Positions 1-42,279 of a stretch of 42,279 nucleotides of DNA are shown here, piece by piece. Made by a program: the position numbers and the translations under genes. Each line of letters starts with the position of its first letter. The stretch's first letter is position 1. This stretch comes from Longicatena sp. (GTDB taxonomy: Bacteria; Bacillota_I; Bacilli_A; Erysipelotrichales; Erysipelotrichaceae), in assembly GCA_020025055.1 (NCBI GenBank), contig JAHHST010000001.1, positions 1-42,279 of the forward strand, given 5' to 3'. A model generated the notes under the pieces. The model saw only the letters and a list, made by a program, of their open reading frames with translations, made no database searches and was not told where the DNA came from.

Positions 1-295
1 ATACACATTGCATAAATTCATATAAGTTTCCATTATCTCATTACAAAACTTTATTATATTTTCTTTTCATTTTGGATTCCTTTGACTTTCTGCCTCTAGT
101 TTTAATTCTTTATTCTTTTCGCTATTCCACTCATTCATCAATAAATAATTCTCACTTAAATACATTTTTAACCTTCTCTTCTATTGAATGATAAAACGAA
201 TATTCTATTTATTATATAGTTTTCATCACATCTTCTCATTAAAATATAATATTGGTATCATCAAACAATAAAGAAATCTAATATGATTTTATTAA

Positions 296-874
296 TCATC
301 TATCTTTCCATAATACCAAATCTACTTTTTTCACATCTGTAATATTCATATTTGGATAGACTTTATCAAACAAGCGAACAATCATCTTCGCTTCCTCTCC
401 ATTCATATATTCTAAATATACATTCGTATATTCATGATATTTATCTATAATCATTTCTAATCTTGAAGAATACTTTTTAGGAGTATAAACCGTATAGCTA
501 ATATCAAAATGATTCTGTGCAACAATCGTATCCCATACAGGCATATTTGGATTGATTGTGGCTAAAAGCTTGCTTGAAAATGATAACTCACATCGTTTCG
601 TTTTATTATAAATATATGTCGCAATATCATCAATGCATAACTCTTTATCTTTTTTACATCTTTCCATATATGCATAATATATTTCATAATACTCTTTAGG
701 TCGTTGTCTCATACGATAAAAGCCATTATATTTTTTCTGAAACTCTTTATCATGTGAAACATCGGCATCCTGAACCATATCCATAATTGCCTTGTATTTT
801 AACATCCCCGTTTTTAATTCTTTCCCGTTTAAAATATCCATTACTTTTTCTTCTGTTAAACCATATATTTTCAT
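296..874 (-). CDS. hypothetical protein, 192 aa, no family recognised
   Basis: Uninterrupted ORF with AGGAG 9 nt upstream of the ATG. Candidate sigmaA promoter TTTACA-17-TAAGAT (revcomp of 934-939 / 911-916). No catalytic or binding motif I can name. It occupies the position where the body of the decayed hsdM gene would be. Confidence 0.6.
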   Translation of the reverse strand: MKIYGLTEEKVMDILNGKELKTGMLKYKAIMDMVQDADVSHDKEFQKKYNGFYRMRQRPKEYYEIYYAYMERCKKDKELCIDDIATYIYNKTKRCELSFSSKLLATINPNMPVWDTIVAQNHFDISYTVYTPKKYSSRLEMIIDKYHEYTNVYLEYMNGEEAKMIVRLFDKVYPNMNITDVKKVDLVLWKDR

Positions 875-969
875 AATTTTTTACTCCTGTACTTAAATTA
901 TCTTTAGTTCATCTTATGCTCATTTTCTTTATTTGTAAAGATTACAGAAATAAAAAAAGAGACATATTT

Positions 970-1125
970 GGCATTCTTTTGCCTGTTTATTATCTGATTC
1001 ATCTAAATCATGAATAAACATTAAATATGTAATTTGTTCAATAACTTCTAATGGGTTTGTTAAACCTCCTGTAGAAACGTATTCCACAATGCATCAATTT
1101 TGTTCTTTAATTCTCCTGTTATCAT
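970..1125 (-). pseudogene. hsdM: 5' stub of a type I R-M methyltransferase (hsdM-like), frameshifted and truncated
   Basis: The ATG at 1125-1123 overlaps the fic stop (TAATG). Frame 0 reads MITGELKNKIDALWNTF and then stops. Shifting frame at about 1075-1077 gives STGGLTNPLEVIEQITYLMFIHDLDESDNKQAKE. Joined, this matches the conserved HsdM N-terminal pattern as I remember it (MxTGELKxKID.LW..FWSGGxxNPLEVIEQITYLxFIxxLD). The shifted frame ends at a stop at 929-931 after unrelated residues. Confidence 0.55.
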
Positions 1126-2189
1126 TATTCTTCCTCCCAATTCCAAACATATGATGTATAACGGCCTCCGCCTTGTTTAATAATTTTATTTTCATCCAAC
1201 AATTGTGCTAATGTGCGCTGTATTGTTGTTTGACTAATATCCGGACACATCTTAATTAAATCAGCTTTGGTAATTTTTCCTATATGTTCTTTAATAATTA
1301 TTTTAATTCTATCTGGTTTTGATGTAGCTATTTTTGAAATGACCATGACACGTGATTCAAACTCACGATATGCCGCAACAATACTTCCTAAATAATACTT
1401 CACAAATGGCTCATATGTATTCTTATTATCATGCCACCCAATTGAGCAATTGTATAGCATTTCGTAATACGTTTCTTTACTTTTTTCAATATTTTTTTCA
1501 ACACTTATATATTTCCCAACAATATAGTCTGATTGATATAACATCAACAATGTTAATAATCGGCTCATTCTTCCATTCCCATCATTAAATGGGTGAATAC
1601 ATAGAAAGTCTAGTATAAACATTGGAATTAATAATAAAGGGTCAATTTCCTTGTTTATAGCCTCATTGAATGCATCACATAGATTTTGCATAGCATCTTT
1701 GGTTTCCCATGCAGAAACAGGTTGAAATCTCACATGCTGTACACCATCAGAATCTTCTTCAGCAATGATATTATCCGATGTTTTATATGTTCCTCCTAAA
1801 CTTGTTCCAGAATGTTTATATAAATCACGATGTAATTGTAAAATCATAGATGGTTTAATTGGAATGTATTCATAATTTTCATGAATAATATTCAACACAT
1901 CTCGATATCCTGCAATCTCTTCTTCATTACGTGTTTTAGGCATTGTTTTATCCATTACGATTTTTTTCAATCTTTGATCTGAAGTATAAATACCTTCAAT
2001 CTTATTTGATGCTTCTGTACTTTGAATTTTAGCAATTTCTAATAATTTATTTAACTTATCAGCATTTTCCTCAATAAATAAATTTTGTTCCCCTTTAAAT
2101 TCATGAATCTTAGTTAATAATGATATGATTTCTGGCGTAAATAATTTTTTATAACTTTCTAAATAACTAAAATTCCTCATTTTTATCAC
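1125..2189 (-). CDS. fic: Fic family protein (AMPylase-type), class II, with C-terminal winged-HTH
   Basis: Canonical Fic motif HPFNDGNGRMSRLL, i.e. HxFx(D/E)GNGRxxR. N-terminal inhibitory-helix motif SNKIEG, i.e. (S/T)xxxE(G/N). The C-terminal ~70 aa look like a wHTH (ISQTTIQRTLAQLLDENKIIKQGGGRYTSY). Confidence 0.9.
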   Translation of the reverse strand: MIKMRNFSYLESYKKLFTPEIISLLTKIHEFKGEQNLFIEENADKLNKLLEIAKIQSTEASNKIEGIYTSDQRLKKIVMDKTMPKTRNEEEIAGYRDVLNIIHENYEYIPIKPSMILQLHRDLYKHSGTSLGGTYKTSDNIIAEEDSDGVQHVRFQPVSAWETKDAMQNLCDAFNEAINKEIDPLLLIPMFILDFLCIHPFNDGNGRMSRLLTLLMLYQSDYIVGKYISVEKNIEKSKETYYEMLYNCSIGWHDNKNTYEPFVKYYLGSIVAAYREFESRVMVISKIATSKPDRIKIIIKEHIGKITKADLIKMCPDISQTTIQRTLAQLLDENKIIKQGGGRYTSYVWNWEEE

Positions 2190-2199
2190 TCCTATAATA

Positions 2200-2266
2200 A
2201 TTATATTTTAATTTAGTCATAGCATCAATTAATTTAGTCATTTTCTGTAAAATGACTAAATTAATT
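2200..2266 (-). promoter_or_regulatory. fic promoter with palindromic operator-like repeats
   Basis: On the minus strand: TTGATG (2223-2228) - 17 nt - TATAAT (2200-2205). A perfect inverted repeat AATTAATTTAGTCATTTT / AAAATGACTAAATTAATT (2227-2244 and 2249-2266, 4-nt centre) overlaps the -35. A third copy of the half-site, TTAATTTAGTCAT (2208-2220), lies in the spacer. Confidence 0.5.
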
Positions 2267-2410
2267 ATGTATGTGATTATATTGATTCATCCTAAAATAC
2301 GTCAGAAAAATATAAAATAATTAAAAATAAATCTATATAAACAAATAAAACTACCAGTATATGAAGTAAACCGTAAAGATTGGACAAAACTGGAGACGTT
2401 TTCTTTAATC

Positions 2411-2451
2411 AAAAAACCCTCTGAGATGCGAAATACCGCATAAACAAAGGG
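2411..2451 (-). terminator. rho-independent terminator of lysS
   Basis: Minus strand: CCCTTTGTTTATGCGGTATTTCGCATCTCAGAGGG followed by TTTTTT. It has an outer 7-bp stem and an inner ATGCG/CGCAT stem, and starts 32 nt after the lysS stop. Confidence 0.75.
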
Positions 2452-2482
2452 TTTTAATGAGTTTTATCAGTTTGTGAAATTC

Positions 2483-3976
<1,494 letters not shown>

Positions 3977-3990
3977 TTATTTATTCATAA

Positions 3991-4229
3991 AAAAAAGACT
4001 CCATCCTCATAGGGACGAGAGTCTCATCGTGGTACCACCCTAATTCATCAGTCGGTTTCCCTAACTGACCTTAGTGACTATAAAAGTCTATCTTTAACGC
4101 AGATTACACGTTCTTTCGAAATGCTCCAAGTCTTTATTTCAAAATATGTTCCACTATCCTGTTCTCATCACCAAGGACTCTCTTTGAGTTTTCCAAATTT
4201 CTACTCTCTCTTCAACGCAAATATTTACG
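3991..4229 (-). promoter_or_regulatory. T-box riboswitch leader, lysine (AAG) specifier, controlling lysS
   Basis: Minus strand carries the conserved T-box sequence AATTAGGGTGGTACCACG (4028-4045). It is followed by the terminator GAGACTCTCGTCCCTATGAGGATGGAGTC + T8 (3991-4027). The stem I 5' part is TTGCGTTGAAGAGAGAGTAG, with distal GGTGATGAG. The specifier-loop context GAAATA-AAG-A-CTTGGAGCA aligns with B. subtilis glyQS GAA-GGC-A-CUUCGAGCA, which places the codon AAG at 4132-4134. Confidence 0.85.
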
Positions 4230-4235
4230 TGTATG

Positions 4236-4264
4236 ATTATATAAAGATTACCTATATTTGTCAA
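4236..4264 (-). promoter_or_regulatory. sigmaA promoter of the lysS T-box leader
   Basis: Minus strand: TTGACA (4259-4264) - 17 nt - TATAAT (4236-4241). Both hexamers are consensus. Confidence 0.7.
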
Positions 4265-4275
4265 ATCATTCCCAT

Positions 4276-4309
4276 GAAAAAGCAAAAGAAAAGTGCTATT
4301 TCAAGCACG
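4276..4309 (-). terminator. weak terminator after the DUF134/NifX operon
   Basis: Minus strand: GTGCTTGAAATAGCAC followed by TTTTCTTTTGCTTTTT. The stem is only 5 bp, so support is modest. Confidence 0.4.
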
Positions 4310-4317
4310 ATTCATTT

Positions 4318-4686
4318 TTATTGATGGTCTCCACAATCATGTGCATGTTCATGTTCATGACAAATAGATCCTGTTGATTTTAAATCTCCACGAAGCCAAG
4401 CATCTACTGCTGCACGAGCATCTCCTCTTGCACCTAATACGACTTCTACATTTCTTTCATTGAAGATATCAACAGCACCTCCACCCATACCTCCAGCAAT
4501 TACAACTTCAGCTCCATTGTCTGCTAAAAAGTTTGGCAAGAATCCTGGACGATGTCCTGGATTTGGTACACTTTCTTCTTTTACAATTGTTCCATTTTCT
4601 ACATCAAAGAAAATAAAGTTTTCGCAATGTCCAAAATGCATTGCAACATCTGTTCCCATAGCTGGTATAGCAATTCTCATAATCAT
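4318..4686 (-). CDS. NifX/NifB-C-terminal-type (FeMo-cofactor-binding fold) protein with His/Cys-rich tail
   Basis: MRIAIPA...HFGHCENFIFFDVENG...VVIAGGMGGGA matches the small dinitrogenase iron-molybdenum cofactor domain family. The C-terminus is CHEHEHAHDCGDHQ. The start may be the third codon (ATG at 4680), which has better RBS spacing. Confidence 0.85.
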   Translation of the reverse strand: MIMRIAIPAMGTDVAMHFGHCENFIFFDVENGTIVKEESVPNPGHRPGFLPNFLADNGAEVVIAGGMGGGAVDIFNERNVEVVLGARGDARAAVDAWLRGDLKSTGSICHEHEHAHDCGDHQ

Positions 4687-4707
4687 ATTCTCCTTTTTCT
4701 TATATAT

Positions 4708-5499
4708 TTATAATTCTACAATACTTCCTGTAGAAATATAATCTAACTGATCTTTCATTCTTTCTTTTAAGAATTGATACTGTTCTACTCCTGTACAATG
4801 TCCAGTATAGTATTTTGTTGGATACTTCATAAGTTCTTCACAAGCATCCTCTAATACTTTACAATCTTCTTGTTTTTGAAAATCTAACTTTTTAAAATGG
4901 AACCCTCCAACTAACACCTCTGGAGTTAACCAATTCATAATATTTAAAATACCTTTATGTGAACATCCACTAAAGACTACTGTTATATCTTCTTTTACAA
5001 TCAAATATTGTTCATGAAAAAAGTTATCTGGTAACAATGTAGCATCTACCTTTCTATTTAATCCATAACACTCTACTGGGTATTTACATTCTTTTTTATT
5101 ACATGTAACTAATGTTAATTCTTCATCAATATTATATTCATCATCTATATATACAAAACGTTTTTCATTCTTTAAATCTTGATCTAATCCAATATATTTT
5201 TCACTTCCATTATAATGTGGAATAAATACTTCTTTATTCATATAAATCTTTGCATGATCATTTAATTGTAAAAATGTTTTTAATCCTCCACCATGATCAT
5301 AATGCCCATGAGATAAAATACAAATATCAACATCTTCTAAATGAACTCCCATTGCTTTGGCATTTTTTATAAAAAGATCTGATTGTCCTGTATCAAATAA
5401 TATTTTATGATGCCTTGTTTCTATATATAAACTTAATCCATGTTCAAATCCTAAATTTTGATTCATCGTTGTATTTTCTACTAATGTATATACTTTCAT
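4708..5499 (-). CDS. MBL-fold metallo-hydrolase
   Basis: Has the HxHxDH motif (ILSHGHYDHGGGL) and a downstream GCSHKG / TGHCTG histidine pattern. Its start overlaps the upstream gene's stop in ATGA (5496-5499). Confidence 0.85.
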   Translation of the reverse strand: MKVYTLVENTTMNQNLGFEHGLSLYIETRHHKILFDTGQSDLFIKNAKAMGVHLEDVDICILSHGHYDHGGGLKTFLQLNDHAKIYMNKEVFIPHYNGSEKYIGLDQDLKNEKRFVYIDDEYNIDEELTLVTCNKKECKYPVECYGLNRKVDATLLPDNFFHEQYLIVKEDITVVFSGCSHKGILNIMNWLTPEVLVGGFHFKKLDFQKQEDCKVLEDACEELMKYPTKYYTGHCTGVEQYQFLKERMKDQLDYISTGSIVEL

Positions 5500-6359
5500 A
5501 ATAAAATCTCCATTACTTTTTGATAAACTTTATATAATGCATCTTTGGCAGGACAATCGATTTGGGCAATGCTTTTTCCATTATTCATTGCTTTTGAAGC
5601 CGTCTTGTCATATGGTATTTTTCCTACAAGTGGTATATCTTCTTCTTTACAGAACTCTTCAATCGCTTGTGCATTTTGAATACTACTATTCCATTTATTA
5701 ACACATACTACAAGTTTTACTTGAAGTGTATTCGCAGTCTTTACTAAACGTTTTAAATCACTTAATCCAGAAATCGATGGTTCTGCAACCACAAGTACTA
5801 AATCCACTCCCGTAATAGAAGCAATCACAGGACATCCAATTCCTGGTGAACCATCAATAATCGCAAGTTCTGTATCTTCTTTTGCATGTGCAATCATTTC
5901 TTTTTTTACTTCAGTAACTAGTTTTCCAGAATTTCCTCTGCCCATTTTTAACTTTGCCGTAGAAAATACTTTTTGTCCTAGATAAAGTTGTTGAAGCCCT
6001 GCTACATCTTGTTTTAAAGTGATTGCTTTTTGTGGACATATATATTCACATACTCCACAACCCTCACATGCATACTCATCAATTTTATATACATGATTTT
6101 CCCGGGTAATAGCATCAAAGCGACAATGATTTGCACAAGCTCCACAAGCAATACATTGTTCTGAATTAATATATGCTTTTTCAGATCCTAAAAAATCTTT
6201 TTTTATTGGTTCTTCATCCATGGAAGATACAATATGAAGATTCGGTGCATCGACATCACAATCTGCCATTGCTTTTGCATTCGCAAAATGAATAAAAGCT
6301 GCGGCAGTTGTTGTTTTTCCTGTTCCACCTTTACCACTTAAAATCAATAACTTTTTCAT
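5496..6359 (-). CDS. MinD/ParA-superfamily P-loop ATPase with inserted 2x[4Fe-4S] ferredoxin domain (paralog 2)
   Basis: Deviant Walker A LSGKGGTGKTT. The insert is CIACGACANHC ... CEGCGVCEYICP (CxxCxxCxxxC twice). ATGA overlap with the upstream paralog at 6356-6359. Confidence 0.9.
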   Translation of the reverse strand: MKKLLILSGKGGTGKTTTAAAFIHFANAKAMADCDVDAPNLHIVSSMDEEPIKKDFLGSEKAYINSEQCIACGACANHCRFDAITRENHVYKIDEYACEGCGVCEYICPQKAITLKQDVAGLQQLYLGQKVFSTAKLKMGRGNSGKLVTEVKKEMIAHAKEDTELAIIDGSPGIGCPVIASITGVDLVLVVAEPSISGLSDLKRLVKTANTLQVKLVVCVNKWNSSIQNAQAIEEFCKEEDIPLVGKIPYDKTASKAMNNGKSIAQIDCPAKDALYKVYQKVMEILL

Positions 6360-7192
6360 TTTACTGCACCTTCAATCTTTTCTAATAAATCGAAAAATAA
6401 TGCATGTACATGATCATTACACTCACATACAATCTTCCCTTGTGCAGCTAAACTAGCCATTGTTTTATCATATGGAATACGCGCTAAAATAGGAATTTTA
6501 TGTTCTTTACAAAAATCTTCTAGTGGTTGATATAGAATTTCTTGTTTGTTGATGACAACTCCCATTTTTTTATCTAATAGCGATGCCAATTCATATACCA
6601 TACAAAAATTATGGAATCCAAATGCTGTTGGCTCTGCGACCAAAACACAGTAATCTGCATCTGTAATGGTTTCCATGACACTACATGCACTTCCTGGAGG
6701 ACAATCATAAACAACCAATCCATCGTGTTTACTTCCTAATTTTTGTACTTCTTTAATCACCGGAATTCCACTCGATTCTCCGGTATTTAAAATACCTGTA
6801 ATTACATGTACGTCTTGATGCCAGCCATCTTCAATAACTCCAACTGGATGTTTGGTTTCGTGTATAGCGTCGTTTGGACATACAAGCATGCATCCACCGC
6901 ATGAATGACAAACTTCTTTAAAAATTAAAGGTCGATTAACTAAATAAATCAATGCATTGAAATGACAAAAATCAACGCATTTGCGACATCCATCGCATTT
7001 TTTTACATCGAATTCTGGCATCATTCTATTTACGGTTATAGTTGTTATATTTTCTGGTTTAAAAAATAAATGTCCATTTGGTTCTTCTACATCACAATCA
7101 ATATAAGTTGCATGGTTTGCTACTGCGGCTAAATTTACAGAAACAAAAGTTTTTCCCGCTCCGCCTTTTCCGCTTAATACTGCAAGTTTCAT
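6356..7192 (-). CDS. MinD/ParA-superfamily P-loop ATPase with inserted 2x[4Fe-4S] ferredoxin domain (paralog 1)
   Basis: Deviant Walker A LSGKGGAGKT. The insert is CDGCRKCVDFC ... CHSCGGCMLVCP. ATGA overlap with the upstream NifX-like gene at 7189-7192. Confidence 0.9.
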   Translation of the reverse strand: MKLAVLSGKGGAGKTFVSVNLAAVANHATYIDCDVEEPNGHLFFKPENITTITVNRMMPEFDVKKCDGCRKCVDFCHFNALIYLVNRPLIFKEVCHSCGGCMLVCPNDAIHETKHPVGVIEDGWHQDVHVITGILNTGESSGIPVIKEVQKLGSKHDGLVVYDCPPGSACSVMETITDADYCVLVAEPTAFGFHNFCMVYELASLLDKKMGVVINKQEILYQPLEDFCKEHKIPILARIPYDKTMASLAAQGKIVCECNDHVHALFFDLLEKIEGAVK

Positions 7193-7545
7193 TGTAAACC
7201 ATGGAAGCCTGCATGAAAATGTGTCAACTCTTCCAATTTATTTTCTAAATAAGCTTCGATTTCAACATCTGCCATTTGATGCGTAGACTTATAAATTTTA
7301 ATACCTGCAGCTTTAAATACTTCTGCCGCATTTTCTCCACAACGCACTGTAATTAATACTTCACAGCCGTGATCCACAACGCATTGTGCTGCTTTAATTC
7401 CTGCTCCACCTTGTGCTTCTGCACCAGGATTTTCTACATATTCTGTTTGCTCTGTATCGGTATCGTGAACCATAAAAAATGGAGCACGTCCAAATGAAAC
7501 ACATACGTTTTTTTTATCTTCATCCAACGGAATCATTATTTTCAT
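7189..7545 (-). CDS. NifX/NifB-C-terminal-type (FeMo-cofactor-binding fold) protein
   Basis: 118 aa. MKIMIPLDEDKKNVCVSFGRAPFFMVHD...VLITVRCGENA matches the same small Nitro_FeMo-Co domain family as 4318-4686. Confidence 0.85.
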   Translation of the reverse strand: MKIMIPLDEDKKNVCVSFGRAPFFMVHDTDTEQTEYVENPGAEAQGGAGIKAAQCVVDHGCEVLITVRCGENAAEVFKAAGIKIYKSTHQMADVEIEAYLENKLEELTHFHAGFHGLQ

Positions 7546-7557
7546 ATATTTTTCCTC

Positions 7558-7905
7558 CTACTTTATTCTTGGACATGGATGACACCCTCGTTTATGGCAA
7601 CAAGTTTCTTTCTCATCGCATAATCGATAGTCTCCACCTTCAATTTTTAATTTTTTTCCTTCTACTAACATAAGCGCAATTTTTTTTCGTGCAGAAGTAT
7701 ACATCTGCTGAACGGTTGTTCTTGCTACATTCATATATAAACTACATTCTTCTTGTGAATATCCTTCTTGATCGATTAAGCGAATAGTTTCATATTCATC
7801 TACTGTCAATATGATACAATCTTCATTTGCAACACATTCTTTAGGTGCAAATTCATTATATGATGGCATTTGACAAACTCTTCTACACTTTCTTGGTCGT
7901 GGCAT
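7558..7905 (-). CDS. DUF134 (UPF0251) family predicted DNA-binding protein with Cys-rich C-terminus
   Basis: Hallmark N-terminus MPRPRKCRRV..P....F.P. Sigma-70 region-4-like HTH (LTVDEYETIRLIDQEGYSQEECSLYMNVARTTVQQMYTSARKKI). The C-terminal tail is CDEKETCCHKRGCHPCP. It is the first gene of the operon. Confidence 0.85.
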   Translation of the reverse strand: MPRPRKCRRVCQMPSYNEFAPKECVANEDCIILTVDEYETIRLIDQEGYSQEECSLYMNVARTTVQQMYTSARKKIALMLVEGKKLKIEGGDYRLCDEKETCCHKRGCHPCPRIK

Positions 7906-7925
7906 ATATTCACCTCCATAGTTTT

Positions 7926-7976
7926 TGACATATGTTATTTACAATTTCATTATACTCTGTTAATGACATATGTCAA
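7926..7976 (-). promoter_or_regulatory. sigmaA promoter of the DUF134 operon flanked by two copies of a 12-bp palindrome
   Basis: Minus strand: TTGACA (7971-7976) - 16 nt - TATAAT (7949-7954). The perfect palindrome TGACATATGTCA (7964-7975) overlaps the -35. A second copy, TGACATATGTTA (7926-7937, one mismatch), lies just downstream of the predicted start site. Confidence 0.55.
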
Positions 7977-7980
7977 TAAT

Positions 7981-8015
7981 AAAAAAGTATCCTACCTCTT
8001 CTTCAGCAGAATACT
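7981..8015 (-). terminator. rho-independent terminator of dusB
   Basis: Minus strand: AGTATTCTGCTGAAGAAGAGGTAGGATACT followed by TTTTTT (7-bp stem with one G-U pair), 9 nt after the dusB stop. Confidence 0.65.
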
Positions 8016-8023
8016 TTTTTTAC

Positions 8024-9040
8024 TTATCTTATTTCTTGTGAATAACTATCTCGATATGCTTGATATTCCTTTTCATACATATTTAAAATATTTTCTAATT
8101 CTTCATATGTATTAATTTTTGTTAATTGATCCTTTAAATGATGGCTTTTTGGCAATCCCTTCACATACCATGCAGCATGTCCTCGCATTTCTCGCATACC
8201 CACTTTTTCACCTTTTAAATCACAAAGTCTTTTTGCATGTAATCTTGCCATAGTAAATTTTTCTTCTACACTTACTTCTGGCAATTGTTCTTTGGTTTCT
8301 AAATAAGTTGCAACTTCTTTAATCAACCATGGATCTCCTAATACACCACGTCCAATCATAACCGCATCACAACCAGTTTCTTCTAACATACGCTTTGCAT
8401 CTTGAGGACTACGAATATCTCCATTTCCTATAACCGGTATGGAAACGGCATCCTTTACTGCTTTTATATAGGACCAATCTGCATTTCCTTCATACATTTG
8501 TACACGTGTTCTACCATGTACTGCAATTGCTGAAACACCTACAGCCTCTAATCCTTTCGCAAGTTCAACACAAGTGATATGATCTAAGTCCCACCCGATA
8601 CGCATCTTCACAGTAACTGGTTTTTTTACGCTTTCCACAACTGCTTTTGTCATTTTAATGGCATGTTCAATATCTTTCATTAATGCACTTCCTGCATTTG
8701 ACTTAACAATCTTATTTACTGGACATCCCATATTAATATCGATAATATCGCAATCCGTTTTTTCATCTAATAACTTGGCTGCATATACCATTGTTTCAAT
8801 GTCATGCCCAAATATTTGCATTGTTAACGGGTGTTCTTCTTTTTCAACATTCGTCATCCCAATCGTTTTTTCATTATCATAATATAGAGCTTTATCACTT
8901 ACCATTTCTGTATAAATTAAACCTGCTCCAAATTGTTTACAAATAACACGAAACGCTGGATTACTAATTCCTGCCATAGGTGCAACAACTACACGGTTTG
9001 GAATTTCGACATCTCTAATCTTCCATGTATTATTTAGCAT
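8024..9040 (-). CDS. dusB: tRNA-dihydrouridine synthase
   Basis: Dus family TIM-barrel motifs (VVVAPMAGISNPAFR, DINMGCP, HGRTR). I chose the ATG at 9040 (MLNNTWKI). The tracked ORF extends to a TTG at 9049. Either start overlaps the hslO 3' end. Confidence 0.9.
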   Translation of the reverse strand: MLNNTWKIRDVEIPNRVVVAPMAGISNPAFRVICKQFGAGLIYTEMVSDKALYYDNEKTIGMTNVEKEEHPLTMQIFGHDIETMVYAAKLLDEKTDCDIIDINMGCPVNKIVKSNAGSALMKDIEHAIKMTKAVVESVKKPVTVKMRIGWDLDHITCVELAKGLEAVGVSAIAVHGRTRVQMYEGNADWSYIKAVKDAVSIPVIGNGDIRSPQDAKRMLEETGCDAVMIGRGVLGDPWLIKEVATYLETKEQLPEVSVEEKFTMARLHAKRLCDLKGEKVGMREMRGHAAWYVKGLPKSHHLKDQLTKINTYEELENILNMYEKEYQAYRDSYSQEIR

Positions 9041-9926
9041 ATTGCTCAATAAACCTTTCTAAATCACGTAATTCTTCTTCATTAAAATAATATTTTTCAT
9101 TACAGAAATTACATGTGATTTCACAACCGTGATCTTCTTCAATTAATTTTTGACGTTCTTCTTTTGATAATGTCACTAACACTCTTTTCATAGATGCTCG
9201 ATCACATTTACAACGGAATTCAATTTCTTGACTTGTTAGAATCTTTACATCATCAAATAAACTATGTAAAATATCTTCTAAACTTTCATTTTCACTTATT
9301 AATTTTGAAATTGGTTCCATATTAGAAACAATTTTCTCAACCTTAACAATATCTTCTTCTGTAGCATCTGGCATCATTTGAATAATCATTCCACCTGCTG
9401 ATTGAATCGTATTATCTGGATTTACTAAAACTCCTACAGATACGGCTGATGGTGTTTGCTCACTTACTGTAAAATAGTAGGCAAAGTCATCTCCAATTTC
9501 ACCACTTTGAAGTTCTACTGTTCCACTCCAATTTTCTTTCATATTCAAGTCTTTAATTACTTCTAAATATCCATCTTTTCCAACTGCTGTTCCGACTGCT
9601 AATTTTCCAGTATCATTATACTGCAACATGATGTGTGGATCTGAAACAAAACCTCTCACATGACCATCACTATAAGCATCTACTAGCACTGTACCAATTG
9701 GTCCTCCACCATTAATACGAATTGTAAGTTGTTCTTTATCACTTTTTAACATACTTCCCATTAGTGATCCAACACTCAACGTACGACCTAAAGCAGCTGC
9801 ACTTGTAGGCCACAGATCAAAGCGCTGACGCGCATTCTCTACTAGGTGTGTAGAGGAACAAATATATACACGAACACGTTCTTCACATGCCATTGCTTTT
9901 AATAAATAATCTTTCATTTTCGTCAC
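9030..9926 (-). CDS. hslO: redox-regulated chaperone Hsp33
   Basis: WPTSAAALGRTL and GGGPIG motifs. C-terminal zinc/redox switch CKCDRA ... CNFCNEKY (CxC ... CxxC). Confidence 0.93.
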   Translation of the reverse strand: MTKMKDYLLKAMACEERVRVYICSSTHLVENARQRFDLWPTSAAALGRTLSVGSLMGSMLKSDKEQLTIRINGGGPIGTVLVDAYSDGHVRGFVSDPHIMLQYNDTGKLAVGTAVGKDGYLEVIKDLNMKENWSGTVELQSGEIGDDFAYYFTVSEQTPSAVSVGVLVNPDNTIQSAGGMIIQMMPDATEEDIVKVEKIVSNMEPISKLISENESLEDILHSLFDDVKILTSQEIEFRCKCDRASMKRVLVTLSKEERQKLIEEDHGCEITCNFCNEKYYFNEEELRDLERFIEQYAK

Positions 9927-9958
9927 TCCTATTTCATTTGTAGTATATCATAAACAAT

Positions 9959-10008
9959 AAAAAAAAGAAAAGAAAACCTTGCGTTAAGATTATACTTAAT
10001 ACAAGGTT
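9959..10008 (-). terminator. rho-independent terminator of ftsH
   Basis: Minus strand: AACCTTGTATTAAGTATAATCTTAACGCAAGGTT followed by a long T-rich run (TTTCTTTTCTTTTTTTT). Confidence 0.7.
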
Positions 10009-10014
10009 TATTTA

Positions 10015-12021
10015 CTAGTTTTCTGAATCGTTTTTTGTTAATTCTTTTAAAGCATCTTCATACTTTTTTTCAACAACTTCTTGTTCTTGTGAAGTTAATT
10101 GTTTAGAAGTATTTTCTTCATTTTCATTTTGATTTTCTAATGCTTTTTCTTGTTCTATTTCCTTACGTTGCTCTTCCTGTAACTTTTCTTGTTCAGGTGA
10201 AGTAATTTTACCATAAGCAACTAAATTATTAATTTGTTCACTTGTGATTGTTTCTTCTTCAATTAATGTTTCTGCAATTAATGCTAATAAATCTTTATTT
10301 TCTTCAATGATTTGTTTTGCATGTGCATAACAATCATTGATAATTTTACGGATTTCTTTATCAATCTCATAAGCAATTTCGCCTGAGTAATTGCTTCCAC
10401 TACCATAATCTCTTCCTAAGAAAACATTTCCAGTTCCATCATCATATTGAATAGGTCCAAGAGATGACATACCCCAACTACGAACCATTGCTTTTGCAAT
10501 CTTAGTAGCTTTTTGAATATCATTACTTGCTCCTGCACTAACTTCATTAAACATAACATCTTCTGCAACACGTCCACCCATAAGACCTGTAATTTGTGCC
10601 ATGAAATCCGCTTTTGTAGGGAACATTTTTTCTTCTCTTGGTGTCATTAAGTTGTAACCACCAGCTTCTCCACGAGGAATAATTGTGACTTTTTCTACTT
10701 TATCAGCATCTTCAAGTTTTAAACCAATTACCGCATGGCCTGCTTCATGGTAAGCAACCAAGCGCTTTTCTTTTTCCGTATATTTTTTAGATTTTTTAGC
10801 AGGTCCCATCATAACACGGTCAATTGCTTCATCTAAATCTTCCATAGTAATCATTTTACGATGATCACGAACGGCTAAAATAGCACCTTCATTTAATACG
10901 TTTTCAAGATCTGCACCTGAGAACCCTGGAGTACGTTTAGCTAAAGATTCTAATGAGATATCTTTTGCTAATTTCTTATTTCTTGCATGTACTTTTAAAA
11001 TTTCAAAACGGCCTTTTTTGTCTGGTAAATTAACTGTAATTTGACGATCAAAACGTCCACTACGTAATAATGCAGGGTCTAATACATCAGGACGGTTTGT
11101 AGCAGCAATAATAACGATTCCCTTATTTTCTCCCATACCATCCATTTCAACTAACAACTGGTTTAAAGTTTGTTCACGTTCATCGTTTCCACCACCCATA
11201 CCAGCTCCACGTTGACGTCCAACAGCATCGATTTCATCGATAAAGACAATACATGGTGCATGTTGAGATGCTTTTTTAAACATATCACGTACACGACTAG
11301 CACCAGTACCAACAAACATTTCAACGAAATCAGAACCACTGATTGAGAAGAATGGAACATCTGCTTCACCAGCTACTGCTTTCGCAAGTAATGTTTTACC
11401 AGTACCTGGAGGACCTACCATTAACATTCCCTTAGGAATACGTGCTCCCATATCTGTAAAACGTTTTGGGTTTTTCAAATAGTCGATAATTTCTTTAACT
11501 TCTTCTTTTTCTTCATCACATCCAGCAACATCTTTAAAACGTACTTTAATGTTACCTTCAATTTTTGCTCTTGATTTACTAAATTCAAAAGCCTTATTAC
11601 TTCCACCTGATCCCATTTTAGAGAACATGAAGAATGCTAATCCTCCAAGAATCAAGAATGGCAATACACTTTTTAAGAATACTTCAAATAAAGACTCTTG
11701 ATTTGCATCATAAACCTTTACATTTGTATCTTTTCCTTTTTCAAAGACATTACTTAACCATTTTACATTTTCATCTGTATTTGGAACTACAACAGTAAAA
11801 GACTTTGTATTTTTTCCTTTTTCATAAGTACCACTTATGTTAATAACTGTTGTTCCAACAGACATATTAACATCTTTAAACTTCATTTTTTCAGCACTAG
11901 CTGCAAATTCATTGTACGTAAATTCTTTCGTATTACTTCCATTACCAAAGGTAATCAATAAAAGCAAAATAGAAATTACTAAAATGTAAGGCAATAAGCT
12001 AATTACCTTTTTCTTTTGCAT
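10015..12021 (-). CDS. ftsH: ATP-dependent zinc metalloprotease FtsH
   Basis: N-terminal TM segments, AAA+ Walker A GPPGTGKT, an SRH region, the zinc motif HEAGHA, and a long acidic C-terminal tail. Confidence 0.97.
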
Positions 12022-12040
12022 ATAAAACGCCTCCTTTTAT

Positions 12041-12580
12041 TTACTCATAGATTTCGCGTTTTAAAACTCCAATATATGGTAAATTACGATATTTTTGATT
12101 ATAGTCTAATCCATATCCAATTACAAATTCATTTGGAATCTTAAATCCAACATATTCTGCTTCAATATCTACAACACGACGATCTGGTTTATCAAGTAAA
12201 GATACAACTTTTACATCCTTTGCACCTTTATTTAATAACGTGCGTTCTACTTCTTTTAATGTTCTACCAGTATCTACAATATCTTCAACTAATAAAATAG
12301 ACATTCCTTGAACAGAACAATCTAAATCCTTGTCAATACGGATATCTCCAACTGATTTTGTTCCTTCATAACTTGAAACATCCATAAAATCAATTTGAAT
12401 ATCTAAATCGATATGTTTAATAATCTCTGCTAAGAACGGAACGCTCCCTTTTAATAATCCAACAACATATGGAACTTCCCCAGCTTTTTTATAATCTTCA
12501 GTGATTTGTGCACCTAATTCTACACATCTATTGATAATTTCCTCTTGTGAAACTAATACTTTTTCTACAACTTCATTCAT
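12041..12580 (-). CDS. hpt: hypoxanthine phosphoribosyltransferase
   Basis: PRPP-binding motif LLVEDIVDTGRTL. Size of 179 aa and position between tilS and ftsH match Bacillus. Confidence 0.95.
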   Translation of the reverse strand: MNEVVEKVLVSQEEIINRCVELGAQITEDYKKAGEVPYVVGLLKGSVPFLAEIIKHIDLDIQIDFMDVSSYEGTKSVGDIRIDKDLDCSVQGMSILLVEDIVDTGRTLKEVERTLLNKGAKDVKVVSLLDKPDRRVVDIEAEYVGFKIPNEFVIGYGLDYNQKYRNLPYIGVLKREIYE

Positions 12581-12607
12581 GATTTATCCTCCTAATACAG
12601 CTATTTC

Positions 12608-13828
12608 TTATTTTACCACAAATATGTTCGGATTGTTAGAAAAATGTGAAATATCACATCCAATTTGCGGTACTAAAATAACCTCTCCAGCCGCATTTTC
12701 AACAACTGGCCATATTTTTCTTTCCCATGATGGAATTTTTCGATCAATAAACCATCGATGAATCTTTTTCCTTCCAAACCGAAGCTTAATTGTGTCACCT
12801 TTTTGTACATTACGAATCGTGATTGGAAAATCACTTTTACTCAATGTCAAAGCTTCAACACTTTTACCTGATTGTTGAATTTTAAAATAAGGTGTTTGTT
12901 CATATAGGATAAAATCATATTGATATCGATAACTTTCATATTCTAGTTTACCAACATAAAGCCTTCCATATTCCTTATATACTCCATATTCTTTTGTAAT
13001 ATTCTTTTCCCAATTTTTTTTATTTTTTAACATTTCAGATAATTCTGTACATAAATTTTCAGATATATGTACATGAATTTTTTGATAAATCCATGTGCGT
13101 AAAATTCTTTTCACTTGATCTTCACTTTCTAAAAGCAAGCTTTCCGTATCTTCTTTCCACGTATTTAGAAAACATGACACTTCCTTCTTATGTGCTTCTA
13201 GTTGTTGATTTTTTAACTGAATTTCTTTTGCTAAAAGCTCTTTTTCATTTCTTGTCATATGATCAATGTAGGTATGACGTATTCGATTTCTTGTATAGTC
13301 ATCTGAAAAATTGCTTTCATCAAATCCATAAGGTACATGATGCTCAATACAATAAGCAAGTAAATCTTGCTTTGTATATTTCATCAATGGACGAATAATT
13401 CGACATCCATATAAATATGCATCCTCTTTAATTCCGTAATATTCTCCTTGACTATGTCTTTGTTTTTGCATCATATATGTTTCTAAGTGATCATCTAAAT
13501 GATGTGCTAATAACACCGCTTCCCCATGATATTGATCTATTAAACGCTTATAAAAAGCATATCTTTCTTCTCTTGCGAAAGCTTGAAAATTTCCAATACA
13601 CTCTTTATTTTGTTTTTCTACATAACAAGGAATTTTATATTTTTCACAATACTCACATACAATATTTTCATCACGTAATGCACTATCTCTTTTTTGATAA
13701 TTCATATGTGCAACTACAAACGATAAATGCTGTAATCGACACATTTCCATTAATGCCATAGAGTCTGGTCCACCACTAACCCCAAGCACATATATTTTAT
13801 TTTGATCTAAATTTTCCAATGTTTTCAT
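12608..13828 (-). CDS. tilS: tRNA(Ile)-lysidine synthase
   Basis: PP-loop motif GVSGGPDS near the N-terminus and a HHLDD motif. Conserved tilS-hpt-ftsH order. Confidence 0.9.
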   Translation of the reverse strand: MKTLENLDQNKIYVLGVSGGPDSMALMEMCRLQHLSFVVAHMNYQKRDSALRDENIVCEYCEKYKIPCYVEKQNKECIGNFQAFAREERYAFYKRLIDQYHGEAVLLAHHLDDHLETYMMQKQRHSQGEYYGIKEDAYLYGCRIIRPLMKYTKQDLLAYCIEHHVPYGFDESNFSDDYTRNRIRHTYIDHMTRNEKELLAKEIQLKNQQLEAHKKEVSCFLNTWKEDTESLLLESEDQVKRILRTWIYQKIHVHISENLCTELSEMLKNKKNWEKNITKEYGVYKEYGRLYVGKLEYESYRYQYDFILYEQTPYFKIQQSGKSVEALTLSKSDFPITIRNVQKGDTIKLRFGRKKIHRWFIDRKIPSWERKIWPVVENAAGEVILVPQIGCDISHFSNNPNIFVVK

Positions 13829-13834
13829 ATGCGT

Positions 13835-13862
13835 ATTATATACTAAAATGTTTGAAAATCAA
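13835..13862 (-). promoter_or_regulatory. candidate sigmaA promoter placing the tilS ATG at or next to the transcription start (leaderless)
   Basis: Minus strand: TTGATT (13857-13862) - 16 nt - TATAAT (13835-13840), then only ACGCAT before the ATG at 13828. There is no Shine-Dalgarno sequence. Confidence 0.4.
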
Positions 13863-13903
13863 GCTATTTACTATATTTCACATCATCTTCACAACTTCTT
13901 AGT

Positions 13904-13939
13904 AAAAGAAAAGCTACAATGTTCTCTTAACATGTAGCT
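13904..13939 (-). terminator. rho-independent terminator of spoIIE
   Basis: Minus strand: AGCTACATGTTAAGAGAACATTGTAGCT followed by TTTTCTTTT. The hairpin includes the spoIIE TAG stop. Confidence 0.7.
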
Positions 13940-15812
13940 AGCCCCTTTTTTCACTGCTTTCTTTAATTACTATATCAATCATCGTAGAATCATCTTTTCT
14001 TCTTTTTCTTGTTAATTGTGAATATAAACATGCAAGATTTTCTTTATTATTTTTTCCATTTCGCGTGTTGATCCAAGAATAAATTTCTTGTTTACTTATT
14101 CCATCACTTACCATAATAAATTCATCGTGTTTTTGTAATTGTACTTCAAAGCAATCTGGTTCGATTGTTGAAATGATTCCTACTGGTAACGCATTTCCAT
14201 TAATTTCAAATATTTCTTTATCTCTTATTAAATAGGTTGGACATGCTGCTGATTTTGATATGAGTGCTTTTCCATTTAACCGATTAATGCAAAGTACATC
14301 TAACGTTGCATACATATCACTTTGAATCAATTTATTAATACATCGAATAGCACTGTCTTGCGACATTCCACTCGTAATCATTCTTTGAAATATGCTTGTA
14401 ATTAACTTCGAACTTTCTGCTGCTTTTTTTCCATTTCCCATACCATCCGAAATCATACAAATCATACTTTGGCGAAAACGAAAGATTGAAAAGGTATCCC
14501 CATTTTCGGTATATGCATTTTTGATACTATCTCCATATGCTTCCATATCAAATGTTAATGCATCGCACATCATCATCGTAAAACCTTGAATCCAATGTTT
14601 TTTCTGAACACTGATTACCTCTAATTTACGATGTAAAAGATGTTCTAATAAAGGTTGAATTGTTGTACGAATTTCTCCTCTACGCATATTAGCAATCTCT
14701 AATTCAAAAGTAATACACCCATCTCTTTCCTCATCTATTTGTAATTTCAAAACTTCATATAAATATCCTTCTAGTGCTGTTCGTATTTGTTTTTCATAGT
14801 TTCCATCTACATGAACCTTTTGTATTTGTTCTGCATTATATTGTAATGCAGTAGCCATATTTTGTAACACTTCCGCTCCTGTATCATGAATTTGTTCATA
14901 ATACTCTGCCAACAATTGAAAAATTCCAGCATAATTATGAATTTGTCTTCGTAAAATATTATTGTGTTCTAAAAAACTATTTGTCTTTTTTATAGACTCA
15001 TGATGTAAAAAAGGAAGGTATTCTTTATGAATACAAACAACAAATATGATGATTGCAACATATAATATACATTGTTCTAACGTTAATGGTTTTGCAATCA
15101 TAATCATCGTTAATAAGATTGCTAAAAAGAATTTCTCTTTTTGAAAAATCATACATAATAAAATCATATATAGTTGTTCCATAGGAAGTGAAGAATATAA
15201 AATAACAAAACTTAATAATGCAATGGTTGTTTTATTGCTACAAATACATGCAATGCTTATATATGTAAAGAATAAAATACTTGTTTGATATAGAGGAAAA
15301 ACGGATGAAGCATAAAGACCAACAGCAACCATCATAGCTCCTAAAATACTTTCTGTGAATTGATAACAATGCTTTTCACAAGATACATCAGCCACTGCTT
15401 CTTTTAACAAAATAATCGCAACCATAGATTCCATTATCATAAATGGATGAAATCCAAAAGTTCGATATCCATATGGCAATAATACAATTCCTATAATATA
15501 GGGAATCCATTTATGAATCGATTGATTCATAAATTTTAACATATAAATTAATACATAAATTAATGTAAATCCTAATGCATAAAAATAAGTAATCGTAACA
15601 TTTCTATACAATAAACTTAATAATATCACAAATGTTCCAATATACGCTTCTCTATGATTTCTTAAATAAGAATAAGATACAAATATAAAAATACTAAATG
15701 GAGACAAGATTGTTGTCGTATTTCCTAAAAACAATGCAATACACGTACAAAGAACATCAGAAAATGTAATTCTAGGCCTTCCCCTTACCTTTTTAAGAAT
15801 TGCCCTTTCCAA
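13938..15812 (-). CDS. spoIIE: stage II sporulation protein E (membrane PP2C phosphatase), short form
   Basis: About 270 aa of multi-pass membrane segments, then a C-terminal PP2C/SpoIIE domain (GDTFSIF ... MISDGMGNGKKAAESS ... DDSTMIDIV). TTG start with RBS AGAGGTGG. Sits upstream of tilS as in Bacillus. 624 aa, versus about 800 aa as I recall for characterised SpoIIE. Confidence 0.85.
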   Translation of the reverse strand: MERAILKKVRGRPRITFSDVLCTCIALFLGNTTTILSPFSIFIFVSYSYLRNHREAYIGTFVILLSLLYRNVTITYFYALGFTLIYVLIYMLKFMNQSIHKWIPYIIGIVLLPYGYRTFGFHPFMIMESMVAIILLKEAVADVSCEKHCYQFTESILGAMMVAVGLYASSVFPLYQTSILFFTYISIACICSNKTTIALLSFVILYSSLPMEQLYMILLCMIFQKEKFFLAILLTMIMIAKPLTLEQCILYVAIIIFVVCIHKEYLPFLHHESIKKTNSFLEHNNILRRQIHNYAGIFQLLAEYYEQIHDTGAEVLQNMATALQYNAEQIQKVHVDGNYEKQIRTALEGYLYEVLKLQIDEERDGCITFELEIANMRRGEIRTTIQPLLEHLLHRKLEVISVQKKHWIQGFTMMMCDALTFDMEAYGDSIKNAYTENGDTFSIFRFRQSMICMISDGMGNGKKAAESSKLITSIFQRMITSGMSQDSAIRCINKLIQSDMYATLDVLCINRLNGKALISKSAACPTYLIRDKEIFEINGNALPVGIISTIEPDCFEVQLQKHDEFIMVSDGISKQEIYSWINTRNGKNNKENLACLYSQLTRKRRKDDSTMIDIVIKESSEKRG

Positions 15813-15836
15813 CAGAAACCACCTCTTTCTTTCACG

Positions 15837-15870
15837 ATTATAAAAGAAAATAAATTTGTTTTCTGTCGTT
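15837..15870 (-). promoter_or_regulatory. candidate spoIIE promoter with 21-nt spacer and a 0A-box-like element
   Basis: Minus strand: ACGACA (15864-15869) - 21 nt - TATAAT (15837-15842). The plus strand reads TGTCGTT (15864-15870), a 5/7 match to the Spo0A box TGTCGAA. Confidence 0.35.
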
Positions 15871-15906
15871 TTTTGTGAATATCCTTGATTTTTATAATCT
15901 ATATTT

Positions 15907-16482
15907 TTAATCTAAACAGTCTTTAACTTTTTCCTTAATATCATTAAATAAAGAACTATTGCGATCTAAATGTGATTTTACATCTATAATACGAGCTGTG
16001 TTGATCCACTTTGCGTCATTTAAAAATAAAACCGACTCTTTATTCATTCCTTTAATCTTTCCAAGCCTCATTAAATGTCGTTTCCCTTTTGGATTGTCTT
16101 TGCTGTATGCCTGCATATAGGCACTATGATTTCCACTCATCGGAACAACAAAAGCTTTATTATGAAATAAAGTTAAGATTAAACCAAAATGTTGGAATCC
16201 TATTTCATAAATATAAGCTTCACCAAAATCAATATAACAAATATCACCAACACGAATATCTACTCCTAATTCTGTACAACTCGTAACATTTTTTCTTTCA
16301 CGATAATTTGCACTACTAATTAATTTAGGTAATGCTTCTTTTACATCTAATACAGAATATTCTTGTGTCTGTTCTTGAATAATCATATCTACTAATTGAT
16401 TCCAATAACGCTTACCAGTAATTTTACCTTCTTTTTCTTCACTATCAATTAATTCTTGTAGCTCTTTAATCTCCACATACAT
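15907..16482 (-). CDS. MazF/PemK-fold domain protein with ~80-aa N-terminal extension
   Basis: The C-terminal ~110 aa follow the PemK/MazF pattern as I remember it: VGDICYIDFGEAYIYEIGFQHFGLILTLF..KAFVVPMSGN ... KESVLFLNDAKWINTARI, compared with B. subtilis EndoA [29 protein letters not shown]...VAAITA...RDSVILLEQIRTIDKQRL. The start is ambiguous (GTG 16485, ATG 16482, GTG 16476) around the RBS GAGGTG. Confidence 0.55.
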   Translation of the reverse strand: MYVEIKELQELIDSEEKEGKITGKRYWNQLVDMIIQEQTQEYSVLDVKEALPKLISSANYRERKNVTSCTELGVDIRVGDICYIDFGEAYIYEIGFQHFGLILTLFHNKAFVVPMSGNHSAYMQAYSKDNPKGKRHLMRLGKIKGMNKESVLFLNDAKWINTARIIDVKSHLDRNSSLFNDIKEKVKDCLD

Positions 16483-16577
16483 CACCTCATATAACTATAC
16501 TTTATGAACTCTTTTTTCTCGTAAATATGAAAGAAAATATATACATAGTAATGTAGTAATGAAATATTTTATATATT

Positions 16578-16605
16578 AAAAAAACCTGTAAATGACTCAC
16601 AGGTT
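16578..16605 (-). terminator. rho-independent terminator of tagO
   Basis: Minus strand: AACCTGTGAGTCATTTACAGGTT followed by TTTTTT. Confidence 0.8.
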
Positions 16606-16609
16606 ACTT

Positions 16610-17677
16610 CTATCCTTTTTTGAAAAGTTTTTGAATTTTTCTTTTAATTGTTTCTATAAGTGATATTAATGGGTGATACTTACTTGAAATCATATGACTT
16701 CCTTCAATAAATAATTCAACAATAATTACAAATATTGTTAAGACAATAAATCCAGCTGTCTTATTAATTAAATAAATATAGGCAGTAAAACCAAATAAAG
16801 CAGTCACTATATATAAAATAATCACTGTATTACGTTGTCCAAATTTTTTCATTAAAAGATGATGCACATGTTTTTTATCAGCTTCAGAGAATTTATGTCC
16901 AGAAAGTTTACGACGTAAGATTGCTCCTAATGTATCAATAATTGGTACAATTAGTAATAAAATAGGTAATGCTAAAGTCATAATTGTTGAACTTTTAAAT
17001 CCTAATAAAGAAATCGCTGAAATATTAAATCCTAAAAATAACGCTCCACAATCTCCCATAAAAATACTTGCAGGATGGGCATTATAAACAAGGAATCCCA
17101 ATGTTGCGCCAGCTAAAATCAAAGACATTACAGGAATATCTAATCTTCCATCTTCCATTGATAAGCAAGCAATAACAATCAAACAAATTGCGCTAATTCC
17201 ACCAGCTAATCCATCTAATCCATCAATTAGATTAACTGCGTTTGTAATTCCAATAATCCAAATAAAAGTTACTAATACAGAGATTAATCCCATATTAATT
17301 TGAATACCAAATGGTAATCGAATTGTATCTAGTCCTACTTTACCTACAATCATCAAAACAATAGCGGCAACTACTTCAAAGGCAAGTTTTTGTTTTGGAG
17401 AAAGATTGACCATGTCATCAATCAATCCTCCAAGAAACATAATACTTCCACCAACTAAAATACCATTAATTGTCATATCCGTTTTCATAAATATAGCCAT
17501 ACATACAATAAATGATATATAGATGGCTACACCACCAATTCTAACTATTTTTCCATGATGCACAGTTCTTTCGTTTTCTATTGCGTAAACTTCTAACTTT
17601 GTCGCAATCACTTTTAAAAATGGTGTAATAATCAAAGATAAAACCATTGGGATCATTAGATATTTTATAAAATCCAT
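16610..17677 (-). CDS. tagO: undecaprenyl-phosphate N-acetylhexosamine-1-phosphate transferase (glycosyltransferase family 4, TagO/WecA-like)
   Basis: Polytopic membrane protein with the MraY/WecA motifs NAVNLIDGLDGLAGG and GDCGALFLGF. Confidence 0.88.
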   Translation of the reverse strand: MDFIKYLMIPMVLSLIITPFLKVIATKLEVYAIENERTVHHGKIVRIGGVAIYISFIVCMAIFMKTDMTINGILVGGSIMFLGGLIDDMVNLSPKQKLAFEVVAAIVLMIVGKVGLDTIRLPFGIQINMGLISVLVTFIWIIGITNAVNLIDGLDGLAGGISAICLIVIACLSMEDGRLDIPVMSLILAGATLGFLVYNAHPASIFMGDCGALFLGFNISAISLLGFKSSTIMTLALPILLLIVPIIDTLGAILRRKLSGHKFSEADKKHVHHLLMKKFGQRNTVIILYIVTALFGFTAYIYLINKTAGFIVLTIFVIIVELFIEGSHMISSKYHPLISLIETIKRKIQKLFKKG

Positions 17678-17707
17678 AGATCCACCTCACTTATAAATTT
17701 TCTATTA

Positions 17708-18694
17708 TTAGCGAACTAAATGTAAATTTTCTAATAAGATTCCAGTACCTTCTGCAACACAACGTAATGCATTTTCAGCTACATATACTGGGATGTGTAA
17801 TTCGTGTCTTAATAATTCATCAATACCGTGTAACAGAGCACCACCACCTGTTAAAACAATACCTCTTGTAACAATATCACTTGCTAATTCTGGAGGTGTT
17901 TGTTCTAACACTGTTTTACAAGCACGAACAACATCTTGTAAACTTTCTTCCATGCTACCACGAATTTCATCTGCACATAATGTAATTGTTGTTGGTAAAC
18001 CAGTAACTAAGTCACGTCCACTAACTTCAATTGTATCATTTTGTTCTGTTTTCCATGCAGTACCAATACTTTTTTTGATTTCTTCTGCTGTACGATCTCC
18101 AATCAATAATTTTTTCTCTTCTTTTACAAATTTCATGATATCACGATCGAATGTATCACCAGCGATTTTTAATGATGTACTTGATACGATTTCTCCTAAT
18201 GAAATAACCGCAACATCAGTTGTTCCACCACCAATGTCAAGTACCATACATCCACTTGGTTTTCCAATATCAAGTCCTGCTCCAACAGCAGCAACCTTTG
18301 GTTCTTCCTCAATATAAACTTTTTTTGCACCCGCACGGTATGCAGCATCACGAATAGCATTTCTTTCTACGCTAGTGATGTTGCTTGGGCAACAAATTAA
18401 AATGGTTGGGCGTTTAAACATTCCCTTAATTGCTAATTTTTTAAAGAAGAAATTTAACATAATTTCTGTAACTTCAAAATCTGCAATAACTCCATCTTTT
18501 AAAGGACGAATCGCAAGAACTCTACCTGGTGTTCTTCCCAACATGTCCTTTGCTTCTTGTCCTGCAGCTAAACATTTTTTTGTTTCTGCATCTATCGCTA
18601 CGACGCTTGGTTCATCAATGATGATACCTTCGCCTTTTACATACATAAGTAAATTTGCTGTTCCTAAATCAATTCCAACTTCTTTTGAAAACAT
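17708..18694 (-). CDS. mreB: rod-shape-determining actin homolog MreB/Mbl
   Basis: GIDLGTANL, DIGGGTTDVAV and VLTGGGALL motifs. I chose the ATG at 18694 (MFSKEVGIDLG), which has AGGAGG 7 nt upstream. The tracked ORF begins 18 nt earlier. Confidence 0.93.
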   Translation of the reverse strand: MFSKEVGIDLGTANLLMYVKGEGIIIDEPSVVAIDAETKKCLAAGQEAKDMLGRTPGRVLAIRPLKDGVIADFEVTEIMLNFFFKKLAIKGMFKRPTILICCPSNITSVERNAIRDAAYRAGAKKVYIEEEPKVAAVGAGLDIGKPSGCMVLDIGGGTTDVAVISLGEIVSSTSLKIAGDTFDRDIMKFVKEEKKLLIGDRTAEEIKKSIGTAWKTEQNDTIEVSGRDLVTGLPTTITLCADEIRGSMEESLQDVVRACKTVLEQTPPELASDIVTRGIVLTGGGALLHGIDELLRHELHIPVYVAENALRCVAEGTGILLENLHLVR

Positions 18695-18834
18695 AGCCTT
18701 TCCTCCTATCATAAGGTATACATCATTATATCATAAAAAATTCATTTAAAAAGTAAATTTAAGAAACTTCATTCTTCCTTAAGATTTAACCGCTTTCTTT
18801 CTATATAACAGCGAAAATAGTACTTTTGAAAGTA

Positions 18835-19452
18835 CTATTTTTCATTATTCAACATTTTTCCATAAATAGATTTAGGATCCACGATTATACCTTTATGTTC
18901 TACGACAACATGAAGATGATTTCCTAGCTCTTTATTATAAATATTATTGCCAGCTTTACCTAAAACATCCTTTTGATTTACTTTATCACCTTTTTTAAAG
19001 TTCATATTTGATAAACTCTGATATGTAATCAAATAATCTCCACTTTTAATCGTTAATGTATTACCAAACAACTCATCTTCTTTTGCTTCTACAACATCAC
19101 CCGCATAAATTGCGGAAACATCAAATGGTTCATTCTTCTTTGCATAATCAATTCCTTGATTTGCTCGATAAACACCTTCAAACTTACTAATACTTGGAAC
19201 ATCGTGATCCTCTCCATCAAAATATTCAAGAACCGTTTTTACATCTCCTTGGAAAGGTAAATTTGCTTTTTGTTGCATATCAGGTAAATTCAATATTGGT
19301 GCTTTCGTTTCATGGAAAACTGCTCGATCTTTTTCTTTTTGTAAATGAAGATATTGATAACTAATAAATGCAGTTCCAATCATCAATGTACACCCCATTA
19401 TAATTAAAAAACGTTTCTTTACTATATTCATTTTCTTTGTATAACTATACAT
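18835..19452 (-). CDS. spoIIQ: SpoIIQ-like membrane protein with degenerate LytM (M23) domain
   Basis: N-terminal TM segment (FLIIMGCTLMIGTAFISY) followed by an M23 domain. The HxxxD motif is replaced by NQGID and the Y.HL histidine by YQSL, while HLH (GNHLHVVVE) is kept. Its position between spoIID and mbl matches B. subtilis spoIIQ. Confidence 0.65.
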   Translation of the reverse strand: MYSYTKKMNIVKKRFLIIMGCTLMIGTAFISYQYLHLQKEKDRAVFHETKAPILNLPDMQQKANLPFQGDVKTVLEYFDGEDHDVPSISKFEGVYRANQGIDYAKKNEPFDVSAIYAGDVVEAKEDELFGNTLTIKSGDYLITYQSLSNMNFKKGDKVNQKDVLGKAGNNIYNKELGNHLHVVVEHKGIIVDPKSIYGKMLNNEK

Positions 19453-19470
19453 TTCATCACCTCTAGTGAT

Positions 19471-19499
19471 GATTATTCCCTTTATAAGTTCCTTTATAC
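19471..19499 (-). promoter_or_regulatory. candidate forespore (sigmaF/G-type) promoter of the spoIIQ-like gene
   Basis: Minus strand: GTATA (19495-19499) - 14 nt - GGGAATAATC (19471-19480), compared with the sigmaF consensus GYATA-N14/15-GGnnAnAHTR as I recall it. Confidence 0.35.
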
Positions 19500-20435
19500 A
19501 TCGATTTTTTCAATATTCACATCCGTATAATAATGATGTAAAATCTCTTGATAATCATAGTTTTTTAAAGCCATTTGTTGTGCTCCAACCTGTGACATTC
19601 CTACTCCATGTCCATAACCTTTCGTAGTAATTTCATATCCTCCATTTACCTTTTTAATTGTAAAACAAGAGGATCGTAAATGAAGTTTTTCTCTAACTTC
19701 TCTTCCTGAAAATATAATACCATCGATTAAGATATCCTGAATATAACCACTTTTATAAACATGAACATTTTCAATATTAGAAACAGGATTTAAAAATCCT
19801 AAGTTACTAGAAAATTCTTTTTCAGATAATTGGATTGTCTCTAAATATTCATCACTATTTTGATCCCATGAAGAATCTACACTTTTTAAATATGGTTGTT
19901 TATTCTGCCAATATTCTTCGGCATTTGCAGTTTTTCCACATGAAGATGAAAAGAACAATGCAGAAATTGGTTTTCCTTGATACGTCATAATTTCATCTTC
20001 GGTTTCTTTAATTGCTTTTAACACTTTTTTCTTATTCTCTGAATACTGACTTTTCCATATTTGTTTTAGTTGTTGATCATCATGATATACTTGCGTTTGT
20101 ACTGTATCATCTACTTGTAAATTTCTTTGTACAACAAATGTTCTAGCAGCAACACACTGTGCCTTTAATGCCTCTAATTCATATGACACTGGCATTTCTG
20201 AACCAATTACACCATATAAATAATCATTCATAGAAAGTTTTAAAACACTACCATCCTGTCGAGTAACTGTAACTATAACTTTATTTTCCTTCTTTTCACG
20301 CGACCCTTGCTTATTCGATATAAAAGAATGCAGATCTTTCCATTCAATTTTTGAAACTTCATCCATATGTAACCATAAATAAAAAATAGAGATAATACAT
20401 ATTATAAGTATTCCACTTTTAAAAAACTCTTTCAC
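19494..20435 (-). CDS. spoIID: stage II sporulation protein D (lytic transglycosylase)
   Basis: SpoIID/LytB domain with EMP...EALKAQCVAARTF and the C-terminal GHGVGMSQVGA. N-terminal TM anchor. GTG start with RBS GGGAGGAA. Confidence 0.88.
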   Translation of the reverse strand: MKEFFKSGILIICIISIFYLWLHMDEVSKIEWKDLHSFISNKQGSREKKENKVIVTVTRQDGSVLKLSMNDYLYGVIGSEMPVSYELEALKAQCVAARTFVVQRNLQVDDTVQTQVYHDDQQLKQIWKSQYSENKKKVLKAIKETEDEIMTYQGKPISALFFSSSCGKTANAEEYWQNKQPYLKSVDSSWDQNSDEYLETIQLSEKEFSSNLGFLNPVSNIENVHVYKSGYIQDILIDGIIFSGREVREKLHLRSSCFTIKKVNGGYEITTKGYGHGVGMSQVGAQQMALKNYDYQEILHHYYTDVNIEKIDV

Positions 20436-20456
20436 TATCGTTCCTCCCTATAGTTC

Positions 20457-20485
20457 ATCATATGGAATCCTTCTTAACTTATGAC
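20457..20485 (-). promoter_or_regulatory. candidate mother-cell (sigmaE-type) promoter of spoIID
   Basis: Minus strand: GTCATAAG (20478-20485) - 13 nt - CATATGAT (20457-20464), compared with the sigmaE consensus kmATAww-N13/14-CATACAnT as I recall it. Confidence 0.35.
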
Positions 20486-20488
20486 TAA

Positions 20489-20692
20489 TTATAATCCATT
20501 AAATAAAGAAATATTTAACAGAAATTGACCAACTAAATATCCTAAAGCTAACGATAACAATAGTAATAACATCTGAACCTTCCCAGGTTTTTTCACATTA
20601 CAAAACAATTCAAACTTCACACTACTTAATGCCCAAAAAGAAGCCATAAAGCAACATAAATATACAATAAAAGTTACCATAAAATATCTCAT
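20489..20692 (-). CDS. ywzB: DUF1146 (YwzB-like) small membrane protein
   Basis: 67 aa with two TM helices. The pattern FWALSSVKFELF...KPGKVQMLLLLLSLALGYLVGQFLL resembles B. subtilis YwzB (WWALQTVRIDVF...AIGYGVSNFFL). It is adjacent to spoIID, as ywzB is in Bacillus. Confidence 0.65.
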   Translation of the reverse strand: MRYFMVTFIVYLCCFMASFWALSSVKFELFCNVKKPGKVQMLLLLLSLALGYLVGQFLLNISLFNGL

Positions 20693-20730
20693 ATAAACAC
20701 CTTTCTACTTTCTATTACAATTCTTATCAT

Positions 20731-20771
20731 AAATAAAAATACATCAAAAGTATTTCTCTTTCAATGTATTT
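20731..20771 (-). terminator. weak AT-rich terminator after the O-antigen-ligase-family gene
   Basis: Minus strand: AAATACAT - 19-nt loop - ATGTATTT followed by TTATTT. The stem is AT-only, so support is low. Confidence 0.35.
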
Positions 20772-20778
20772 ATATTTC

Positions 20779-21960
20779 TTAATAATCTTTATTAAAATAC
20801 ATACTTGAACTTGATAAAACAAGTAAAAATAACAATCCTGTTTGTATCCAGTACACTGTATAATCTAATAAACCATGAATCATTACACTTAAAATAAAGC
20901 ATATAATTAAAGAACATAATTTAATATCAATTTTATTTACAGCAATTTTATAAACCTCTTTTAAATTACTTCCTATATATACTCCAAAGATACAAACTCC
21001 AATAATTCCATGGCTTAAAAATGGATCTAAATAAACGCTATGTGCATGTTGAGTTGCATGTCCTCCATATAATTTATAAATATGATTATATGTTAGTGGA
21101 CCTTCCCCTAACAATGGATGATCTTTAATACCTTTTACTGCAGTAATCCATATGTTTGAACGCTTTAAAAAATCTTGAACAAGGGTCATTCTCTGGAATA
21201 ACTCTGGTTTCAATAATAAAGCAAGCAATGTTCCACCTAAACTCGCAATTGAAAAGGCAAAATATTTATAACAACGATTCATAAAAAACATAAGTGGAAC
21301 TGTTAAAATAAATGGAACCCATGCTGTACGACAACCAGTTAAATATAGGACAAATAAATTTGCTAAAATGGTAAATCCATAAAAACAAAATGTTTTTATA
21401 TTTCGAACACTCATGATTTTATACATACAGATTAATACAACAAATTCAATCATCATTGCATAGTAATTTGCATTAAAGAAACATGAATGAATACGATATT
21501 TTGGACTATCTTCTACATAAAAATGCCAAAATGAATATCCTAATTGATTCGTAATAATATTATATTCCACTAATGCAAATATGACACATACTAAAGATAA
21601 CATACAACAACAAGTTAAAATAATTTCAAACAAATTTTTATTAATCACTGTTCGAAAATATAATACAAATAATATTAATGAAGTGATTCCAATTCCACAA
21701 GCAGCTCCTAACCAATTCTTATAAAGCAAAGCAACACATGTGGTTAATATACAAAATATAATTGCATAATGAGATCTTGGAACTTTCTGTATAATTTCTT
21801 TCATTTTTCCTTTTTTTACCAAATATACCAAAGAAGCTAAAACAGCTAAAATCGTACAATAAAAAGGTAAGAATATGGAACATGAAACACCTAATACAAT
21901 TCGTTCGTCTATTGACAACCCCTCTAGTTTTTCATGAATAAAAAGGTTTATTTTATTCAT
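20779..21960 (-). CDS. O-antigen ligase/polymerase family (Wzy_C) membrane protein
   Basis: About 10-12 TM segments with a periplasmic-loop motif (TGCRTAW ... GHATQHAHSVYLDPFLSHGIIG) typical of the O-antigen ligase family. I chose the ATG at 21960, which has GGGAGG upstream. Confidence 0.8.
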   Translation of the reverse strand: MNKINLFIHEKLEGLSIDERIVLGVSCSIFLPFYCTILAVLASLVYLVKKGKMKEIIQKVPRSHYAIIFCILTTCVALLYKNWLGAACGIGITSLILFVLYFRTVINKNLFEIILTCCCMLSLVCVIFALVEYNIITNQLGYSFWHFYVEDSPKYRIHSCFFNANYYAMMIEFVVLICMYKIMSVRNIKTFCFYGFTILANLFVLYLTGCRTAWVPFILTVPLMFFMNRCYKYFAFSIASLGGTLLALLLKPELFQRMTLVQDFLKRSNIWITAVKGIKDHPLLGEGPLTYNHIYKLYGGHATQHAHSVYLDPFLSHGIIGVCIFGVYIGSNLKEVYKIAVNKIDIKLCSLIICFILSVMIHGLLDYTVYWIQTGLLFLLVLSSSSMYFNKDY

Positions 21961-22078
21961 ATGTTTTCCTCCCATAAAATCATATACATTATAGCATTAT
22001 CTATATTCTTTATGATATAGATGATATTAATTTTAATAAATAAAAATGCTATAAATTATATATTTTATTTAATCATTT

Positions 22079-22117
22079 TAAAAAACTTCATAATTTATAT
22101 AATAAATCATGAAGTTT
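22079..22117 (-). terminator. rho-independent terminator of the coiled-coil protein gene
   Basis: Minus strand: AAAACTTCATGATTTATTATATAAATTATGAAGTTTT followed by TTAAAA. Confidence 0.7.
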
Positions 22118-22130
22118 TATCATCTTTACT

Positions 22131-23285
22131 TTATTGTAATTCTCTTAATTGATTATCAATGTTTTTGATTTCTTCATTCATTGATTTTACAATATTTTCA
22201 TTTTCTTTTAATTCATTTGTTTTATTTTTTAAGCGATCAGAACTTGCAGTATAATCAGCTTTAATACTATTAAATTCATTTTCTATTTGTTCATACTCAG
22301 TAATTTTACTTTGAATTTCATCCATTTCTGATTTCAATTTTGCTTTTTCTTCTTCATCTGTTTCCTCGTTATATTTATTCGTAATTTCTTCTAATGATTG
22401 TTTTGCTTTACTATATGCTGGTCTATTCGCCGTCATCTTTGTTTGGACTTCTTCAACCTTTTTAAATTTTTCTTGAAGTTCTTTTGTATCGTGATTGATC
22501 TCTGGTTTTAATTTTTTAATTTGGGCTTCTGCATTTTTCTTCTTTTCTTCATAAATTGATTTTTGTTCTTTTAAAGAAGAAATTTTTCCAGAATTATCAA
22601 TGACATCTTCATTATTACTTTCTTCATGATCTGTTGCATCTTCTACTGGTTTCGAATTTTGATCTTCTTGTGGTAATTTCTCGCTATTTAACTCTGTATC
22701 TGCAGGTTTTTTCACTTTATTTAAAATCATTTTTGCTCCTACAAAAATACCACTAAGAACTAATAAAGCAATAATTACAATAATTACATAGGTAATTATT
22801 TTGTTTACTTTATTATTTTTTTCTTCATCTATTTCATCCATTTCTTCTGTTTCATCATCTGTGTCTTTATGTTTTGAGAATAAATGAAATTTTGGTTTTT
22901 CATCTTCTTCATCATCAACAAAATTAAGGTTTTTTGGTTCATCCTCTTTTGGTTCTAATGATTTTTTACCATCCATAATCACTAGCGTTTTCTCCATTGT
23001 GTTCTCAATAAATTTATCTTCATTAAGATCCATCTTTTGTGTATCTGCACTAATATTGACAAATGAAGATGTTTTTTTATTTTCCTCAAAAATTGGAGAT
23101 TGATATTTATTTCCAGTTAACGGATTAATATCATTATTTTTAGCTTTCAATAAAGCATCTTGTTCTTCTTTTTGTTGTTTCATTTTTTTTATTTTTTGAT
23201 GTAAATCATTATCTTTACTATAGTCGCTAATAAGATCCTTTAATTCATCATTTTCATAATTTTTTTCATTTTCGTTATTTTGCAT
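22131..23285 (-). CDS. bitopic membrane protein: acidic low-complexity N-terminal region, one TM, C-terminal coiled coil
   Basis: Long ORF with a central TM segment (IITYVIIVIIALLVLSGIFVGA). D/E/K/N-rich on both sides, with heptad-like K/E repeats over the last ~150 aa. I chose the ATG at 23285 (GGAGG 5 nt upstream). No family recognised. Confidence 0.7.
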   Translation of the reverse strand: MQNNENEKNYENDELKDLISDYSKDNDLHQKIKKMKQQKEEQDALLKAKNNDINPLTGNKYQSPIFEENKKTSSFVNISADTQKMDLNEDKFIENTMEKTLVIMDGKKSLEPKEDEPKNLNFVDDEEDEKPKFHLFSKHKDTDDETEEMDEIDEEKNNKVNKIITYVIIVIIALLVLSGIFVGAKMILNKVKKPADTELNSEKLPQEDQNSKPVEDATDHEESNNEDVIDNSGKISSLKEQKSIYEEKKKNAEAQIKKLKPEINHDTKELQEKFKKVEEVQTKMTANRPAYSKAKQSLEEITNKYNEETDEEEKAKLKSEMDEIQSKITEYEQIENEFNSIKADYTASSDRLKNKTNELKENENIVKSMNEEIKNIDNQLRELQ

Positions 23286-23405
23286 ACTACCCTCCGTCAT
23301 CTTCGTTAATAAATATTTCTACTGATTAACGTACATCACTCTATCATTATATCATTTTAGTTTCTTTTAATTAGTATCCAATTCTTAAATTTCTATTAAT
23401 TCTTA

Positions 23406-24062
23406 TTACTTGTCTCTTACCATTTTCATATTTTGGAAAGGATAGAATACATAAACATCTTTGCCTACAAGATCATCTTTATGAAATGGACCTACTGCTC
23501 TTGAGTCATAAGATACTACACGATTATCTCCTAATAAAAAATATTCATCATCTTTTAATGTGACTTTTGGAAAATCTTCTGTGAATTTCACATGATTTCC
23601 ATTGCTATCTTTATTTTTTCTTATGGATTTTACATAGTCTGTGTCTAAATATGGTTCTTCTAGTGGTTGATCATTTACATATACAACATCATCTTTAGCA
23701 TAAACTGTGTCTCCTGGCATACCAATTACCCTTTTTACCCAGTTTTCTTTTGTGTCTTTATTATATGCAATGACAACATCTTGTCTTTGAATTCCTTCAA
23801 TTTTTCTTAGAAAGATATTCATGATTCCTAACTCATCATTATGTAATGTTGGATACATACTGTCCCCTTCTACATGAACAGGTTTAAATACAAAATTAGT
23901 TAATAAAATTACAGTGATTAAACATATAATAAATGTTTTAAATAAATCAAATAACTCTTTCTTCCAATTTGTTTCATCTTTTATATCTTTATCTTCACTT
24001 TCAATATCATGCATAATAACTGCTTCATAATCTTGATTCATATTTTCTTTATTTTCTTCCAT
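23406..24062 (-). CDS. lepB: signal peptidase I
   Basis: Catalytic Ser box GDSMYPTL, Lys box VKRVIGMPGD and GDNRVVSYDSR. N-terminal TM anchor. Candidate extended -10 TGCTATAAT (24091-24099 on the complement). Confidence 0.9.
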   Translation of the reverse strand: MEENKENMNQDYEAVIMHDIESEDKDIKDETNWKKELFDLFKTFIICLITVILLTNFVFKPVHVEGDSMYPTLHNDELGIMNIFLRKIEGIQRQDVVIAYNKDTKENWVKRVIGMPGDTVYAKDDVVYVNDQPLEEPYLDTDYVKSIRKNKDSNGNHVKFTEDFPKVTLKDDEYFLLGDNRVVSYDSRAVGPFHKDDLVGKDVYVFYPFQNMKMVRDK

Positions 24063-24416
24063 AAAAAAAGCTCCTTCCAGCTTGTTATATATTATAGCAC
24101 TAAATAAATTAAATATATTAGAAAATATTGTATTTCATAAATAAATATCCACCACTCTAATTAGTAATTTTTACGTAAACCTATGAAAAAAACTTATTTT
24201 CCTATTACACTCACAATCATATCCATGTATCCCCTATTTACTTTCCTATAATATCTACATAATATTCTTTACACCAAAATAGGCTTTATCCCTATTTCTG
24301 TTTTAACTTTGTATGTCTTTCAATATGATCCTTGTTCTTTTTTTAGTATCCTATAAATGAAGAAATATTCATCCTAAAATGAAATCATAGTTTGAATAGC
24401 TAGTCTACTACACAAC

Positions 24417-24444
24417 AAAAAGGCATGAAACATTATCATGCCTT
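24417..24444 (-). terminator. rho-independent terminator of the PTS-HAD operon
   Basis: Minus strand: AAGGCATGATAATGTTTCATGCCTT followed by TTTG. Confidence 0.8.
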
Positions 24445-24487
24445 CTATAAGTAAGTAATTGTAATTTTTATATAAGAGTAATTTATA

Positions 24488-25123
24488 TTAAATAAACTTC
24501 TTTATTTCTGAAATATCGAGAATGATCTCATCCGCTTGACTTTGATCAATTTGGTATTGAGTATCTTTATATGCAATTACCTTCATTCCTGCATTTTTAC
24601 CGGCTAAAATTCCATAAAAACTATCTTCAACAACAATACATTCACAAGGTTCCACTTTTAATTTTTCAGCTGCTGTTAAATAGATTTCTGGATTAGGTTT
24701 GCTTTCTTCAAACATTTCTCCACTTAAAATTATATCAAACATATTTTGAAGTTTGCATTCATCAATCATTGTTTCTATTTGTTTTAAAAGTGAACTGCTC
24801 GCAATAGCTGTTTTATATCCATTAGCTTTTAACCAGACTAGAGTTTCGCGTACAGATGAATTAAGCACATCCCCATAATATACAGGGTGCTCCTTACAAT
24901 ATTTTTCAAATTTTCTATTAAATTGGGATAAACTCCAATGAACATTCATATACTGAATACATTGTAAATTCGTATATTCATATGATGTACCAATTAAACT
25001 ATGCATAAATTCTTCCGTAGCATATACATCATATTCTTTCATGAAATTTACTAATTGATCTATATTTTTTGATTCACTATCAACCAAAACTCCATCCATA
25101 TCAAACAAAACGGCTTTTATCAT
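24488..25123 (-). CDS. HAD-IA family hydrolase (beta-phosphoglucomutase / sugar-phosphatase-like)
   Basis: Motif I LFDMDGVLVDSE, motif II IASSS, and motifs III/IV K...VVEDSFYG. Starts 4 nt after the PTS IID stop. Confidence 0.88.
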   Translation of the reverse strand: MIKAVLFDMDGVLVDSESKNIDQLVNFMKEYDVYATEEFMHSLIGTSYEYTNLQCIQYMNVHWSLSQFNRKFEKYCKEHPVYYGDVLNSSVRETLVWLKANGYKTAIASSSLLKQIETMIDECKLQNMFDIILSGEMFEESKPNPEIYLTAAEKLKVEPCECIVVEDSFYGILAGKNAGMKVIAYKDTQYQIDQSQADEIILDISEIKKFI

Positions 25124-25126
25124 TTT

Positions 25127-25924
25127 TTATAATAAACCAATCCAAGAACAGAAGATTGATATAACAATTATAGATACAATCAAAATAACCGGATTTATCT
25201 GTTTTTTCTTTAATAACCAAAATAAAAGTAATGTAATTACCATTGGCAAGAAATTAGGGAAAATACGATCAAAGAATTCAGTTTGAAGTGAAACTTCAAT
25301 TCCTCCATCTACTTTAATAACTGGCAAAAGTGTAATAGAAACATAAGAAGCAATTAAAGCACCAATAACTGTAATTCCTAAAATTGTTGCTGAATTTGCG
25401 ATAGTATCAGAATTTTCTGTAATAATATCAATTGACTTTGTACCTAAGTTATATCCCATATGAGTCCAAACAATACGTAAAATCCAAATTACGATATATG
25501 TAGCAACGAAAATAATTGGTCCTACAATAGATCCTTGAGCAGCAAATGAACAAGAGATACCTGCTACAATTGGTAATAATGTAAACCAGAAAATAGCATC
25601 TCCAATACCTGCGATTGGCCCAAATAAAGCTAATTTTAAACCTTTAATTGTTTCACGGCTCGCACCACCTTCTTCAAGTGACATCATTAATCCCATCAAG
25701 AATCCTACTAAGTTAGGGTGTGTATTAATAAATTCAAGATTATCTGTCATTGCAGCAGAAAGTTTCTCTTTATCATCCCCATATATTTTTTTCAATGCAG
25801 GTAACATAGCCCAAGTAAAACCACAAGCCTGCATACGTTCGTAGTTAAATGATGCTTGCAAAAAAGATGTTCGCATACCTAATATGGTAATATCTTTTTT
25901 TGATAATTTTTTAGATTCCAACAT
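25127..25924 (-). CDS. PTS mannose/fructose/sorbose family IID component
   Basis: The N-terminus KKLSKKDITILGMRTSFLQASFNYERMQ is typical of EIID(Man). Multi-pass membrane protein. Confidence 0.93.
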   Translation of the reverse strand: MLESKKLSKKDITILGMRTSFLQASFNYERMQACGFTWAMLPALKKIYGDDKEKLSAAMTDNLEFINTHPNLVGFLMGLMMSLEEGGASRETIKGLKLALFGPIAGIGDAIFWFTLLPIVAGISCSFAAQGSIVGPIIFVATYIVIWILRIVWTHMGYNLGTKSIDIITENSDTIANSATILGITVIGALIASYVSITLLPVIKVDGGIEVSLQTEFFDRIFPNFLPMVITLLLFWLLKKKQINPVILIVSIIVISIFCSWIGLL

Positions 25925-26714
25925 TTTCGTTACCTCCTAATTCTCCTGACGCTTGTATTAATTCATCCATTTCTTGTTTACGTTGTCTTACACCAAAGAA
26001 ATCAAGTAATGCAAATACTGTACCTAACATAGCAACTGGTAATAAGTTAGACATTTCAACAAAACATGCCATCAAGAATCCTGAAATAAAATAAGGGATA
26101 TATTTTCCTTTCATCATTACACGTAATAACATAGCAAAACCAACTGCTGGTAAAATTCCACCAGCAACTTCTAATCCATGAGTAATAACTTTTGGTAATG
26201 AAGTTACAAATGCAATCATTGGTTGTTGTGCAACATATGTACATAAGAATGCTAAAATTCCATATGATAATGAGACAATAGCCATTGTAGTAAAGTTAAT
26301 TTTTGCAATTCCTTTCAAATCTGCTTCAGCAGCATATTTGTCTGCTTTTCCCATAAAGAATGAGAATGATGAATAGAAAAATAAAATTACATATTGACCT
26401 AAAAATGAGAATGGTAAACATAATCCTAATGCTGCTTTTGTATCACATCCTGTTGTATATGCTAATACAGTTCCCATCAACCCTGCAAATACTGGGTTAG
26501 GTGGTTGTGTACCTCCTGCAGCTGTTAATCCAGCAAATGTTAATTCAATCAAAGCTCCGACTTTTAACCCTAGTTCAACATCACCTAAAATAATTCCTGT
26601 TAATGTCGCTACAATTAATGGACGGAAAACAAAAAATGCTTCAAGGAAAAAATCAAGACCAACTAAAACAGCCATAATTGCCAATAAAATTCCTTGTACT
26701 AATGAAATTTCCAT
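25911..26714 (-). CDS. PTS mannose/fructose/sorbose family IIC component
   Basis: The polytopic membrane protein starts MEISLVQGILLAIMA...GD.ELG, typical of EIIC(Man). It overlaps the IID start by 14 nt. Confidence 0.93.
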   Translation of the reverse strand: MEISLVQGILLAIMAVLVGLDFFLEAFFVFRPLIVATLTGIILGDVELGLKVGALIELTFAGLTAAGGTQPPNPVFAGLMGTVLAYTTGCDTKAALGLCLPFSFLGQYVILFFYSSFSFFMGKADKYAAEADLKGIAKINFTTMAIVSLSYGILAFLCTYVAQQPMIAFVTSLPKVITHGLEVAGGILPAVGFAMLLRVMMKGKYIPYFISGFLMACFVEMSNLLPVAMLGTVFALLDFFGVRQRKQEMDELIQASGELGGNENVGI

Positions 26715-26743
26715 AATAATAGTTCTCCTTTTCTTTGTGATTC

Positions 26744-27211
26744 TTATTCAATTGATATTTTTGTATCTCCTGGCACATCTTGAATATATACATTCAAACC
26801 TTTTGATGCTAAGTATTGTAAATCATCCATATCTTCATCATCTACATATACTTTTTTAGATAATGCTCGTTTTCCTTCTGAAAAATGCATGTTACCTACA
26901 TTCACATCTTTCAATTCTACTCCTAAATCTACTAAACGACGTACATCTTTAGGAGTTCTACAAACTACAAAAATCTTTTGAGTAGGTGCTGCTTTGTTAA
27001 TAATAGCTGCAGTATGTTCAACTGTAAAAAAGCGAATCCCCACTCCTGAAGATTTTGCTGTCATGGCCATTAACGATTGTACAGTTTTATCTCCAGCAGT
27101 TTCGTCATCTGCAACAACAATTAAATTTGCACCAATTGTTTTTGTCCATGTAACTCCAACTTGTCCATGAACTAATCGATTATCGATACGAGTTAATAAA
27201 ATATTTGGCAT
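26744..27211 (-). CDS. PTS mannose/fructose/sorbose family IIB component
   Basis: Phosphorylation-site motif LTRIDNRLVHGQV. I chose the ATG at 27211 (MPNILL), 9 nt after GGAGG. The 21 extra codons of the tracked ORF run through the sigma-54 promoter. Confidence 0.9.
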   Translation of the reverse strand: MPNILLTRIDNRLVHGQVGVTWTKTIGANLIVVADDETAGDKTVQSLMAMTAKSSGVGIRFFTVEHTAAIINKAAPTQKIFVVCRTPKDVRRLVDLGVELKDVNVGNMHFSEGKRALSKKVYVDDEDMDDLQYLASKGLNVYIQDVPGDTKISIE

Positions 27212-27242
27212 AATCATCCACCTCCGTCTTTCACTTATATAT

Positions 27243-27258
27243 AGCAAAAAGCGTGCCA
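27243..27258 (-). promoter_or_regulatory. sigma-54 (-24/-12) promoter of the PTS IIB-IIC-IID-HAD operon
   Basis: Minus strand: TGGCACGCTTTTTGCT, i.e. GG-N10-GC matching the consensus TGGCAC-N5-TTGCW. It lies 32 nt upstream of the IIB ATG and 38 nt downstream of the levR stop. Confidence 0.8.
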
Positions 27259-27295
27259 ACATAGTGTCGGACACGTTTTTTGTTATTATTTCGTT

Positions 27296-30019
27296 TTATT
27301 TGAAGTAATTTAATATAAATAGCGCTTCTATATCTGAAATTTCGACACTATATCTTTCACTTACGCCACTAAAAGCATTTTTTACGTATTGAATGCGTTC
27401 CTTTTCATTTTTCACTTGAGTTTCCATTCCTTTTGCCTCATCAATTGCTTGTTTCAAAATCAATCGTTCAATTAAACAACTAATATGTATATATAACCCT
27501 ACCTTTTTCGTAGCATCTAGTTCTTCTTTTAAATCATTTTCAAGATATGTGACAATTTCTTCAACATCATTAATAATTTTTTCTCCATTCAGAATAGTTA
27601 AATGATTTACAATATTTGATAAAGTAAAATTTTTAGTAATATTTTTTCTAAATTCAACTAGCTCTTCATTATTTAAATATTCTTTCATAATTTGTTCTAT
27701 AATCTCAAATTCATCATTCATCATGACACTTTCTATTGCCATGAAAGGAATATTCTCTATTTTTGGATCTAATGTACCAATAATCAAATCGACATCATAC
27801 CTATTAAACACAAGGTCACTTGTTCCATTTTCTACCAATTCTTTATAGTTATATGGTATGATAACCAGATCAATTTTTCTTGGCAATGACATAATCAACA
27901 ATTCACATATTTTTTGTGCTGCACCAAAACCTGTAGCACAAATTGATAAAATTGCCTTTTGTTTTTTTCTACTTTTCACAAAATGAGTTGAAATTTTATA
28001 TTTCTCATTAATATGTTCTAATACTTCTTCAATACATTTTCCTTGTAATATATCGTTTCCAACGGATAACGCCATTCCTGTTGATACATTATTTATGATT
28101 CCAATATTATAATCAAATACAGGCTTTATTTTTTTATAAATTGCTTCTAAACTACCCATGTCTACTAAAAAAATCAACTCTTTGATTGTACTTTTTCTCT
28201 TAATATATTCTTCAACTAATTTAGCTATTTTATCTATTGAAATATTAATTTCCATATCGATACCATCAAATATATATTGCCCTAACATCCTATTCACTGT
28301 TTCTGCAATACTGCTCGCTGTTGAATACCCATGGCATAGTATAACCCCGCCATAAGAACTAGGACCATCATCTTGATACTTTTCAAAAGAAACTGTTATC
28401 ATAAATAATAACAAATTATCTACTTCTATATCCAAATTTATTTTTATATTATCTATAATTTCTGTTGCTATATTGAATGCACGAGGTAGATATTCCTGCA
28501 ATTCATTCATCATTTTATCAATAATTTCTTTATTCTCACTAGTCCAAATATTTGTATCTGTATAACTTTTAGAGTATTCCAACAATATTTTTGAATAAAT
28601 TTTAATTTCATTATTAGGAATTGCTAAAGAATATTTATTCATCACAATAGAAAATATTTTATCTAATAATTTTAATAAATACTCTTCGTTTGTATTGTTT
28701 AAATAGCTACCATGAAACATAACGTAGTCTATATAATGTTCAATAATTAAACTAACTTTATTCTTATATGTATCAAATGAATCATTCATTTTTTCATATT
28801 GAATATAAGTGTTCAATATTTGCTGATACAATTTTAGAATAAATGAAGAATCATTTAAGCTACTTTTTAATGTGGAAATTGGAATCAAGTTTTCTTCTGT
28901 ATTGTGAACAGTAGACTTAAGTTGCATCGTTTTCAAGGTTGAAAAAATATATTCAGGCAAATCCTTCACCTTTACTTTTAATTTTTTAGACTCTTTATTC
29001 AATAAAAATGAATTTGCACAAGCTCCTTTAATTGCATTTTTTAATGTACCTACATTTCCTATAAATTCAAAATCCATCAATGTTTGATAGGCCAAATTAC
29101 TTATCAATATTTCTTTATTTAAACGTTTACTTTCTTTATGAAACATTTCATATATTAATTCTCTTTTTTCTATTAATGGTCTTTCTTTTAATGATGGTAC
29201 AGTAATAATAATTGGAATTCTTCGTAATAAAGTTTTTAATAATGCATTTTGTGGATTTTCAGTAGTAGCAAAAACAAGTCTACATTTCGAAGTATACCAA
29301 TTATCATTATCCCCTACTTTATGGTACATTTGTTTATCCATAAAGAAAAATAATTTTTCTTGGCATTCCGCTTTTAAACAATGCACTTCATCAAGAAACA
29401 AAATTCCTCCATCTGCCAATGCGATTAAACCTTCGTTATCTTCATCAGCACCAGTATATGCACCTTTGACATTCCCAAATAAATTTGTTGTCAGTAATTC
29501 TGGATTATTTGCATATTCAGAACAATTTACCGCAATAAATCTTTTATCTTTATCTATTATTTTTTGATTTAATGCATAATCATACATCATAGAAGCAATC
29601 ATACTTTTTCCTGTTCCTGTTGGACCTTGAATAAGAATTGGCAATCCACCTGGATATGTAACTGCAGCTTTACAATGATCAACAACACTCTTTAATGAGT
29701 TGTTATATCCAATTAAATTTTCAAAATCCATTTTGTCTTCACGAAAACAATTGATAAAATCATCAAATGATTCATAGACATCTTGATCACTCTTTCGAAT
29801 CATTTTTTCTTCAATGACATTTCGAGCAAAAAAATAAACAGGTCTTGTATTTATTTTAATAGCTTCCCCTTGTTTTACTTTTTCATTTAAATACTGTGAA
29901 ACTGTATTTCTACCTATATTTAAAGATAACGCAATATCTGCAGCTGTAAAAACTTTATTTTCTTCTATCACATTTTCTTTTGTTCGATTCATTAATTCTA
30001 AAAATACTTTTTCCTTCAT
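27296..30019 (-). CDS. levR: sigma-54-dependent PRD-containing transcriptional activator, LevR/ManR type
   Basis: 907 aa. N-terminal wHTH; AAA+ core with Walker A GPTGTGKS and the sigma-54 contact loop GAYTGA (a GAFTGA variant); PRD regions; EIIA(Man)-like segment VILCHGYSTASSIAE; EIIB(Gat)-like segment ICATGFGAAQ. Confidence 0.92.
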   Translation of the reverse strand: MKEKVFLELMNRTKENVIEENKVFTAADIALSLNIGRNTVSQYLNEKVKQGEAIKINTRPVYFFARNVIEEKMIRKSDQDVYESFDDFINCFREDKMDFENLIGYNNSLKSVVDHCKAAVTYPGGLPILIQGPTGTGKSMIASMMYDYALNQKIIDKDKRFIAVNCSEYANNPELLTTNLFGNVKGAYTGADEDNEGLIALADGGILFLDEVHCLKAECQEKLFFFMDKQMYHKVGDNDNWYTSKCRLVFATTENPQNALLKTLLRRIPIIITVPSLKERPLIEKRELIYEMFHKESKRLNKEILISNLAYQTLMDFEFIGNVGTLKNAIKGACANSFLLNKESKKLKVKVKDLPEYIFSTLKTMQLKSTVHNTEENLIPISTLKSSLNDSSFILKLYQQILNTYIQYEKMNDSFDTYKNKVSLIIEHYIDYVMFHGSYLNNTNEEYLLKLLDKIFSIVMNKYSLAIPNNEIKIYSKILLEYSKSYTDTNIWTSENKEIIDKMMNELQEYLPRAFNIATEIIDNIKINLDIEVDNLLLFMITVSFEKYQDDGPSSYGGVILCHGYSTASSIAETVNRMLGQYIFDGIDMEINISIDKIAKLVEEYIKRKSTIKELIFLVDMGSLEAIYKKIKPVFDYNIGIINNVSTGMALSVGNDILQGKCIEEVLEHINEKYKISTHFVKSRKKQKAILSICATGFGAAQKICELLIMSLPRKIDLVIIPYNYKELVENGTSDLVFNRYDVDLIIGTLDPKIENIPFMAIESVMMNDEFEIIEQIMKEYLNNEELVEFRKNITKNFTLSNIVNHLTILNGEKIINDVEEIVTYLENDLKEELDATKKVGLYIHISCLIERLILKQAIDEAKGMETQVKNEKERIQYVKNAFSGVSERYSVEISDIEALFILNYFK

Positions 30020-30041
30020 AATTTCACCTACATCTATATTA

Positions 30042-30551
30042 TTATCTTTTTATCTTCATTAAATCATAATTTAATTCAGTAAATTTTTCAATTGCTGTCC
30101 CTGGTACATCTTGATAAAATAATTGTACCCCTTTACTTAAAATATAATTCACAGCATCTACATCTTCTTTAGATAAATAAACCTTATGATTAAATACCAC
30201 CCTACCTCTTTCATAATGAATATTTCCAACATTTATACGTGATAAAAAAATATCTTTTTCCAATATTTTTTTAGCAACTTGAAGTGAAGGTATCACTAAA
30301 AATATTTTCTTATTCTTATCTAATTTACAATAGTTATTTATAAATTCATCTATTGTATAAAATATAATATTTAAACTAGCTGCAGTTGCTACGCTTTGCA
30401 TCAGTTTCTGTGAAAACGGGCTTGTAGCAGTCATATCATCCACTACTACTAATGAATTTATATTCAACACATGTCCCCATGTCATTCCTACTTGACCATG
30501 AACTAAACGATTGTCTATTCTTGTAAGCACAATATTATCTGTATTCATCAT
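30042..30551 (-). CDS. second PTS mannose-family IIB-like protein, co-transcribed with levR
   Basis: LTRIDNRLVHGQVG phosphohistidine motif and IIB(Sor) length (169 aa). Only 22 nt separate it from the levR start. Confidence 0.85.
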   Translation of the reverse strand: MMNTDNIVLTRIDNRLVHGQVGMTWGHVLNINSLVVVDDMTATSPFSQKLMQSVATAASLNIIFYTIDEFINNYCKLDKNKKIFLVIPSLQVAKKILEKDIFLSRINVGNIHYERGRVVFNHKVYLSKEDVDAVNYILSKGVQLFYQDVPGTAIEKFTELNYDLMKIKR

Positions 30552-30575
30552 ATTCCTCCATTCAGTATATTATTT

Positions 30576-30612
30576 ATATGTTACAATCTAATTTTATAAG
30601 ATTGTAACATAT
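30576..30612. promoter_or_regulatory. perfect 14-bp-arm inverted repeat in the divergent IIB-levR / rpoN control region
   Basis: ATATGTTACAATCT (30576-30589) - 9 nt - AGATTGTAACATAT (30599-30612). It overlaps a possible -35 for the IIB-levR transcript (TTAGAT-16-TATACT on the minus strand). Confidence 0.5.
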
Positions 30613-30682
30613 AATTCATCATAGTTTTATAATTATATTTATTATATATATGGTAAATATATTAGTAAGGAGGTTTTTACAT

Positions 30683-31945
30683 ATGAAAACTACTCATAAC
30701 CTGATTCCTGAAATAAAACAAACTCAAACACTGTCTACTCGTCAGTTACAAAATTTAAAAATACTTGAATTTTCAAATTATGAACTTCAACAACACATTC
30801 AGAACGAACTAGAATCAAATCCTCTTTTAGAACAAGACTATTCGTTTGAAGATGGATATATTAGTAAATGTCAATGTAATTTTGAACTTATGTTAAATTA
30901 TGTAGTACAGGAAGAGTCATTACAAGATATTTTACAACAACAAATTCATTGCTATCGTAAACCAATTCATGAAGATTTAGCTATTTTTTTATCTAATCTA
31001 TTAGATGAAAATGGCTATCTTACATATTCAAATAAAAAAATTCAAAAATATTTTTCTCAATATTCAATTGATGATATAGAAGATACCATCAATATTTTAC
31101 AAACCTTTGAACCTTCTGGTATCTTTGCACGAAATTTACAAGAATGTCTTTTAATACAATTAACTTCTACATCTCATAAACAATCTAATCTTGCCATTAC
31201 TTTAGTAAATGATTTTTTAGAAGACATCGCACTCAATAATTTAAACAAGATATCCTCTCATTTAAAAGTAAGTGTAGATGATATAAAAGAGGCTGTTTCA
31301 TTAATAAAATCCCTAAATCCAAAACCTGGTTCAAATTTTGCTTCATCTTCTATTTATCTATACCCTGATATTTTTGTATCTGTAGATAATGATGAAGTAC
31401 ATATTGAACTATTTAGAAATAACTACGGATTACACTTACAATCCTATGATTTCTTATCTCACTACGAAGACACTAAAAAATATTTAAAACAAGAAAAAGT
31501 AAAAGCGGAACATCTTATTTCGAGTATTAATAAAAGAAATACAACTTTATTACATATTACAGAATCCATTATTGCACACCAATTAGCTTACTTTACAGAA
31601 GGAAAGGCATTACGTCCTTTATCATTAAAAATTATTGCTGATGAATTGCAATATAGTGAATCCACAATAAGTAGATGTATATCAAATAAATCTTTAATCT
31701 TTAATACGCAAATAATTCCATTAAAATACTTTTTTGTAAAATCTGTGTCTGAATCAGATAAAAGTACAAATGAAGTTTACAAAGCATTAAAAGATTTAAT
31801 CCACTCTGAAAATCCTAACCACCCTTATAGCGATCAAAAACTGTGTTATTTATTAAATGAAAATGGTTTTCAGATTTCTAGAAGAACCGTTGCAAAATAT
31901 AGAAACATTTTGCATGTTCCAAGCGCTGCACAAAGAAAACAATAA
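30683..31945 (+). CDS. rpoN: RNA polymerase sigma-54 factor
   Basis: Region I (LSTRQLQNLKILEFSNYELQQHIQNELESNPLLE), an HTH (SESTISRCISNK) and the RpoN box RRTVAKYR. I chose the ATG at 30683, 8 nt after AGGAGG. The tracked ORF starts 33 nt earlier. Confidence 0.93.
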   Translation: MKTTHNLIPEIKQTQTLSTRQLQNLKILEFSNYELQQHIQNELESNPLLEQDYSFEDGYISKCQCNFELMLNYVVQEESLQDILQQQIHCYRKPIHEDLAIFLSNLLDENGYLTYSNKKIQKYFSQYSIDDIEDTINILQTFEPSGIFARNLQECLLIQLTSTSHKQSNLAITLVNDFLEDIALNNLNKISSHLKVSVDDIKEAVSLIKSLNPKPGSNFASSSIYLYPDIFVSVDNDEVHIELFRNNYGLHLQSYDFLSHYEDTKKYLKQEKVKAEHLISSINKRNTTLLHITESIIAHQLAYFTEGKALRPLSLKIIADELQYSESTISRCISNKSLIFNTQIIPLKYFFVKSVSESDKSTNEVYKALKDLIHSENPNHPYSDQKLCYLLNENGFQISRRTVAKYRNILHVPSAAQRKQ

Positions 31946-32042
31946 AAAAGGTTATACAGTGAAATGAACCTCCCCAAAAAGTTAGATCTAAAATCTACCG
32001 ATTAAAAGGTCAGTTCATTCAACTGGTATAACCTCTTTTTTT
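31944..32042. terminator. long bidirectional terminator between convergent rpoN and atpC
   Basis: A6 + GGTTATACAGTGAAATGAAC (31950-31969) ... GTTCATTCAACTGGTATAACC (32013-32033) + T-run. The ~20-bp stem has one bulge and two mismatches. The 43-nt interior contains a TAGAT/ATCTA mini-hairpin. Confidence 0.65.
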
Positions 32043-32044
32043 AT

Positions 32045-32437
32045 TTAACTATTATATACGTGAATACGATTAATAGCTTTTGCTAACGCAACTTCAGCTC
32101 TTTTTATATTTGTATCTTGATCACGTTTTTGTAAACGAACTTCTGCACGTTCTTTCGCACGTTTTGCACGTTCAATATCAATTTCTTCTCTGCCTTCAAC
32201 AGCATCACTTAAAATACGCATTTCATTGTCTGCAAATTGCATTAAACCACCAGCCATTGCATAATCTTTTTTCTGCTTATTTTCTGTAAGAGTACATTTA
32301 CAAGTTTTAAGCATTGCAACAATTGGCATATGGTTAGAAAGAATTGTTGTTTCACCTTCTACTGTTGTTAGATGTACTTCTTCCACTTCTCCCTCTTTAT
32401 ATAATCCAAGGGGAGTAATGATTTTTAGCTTAATCAT
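32045..32437 (-). CDS. atpC: F1 ATP synthase epsilon subunit
   Basis: 130 aa. The N-terminal beta-sandwich pattern (KIITPLG...EGETTILSNHMPIVA) and C-terminal helical hairpin fit epsilon. It is the last gene of the atp operon. Confidence 0.93.
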   Translation of the reverse strand: MIKLKIITPLGLYKEGEVEEVHLTTVEGETTILSNHMPIVAMLKTCKCTLTENKQKKDYAMAGGLMQFADNEMRILSDAVEGREEIDIERAKRAKERAEVRLQKRDQDTNIKRAEVALAKAINRIHVYNS

Positions 32438-32441
32438 AAGA

Positions 32442-34699
<2,258 letters not shown>

Positions 34700-34702
34700 A
34701 AA

Positions 34703-36223
34703 CTATCCTTCTAACGTATTCTTGAATACAGTTTCAAAAGATTTCAATGCTTCTGTTATACGAGCAGATAATGCATCATCTAATGCACCTTTTTCATGAA
34801 TATCTTTAATGATATCTGCATGTTCACGTTCCATATATTTTAGCATTTCTCTTTCATATACTTTTACCTGATCAACTTTAACAGGTTTCAAGAATTTATG
34901 TTTTGCCGCAAATAAAGATAATACCTGATGTTCTACTGGCATTGGTTCATATTGATTTTGAATTAATAATTTTGTTAATCGTTCTCCATGAGCCAATGTT
35001 TCTGTAGTAGCTGCATCTAAATCACTACCAAATTTTGCGAAAGCTTGCATTTCACGGAATTGTGCTAATTCTAATTTTAAGCTTCCACTCACTTGTTTCA
35101 TTGCTTTGATTTGAGCTGCACTACCTACACGAGATACAGATAAACCACTATCTACTGCAGGTCTTACCCCACTATTAAATAATTCTGTTTGTAAGAAAAT
35201 TTGTCCATCTGTAATTGAAATAACATTTGTTGGAATATAAGCTGAGATATCACCAGCTTGTGTTTCAATGATTGGTAAAGCAGTTAAACTTCCTCCACCT
35301 AATTCATCATTTAATTTTGCTGCACGTTCCAATAAACGACTATGTAAATAGAATACATCTCCTGGATATGCTTCACGTCCAGGTGGGCGTTTTAATAATA
35401 ATGACATTGTACGATAAGCTACCGCATGTTTACTTAAGTCATCATAAATAATTAAAACATCTTCTCCATTTTCCATCCATTCTTCACCAATCGCACATCC
35501 TGCATATGGTGCAATATATTGTAATGGAGCAGGATCACTTGCTGTAGAAGATACGATTGTTGTATATTCCATAGCTCCATGACTTCTTAATTTTTCAACG
35601 ATTTGTGCAACTGTACTTGCTTTTTGTCCAATCGCAACATAGATACACTTCACGTTTTTATCTTTTTGATTGATAATTGTATCAATCGCAATTGCTGTTT
35701 TACCTGTTTGACGGTCACCAATGATTAACTCACGTTGTCCTTTTCCAATAGGAATCATAGAATCGATAACTTTTAAACCTGTTTGAACTGGTTGATGAAC
35801 ACTTTTACGTGTCATAACCCCAGGAGCTACACGTTCTACTGGACGGAATTTATCACTTACAATAGGTGTTCCTCCATCAATTGCTTGTCCTAATGCATTT
35901 ACAACACGTCCAAGCATCATATCCCCAACAGGAACCTCTACGATTTTCCCTGTACGTTTTACTTCGTCTCCCTCTTTGATTCCTTTGTCATCACCTAATA
36001 ATACGGCTCCAACATGTTCCTCTTCAAGGTTTAATACCATTCCATATACATCATGTGGGAATAGTAATAATTCTCCAGACATTGCATTTTTTAGACCATG
36101 AACAAGTGATATACCATCACCGATGGTAATTACAGTACCAGTTTCTCCAACTTCTAATTCATCATCGTAGCGGCGTATCTGTTCTTTAATCAGTTTGCTA
36201 ATTTCTTCTGGTCTCAAACTCAC
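34703..36223 (-). CDS. atpA: F1 ATP synthase alpha subunit
   Basis: Walker A GDRQTGKT. The typical N-terminus SLRPEEIS is reached from the GTG at 36223, 6 nt after GAGGTG. The tracked ORF starts 9 nt earlier. Confidence 0.97.
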
Positions 36224-36241
36224 CACATTCACCTCGCTTAA

Positions 36242-36790
36242 TTACTTTCCTTCAGATATATTCAAAACAGAGCGTTTTAAACGTTGTAGTCTTCCATCTG
36301 CTGAATTGTCTATAATCTGATCATTGATTTTAATGCGAATACCAGCAAGCAGACTTTCGTCTGTTGTTAGTACAAACTCTACTTTTTTATTTAATTTTGT
36401 TTCTAATGTTTCTTTTAACTTTTGAACTTCGTTATCTTTTAATTTTGTAGCACTTTTTACATAAACCACTTGAATATTGTTAAATTTGTTATATTCTTTA
36501 TTAAATTCTTTACGAATTTCTTCTAGTTTTGAAAAACGCCCTTTATCAATTAATAATTTTAAAAAGTTTAATAACATATGATCAATCTGTGTACCAAAAA
36601 CAGATCCGATAATATTTTTCTTTTCTTCTTTATTAATTTTTGGATGTACCATAACAGATTTAAAATCCATATCGTTTTTCACACTGTCTGCAACAATATT
36701 TAACTGTTCTTTAAATACATCTAATTTTTGATCTTCTTGTCCTAACGCAAATAATGCATCACAATAGTTTTTACTAACTAAGCTTGCCAT
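36242..36790 (-). CDS. atpH: F1 ATP synthase delta (OSCP) subunit
   Basis: 182 aa with an OSCP-like N-terminus (VSKNYCDALFAL). Position between atpF and atpA. Confidence 0.9.
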   Translation of the reverse strand: MASLVSKNYCDALFALGQEDQKLDVFKEQLNIVADSVKNDMDFKSVMVHPKINKEEKKNIIGSVFGTQIDHMLLNFLKLLIDKGRFSKLEEIRKEFNKEYNKFNNIQVVYVKSATKLKDNEVQKLKETLETKLNKKVEFVLTTDESLLAGIRIKINDQIIDNSADGRLQRLKRSVLNISEGK

Positions 36791-37296
36791 GAGTCATCAC
36801 CTGCATGTTCAATAAAATCATTTACATATTTTTGTTGTTGTTCTTCATCAAGTTCTTTTTCAATAATTTTACTTGCTGCTTCAAACGCAACATCTGCAAT
36901 GGTTTGTTTCATTTCTTTTTGTGCTTGAACTTTTTCACGTTCTATATCCTGCATCGCTTTTGTTTTTAATCCATCTGCTTCTTCTCTTGCTTTTGCTAAA
37001 ATTTCTTTCTTTTCAGCACTTGCATTTTGTTTCGCAGTTTCTAAAATATCAAAAGCTTCACTTTTGACATTTGCCATTTGCATTTCATACTGTTCTTTAT
37101 AGCTTTCTCCAGCTTTTCTAGCTTCTTCTCCAGCATTGATATCTGCTGCAATAGCATCTTGACGTTTTTGGAAAAATTCTAAAATTACATCCCAAAAATA
37201 ATGCTTTGCAATCAAACAAATAATAAGGGTAGAAATACAAACAAGAGCCATATCCACAGGATTTATGCGCAGGTAATTTGAAATATTTATATCCAT
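36778..37296 (-). CDS. atpF: Fo ATP synthase b subunit
   Basis: A single N-terminal TM segment followed by a long charged helix (AKAREEADGLKTKAMQDIEREK). Operon position fits atpF. Confidence 0.9.
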   Translation of the reverse strand: MDINISNYLRINPVDMALVCISTLIICLIAKHYFWDVILEFFQKRQDAIAADINAGEEARKAGESYKEQYEMQMANVKSEAFDILETAKQNASAEKKEILAKAREEADGLKTKAMQDIEREKVQAQKEMKQTIADVAFEAASKIIEKELDEEQQQKYVNDFIEHAGDDSWQA

Positions 37297-37329
37297 CTGC
37301 TCATCCTCCTTGTAGCTTTGCTAGATATC

Positions 37330-37590
<261 letters not shown>

Positions 37591-37623
37591 CTATATTTAT
37601 CAATAAATAGCTTTTTTTATTAC

Positions 37624-38319
37624 TTATTCTTCTTCATCAGCATATGATTCACTCAAGAAGAAACTTGCAAGAGTGAAGAATATGTAGGTTTGAATTAACC
37701 CTGAGAAGATATCAAAATACGCATGTAAGAACGGTGTAAAAGAGAATCCTAAAACACCTAGGGGCATAACTAACTTCATAAGCGTATAAACTAATGTAGT
37801 AATAATCGTACCAGCAAGTAAGTTACCAAACAAACGTAGTGATAAGGATACTGGCAATGCCAAATCACCTAATAAGTTCATTGGTAAGAATAGAATAAAT
37901 GGATCGGTTAACTCTTTCCATCTTCCTATTGCTCCTTTTTCTTTAAGACCAACGAATTGAATTAATAAAAACATCATAAGTGCTAATGTTACATTGACAC
38001 TTAAGTTTGATGTTGGGGGTTGCAATCCGATTAATCCTAAAAGATTACTTGGAGCCATCAAAAAAATTAAAGTACCAAAAAATGGTAAATATAATCTTGT
38101 ACGTGATTTTAAGTTTCCAGATACAATTCCTGTACTAAGATTTACTAAATACTCACATACAAGCACAAAGCCTTTTGGCGGCTTTGTTGGATCTGCTTTC
38201 TTAATCTTATTTCCAGCTACTATAAAAAAGATAGCTAAGACTACGCAAAGCAATAGCCAATTGACGATGGATGGATGAACTTGAAATGTCATTCCACCTA
38301 TTTGGATTACAAATTCCAC
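37624..38319 (-). CDS. atpB: Fo ATP synthase a subunit
   Basis: Polytopic. Has the conserved stator arginine region LSLRLFGNLLAG and the C-terminal HAYFDIFSGLIQTYIFFTL. Confidence 0.95.
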   Translation of the reverse strand: MEFVIQIGGMTFQVHPSIVNWLLLCVVLAIFFIVAGNKIKKADPTKPPKGFVLVCEYLVNLSTGIVSGNLKSRTRLYLPFFGTLIFLMAPSNLLGLIGLQPPTSNLSVNVTLALMMFLLIQFVGLKEKGAIGRWKELTDPFILFLPMNLLGDLALPVSLSLRLFGNLLAGTIITTLVYTLMKLVMPLGVLGFSFTPFLHAYFDIFSGLIQTYIFFTLASFFLSESYADEEE

Positions 38320-38322
38320 AAA

Positions 38323-38694
38323 TCAATCCTCCTTTCTATGTAAAAATACATATATAAGAATTGCCCCTTTATGAAGTAATATCCCTATAAAAAGAGCTAT
38401 AATATTAACTCCTTCATAAGCTGCTAATAAGAATACCACAGTATATATAGCATATCGCTGTATATAACTTGCGCTTCCTTTTGCCTTCGCATTTCCATAC
38501 AATTCAATACGACGAGTCATATTCGTAATCATAGAAAACCCAATAATTCCAGTAAGTGCCCCAATGATAATACCAATTCCAATCACTTTAAATTGACCAT
38601 GAAAGATAAGAATAGAAAGACCACTAACAATGAAAGCAAGTGCTAATGTAAGCCGACGAATTTCTTTTCCCATTTGTGAAACTTCATCCATCAT
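38323..38694 (-). CDS. atpI: ATP synthase protein I
   Basis: A 123-aa four-helix membrane protein directly upstream of atpB. Its size, position and hydrophobic pattern fit AtpI. Confidence 0.7.
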   Translation of the reverse strand: MMDEVSQMGKEIRRLTLALAFIVSGLSILIFHGQFKVIGIGIIIGALTGIIGFSMITNMTRRIELYGNAKAKGSASYIQRYAIYTVVFLLAAYEGVNIIALFIGILLHKGAILIYVFLHRKED

Positions 38695-38875
38695 GCTGAT
38701 CCCATCCTTTCATCAATAAATAGAAACTACTACCTATAGCGTACGCTAATAATAAGATTATCATAATGGGGGTTGTATGTAATTTTTGATCCAACCATAT
38801 ACCAATACAAACTGCCAAAATTGAACTTAGTAAAATCATCATCATAAAGCGTAACGCTTTATAATATTCTTTCAT
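38684..38875 (-). CDS. atpZ: AtpZ-like small membrane protein (putative FoF1-associated Mg2+/Ca2+ uptake protein)
   Basis: The pattern GIWLDQKLHTTPIMIILLLAYAIGSSFYLL fits the AtpZ family. I chose the ATG at 38875, 1 nt after the upp stop. The tracked ORF's first 11 codons overlap upp. Confidence 0.6.
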   Translation of the reverse strand: MKEYYKALRFMMMILLSSILAVCIGIWLDQKLHTTPIMIILLLAYAIGSSFYLLMKGWDQHDG

Positions 38876-38876
38876 T

Positions 38877-39497
38877 TTACTTTGTACCAAAAATACGATC
38901 TCCTGCATCTCCTAAACCTGGAACAATATATCCATGTTCATTTAATTTTTCATCAAGAGCTGCAAGATAAATATCCACTTCTGGATGTGCTTTTTCAACT
39001 GCACGCACACCTTCTGGTGCACCAACTAAACATACTAAACGAATATTTTTAGCGCCTTGTTTTTTCACCATATCAATTGCAGCAATTGCACTACCACCAG
39101 TTGCAAGCATTGGATCTACAATCATGACAACCGCATCTTTGATTTGTTTTGGATATTTTTCAAAATACGTATGTGGTTCTAAAGTTTCTTCATCACGATA
39201 CAATCCAACATGTGCAATTTTTACAGTAGGAATTAAATCACAAATTCCATTTACCATACCTAAACCAGCACGCAAAATAGGAACTAATACAATTTCTTTA
39301 GCTAATTCACTTGTTTTTGTTTTTGTAACAGGTGTTTCAATTTCAACTTCCCTTAAAGGAAAATCTCTTGAAATCTCATAAGCCATTAGTCCTGCAATTT
39401 CATCTAGATTTTGTCGAAAATCTTTTGTTCCTGTTTCCTTTTTACGCATTTGTGTTAATTTATGCGTAATTAAAGGATGCTCTAATACTTTTAACAT
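38877..39497 (-). CDS. upp: uracil phosphoribosyltransferase
   Basis: The HPLI.HKLT.MR N-terminus is reached from the ATG at 39497 (AAGGAG 7 nt upstream). PRPP motif [11 protein letters not shown] and C-terminal [11 protein letters not shown]. Confidence 0.95.
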
Positions 39498-39557
39498 ATT
39501 TAATCTCCTTACTTTTTTTGCGATAATACTGTAACATATTTCGCATTCCTTGTAAGC

Positions 39558-39606
39558 AGACATTTTCTATAAAATGTCTAAATCTTACGTTGCTACCATT
39601 ATATCA
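39558..39606 (-). promoter_or_regulatory. upp-atp promoter (extended -10) and 5' leader hairpin
   Basis: Minus strand: TGATATAAT (39598-39606). About 20 nt downstream is a perfect 9-bp stem AGACATTTT-ATAG-AAAATGTCT (39558-39579) within a ~100-nt leader. No PyrR-type motif was seen. Confidence 0.45.
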
Positions 39607-39701
39607 TGGAAACTTTTTTTTTAAACTTCTTTCATATAATTTTTTATCACATATATTCCTATGTTTTGGGCATTTTTTTATATGATACGGCTTTCATAAA
39701 A

Positions 39702-40067
39702 TTAATTTTTATCAATAGATAAATATTTTCTAATGATAAATATAATTGCTACCGCAATTACCCCAATTAAATTTTCCATTGCATTGTCATGAGATAAGAT
39801 AATTTGTCTTGCTACTGCATACAATACTACTTCCATAACAGATTCAGGAGTATGTAACAGTAACATTTTGACAAATTCAATCGCAACTAAAATCGTTAAA
39901 ATAGCACTTAAAAACTGATCTAAATCAAAGGTTTGTAATAACATTGCTTTTGCATTTGTCAGCAAAAATACACATAATGTAACTATAATTCCAATAATTA
40001 ACACAAATGCAATCATATATTCAATCCATTGTACAAGTTTTAATAAATAATTATTTTTCTTTTCCAT
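39702..40067 (-). CDS. PsiE-like (phosphate-starvation-inducible E family) membrane protein
   Basis: 121 aa with 4 TM helices. The pattern ILVAIEFVKMLLLHTPESVMEVVLYAVARQII resembles the PsiE family core as I recall it. Confidence 0.55.
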   Translation of the reverse strand: MEKKNNYLLKLVQWIEYMIAFVLIIGIIVTLCVFLLTNAKAMLLQTFDLDQFLSAILTILVAIEFVKMLLLHTPESVMEVVLYAVARQIILSHDNAMENLIGVIAVAIIFIIRKYLSIDKN

Positions 40068-40081
40068 GCATTTCTCCTAAT

Positions 40082-40118
40082 AAAAAAAGGTTACAAGAAC
40101 TCATCGTTCATGCAACCT
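40082..40118 (-). terminator. strong rho-independent terminator after rpiB, abutting the psiE-like RBS
   Basis: Minus strand: AGGTTGCATGAAC-GATGA-GTTCTTGTAACCT followed by T7 (13-bp stem, one mismatch). The T-run ends 3 nt before the AGGAG of the next gene. Confidence 0.8.
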
Positions 40119-40127
40119 ACATCTTGT

Positions 40128-40568
40128 TTATTTTTCTAAAGCCATTAATTTATTAATACGACGTTGATGTCTTTCATCATTTGAGAAGTCTGTATTAATC
40201 CAAACACGAACGATTTCTTTCATTAATTCAACACCTAGAATACGTTGTCCCATTGCTAAAACGTTTGAATCATTATGTTCTCTAGTTAATTTAGCACTTA
40301 CTGGATCGTTGCATAATGCACAACGAATTCCTTTAATTTTATTTGCTGTAATACTTACACCAATTCCTGTTCCACAGATTACAATACCACGATCATTTTT
40401 TCCATCTGCTACAGATTGTGCTGCAGGTGCAGCATAATCAGGATAATCAACAGATGCTGTTGAATGACATCCAAAGTCTTCTACTTCATGTCCCATTTCT
40501 GTTAACATTTCTTTTACGATTTCTTTATATTCGAAAGCTCCATGATCACATGCTAATGCAATTTTCAT
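40128..40568 (-). CDS. rpiB: ribose-5-phosphate isomerase B
   Basis: MKIALACDHGAFEYK..., ICGTGIGVSITANK and TREHNDSNVLAMG motifs of RpiB/LacAB. I chose the ATG at 40568, after GGAGGA. Confidence 0.93.
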   Translation of the reverse strand: MKIALACDHGAFEYKEIVKEMLTEMGHEVEDFGCHSTASVDYPDYAAPAAQSVADGKNDRGIVICGTGIGVSITANKIKGIRCALCNDPVSAKLTREHNDSNVLAMGQRILGVELMKEIVRVWINTDFSNDERHQRRINKLMALEK

Positions 40569-40635
40569 TTTTAAATTCCTCCTATATTCATCTACATTTA
40601 CATTATACAATATTTTTTTATAATTCTATATGATT

Positions 40636-41250
40636 TTAGCATTTATTAACAACTTCCATGATTTCTTCTTTTGTAATTGCACCATCTCGTATAATATTTA
40701 ATTTTGAACTACTCATATCTACGATTGTACTTGCCATCGTTCCTGCTGGTGTTCCATTCACAATCGCATCAATTCTTCCATCTAGTTGTTCTAATACTTC
40801 TTCTGTTGTATTTCCTGGTTGTAATCCACTTAAATTTGCACTTGTAACAAGTAATGGTTTATTACATAAATGAATTAAATTTAAAATAAATTCATCATCA
40901 GGCATACGAATACCTACTGTATCTAATCCATTTGTAATATAATCTGGCAAATTTTCTTTCTTTTTTAAAATCATAGTAAATCCACCTGGCATAAATGCAT
41001 TTGCTAAACATTTTGCTTTTTCATCTACATATGCAATTGTTTCCATTTGTTCAATCGATGCAACCATAGTTGGAATTGGTTTATTTTCTGGTCTACCTTT
41101 GCTTTTTTTCAATGCATTTAATGCTTCTTCATTTTCATAAATAACTGCTAATCCATATACAGTGTCAGTTGGAAATGCTACTACTTTTCCTTCTTTTAAC
41201 AATTCAACAACTGTATGAATATCTTTTTTATCCAATCTTAACGTTTTCAT
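40636..41250 (-). CDS. tsaC: L-threonylcarbamoyladenylate synthase, YrdC-domain-only type (TsaC/YwlC)
   Basis: YrdC/Sua5 motifs VVAFPTDTVYGLA, VGIRMP, LLVTSANLSG and STIVD. The start is uncertain: ATG at 41250 chosen, with alternatives at 41265 and a TTG at 41295. It overlaps the 3' end of rqcP. Confidence 0.85.
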   Translation of the reverse strand: MKTLRLDKKDIHTVVELLKEGKVVAFPTDTVYGLAVIYENEEALNALKKSKGRPENKPIPTMVASIEQMETIAYVDEKAKCLANAFMPGGFTMILKKKENLPDYITNGLDTVGIRMPDDEFILNLIHLCNKPLLVTSANLSGLQPGNTTEEVLEQLDGRIDAIVNGTPAGTMASTIVDMSSSKLNIIRDGAITKEEIMEVVNKC

Positions 41251-41530
41251 ATTCACTCTGTCCATCTTCCTGTTTTTCAATTTTCTTTTCTTCAATCACT
41301 TCAAACATTAATGCTGCATCATTTTTACTTACTTGTTTTTGAATCATTAACACTCTTACAGTTAATTCACGATATCCAAATAAAATACGAATGATATCCC
41401 CAACTTTTACTTCTGTAGAAGGTTTTGCAACTCTTCCATTTACATATACACGTTGTTGATCTGCAAGTTCTTTGGAAACTGTTCGACGTTTTAAAATACG
41501 TGATGTCTTTAAATATTTATCTAATCTCAT
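41228..41530 (-). CDS. rqcP: S4-domain RNA-binding protein, RqcP/YabO (Hsp15-like) family
   Basis: MRLDKYLKTSRILKRRTVSKELADQQRVYVNGRVAKPSTEVKVGDII closely parallels B. subtilis YabO/RqcP as I recall it ([38 protein letters not shown]). Confidence 0.8.
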   Translation of the reverse strand: MRLDKYLKTSRILKRRTVSKELADQQRVYVNGRVAKPSTEVKVGDIIRILFGYRELTVRVLMIQKQVSKNDAALMFEVIEEKKIEKQEDGQSEYENVKIG

Positions 41531-41619
41531 AGTTCAATACTCAAACCCTTTCTAAAACATGCTTACATATTATCACAGTTATCAAAAAATACAATTCATA
41601 AAATTTTTTTAACAAAAAC

Positions 41620-41647
41620 AAAAAAAGGATGAGTTACCCCCATCCTT
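41620..41647 (-). terminator. rho-independent terminator of the surface-protein gene
   Basis: Minus strand: AAGGATGGGGGTAACTCATCCTT followed by TTTTTG. Confidence 0.8.
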
Positions 41648-41692
41648 ATATTAAAAATATTAATAAATGTTTAAAACATTCTTATTATTGTA

Positions 41693-42279
41693 CTACCCCA
41701 ATTTACGATGCTTCATCATTCGAACTACAACTGCCGCTGCACCTAACATTACGCTCCATAATAATGCTGTATTCGTTGAAATTCCTGTTACTGGTGTTTC
41801 TTCTTTATCAACATGATTTGGTTTTTCTGGTTTTGTTGTATCTATTGATGTAGATGGTTTTAATGGTTCCATCGGTACAACAGAGTTACTTGGTTCTAGC
41901 GGTATCATTGGAGTAACTGGTTTGCTTGGTTCAAGCGGTATCATTGGAATAATTGGCTTCGCTGGTTCCAATGGTGTTAAATTTGGATTTTCTTTTAATC
42001 CTTGCATTGCTTGTGTTAATGCTTCTTTTGCTGCATTCACTTCTTCTTGTGTTGCATTTTTGTTTGCATTTACTTCTTTTGCTTTCTTTAATGCTTCTTG
42101 ATATGCTTTCCAACTTGCTTTTGTATATGCATTTTCTTCTTTTGCAGGTTTTTTAGAAATTGCTGCTTCTAATGCATCTTTGTTTACAACTTCTTTTTTA
42201 TCTAACTCTGCAATTGCTTTTTCAATTGCTTCTGCCATTGCATCTACTTCTGCTTGTTTTGTGATATCTTTATCTTTTA
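41693..42279 (-). CDS. C-terminal part of a cell-surface protein (FIVAR-like helical module, Pro-rich repeats, C-terminal anchor); 5' end outside the window
   Basis: The frame stays open to the window edge (...KDKDITKQAEVDAMAEAIEK). A FIVAR-like module is present (YTKASWKAYQEALKKAKEVNANKNATQEEVNAAKEALTQAMQGL). There are 12-aa Pro-rich repeats (PMIPLEPSKPVT). The C-terminus is TPVTG + hydrophobic stretch + RMMKHRKLG, resembling a sortase sorting signal. Confidence 0.75.
   Translation of the reverse strand, partial: KDKDITKQAEVDAMAEAIEKAIAELDKKEVVNKDALEAAISKKPAKEENAYTKASWKAYQEALKKAKEVNANKNATQEEVNAAKEALTQAMQGLKENPNLTPLEPAKPIIPMIPLEPSKPVTPMIPLEPSNSVVPMEPLKPSTSIDTTKPEKPNHVDKEETPVTGISTNTALLWSVMLGAAAVVVRMMKHRKLG
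41860..41985 (-). repeat. imperfect ~36-bp tandem repeats (about 3.5 copies) encoding the Pro-rich spacer
   Basis: Plus strand: CTTGGTTCTAGCGGTATCATTGGAGTAACTGGTTTG (41889-41924) and CTTGGTTCAAGCGGTATCATTGGAATAATTGGCTTCG (41925-41961), with partial copies on both sides. Confidence 0.7.

Follow-up and report, generated by a model that had tools for sequence, protein, structure and literature searches.

What does a six-gene operon do that lies on the minus strand of a 42,279-nucleotide stretch of DNA from Longicatena sp. (hereafter the window) and outside any nif context? The explanation that we consider best, with a probability of roughly 0.6, joins three elements: an identity of the orp (orange-protein complex) type, autorepression by the DUF134 protein, and ATPase-driven cluster handling.

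Layout of the operon and its products

A check of the open reading frames of the window returned six minus-strand ORFs with exactly the coordinates reported in an earlier note on this DNA. The ATGA start/stop overlaps described there were confirmed on the minus strand at all three junctions (7189-7192, 6356-6359, and 5496-5499), as was the consensus sigma-A promoter, whereas the terminator past the last stop codon was absent from that note. The features are as follows.

7949..7976, minus strand: sigma-A promoter, -35 box TTGACA at 7976-7971, 16-nt spacer, -10 box TATAAT at 7954-7949, 12/12 match
7911..7917, minus strand: RBS GGAGGTG, serving the first gene (ATG at 7905)
7558..7905, minus strand: DUF134/UPF0251 protein, 115 aa, PF02001 E 1.5e-22; predicted autoregulator
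7189..7545, minus strand: NifX-A, 118 aa, ORP / MTH1175 / IssA-type Di-Nase (IPR003731), PF02579 E 1.8e-22
6356..7192, minus strand: ATPase-ferredoxin 1, 278 aa, CbiA and two Fer4 motifs (Pfam)
5496..6359, minus strand: ATPase-ferredoxin 2, 287 aa, CbiA and two Fer4 motifs (Pfam); paralogue of ATPase-ferredoxin 1
4708..5499, minus strand: Tflp-like MBL-fold protein, 263 aa, Lactamase_B E 1.4e-14 (Pfam)
4318..4686, minus strand: NifX-B, Nitro_FeMo-Co E 4.5e-22, His/Cys tail CHEHEHAHDCGDH
4293..4308, minus strand: intrinsic terminator GTGCTTGAAATAGCAC followed by a T-run; ends the operon

All domain assignments of the earlier note held in the Pfam search that it had proposed, and every motif that it quoted was found (MPRPRKCRRV, CCHKRGCHPC, GKGGAGKT, GKGGTGKT, HGHYDHGGG, and the tail of NifX-B), including the CxxCxxCxxxC motif, present twice in each ATPase. 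The operon is preceded by dusB, hslO, ftsH, hpt, and tilS and followed by lysS; the annotated ORFs around it are housekeeping genes. The view of a self-contained, translationally coupled operon outside a nif context is supported. The same promoter architecture is kept in 19 further loci. The block is also present in five independent assemblies and is therefore no assembly artefact.

Both small proteins carry the Pfam name Nitro_FeMo-Co, which might point to a leftover or an auxiliary part of the maturation of FeMo-co, the nitrogenase cofactor. However, HMM searches of the window ORFs of at least 60 aa detected neither extra members of the six families nor an Mrp-type ATPase, NCBIfam yielded MrpORP only and no match to NifX, NafY, or NifB, and nifHDK, nifEN, and nifB are absent among the recurrent neighbours in a survey of 80 species-level loci from Bacteria and Archaea. 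A nitrogenase-related role is thus highly improbable.

Relation to orange-protein systems

In this survey, the module occurred widely in both domains, and those lineages that are named are anaerobes. The co-occurrence that the earlier note had proposed to check was evident: the gene for ATPase 1 lies upstream of and adjacent to that for ATPase 2 in 77 of the 80 loci, in invariant order and most often with a 4-nt overlap. NifX-A was found in 68/80 and NifX-B in 58/80 loci, DUF134 in 41/80, an Mrp-like ATPase in 35/80, and the MBL protein in 19/80; the Tflp-like MBL protein and DUF134 are lineage-variable additions to a conserved core.

The core genes for NifX-A, ATPase 1, ATPase 2, and NifX-B are pairwise orthologous to, and collinear with, the ORP-ATPase-ATPase-DiNase block of a Desulfovibrionales-type orp locus (L088), whose two ATPase-ferredoxins are of the Orp3/Orp4 type, and the same gene order is present in the isolate Desulfonatronovibrio hydrogenovorans (L089). 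As judged from sequence and gene order, the window operon is thereby shown to be a Firmicute-type orp operon, a counterpart of the cluster described in sulfate-reducing bacteria. Fievet 2011 is reportedly the founding paper on the orange-protein complex of D. vulgaris Hildenborough. In this organism, Orp3, Orp4, and Orp8 were purified together as a complex that contains Fe-S and shows Fe-S absorbance, a Mo-Cu-S cluster is bound non-covalently by Orp8-type proteins, MrpORP, whose Di-Nase domain holds a [3Fe-4S] cluster, hands Fe-S to that complex (PMC6345978), and orp expression in Desulfovibrio is redox-controlled by OrpR (PMC6345978, PMC8359166). The earlier statement that the ensemble lacks an assigned biochemical role is accordingly out of date, the core being homologous to the Desulfovibrio ORP complex. 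The related caveat, that the literature might already define a function for this module, applies in part: the ORP complex has been purified and bears Fe-S, but its physiological role is still unassigned there. The window differs from Desulfovibrio in three respects: a sigma-A promoter and DUF134 take the place of sigma-54 and OrpR, the Mrp P-loop half, which feeds Fe-S to the complex there, is lacking, and a Tflp-type MBL protein is added.

NifX-A matched MTH1175 (2.9e-18), TM1290 (1.5e-17), and the D. gigas ORP 2wfb (1.3e-9) in the PDB and shares 36% identity (E 3e-16) with the ORP of L088, and it is assigned as an orange-protein orthologue in the Orp8 position. As cited in PMC6345978, D. gigas ORP binds [S2MoS2CuS2MoS2]3- non-covalently and is, as isolated, a Mo-Cu-S and not an Fe-S protein. 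The conservation profile of NifX-A homologues contains no conserved Cys or His, and NifX-A therefore fits non-covalent binding as in ORP. IssA belongs to the MTH1175 clade; it keeps a store of Fe-S in the form of thioferrate and reconstitutes ferredoxin (PMC5524996).

NifX-B matched the NCBIfam model MrpORP (NF041136, E 1.5e-31) at model positions 264-364, and PH0822 (9e-17) and TM1816 in the PDB; its conserved residues are H17, C21, H45, and C109. In four loci (L018, L019, L030, and L032), a NifX-B-type domain with the tail terminates an Mrp fusion of about 400 aa, and the protein at the NifX-B position in Anaerovirgula multivorans (L019) is a true MrpORP (470.8 bits against an equivalog cutoff of 450). 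NifX-B is accordingly classed as a free-standing, His/Cys-bearing Di-Nase half of MrpORP.

Both ATPases combine a MinD/ParA-class P-loop and a deviant Walker A motif with an inserted 2x[4Fe-4S] ferredoxin domain, whose eight Cys are 99-100% conserved in each. Further conserved Cys are C33, C170, and C228 in ATPase 1 and C34, C176 (switch II), and C237 in ATPase 2. ATPase 1 is best matched by the first ATPase of delta-proteobacterial orp loci (194 bits vs 112 for the paralogue) and ATPase 2 by the second (207 bits vs 146). The model of ATPase 2 (AF2, pLDDT 93) belongs to the MinD/ParA/NifH/ApbC fold class, and none of the solved structures compared with it contained a ferredoxin-type insert. 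The pair are ancient paralogues kept together in the same order, and a heterodimer therefore fits.

The MBL-fold protein matched Tflp, a close homologue (2p4z, E 2.3e-43), and TM1679 (8e-23) in the PDB. It contains HxHxDH, a Cys at MBL motif 4 (GCSH), and a Cys after the motif-5 His (GHC); among 19 homologues, C179, H181, and H201 are 100% and H234 and C235 95% conserved. Tflp is described as an MBL protein of the iron-dependent oxidoreductase type that holds an [Fe-S] centre when reduced (PMC7785958). The window protein is probably a redox Fe/Fe-S protein and an accessory component. The earlier description as a metallo-hydrolase found no support, given the Tflp homology and the retention of both diagnostic Cys.

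Possible functions of the module

A metallocluster-handling role, as the earlier note had suggested, is the best-supported reading. The two ATPases would pair up, in an ATP-dependent manner, as a sandwich heterodimer like that of NifH/Nbp35/MinD, whose four ferredoxin clusters would deliver low-potential electrons. The nucleotide cycle would drive assembly, reduction, or hand-over of inorganic Fe-S or other metal-sulfide species, and the cargo would pass between two carriers, NifX-A binding it non-covalently and NifX-B bearing ligands. If so, the module would be a system specific to anaerobes that stores and moves clusters beside ISC/SUF. In line with this, genes for iron and Fe-S recur next to the module in the 80 loci: NifU/IscU in 10, a haem/Fe-type ABC ATPase in 8, and also Fur, DtxR, and FeoB. 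A radical-SAM gene is a further recurrent neighbour (16/80).

The authors of the Desulfovibrio ORP work favour a link to cell division, according to which the MinD-like ATPases would help, directly or not, to place the septum or shape the cell and the Fe-S domains would be redox inputs. The P-loop core is indeed nearest to MinD, FleN, and Soj in sequence and fold, inactivation of OrpR leads to morphological defects (PMC8359166), and MrpORP localises to the poles (PMC6345978). However, MinD scores are far below the NCBIfam cutoffs (minD_bact 50.8 vs 212.9; minD_arch 62.9 vs 201.75), minC and minE are adjacent neither in the window nor among the recurrent neighbours of the 80 loci, and the partners that accompany the ATPases constantly are cluster carriers of the NifX fold, next to the iron and Fe-S genes listed above. 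The ORP authors themselves term the role 'still unclear', and we consider spatial positioning rather improbable.

Similarly doubtful is the handling of Mo/W-sulfide (thiometallate), in which the NifX-fold proteins would carry Mo(W)-S or Mo-Cu-S species and the ATPases would power the steps that assemble these species, detoxify them, or deliver them to Mo/W enzymes. It is consistent with the cargo cited for D. gigas ORP and with the binding of FeMo-co by the NifX/NafY fold, and the best matches of the radical-SAM neighbour are weak ones to the W-cofactor maturase and to MoaA (44 bits, far under the 380-bit cutoff). Yet mod, tup, wtp, and moa are absent among the recurrent neighbours of the 80 loci, where iron and Fe-S genes recur instead, and both the MrpORP Di-Nase domain and IssA, the same-clade relative, bind Fe-S.

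An ATP-driven low-potential electron donor, comparable to NifH, BchL, CfbC, or 'archerase'-like reductases, would make the NifX-fold and Tflp-like proteins redox partners or substrates and not cluster carriers. The four ferredoxin-type clusters per putative heterodimer would suit such a donor, Tflp is a redox protein, and the fold matches include NifH as well as the Fe protein of methylthio-alkane reductase. The invariant switch-II Cys at Walker-B Asp+7 is in the register of NifH C132, which is a lead only, and 'DCDV' parallels 'GCDPK' of NifH (motif register only). However, no equivalent of the NifH C97 ligand was identifiable, NifH is only a weak sequence match (E 0.0066), and a conserved catalytic partner is missing among the 80 loci, the MBL protein and the radical-SAM gene being present in only 19 and 16 of them. 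An electron donor is not a likely reading.

The DUF134 protein and its candidate operator

Comparative evidence also bears out, and makes specific, the claim that the operon has its own Cys-rich regulator. The DUF134 protein comprises a basic N-terminal arm (MPRPRKCRRVC), a sigma-70-region-4-like HTH, and a Cys-rich C-terminus. It also matches Pfam Sigma70_r4_2 (E 3e-5); residues 30-89 form a core with pLDDT >90 (AF2). Foldseek ranked domains of the sigma region 4 / -35-binding kind and the DNA-binding domain of DeoR highest. Six Cys (C7, C11, C54, C96, C103, and C108) are either invariant or conserved to 90% or more among 40 homologues. Fusions of DUF134 to an ORP-like NifX domain occur in 4 genome loci, 23/80 metagenome loci, and 10/10 tested long representatives. 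The new elements are this HTH type, the six conserved Cys, the NifX fusions, and a tie to a paired palindrome at the promoter:

7964..7975: candidate operator site 1, perfect 12-bp palindrome TGACATATGTCA, overlapping the -35 box
7926..7937: candidate operator site 2, TAACATATGTCA, one mismatch, in the interval between -10 box and RBS, 38 bp from site 1

The window contains two such sites against 0.26 expected, and across related loci totalling 1.10 Mb, the exact sequence GACATATGTC occurs 27 times, in 26 cases upstream of the first gene of the operon. Paired palindromes occur in 19 loci and in the window, with a spacing of 34-41 bp (mode 38-40), and site counts exceeded those in shuffled sequences (72 vs 12; 116 vs 5). 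The palindrome precedes the first gene even where this encodes DUF5320. With 12 bp, it is short for a conventional HTH dimer. In metagenomes, it lies upstream of 52/66 DUF134 genes and remains beside DUF134 in loci without the downstream ATPases. The association between DUF134 and operator is significant (Fisher p 0.0016); of the 36 loci with a cis DUF134, 19 lack the exact motif, most of these 19 coming from archaea or other phyla, and two loci have the motif without a cis DUF134.

The operon thus appears to be switched by its own DUF134 protein via a conserved palindromic operator. Since the paired palindrome is tied to DUF134 and brackets the promoter, we predict an autoregulated, cluster- or redox-sensing repressor. 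We infer from the comparative evidence that a DUF134 dimer would bind both palindromes, and their position over the -35 hexamer and between -10 box and RBS leads us to propose that it represses its own sigma-A promoter. DNA binding would respond to cluster load, Fe-S availability, or redox state, as suggested by the six conserved Cys and the frequent fusion or adjacency to an ORP-like NifX domain. Such a sensor would be the functional counterpart of OrpR, the Fe-S redox sensor that controls Desulfovibrio orp operons.

Alternatively, the palindrome could be bound by a regulator encoded elsewhere, for example one of the Crp/Fnr family recognising TTGAC-N4-GTCAA, in which case DUF134 would serve a different purpose, for instance as an Fe-S protein or as a sigma/anti-sigma-like factor. 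The sequence agrees with a Crp/Fnr-style palindrome of the 5-4-5 type, a minority of loci have a divergent Crp/Fnr-like gene beside the operator, and the two loci without a cis DUF134 are compatible with a regulator in trans. This alternative is unlikely, however: a Crp/Fnr-like gene was found only in 2/80 and 10/80 loci, and in 1 of the 27 loci having the paired operator and enough upstream sequence. Moreover, the motif has a conserved CATATG centre and variable flanks (GGCATATGCC, AGCATATGCT, GTGCATATGCAC), the opposite of Crp/Fnr sites. Autoregulation by DUF134 agrees better with an operator that follows DUF134 regardless of the downstream genes, with a fold that is a -35-type DNA-binding domain, and with a half-site that is itself -35-like.

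Transcription unit and relation to the orp gene cluster

The six genes of the operon are read from the minus strand in the order DUF134, NifX-A, ATP1, ATP2, MBL and NifX-B, where ATP1 and ATP2 denote the two ATPase-ferredoxin proteins, NifX-A an orange protein (ORP)-like Di-Nase protein, MBL a Tflp-like protein and NifX-B a free-standing Di-Nase half of MrpORP. All six ORFs were found at the coordinates proposed in the earlier note, the sequence motifs it quoted are present, and an HMM check against Pfam backed every one of its domain assignments. Three junctions are translationally coupled: the overlaps claimed at 7189-7192, 6356-6359 and 5496-5499 each read ATGA. The gaps between DUF134 and NifX-A (12 nt) and between MBL and NifX-B (21 nt) each carry a GGAGG-type RBS of their own. 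The sigma-A promoter, claimed to be of consensus type, is TTGACA-16-TATAAT at 7976-7949 and matches at 12/12 positions. ORF layout, ATGA junctions, promoter and terminator together argue for one self-contained transcription unit, which is placed between dusB and a T-box-controlled lysS, and the same six-gene block occurs in five independent assemblies, among them the MAG GCA_003704475.1.

Features within and downstream of the operon (window coordinates)
4686, minus strand: ATG, candidate start of NifX-B (MIMRIAIP, 122 aa)
4680, minus strand: ATG, second candidate start of NifX-B (MRIAIP, 120 aa)
4308-4293, minus strand: intrinsic terminator 3' of the operon's last stop codon
4264-4236, minus strand: second sigma-A promoter, TTGACA-17-TATAAT, perfect, upstream of lysS
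within 4008-4264, minus strand: T-box leader RF00230, 89.1 bits against a gathering score of 93, E 2.8e-20
4018-4001, minus strand: T-box terminator upstream of lysS
3964-2483, minus strand: lysS, downstream of the T-box leader

The NifX-B start at 4680 is the choice of public gene calls and aligns better with homologues (PH0822, MRVAIPA). At the Rfam gathering threshold the window gave zero matches, and the T-box was found only by a targeted E-value search. A Fic-domain protein is encoded at 1125-2189 (minus strand), downstream of lysS. A LevR-like sigma-54 activator (Sigma54_activat, PRD and EIIA-man domains) encoded at 27296-30019 (minus strand) shows that the organism uses sigma-54 regulators; the orp-type operon is nevertheless sigma-A-dependent in its promoter.

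In Desulfovibrio vulgaris Hildenborough (DvH), the ORP genes form the clusters orp5-orp4-orp3 and orp7-orp8-orp9 (Pardoux 2019, PMC6345978), and the ORP complex comprises the paralogous Orp3 and Orp4 with two [4Fe-4S] motifs each, Orp5, the orange protein Orp8 and Orp9 (MrpORP) (PMC6345978). Orp5 is a small [2Fe-2S] protein of the Desulfovibrio-type cluster, alongside Orp7. Orp3, Orp4 and Orp8 are recovered together in purification, with Fe-S absorbance, and receive Fe-S from MrpORP (PMC6345978). The window shares with this complex two paralogous MinD-like ATPases with two [4Fe-4S] ferredoxin motifs each, a Di-Nase protein of ORP type free of Cys ligands (corresponding to Orp8) and a Di-Nase domain bearing the motifs HFGHCE and C..DH (corresponding to the C-terminal half of Orp9), and both the ORP complex and the window-type module are found in anaerobic lineages. 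An Fe-S-bearing Orp3-Orp4-Orp8 complex is described for DvH only, whereas on the window side there are ATGA coupling and an invariant gene order. The window lacks the Mrp/NBP35 P-loop domain of the DvH system and has the Tflp-like MBL protein in addition.

The comparison was made through the ORP-bearing relatives L086, L088 and L089 and PDB 2wfb rather than DvH sequences, the ORP homologues and their loci having been retrieved with the part of D. gigas ORP covered by the PDB alignment; on this basis no window gene was identified as an equivalent of Orp5 or Orp7. L088 has the gene order DUF5320, Di-Nase, OrpR-like EBP, Orp7-like, ORP, ATPase-Fd, ATPase-Fd, Di-Nase, and the isolate Desulfonatronovibrio hydrogenovorans (L089) the same; the order ORP-ATPase-ATPase-DiNase is collinear between the window and related Desulfovibrionales-type loci. 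ATP1 scores 194 bits against the first ATPase of L088 and 112 against its paralogue, and ATP2 207 bits against the second and 146 against its paralogue; ATP1 and ATP2 are reciprocal best matches of the two L088 ATPases and, like Orp3/Orp4, form an adjacent pair. NifX-A is 36% identical to the L088 ORP (E 3e-16), and NifX-B matches the HFGHC-type Di-Nase protein. Judged by sequence, the four-gene core is the orp core, lacking only the Mrp P-loop half. The earlier note held the ensemble to be uncharacterised and without an assigned biochemical role; the module is instead a variant of the ORP system, which is known and in part characterised. Once assigned to the ORP family, the Firmicute operon links the isolated literature on Desulfovibrio with a very large genome set.

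Conserved metal ligands of the ATPases, NifX-fold proteins and MBL protein

ATP1 and ATP2 are paralogues of 32% identity, each with a deviant Walker A including the signature lysine. In both, the eight ferredoxin cysteines are conserved at 99-100%, and three additional cysteines are conserved in each, C33, C170 and C228 in ATP1 and C34, C176 and C237 in ATP2. Without the insert, the best matches of the P-loop domain are archaeal MinD (3.5e-11) and CooC (9e-8), with NifH weak (0.0066). PDB sequence and fold searches returned no solved structure of the whole ATPase-ferredoxin fusion or with a ferredoxin insert. The fold of the P-loop core does not separate the rival readings of the pair, since MinD, FleN, Soj, HypB, NifH, ApbC and Cfd1 all match that of the ATP2 AF2 model (pLDDT 93); an ATP-driven reductase, one of these readings, seems improbable to us. 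A role in cell division, which is the hypothesis of the authors for DvH, who term the role of ORP 'still unclear' (PMC3897727, PMC8359166), is likewise quite doubtful for the module, because the ATPases score 50.8 against the NCBIfam equivalog cutoff of 212.9 (minD_bact) and 62.9 against 201.75 (minD_arch), and neither minC nor minE lies among the neighbours of the module loci. NCBIfam gave no ApbC match for either ATPase; Walker A is present, but the conserved non-ferredoxin cysteines are single and form no CXXC bridging motif of the Mrp/NBP35/ApbC kind.

The invariant switch-II cysteine stands at Walker-B Asp+7, in the same register as NifH C132, and 'DCDV' of the ATPases parallels NifH 'GCDPK'. 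Both are leads only; global alignment of ATP1 and ATP2 to NifH was unreliable around the insert, and the Walker-B register alone was retained. The logic of the module resembles that of nitrogenase NifH with NifX/NafY/NifB-C, in that a dimeric deviant-Walker-A Fe-S ATPase is combined with small NifX-fold carriers, whereas the window ATPases resemble MinD and CooC more than NifH and carry ferredoxin inserts missing from NifH. We rejected a nitrogenase-related reading of the module, as nif context and Nif family matches are absent. The placement outside any nif context holds: NCBIfam gave no NifX, NafY or NifB matches, the annotated neighbours in the window are housekeeping genes, and nif genes are absent from the recurrent neighbours elsewhere. 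Three ATP2 homologues of 325-400 aa (P0003, P0004, P0039) contain the Walker A region, the ferredoxin motif or switch II in duplicate, which may reflect either true tandem duplication or an artefact of assembly or gene calling.

By sequence features, NifX-A and NifX-B are different subtypes of NifX-like protein. NifX-A matches MTH1175 (E 2.9e-18), TM1290 and the ORP of Desulfovibrio (Megalodesulfovibrio) gigas (2wfb, E 1.3e-9) in the PDB, and across 70 homologues the motifs FGR and GAG are conserved together with zero Cys or His, as in single-domain Di-Nase proteins of ORP type without Cys ligands. IssA (IPR003731, MTH1175 clade) is a thioferrate Fe-S storage protein (Vaccaro 2017, PMC5524996). 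The best solved relative of NifX-A, MTH1175, is also the IssA modelling template, and the globular fold with few or no Cys ligands is the same; the cationic Gly/Arg/aromatic tail of IssA, however, is missing from NifX-A, which ends at residue 118.

NifX-B matches PH0822 and TM1816 in the PDB and aligns with the C-terminal Di-Nase domain of MrpORP (NF041136, model positions 264-364, E 1.5e-31). The MrpORP Di-Nase domain has CXHFGHCE and CDH motifs and holds a [3Fe-4S] cluster (Pardoux et al., PMC6345978), and the conserved residues H17, C21, H45 and C109 of NifX-B correspond to these motifs. MrpORP, a Mrp/NBP35 P-loop plus Di-Nase protein, shares with NifX-B the HFGHCE start and Cys/His tail but adds a P-loop domain with CXXC, responsible for Fe-S transfer in vitro, whereas NifX-B is the Di-Nase domain alone. 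With no Mrp-type ATPase in the window and 110 bits for NifX-B against the MrpORP cutoff of 450, the window has no counterpart of a complete Orp9. In several Clostridia, a full MrpORP that terminates in the same Di-Nase domain and tail stands at the equivalent operon position; in Anaerovirgula multivorans, this is a 403-aa protein (470.8 bits against the equivalog cutoff of 450) ending in nearly the same Cys/His tail as NifX-B.

The MBL protein is a full-length homologue of Tflp from Thermoanaerobacter tengcongensis (PDB 2p4z, E 2.3e-43). Tflp is an iron-dependent oxidoreductase-type MBL protein with a Cys at motif 4 and another after the motif-5 His, and has an [Fe-S] centre when reduced (PMC7785958); its published characterisation is spectroscopic. 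H64, H66, D68, H69, C179, H181, H201, H234 and C235 are conserved in the MBL protein, which thus bears the signature of Tflp and TM1679 (3h3e; COG1237), HxHxDH with both diagnostic cysteines, and these two are retained in 95-100% of 19 homologues. Given this homology and the retained cysteines, the label 'metallo-hydrolase' of the earlier note is probably wrong. A beta-lactamase or hydrolase identity was rejected on NCBIfam beta-lactamase scores of at most 34 bits against cutoffs of 100-700 and on the Tflp signature. The searchable literature yielded no discussion of a link between Tflp and an orp-type operon.

DUF134 and a palindromic operator

The first gene product belongs to DUF134/UPF0251 (PF02001; 80.4 bits against a gathering threshold of 27) and also matches Pfam Sigma70_r4_2. 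Residues 30-89 of its AF2 model (pLDDT >90) fold as strand, three helices and strand, and Foldseek superposes this core on sigma region 4/-35-binding domains and the DeoR DNA-binding domain at 0.6-0.9 A rmsd, with E-values that are weak because the domain is small. C7, C11, C54, C96, C103 and C108 are invariant or at least 90% conserved among 40 homologues. A sequence search of the PDB found no DUF134 structure (best E 0.15), and the searchable literature holds incidental mentions only and no functional account of DUF134, UPF0251, PF02001 or its COG. Fusions of DUF134 to an ORP-like NifX domain occur in 4 genome loci, in 23/80 metagenome loci and in 10/10 tested long representatives; among the best 150 representatives of clusters at 50% identity, 29 are 220-307 aa long.

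In the window, a perfect palindrome, TGACATATGTCA, overlaps the -35 box (site 1, 7964-7975), and a one-mismatch copy lies 38 bp downstream (site 2, 7926-7937); the paired operator can be written as TGACATATGYCA-N22-29-TGRCATATGTCA. The layout of -35 box inside site 1, TATAAT-like -10, site 2 and RBS is common to 19 loci and the window, with 34-41 bp between the sites. Of the 27 copies of the exact 10-mer GACATATGTC in the 80 genome loci (1.10 Mb), 12 precede a DUF134 start by at most 150 nt, which amounts to 117-fold enrichment; 14 of the remaining 15 stand 43-440 nt upstream of DUF134 or NifX-A, the distant ones immediately upstream of an operon-leading DUF5320 gene. Relaxed sites number 72 against 12 in shuffles for the genome loci and 116 against 5 for the metagenome loci, with 46 pairs. 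A chance origin of the operator was rejected on these site counts, which cover the window, the 1.10 Mb of loci and the shuffles.

Operator presence is associated with DUF134 in cis: 17 loci with and 19 without the motif where DUF134 is in cis, against 2 with and 23 without elsewhere (Fisher p 0.0016). In the metagenome loci, the operator lies within 500 nt upstream of 52/66 evaluable DUF134 genes and accompanies DUF134 with or without ATPases downstream. DUF134-positive loci without it are mostly archaeal or from other phyla and show CATATG-core variants (GGACATATGTCC, GAGCATATGCTC, GTGCATATGCAC). In 1.64 Mb, all but 5 of the sites with at most one mismatch lie upstream of a module gene; of these 5, two belong to DUF134 fusions that had been missed and two stand before a thioredoxin gene. 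The latter, operator-like TTACATATGTCA directly upstream of a gene with WCGPC (L121, 1693; L122, 4463), suggest further regulon members, and this thioredoxin gene may be in the same regulon.

We infer that DUF134 is an autoregulatory repressor with a -35-like half-site, sensing through its Cys site and/or the NifX domain. The dedicated Cys-rich regulator of the earlier note thus stands as a prediction, in line with the six conserved cysteines, the sigma-4-like HTH and an operator that tracks DUF134. As in sigma-70 region 4, the HTH is of the -35-binding type and the half-site resembles TTGACA, although DUF134 is not part of a sigma factor. That a Crp/Fnr-family regulator binds the operator as a general rule is unlikely: the site can be read as TTGAC-N4-GTCAA and a Crp/Fnr-like gene lies near DUF134, mostly divergent, in 12/160 loci, but such a gene is beside only 1/27 well-flanked paired operators, and the centre of the motif is conserved while the flanks are not. 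The Crp/Fnr-family gene (~220 aa) is found in one sub-lineage (L103, L111, L120, L121, L122, L125, L129, L146, L149, L154, L025, L040), and its product is an alternative candidate for palindrome binding in the genomes of those 12 loci.

The predicted regulation by DUF134 differs from that of DvH, where the orp operons are sigma-54/OrpR/IHF-dependent and expressed solely at low redox potential (PMC3897727, PMC8359166). A single sigma-A operon with DUF134 and a palindromic operator stands against two divergent sigma-54 operons with OrpR and IHF. OrpR is a sigma-54 EBP with a [4Fe-4S] PAS sensor, to which DUF134 is unrelated in sequence; like OrpR, DUF134 would be a dedicated, probably Fe-S/Cys-based regulator of an orp-type operon acting via a palindrome, yet DUF134 is a predicted repressor at a sigma-A promoter and OrpR a sigma-54 activator. 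No EBP adjoins the window operon, which has DUF134 in that place; OrpR-like EBPs are present in the delta-proteobacterial loci L088 and L089, and DUF134 is absent from L086 and L088.

Distribution, genomic context and proposed mechanism

A scan of GTDB species representatives, seeded with motifs common to both ATPase paralogues, gave confirmed hits in at least 485 genomes, and 80 loci were kept. At least 7,999 ATPase homologues were found at E <= 1e-5, and at least 5,700 homologue clusters for DUF134. Bacterial loci among the 80 come from Clostridia, Erysipelotrichaceae, Veillonella, Synergistaceae, Sphaerochaeta, Izemoplasmatales, Anaerolineae, Desulfobulbus and Ignavibacteria, and the many archaeal ones include Bathyarchaeia, Methanothrix, Methanocellaceae, Thorarchaeota and Altiarchaeota; the lineages named here are anaerobic, and carriers range over gut Clostridia, methanogen relatives and sulfate reducers. 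Co-occurrence was counted with family-specific HMMs within 5 kb of ATP2.

Co-occurrence with ATP2 (all 80 loci; 41 loci with ample flank)
ATP1: 77/80; 41/41
NifX-A: 68/80; 37/41
NifX-B: 58/80; 33/41
DUF134: 41/80; 23/41
Mrp-like ATPase: 35/80; 22/41
MBL: 19/80; 13/41

ATP1 is invariably upstream of ATP2, with a 4-nt overlap as the modal junction. All six families meet in 7 loci. Recurrent neighbours are a radical-SAM/wHTH protein (16 loci), DUF5320 (15), NifU/IscU (10), ARMT1-like DUF89 (10) and a haem/Fe-type ABC ATPase (8), and further DUF1847, DUF364, Fur, DtxR, FeoB and OrpR-like EBPs. The Tflp-type MBL protein and the recurrence of IscU, Fur, FeoB and DtxR favour an iron-sulfur economy over Mo/W metabolism or cell division; handling of Mo/W thiometallates by the module is improbable, as no Mo/W transport or cofactor genes recur next to it in the 80 loci.

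In the mechanism that we propose, ATP1 and ATP2 would form an ATP-dependent heterodimer, as suggested by the deviant Walker A, by the invariant pairing and gene order and by the DvH homologues, which co-purify. Electrons would reach the complex from the four ferredoxin clusters, and the nucleotide cycle would drive assembly, reduction or hand-over of inorganic Fe-S/metal-sulfide species between NifX-A, a putative non-covalent ORP/IssA-like carrier, and NifX-B, a putative His/Cys-ligated one. The Tflp-like protein would serve as accessory redox partner, and DUF134 would set operon expression by cluster or redox state. Taken jointly, and with a probability that we put at roughly one in four, the orp-type module may be a fourth, anaerobe-specific inorganic-cluster economy beside ISC, SUF and NIF across Bacteria and Archaea, in which a ferredoxin-wired, NifH-like heterodimeric ATPase reductively loads or unloads Fe-S (thioferrate-like or heterometal-sulfide) on NifX-fold carriers, and DUF134 represents a new class of transcription factor, a free-standing sigma region 4 that senses through a Cys-ligated cluster, an attached ORP-like NifX domain or both, occupies -35-like palindromes and sets expression by cluster load.

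These are among the most widespread metalloprotein families of unknown function in anaerobes, and to our knowledge some 20 years of orange-protein work have not revealed the purpose of the complex. The operon alone will not surprise specialists; the predicted DUF134 repressor with its short, highly specific operator is a direct experimental handle that could expose the signal (Fe-S load, redox or sulfide) and, via the signal, the function, which renders the long-standing ORP question experimentally approachable. Judged by the searchable literature, what is new here is a Firmicute layout regulated by sigma-A and DUF134, the sigma-4-like fold of DUF134 together with its operator, its fusions to NifX, the recognition of the MBL protein as Tflp-type and the extra conserved cysteines of ATP1 and ATP2; Fievet 2011, reportedly the founding comparative paper on the ORP gene cluster, may already describe part of the comparative layout.

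Several neighbouring genes deserve mention. The small DUF5320 gene, found in 15/80 loci, encodes a Gly/Arg/aromatic-rich product (MPRGDGTGPMGxGPxTGRG...) ending in a coiled coil; in many loci it heads the operon just 3' of the operator (for example L019 7990, L026 7914, L028 7658, L036 2455 and L013 864), and it is also present in L086 and L088. In composition it is similar to the cationic tail of IssA, which stores thioferrate, and the window has no such gene. The delta-proteobacterial locus L088 (4370-4870, 7275-7868) encodes one Di-Nase protein with a long Gly/Arg-rich IssA/IssX-like tail and an Orp7-like protein with a Cys-rich, zinc-ribbon-like C-terminus. The radical-SAM protein with a C-terminal winged helix adjoins the module in 16/80 loci (for example L059 3355-4407) and in L087 (740-1687), and its best NCBIfam matches, all far under cutoff, are W-cofactor maturase, viperin and MoaA. 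ARMT1-like DUF89 'damage-control phosphatase' homologues (for example L077 7456-8445), DUF1847 (5 loci; L079 8400-9128) and DUF364/DUF4213 'heavy-metal chelation' proteins (4 loci; L053 5977-6672) are found mainly in archaeal and non-Firmicute loci.
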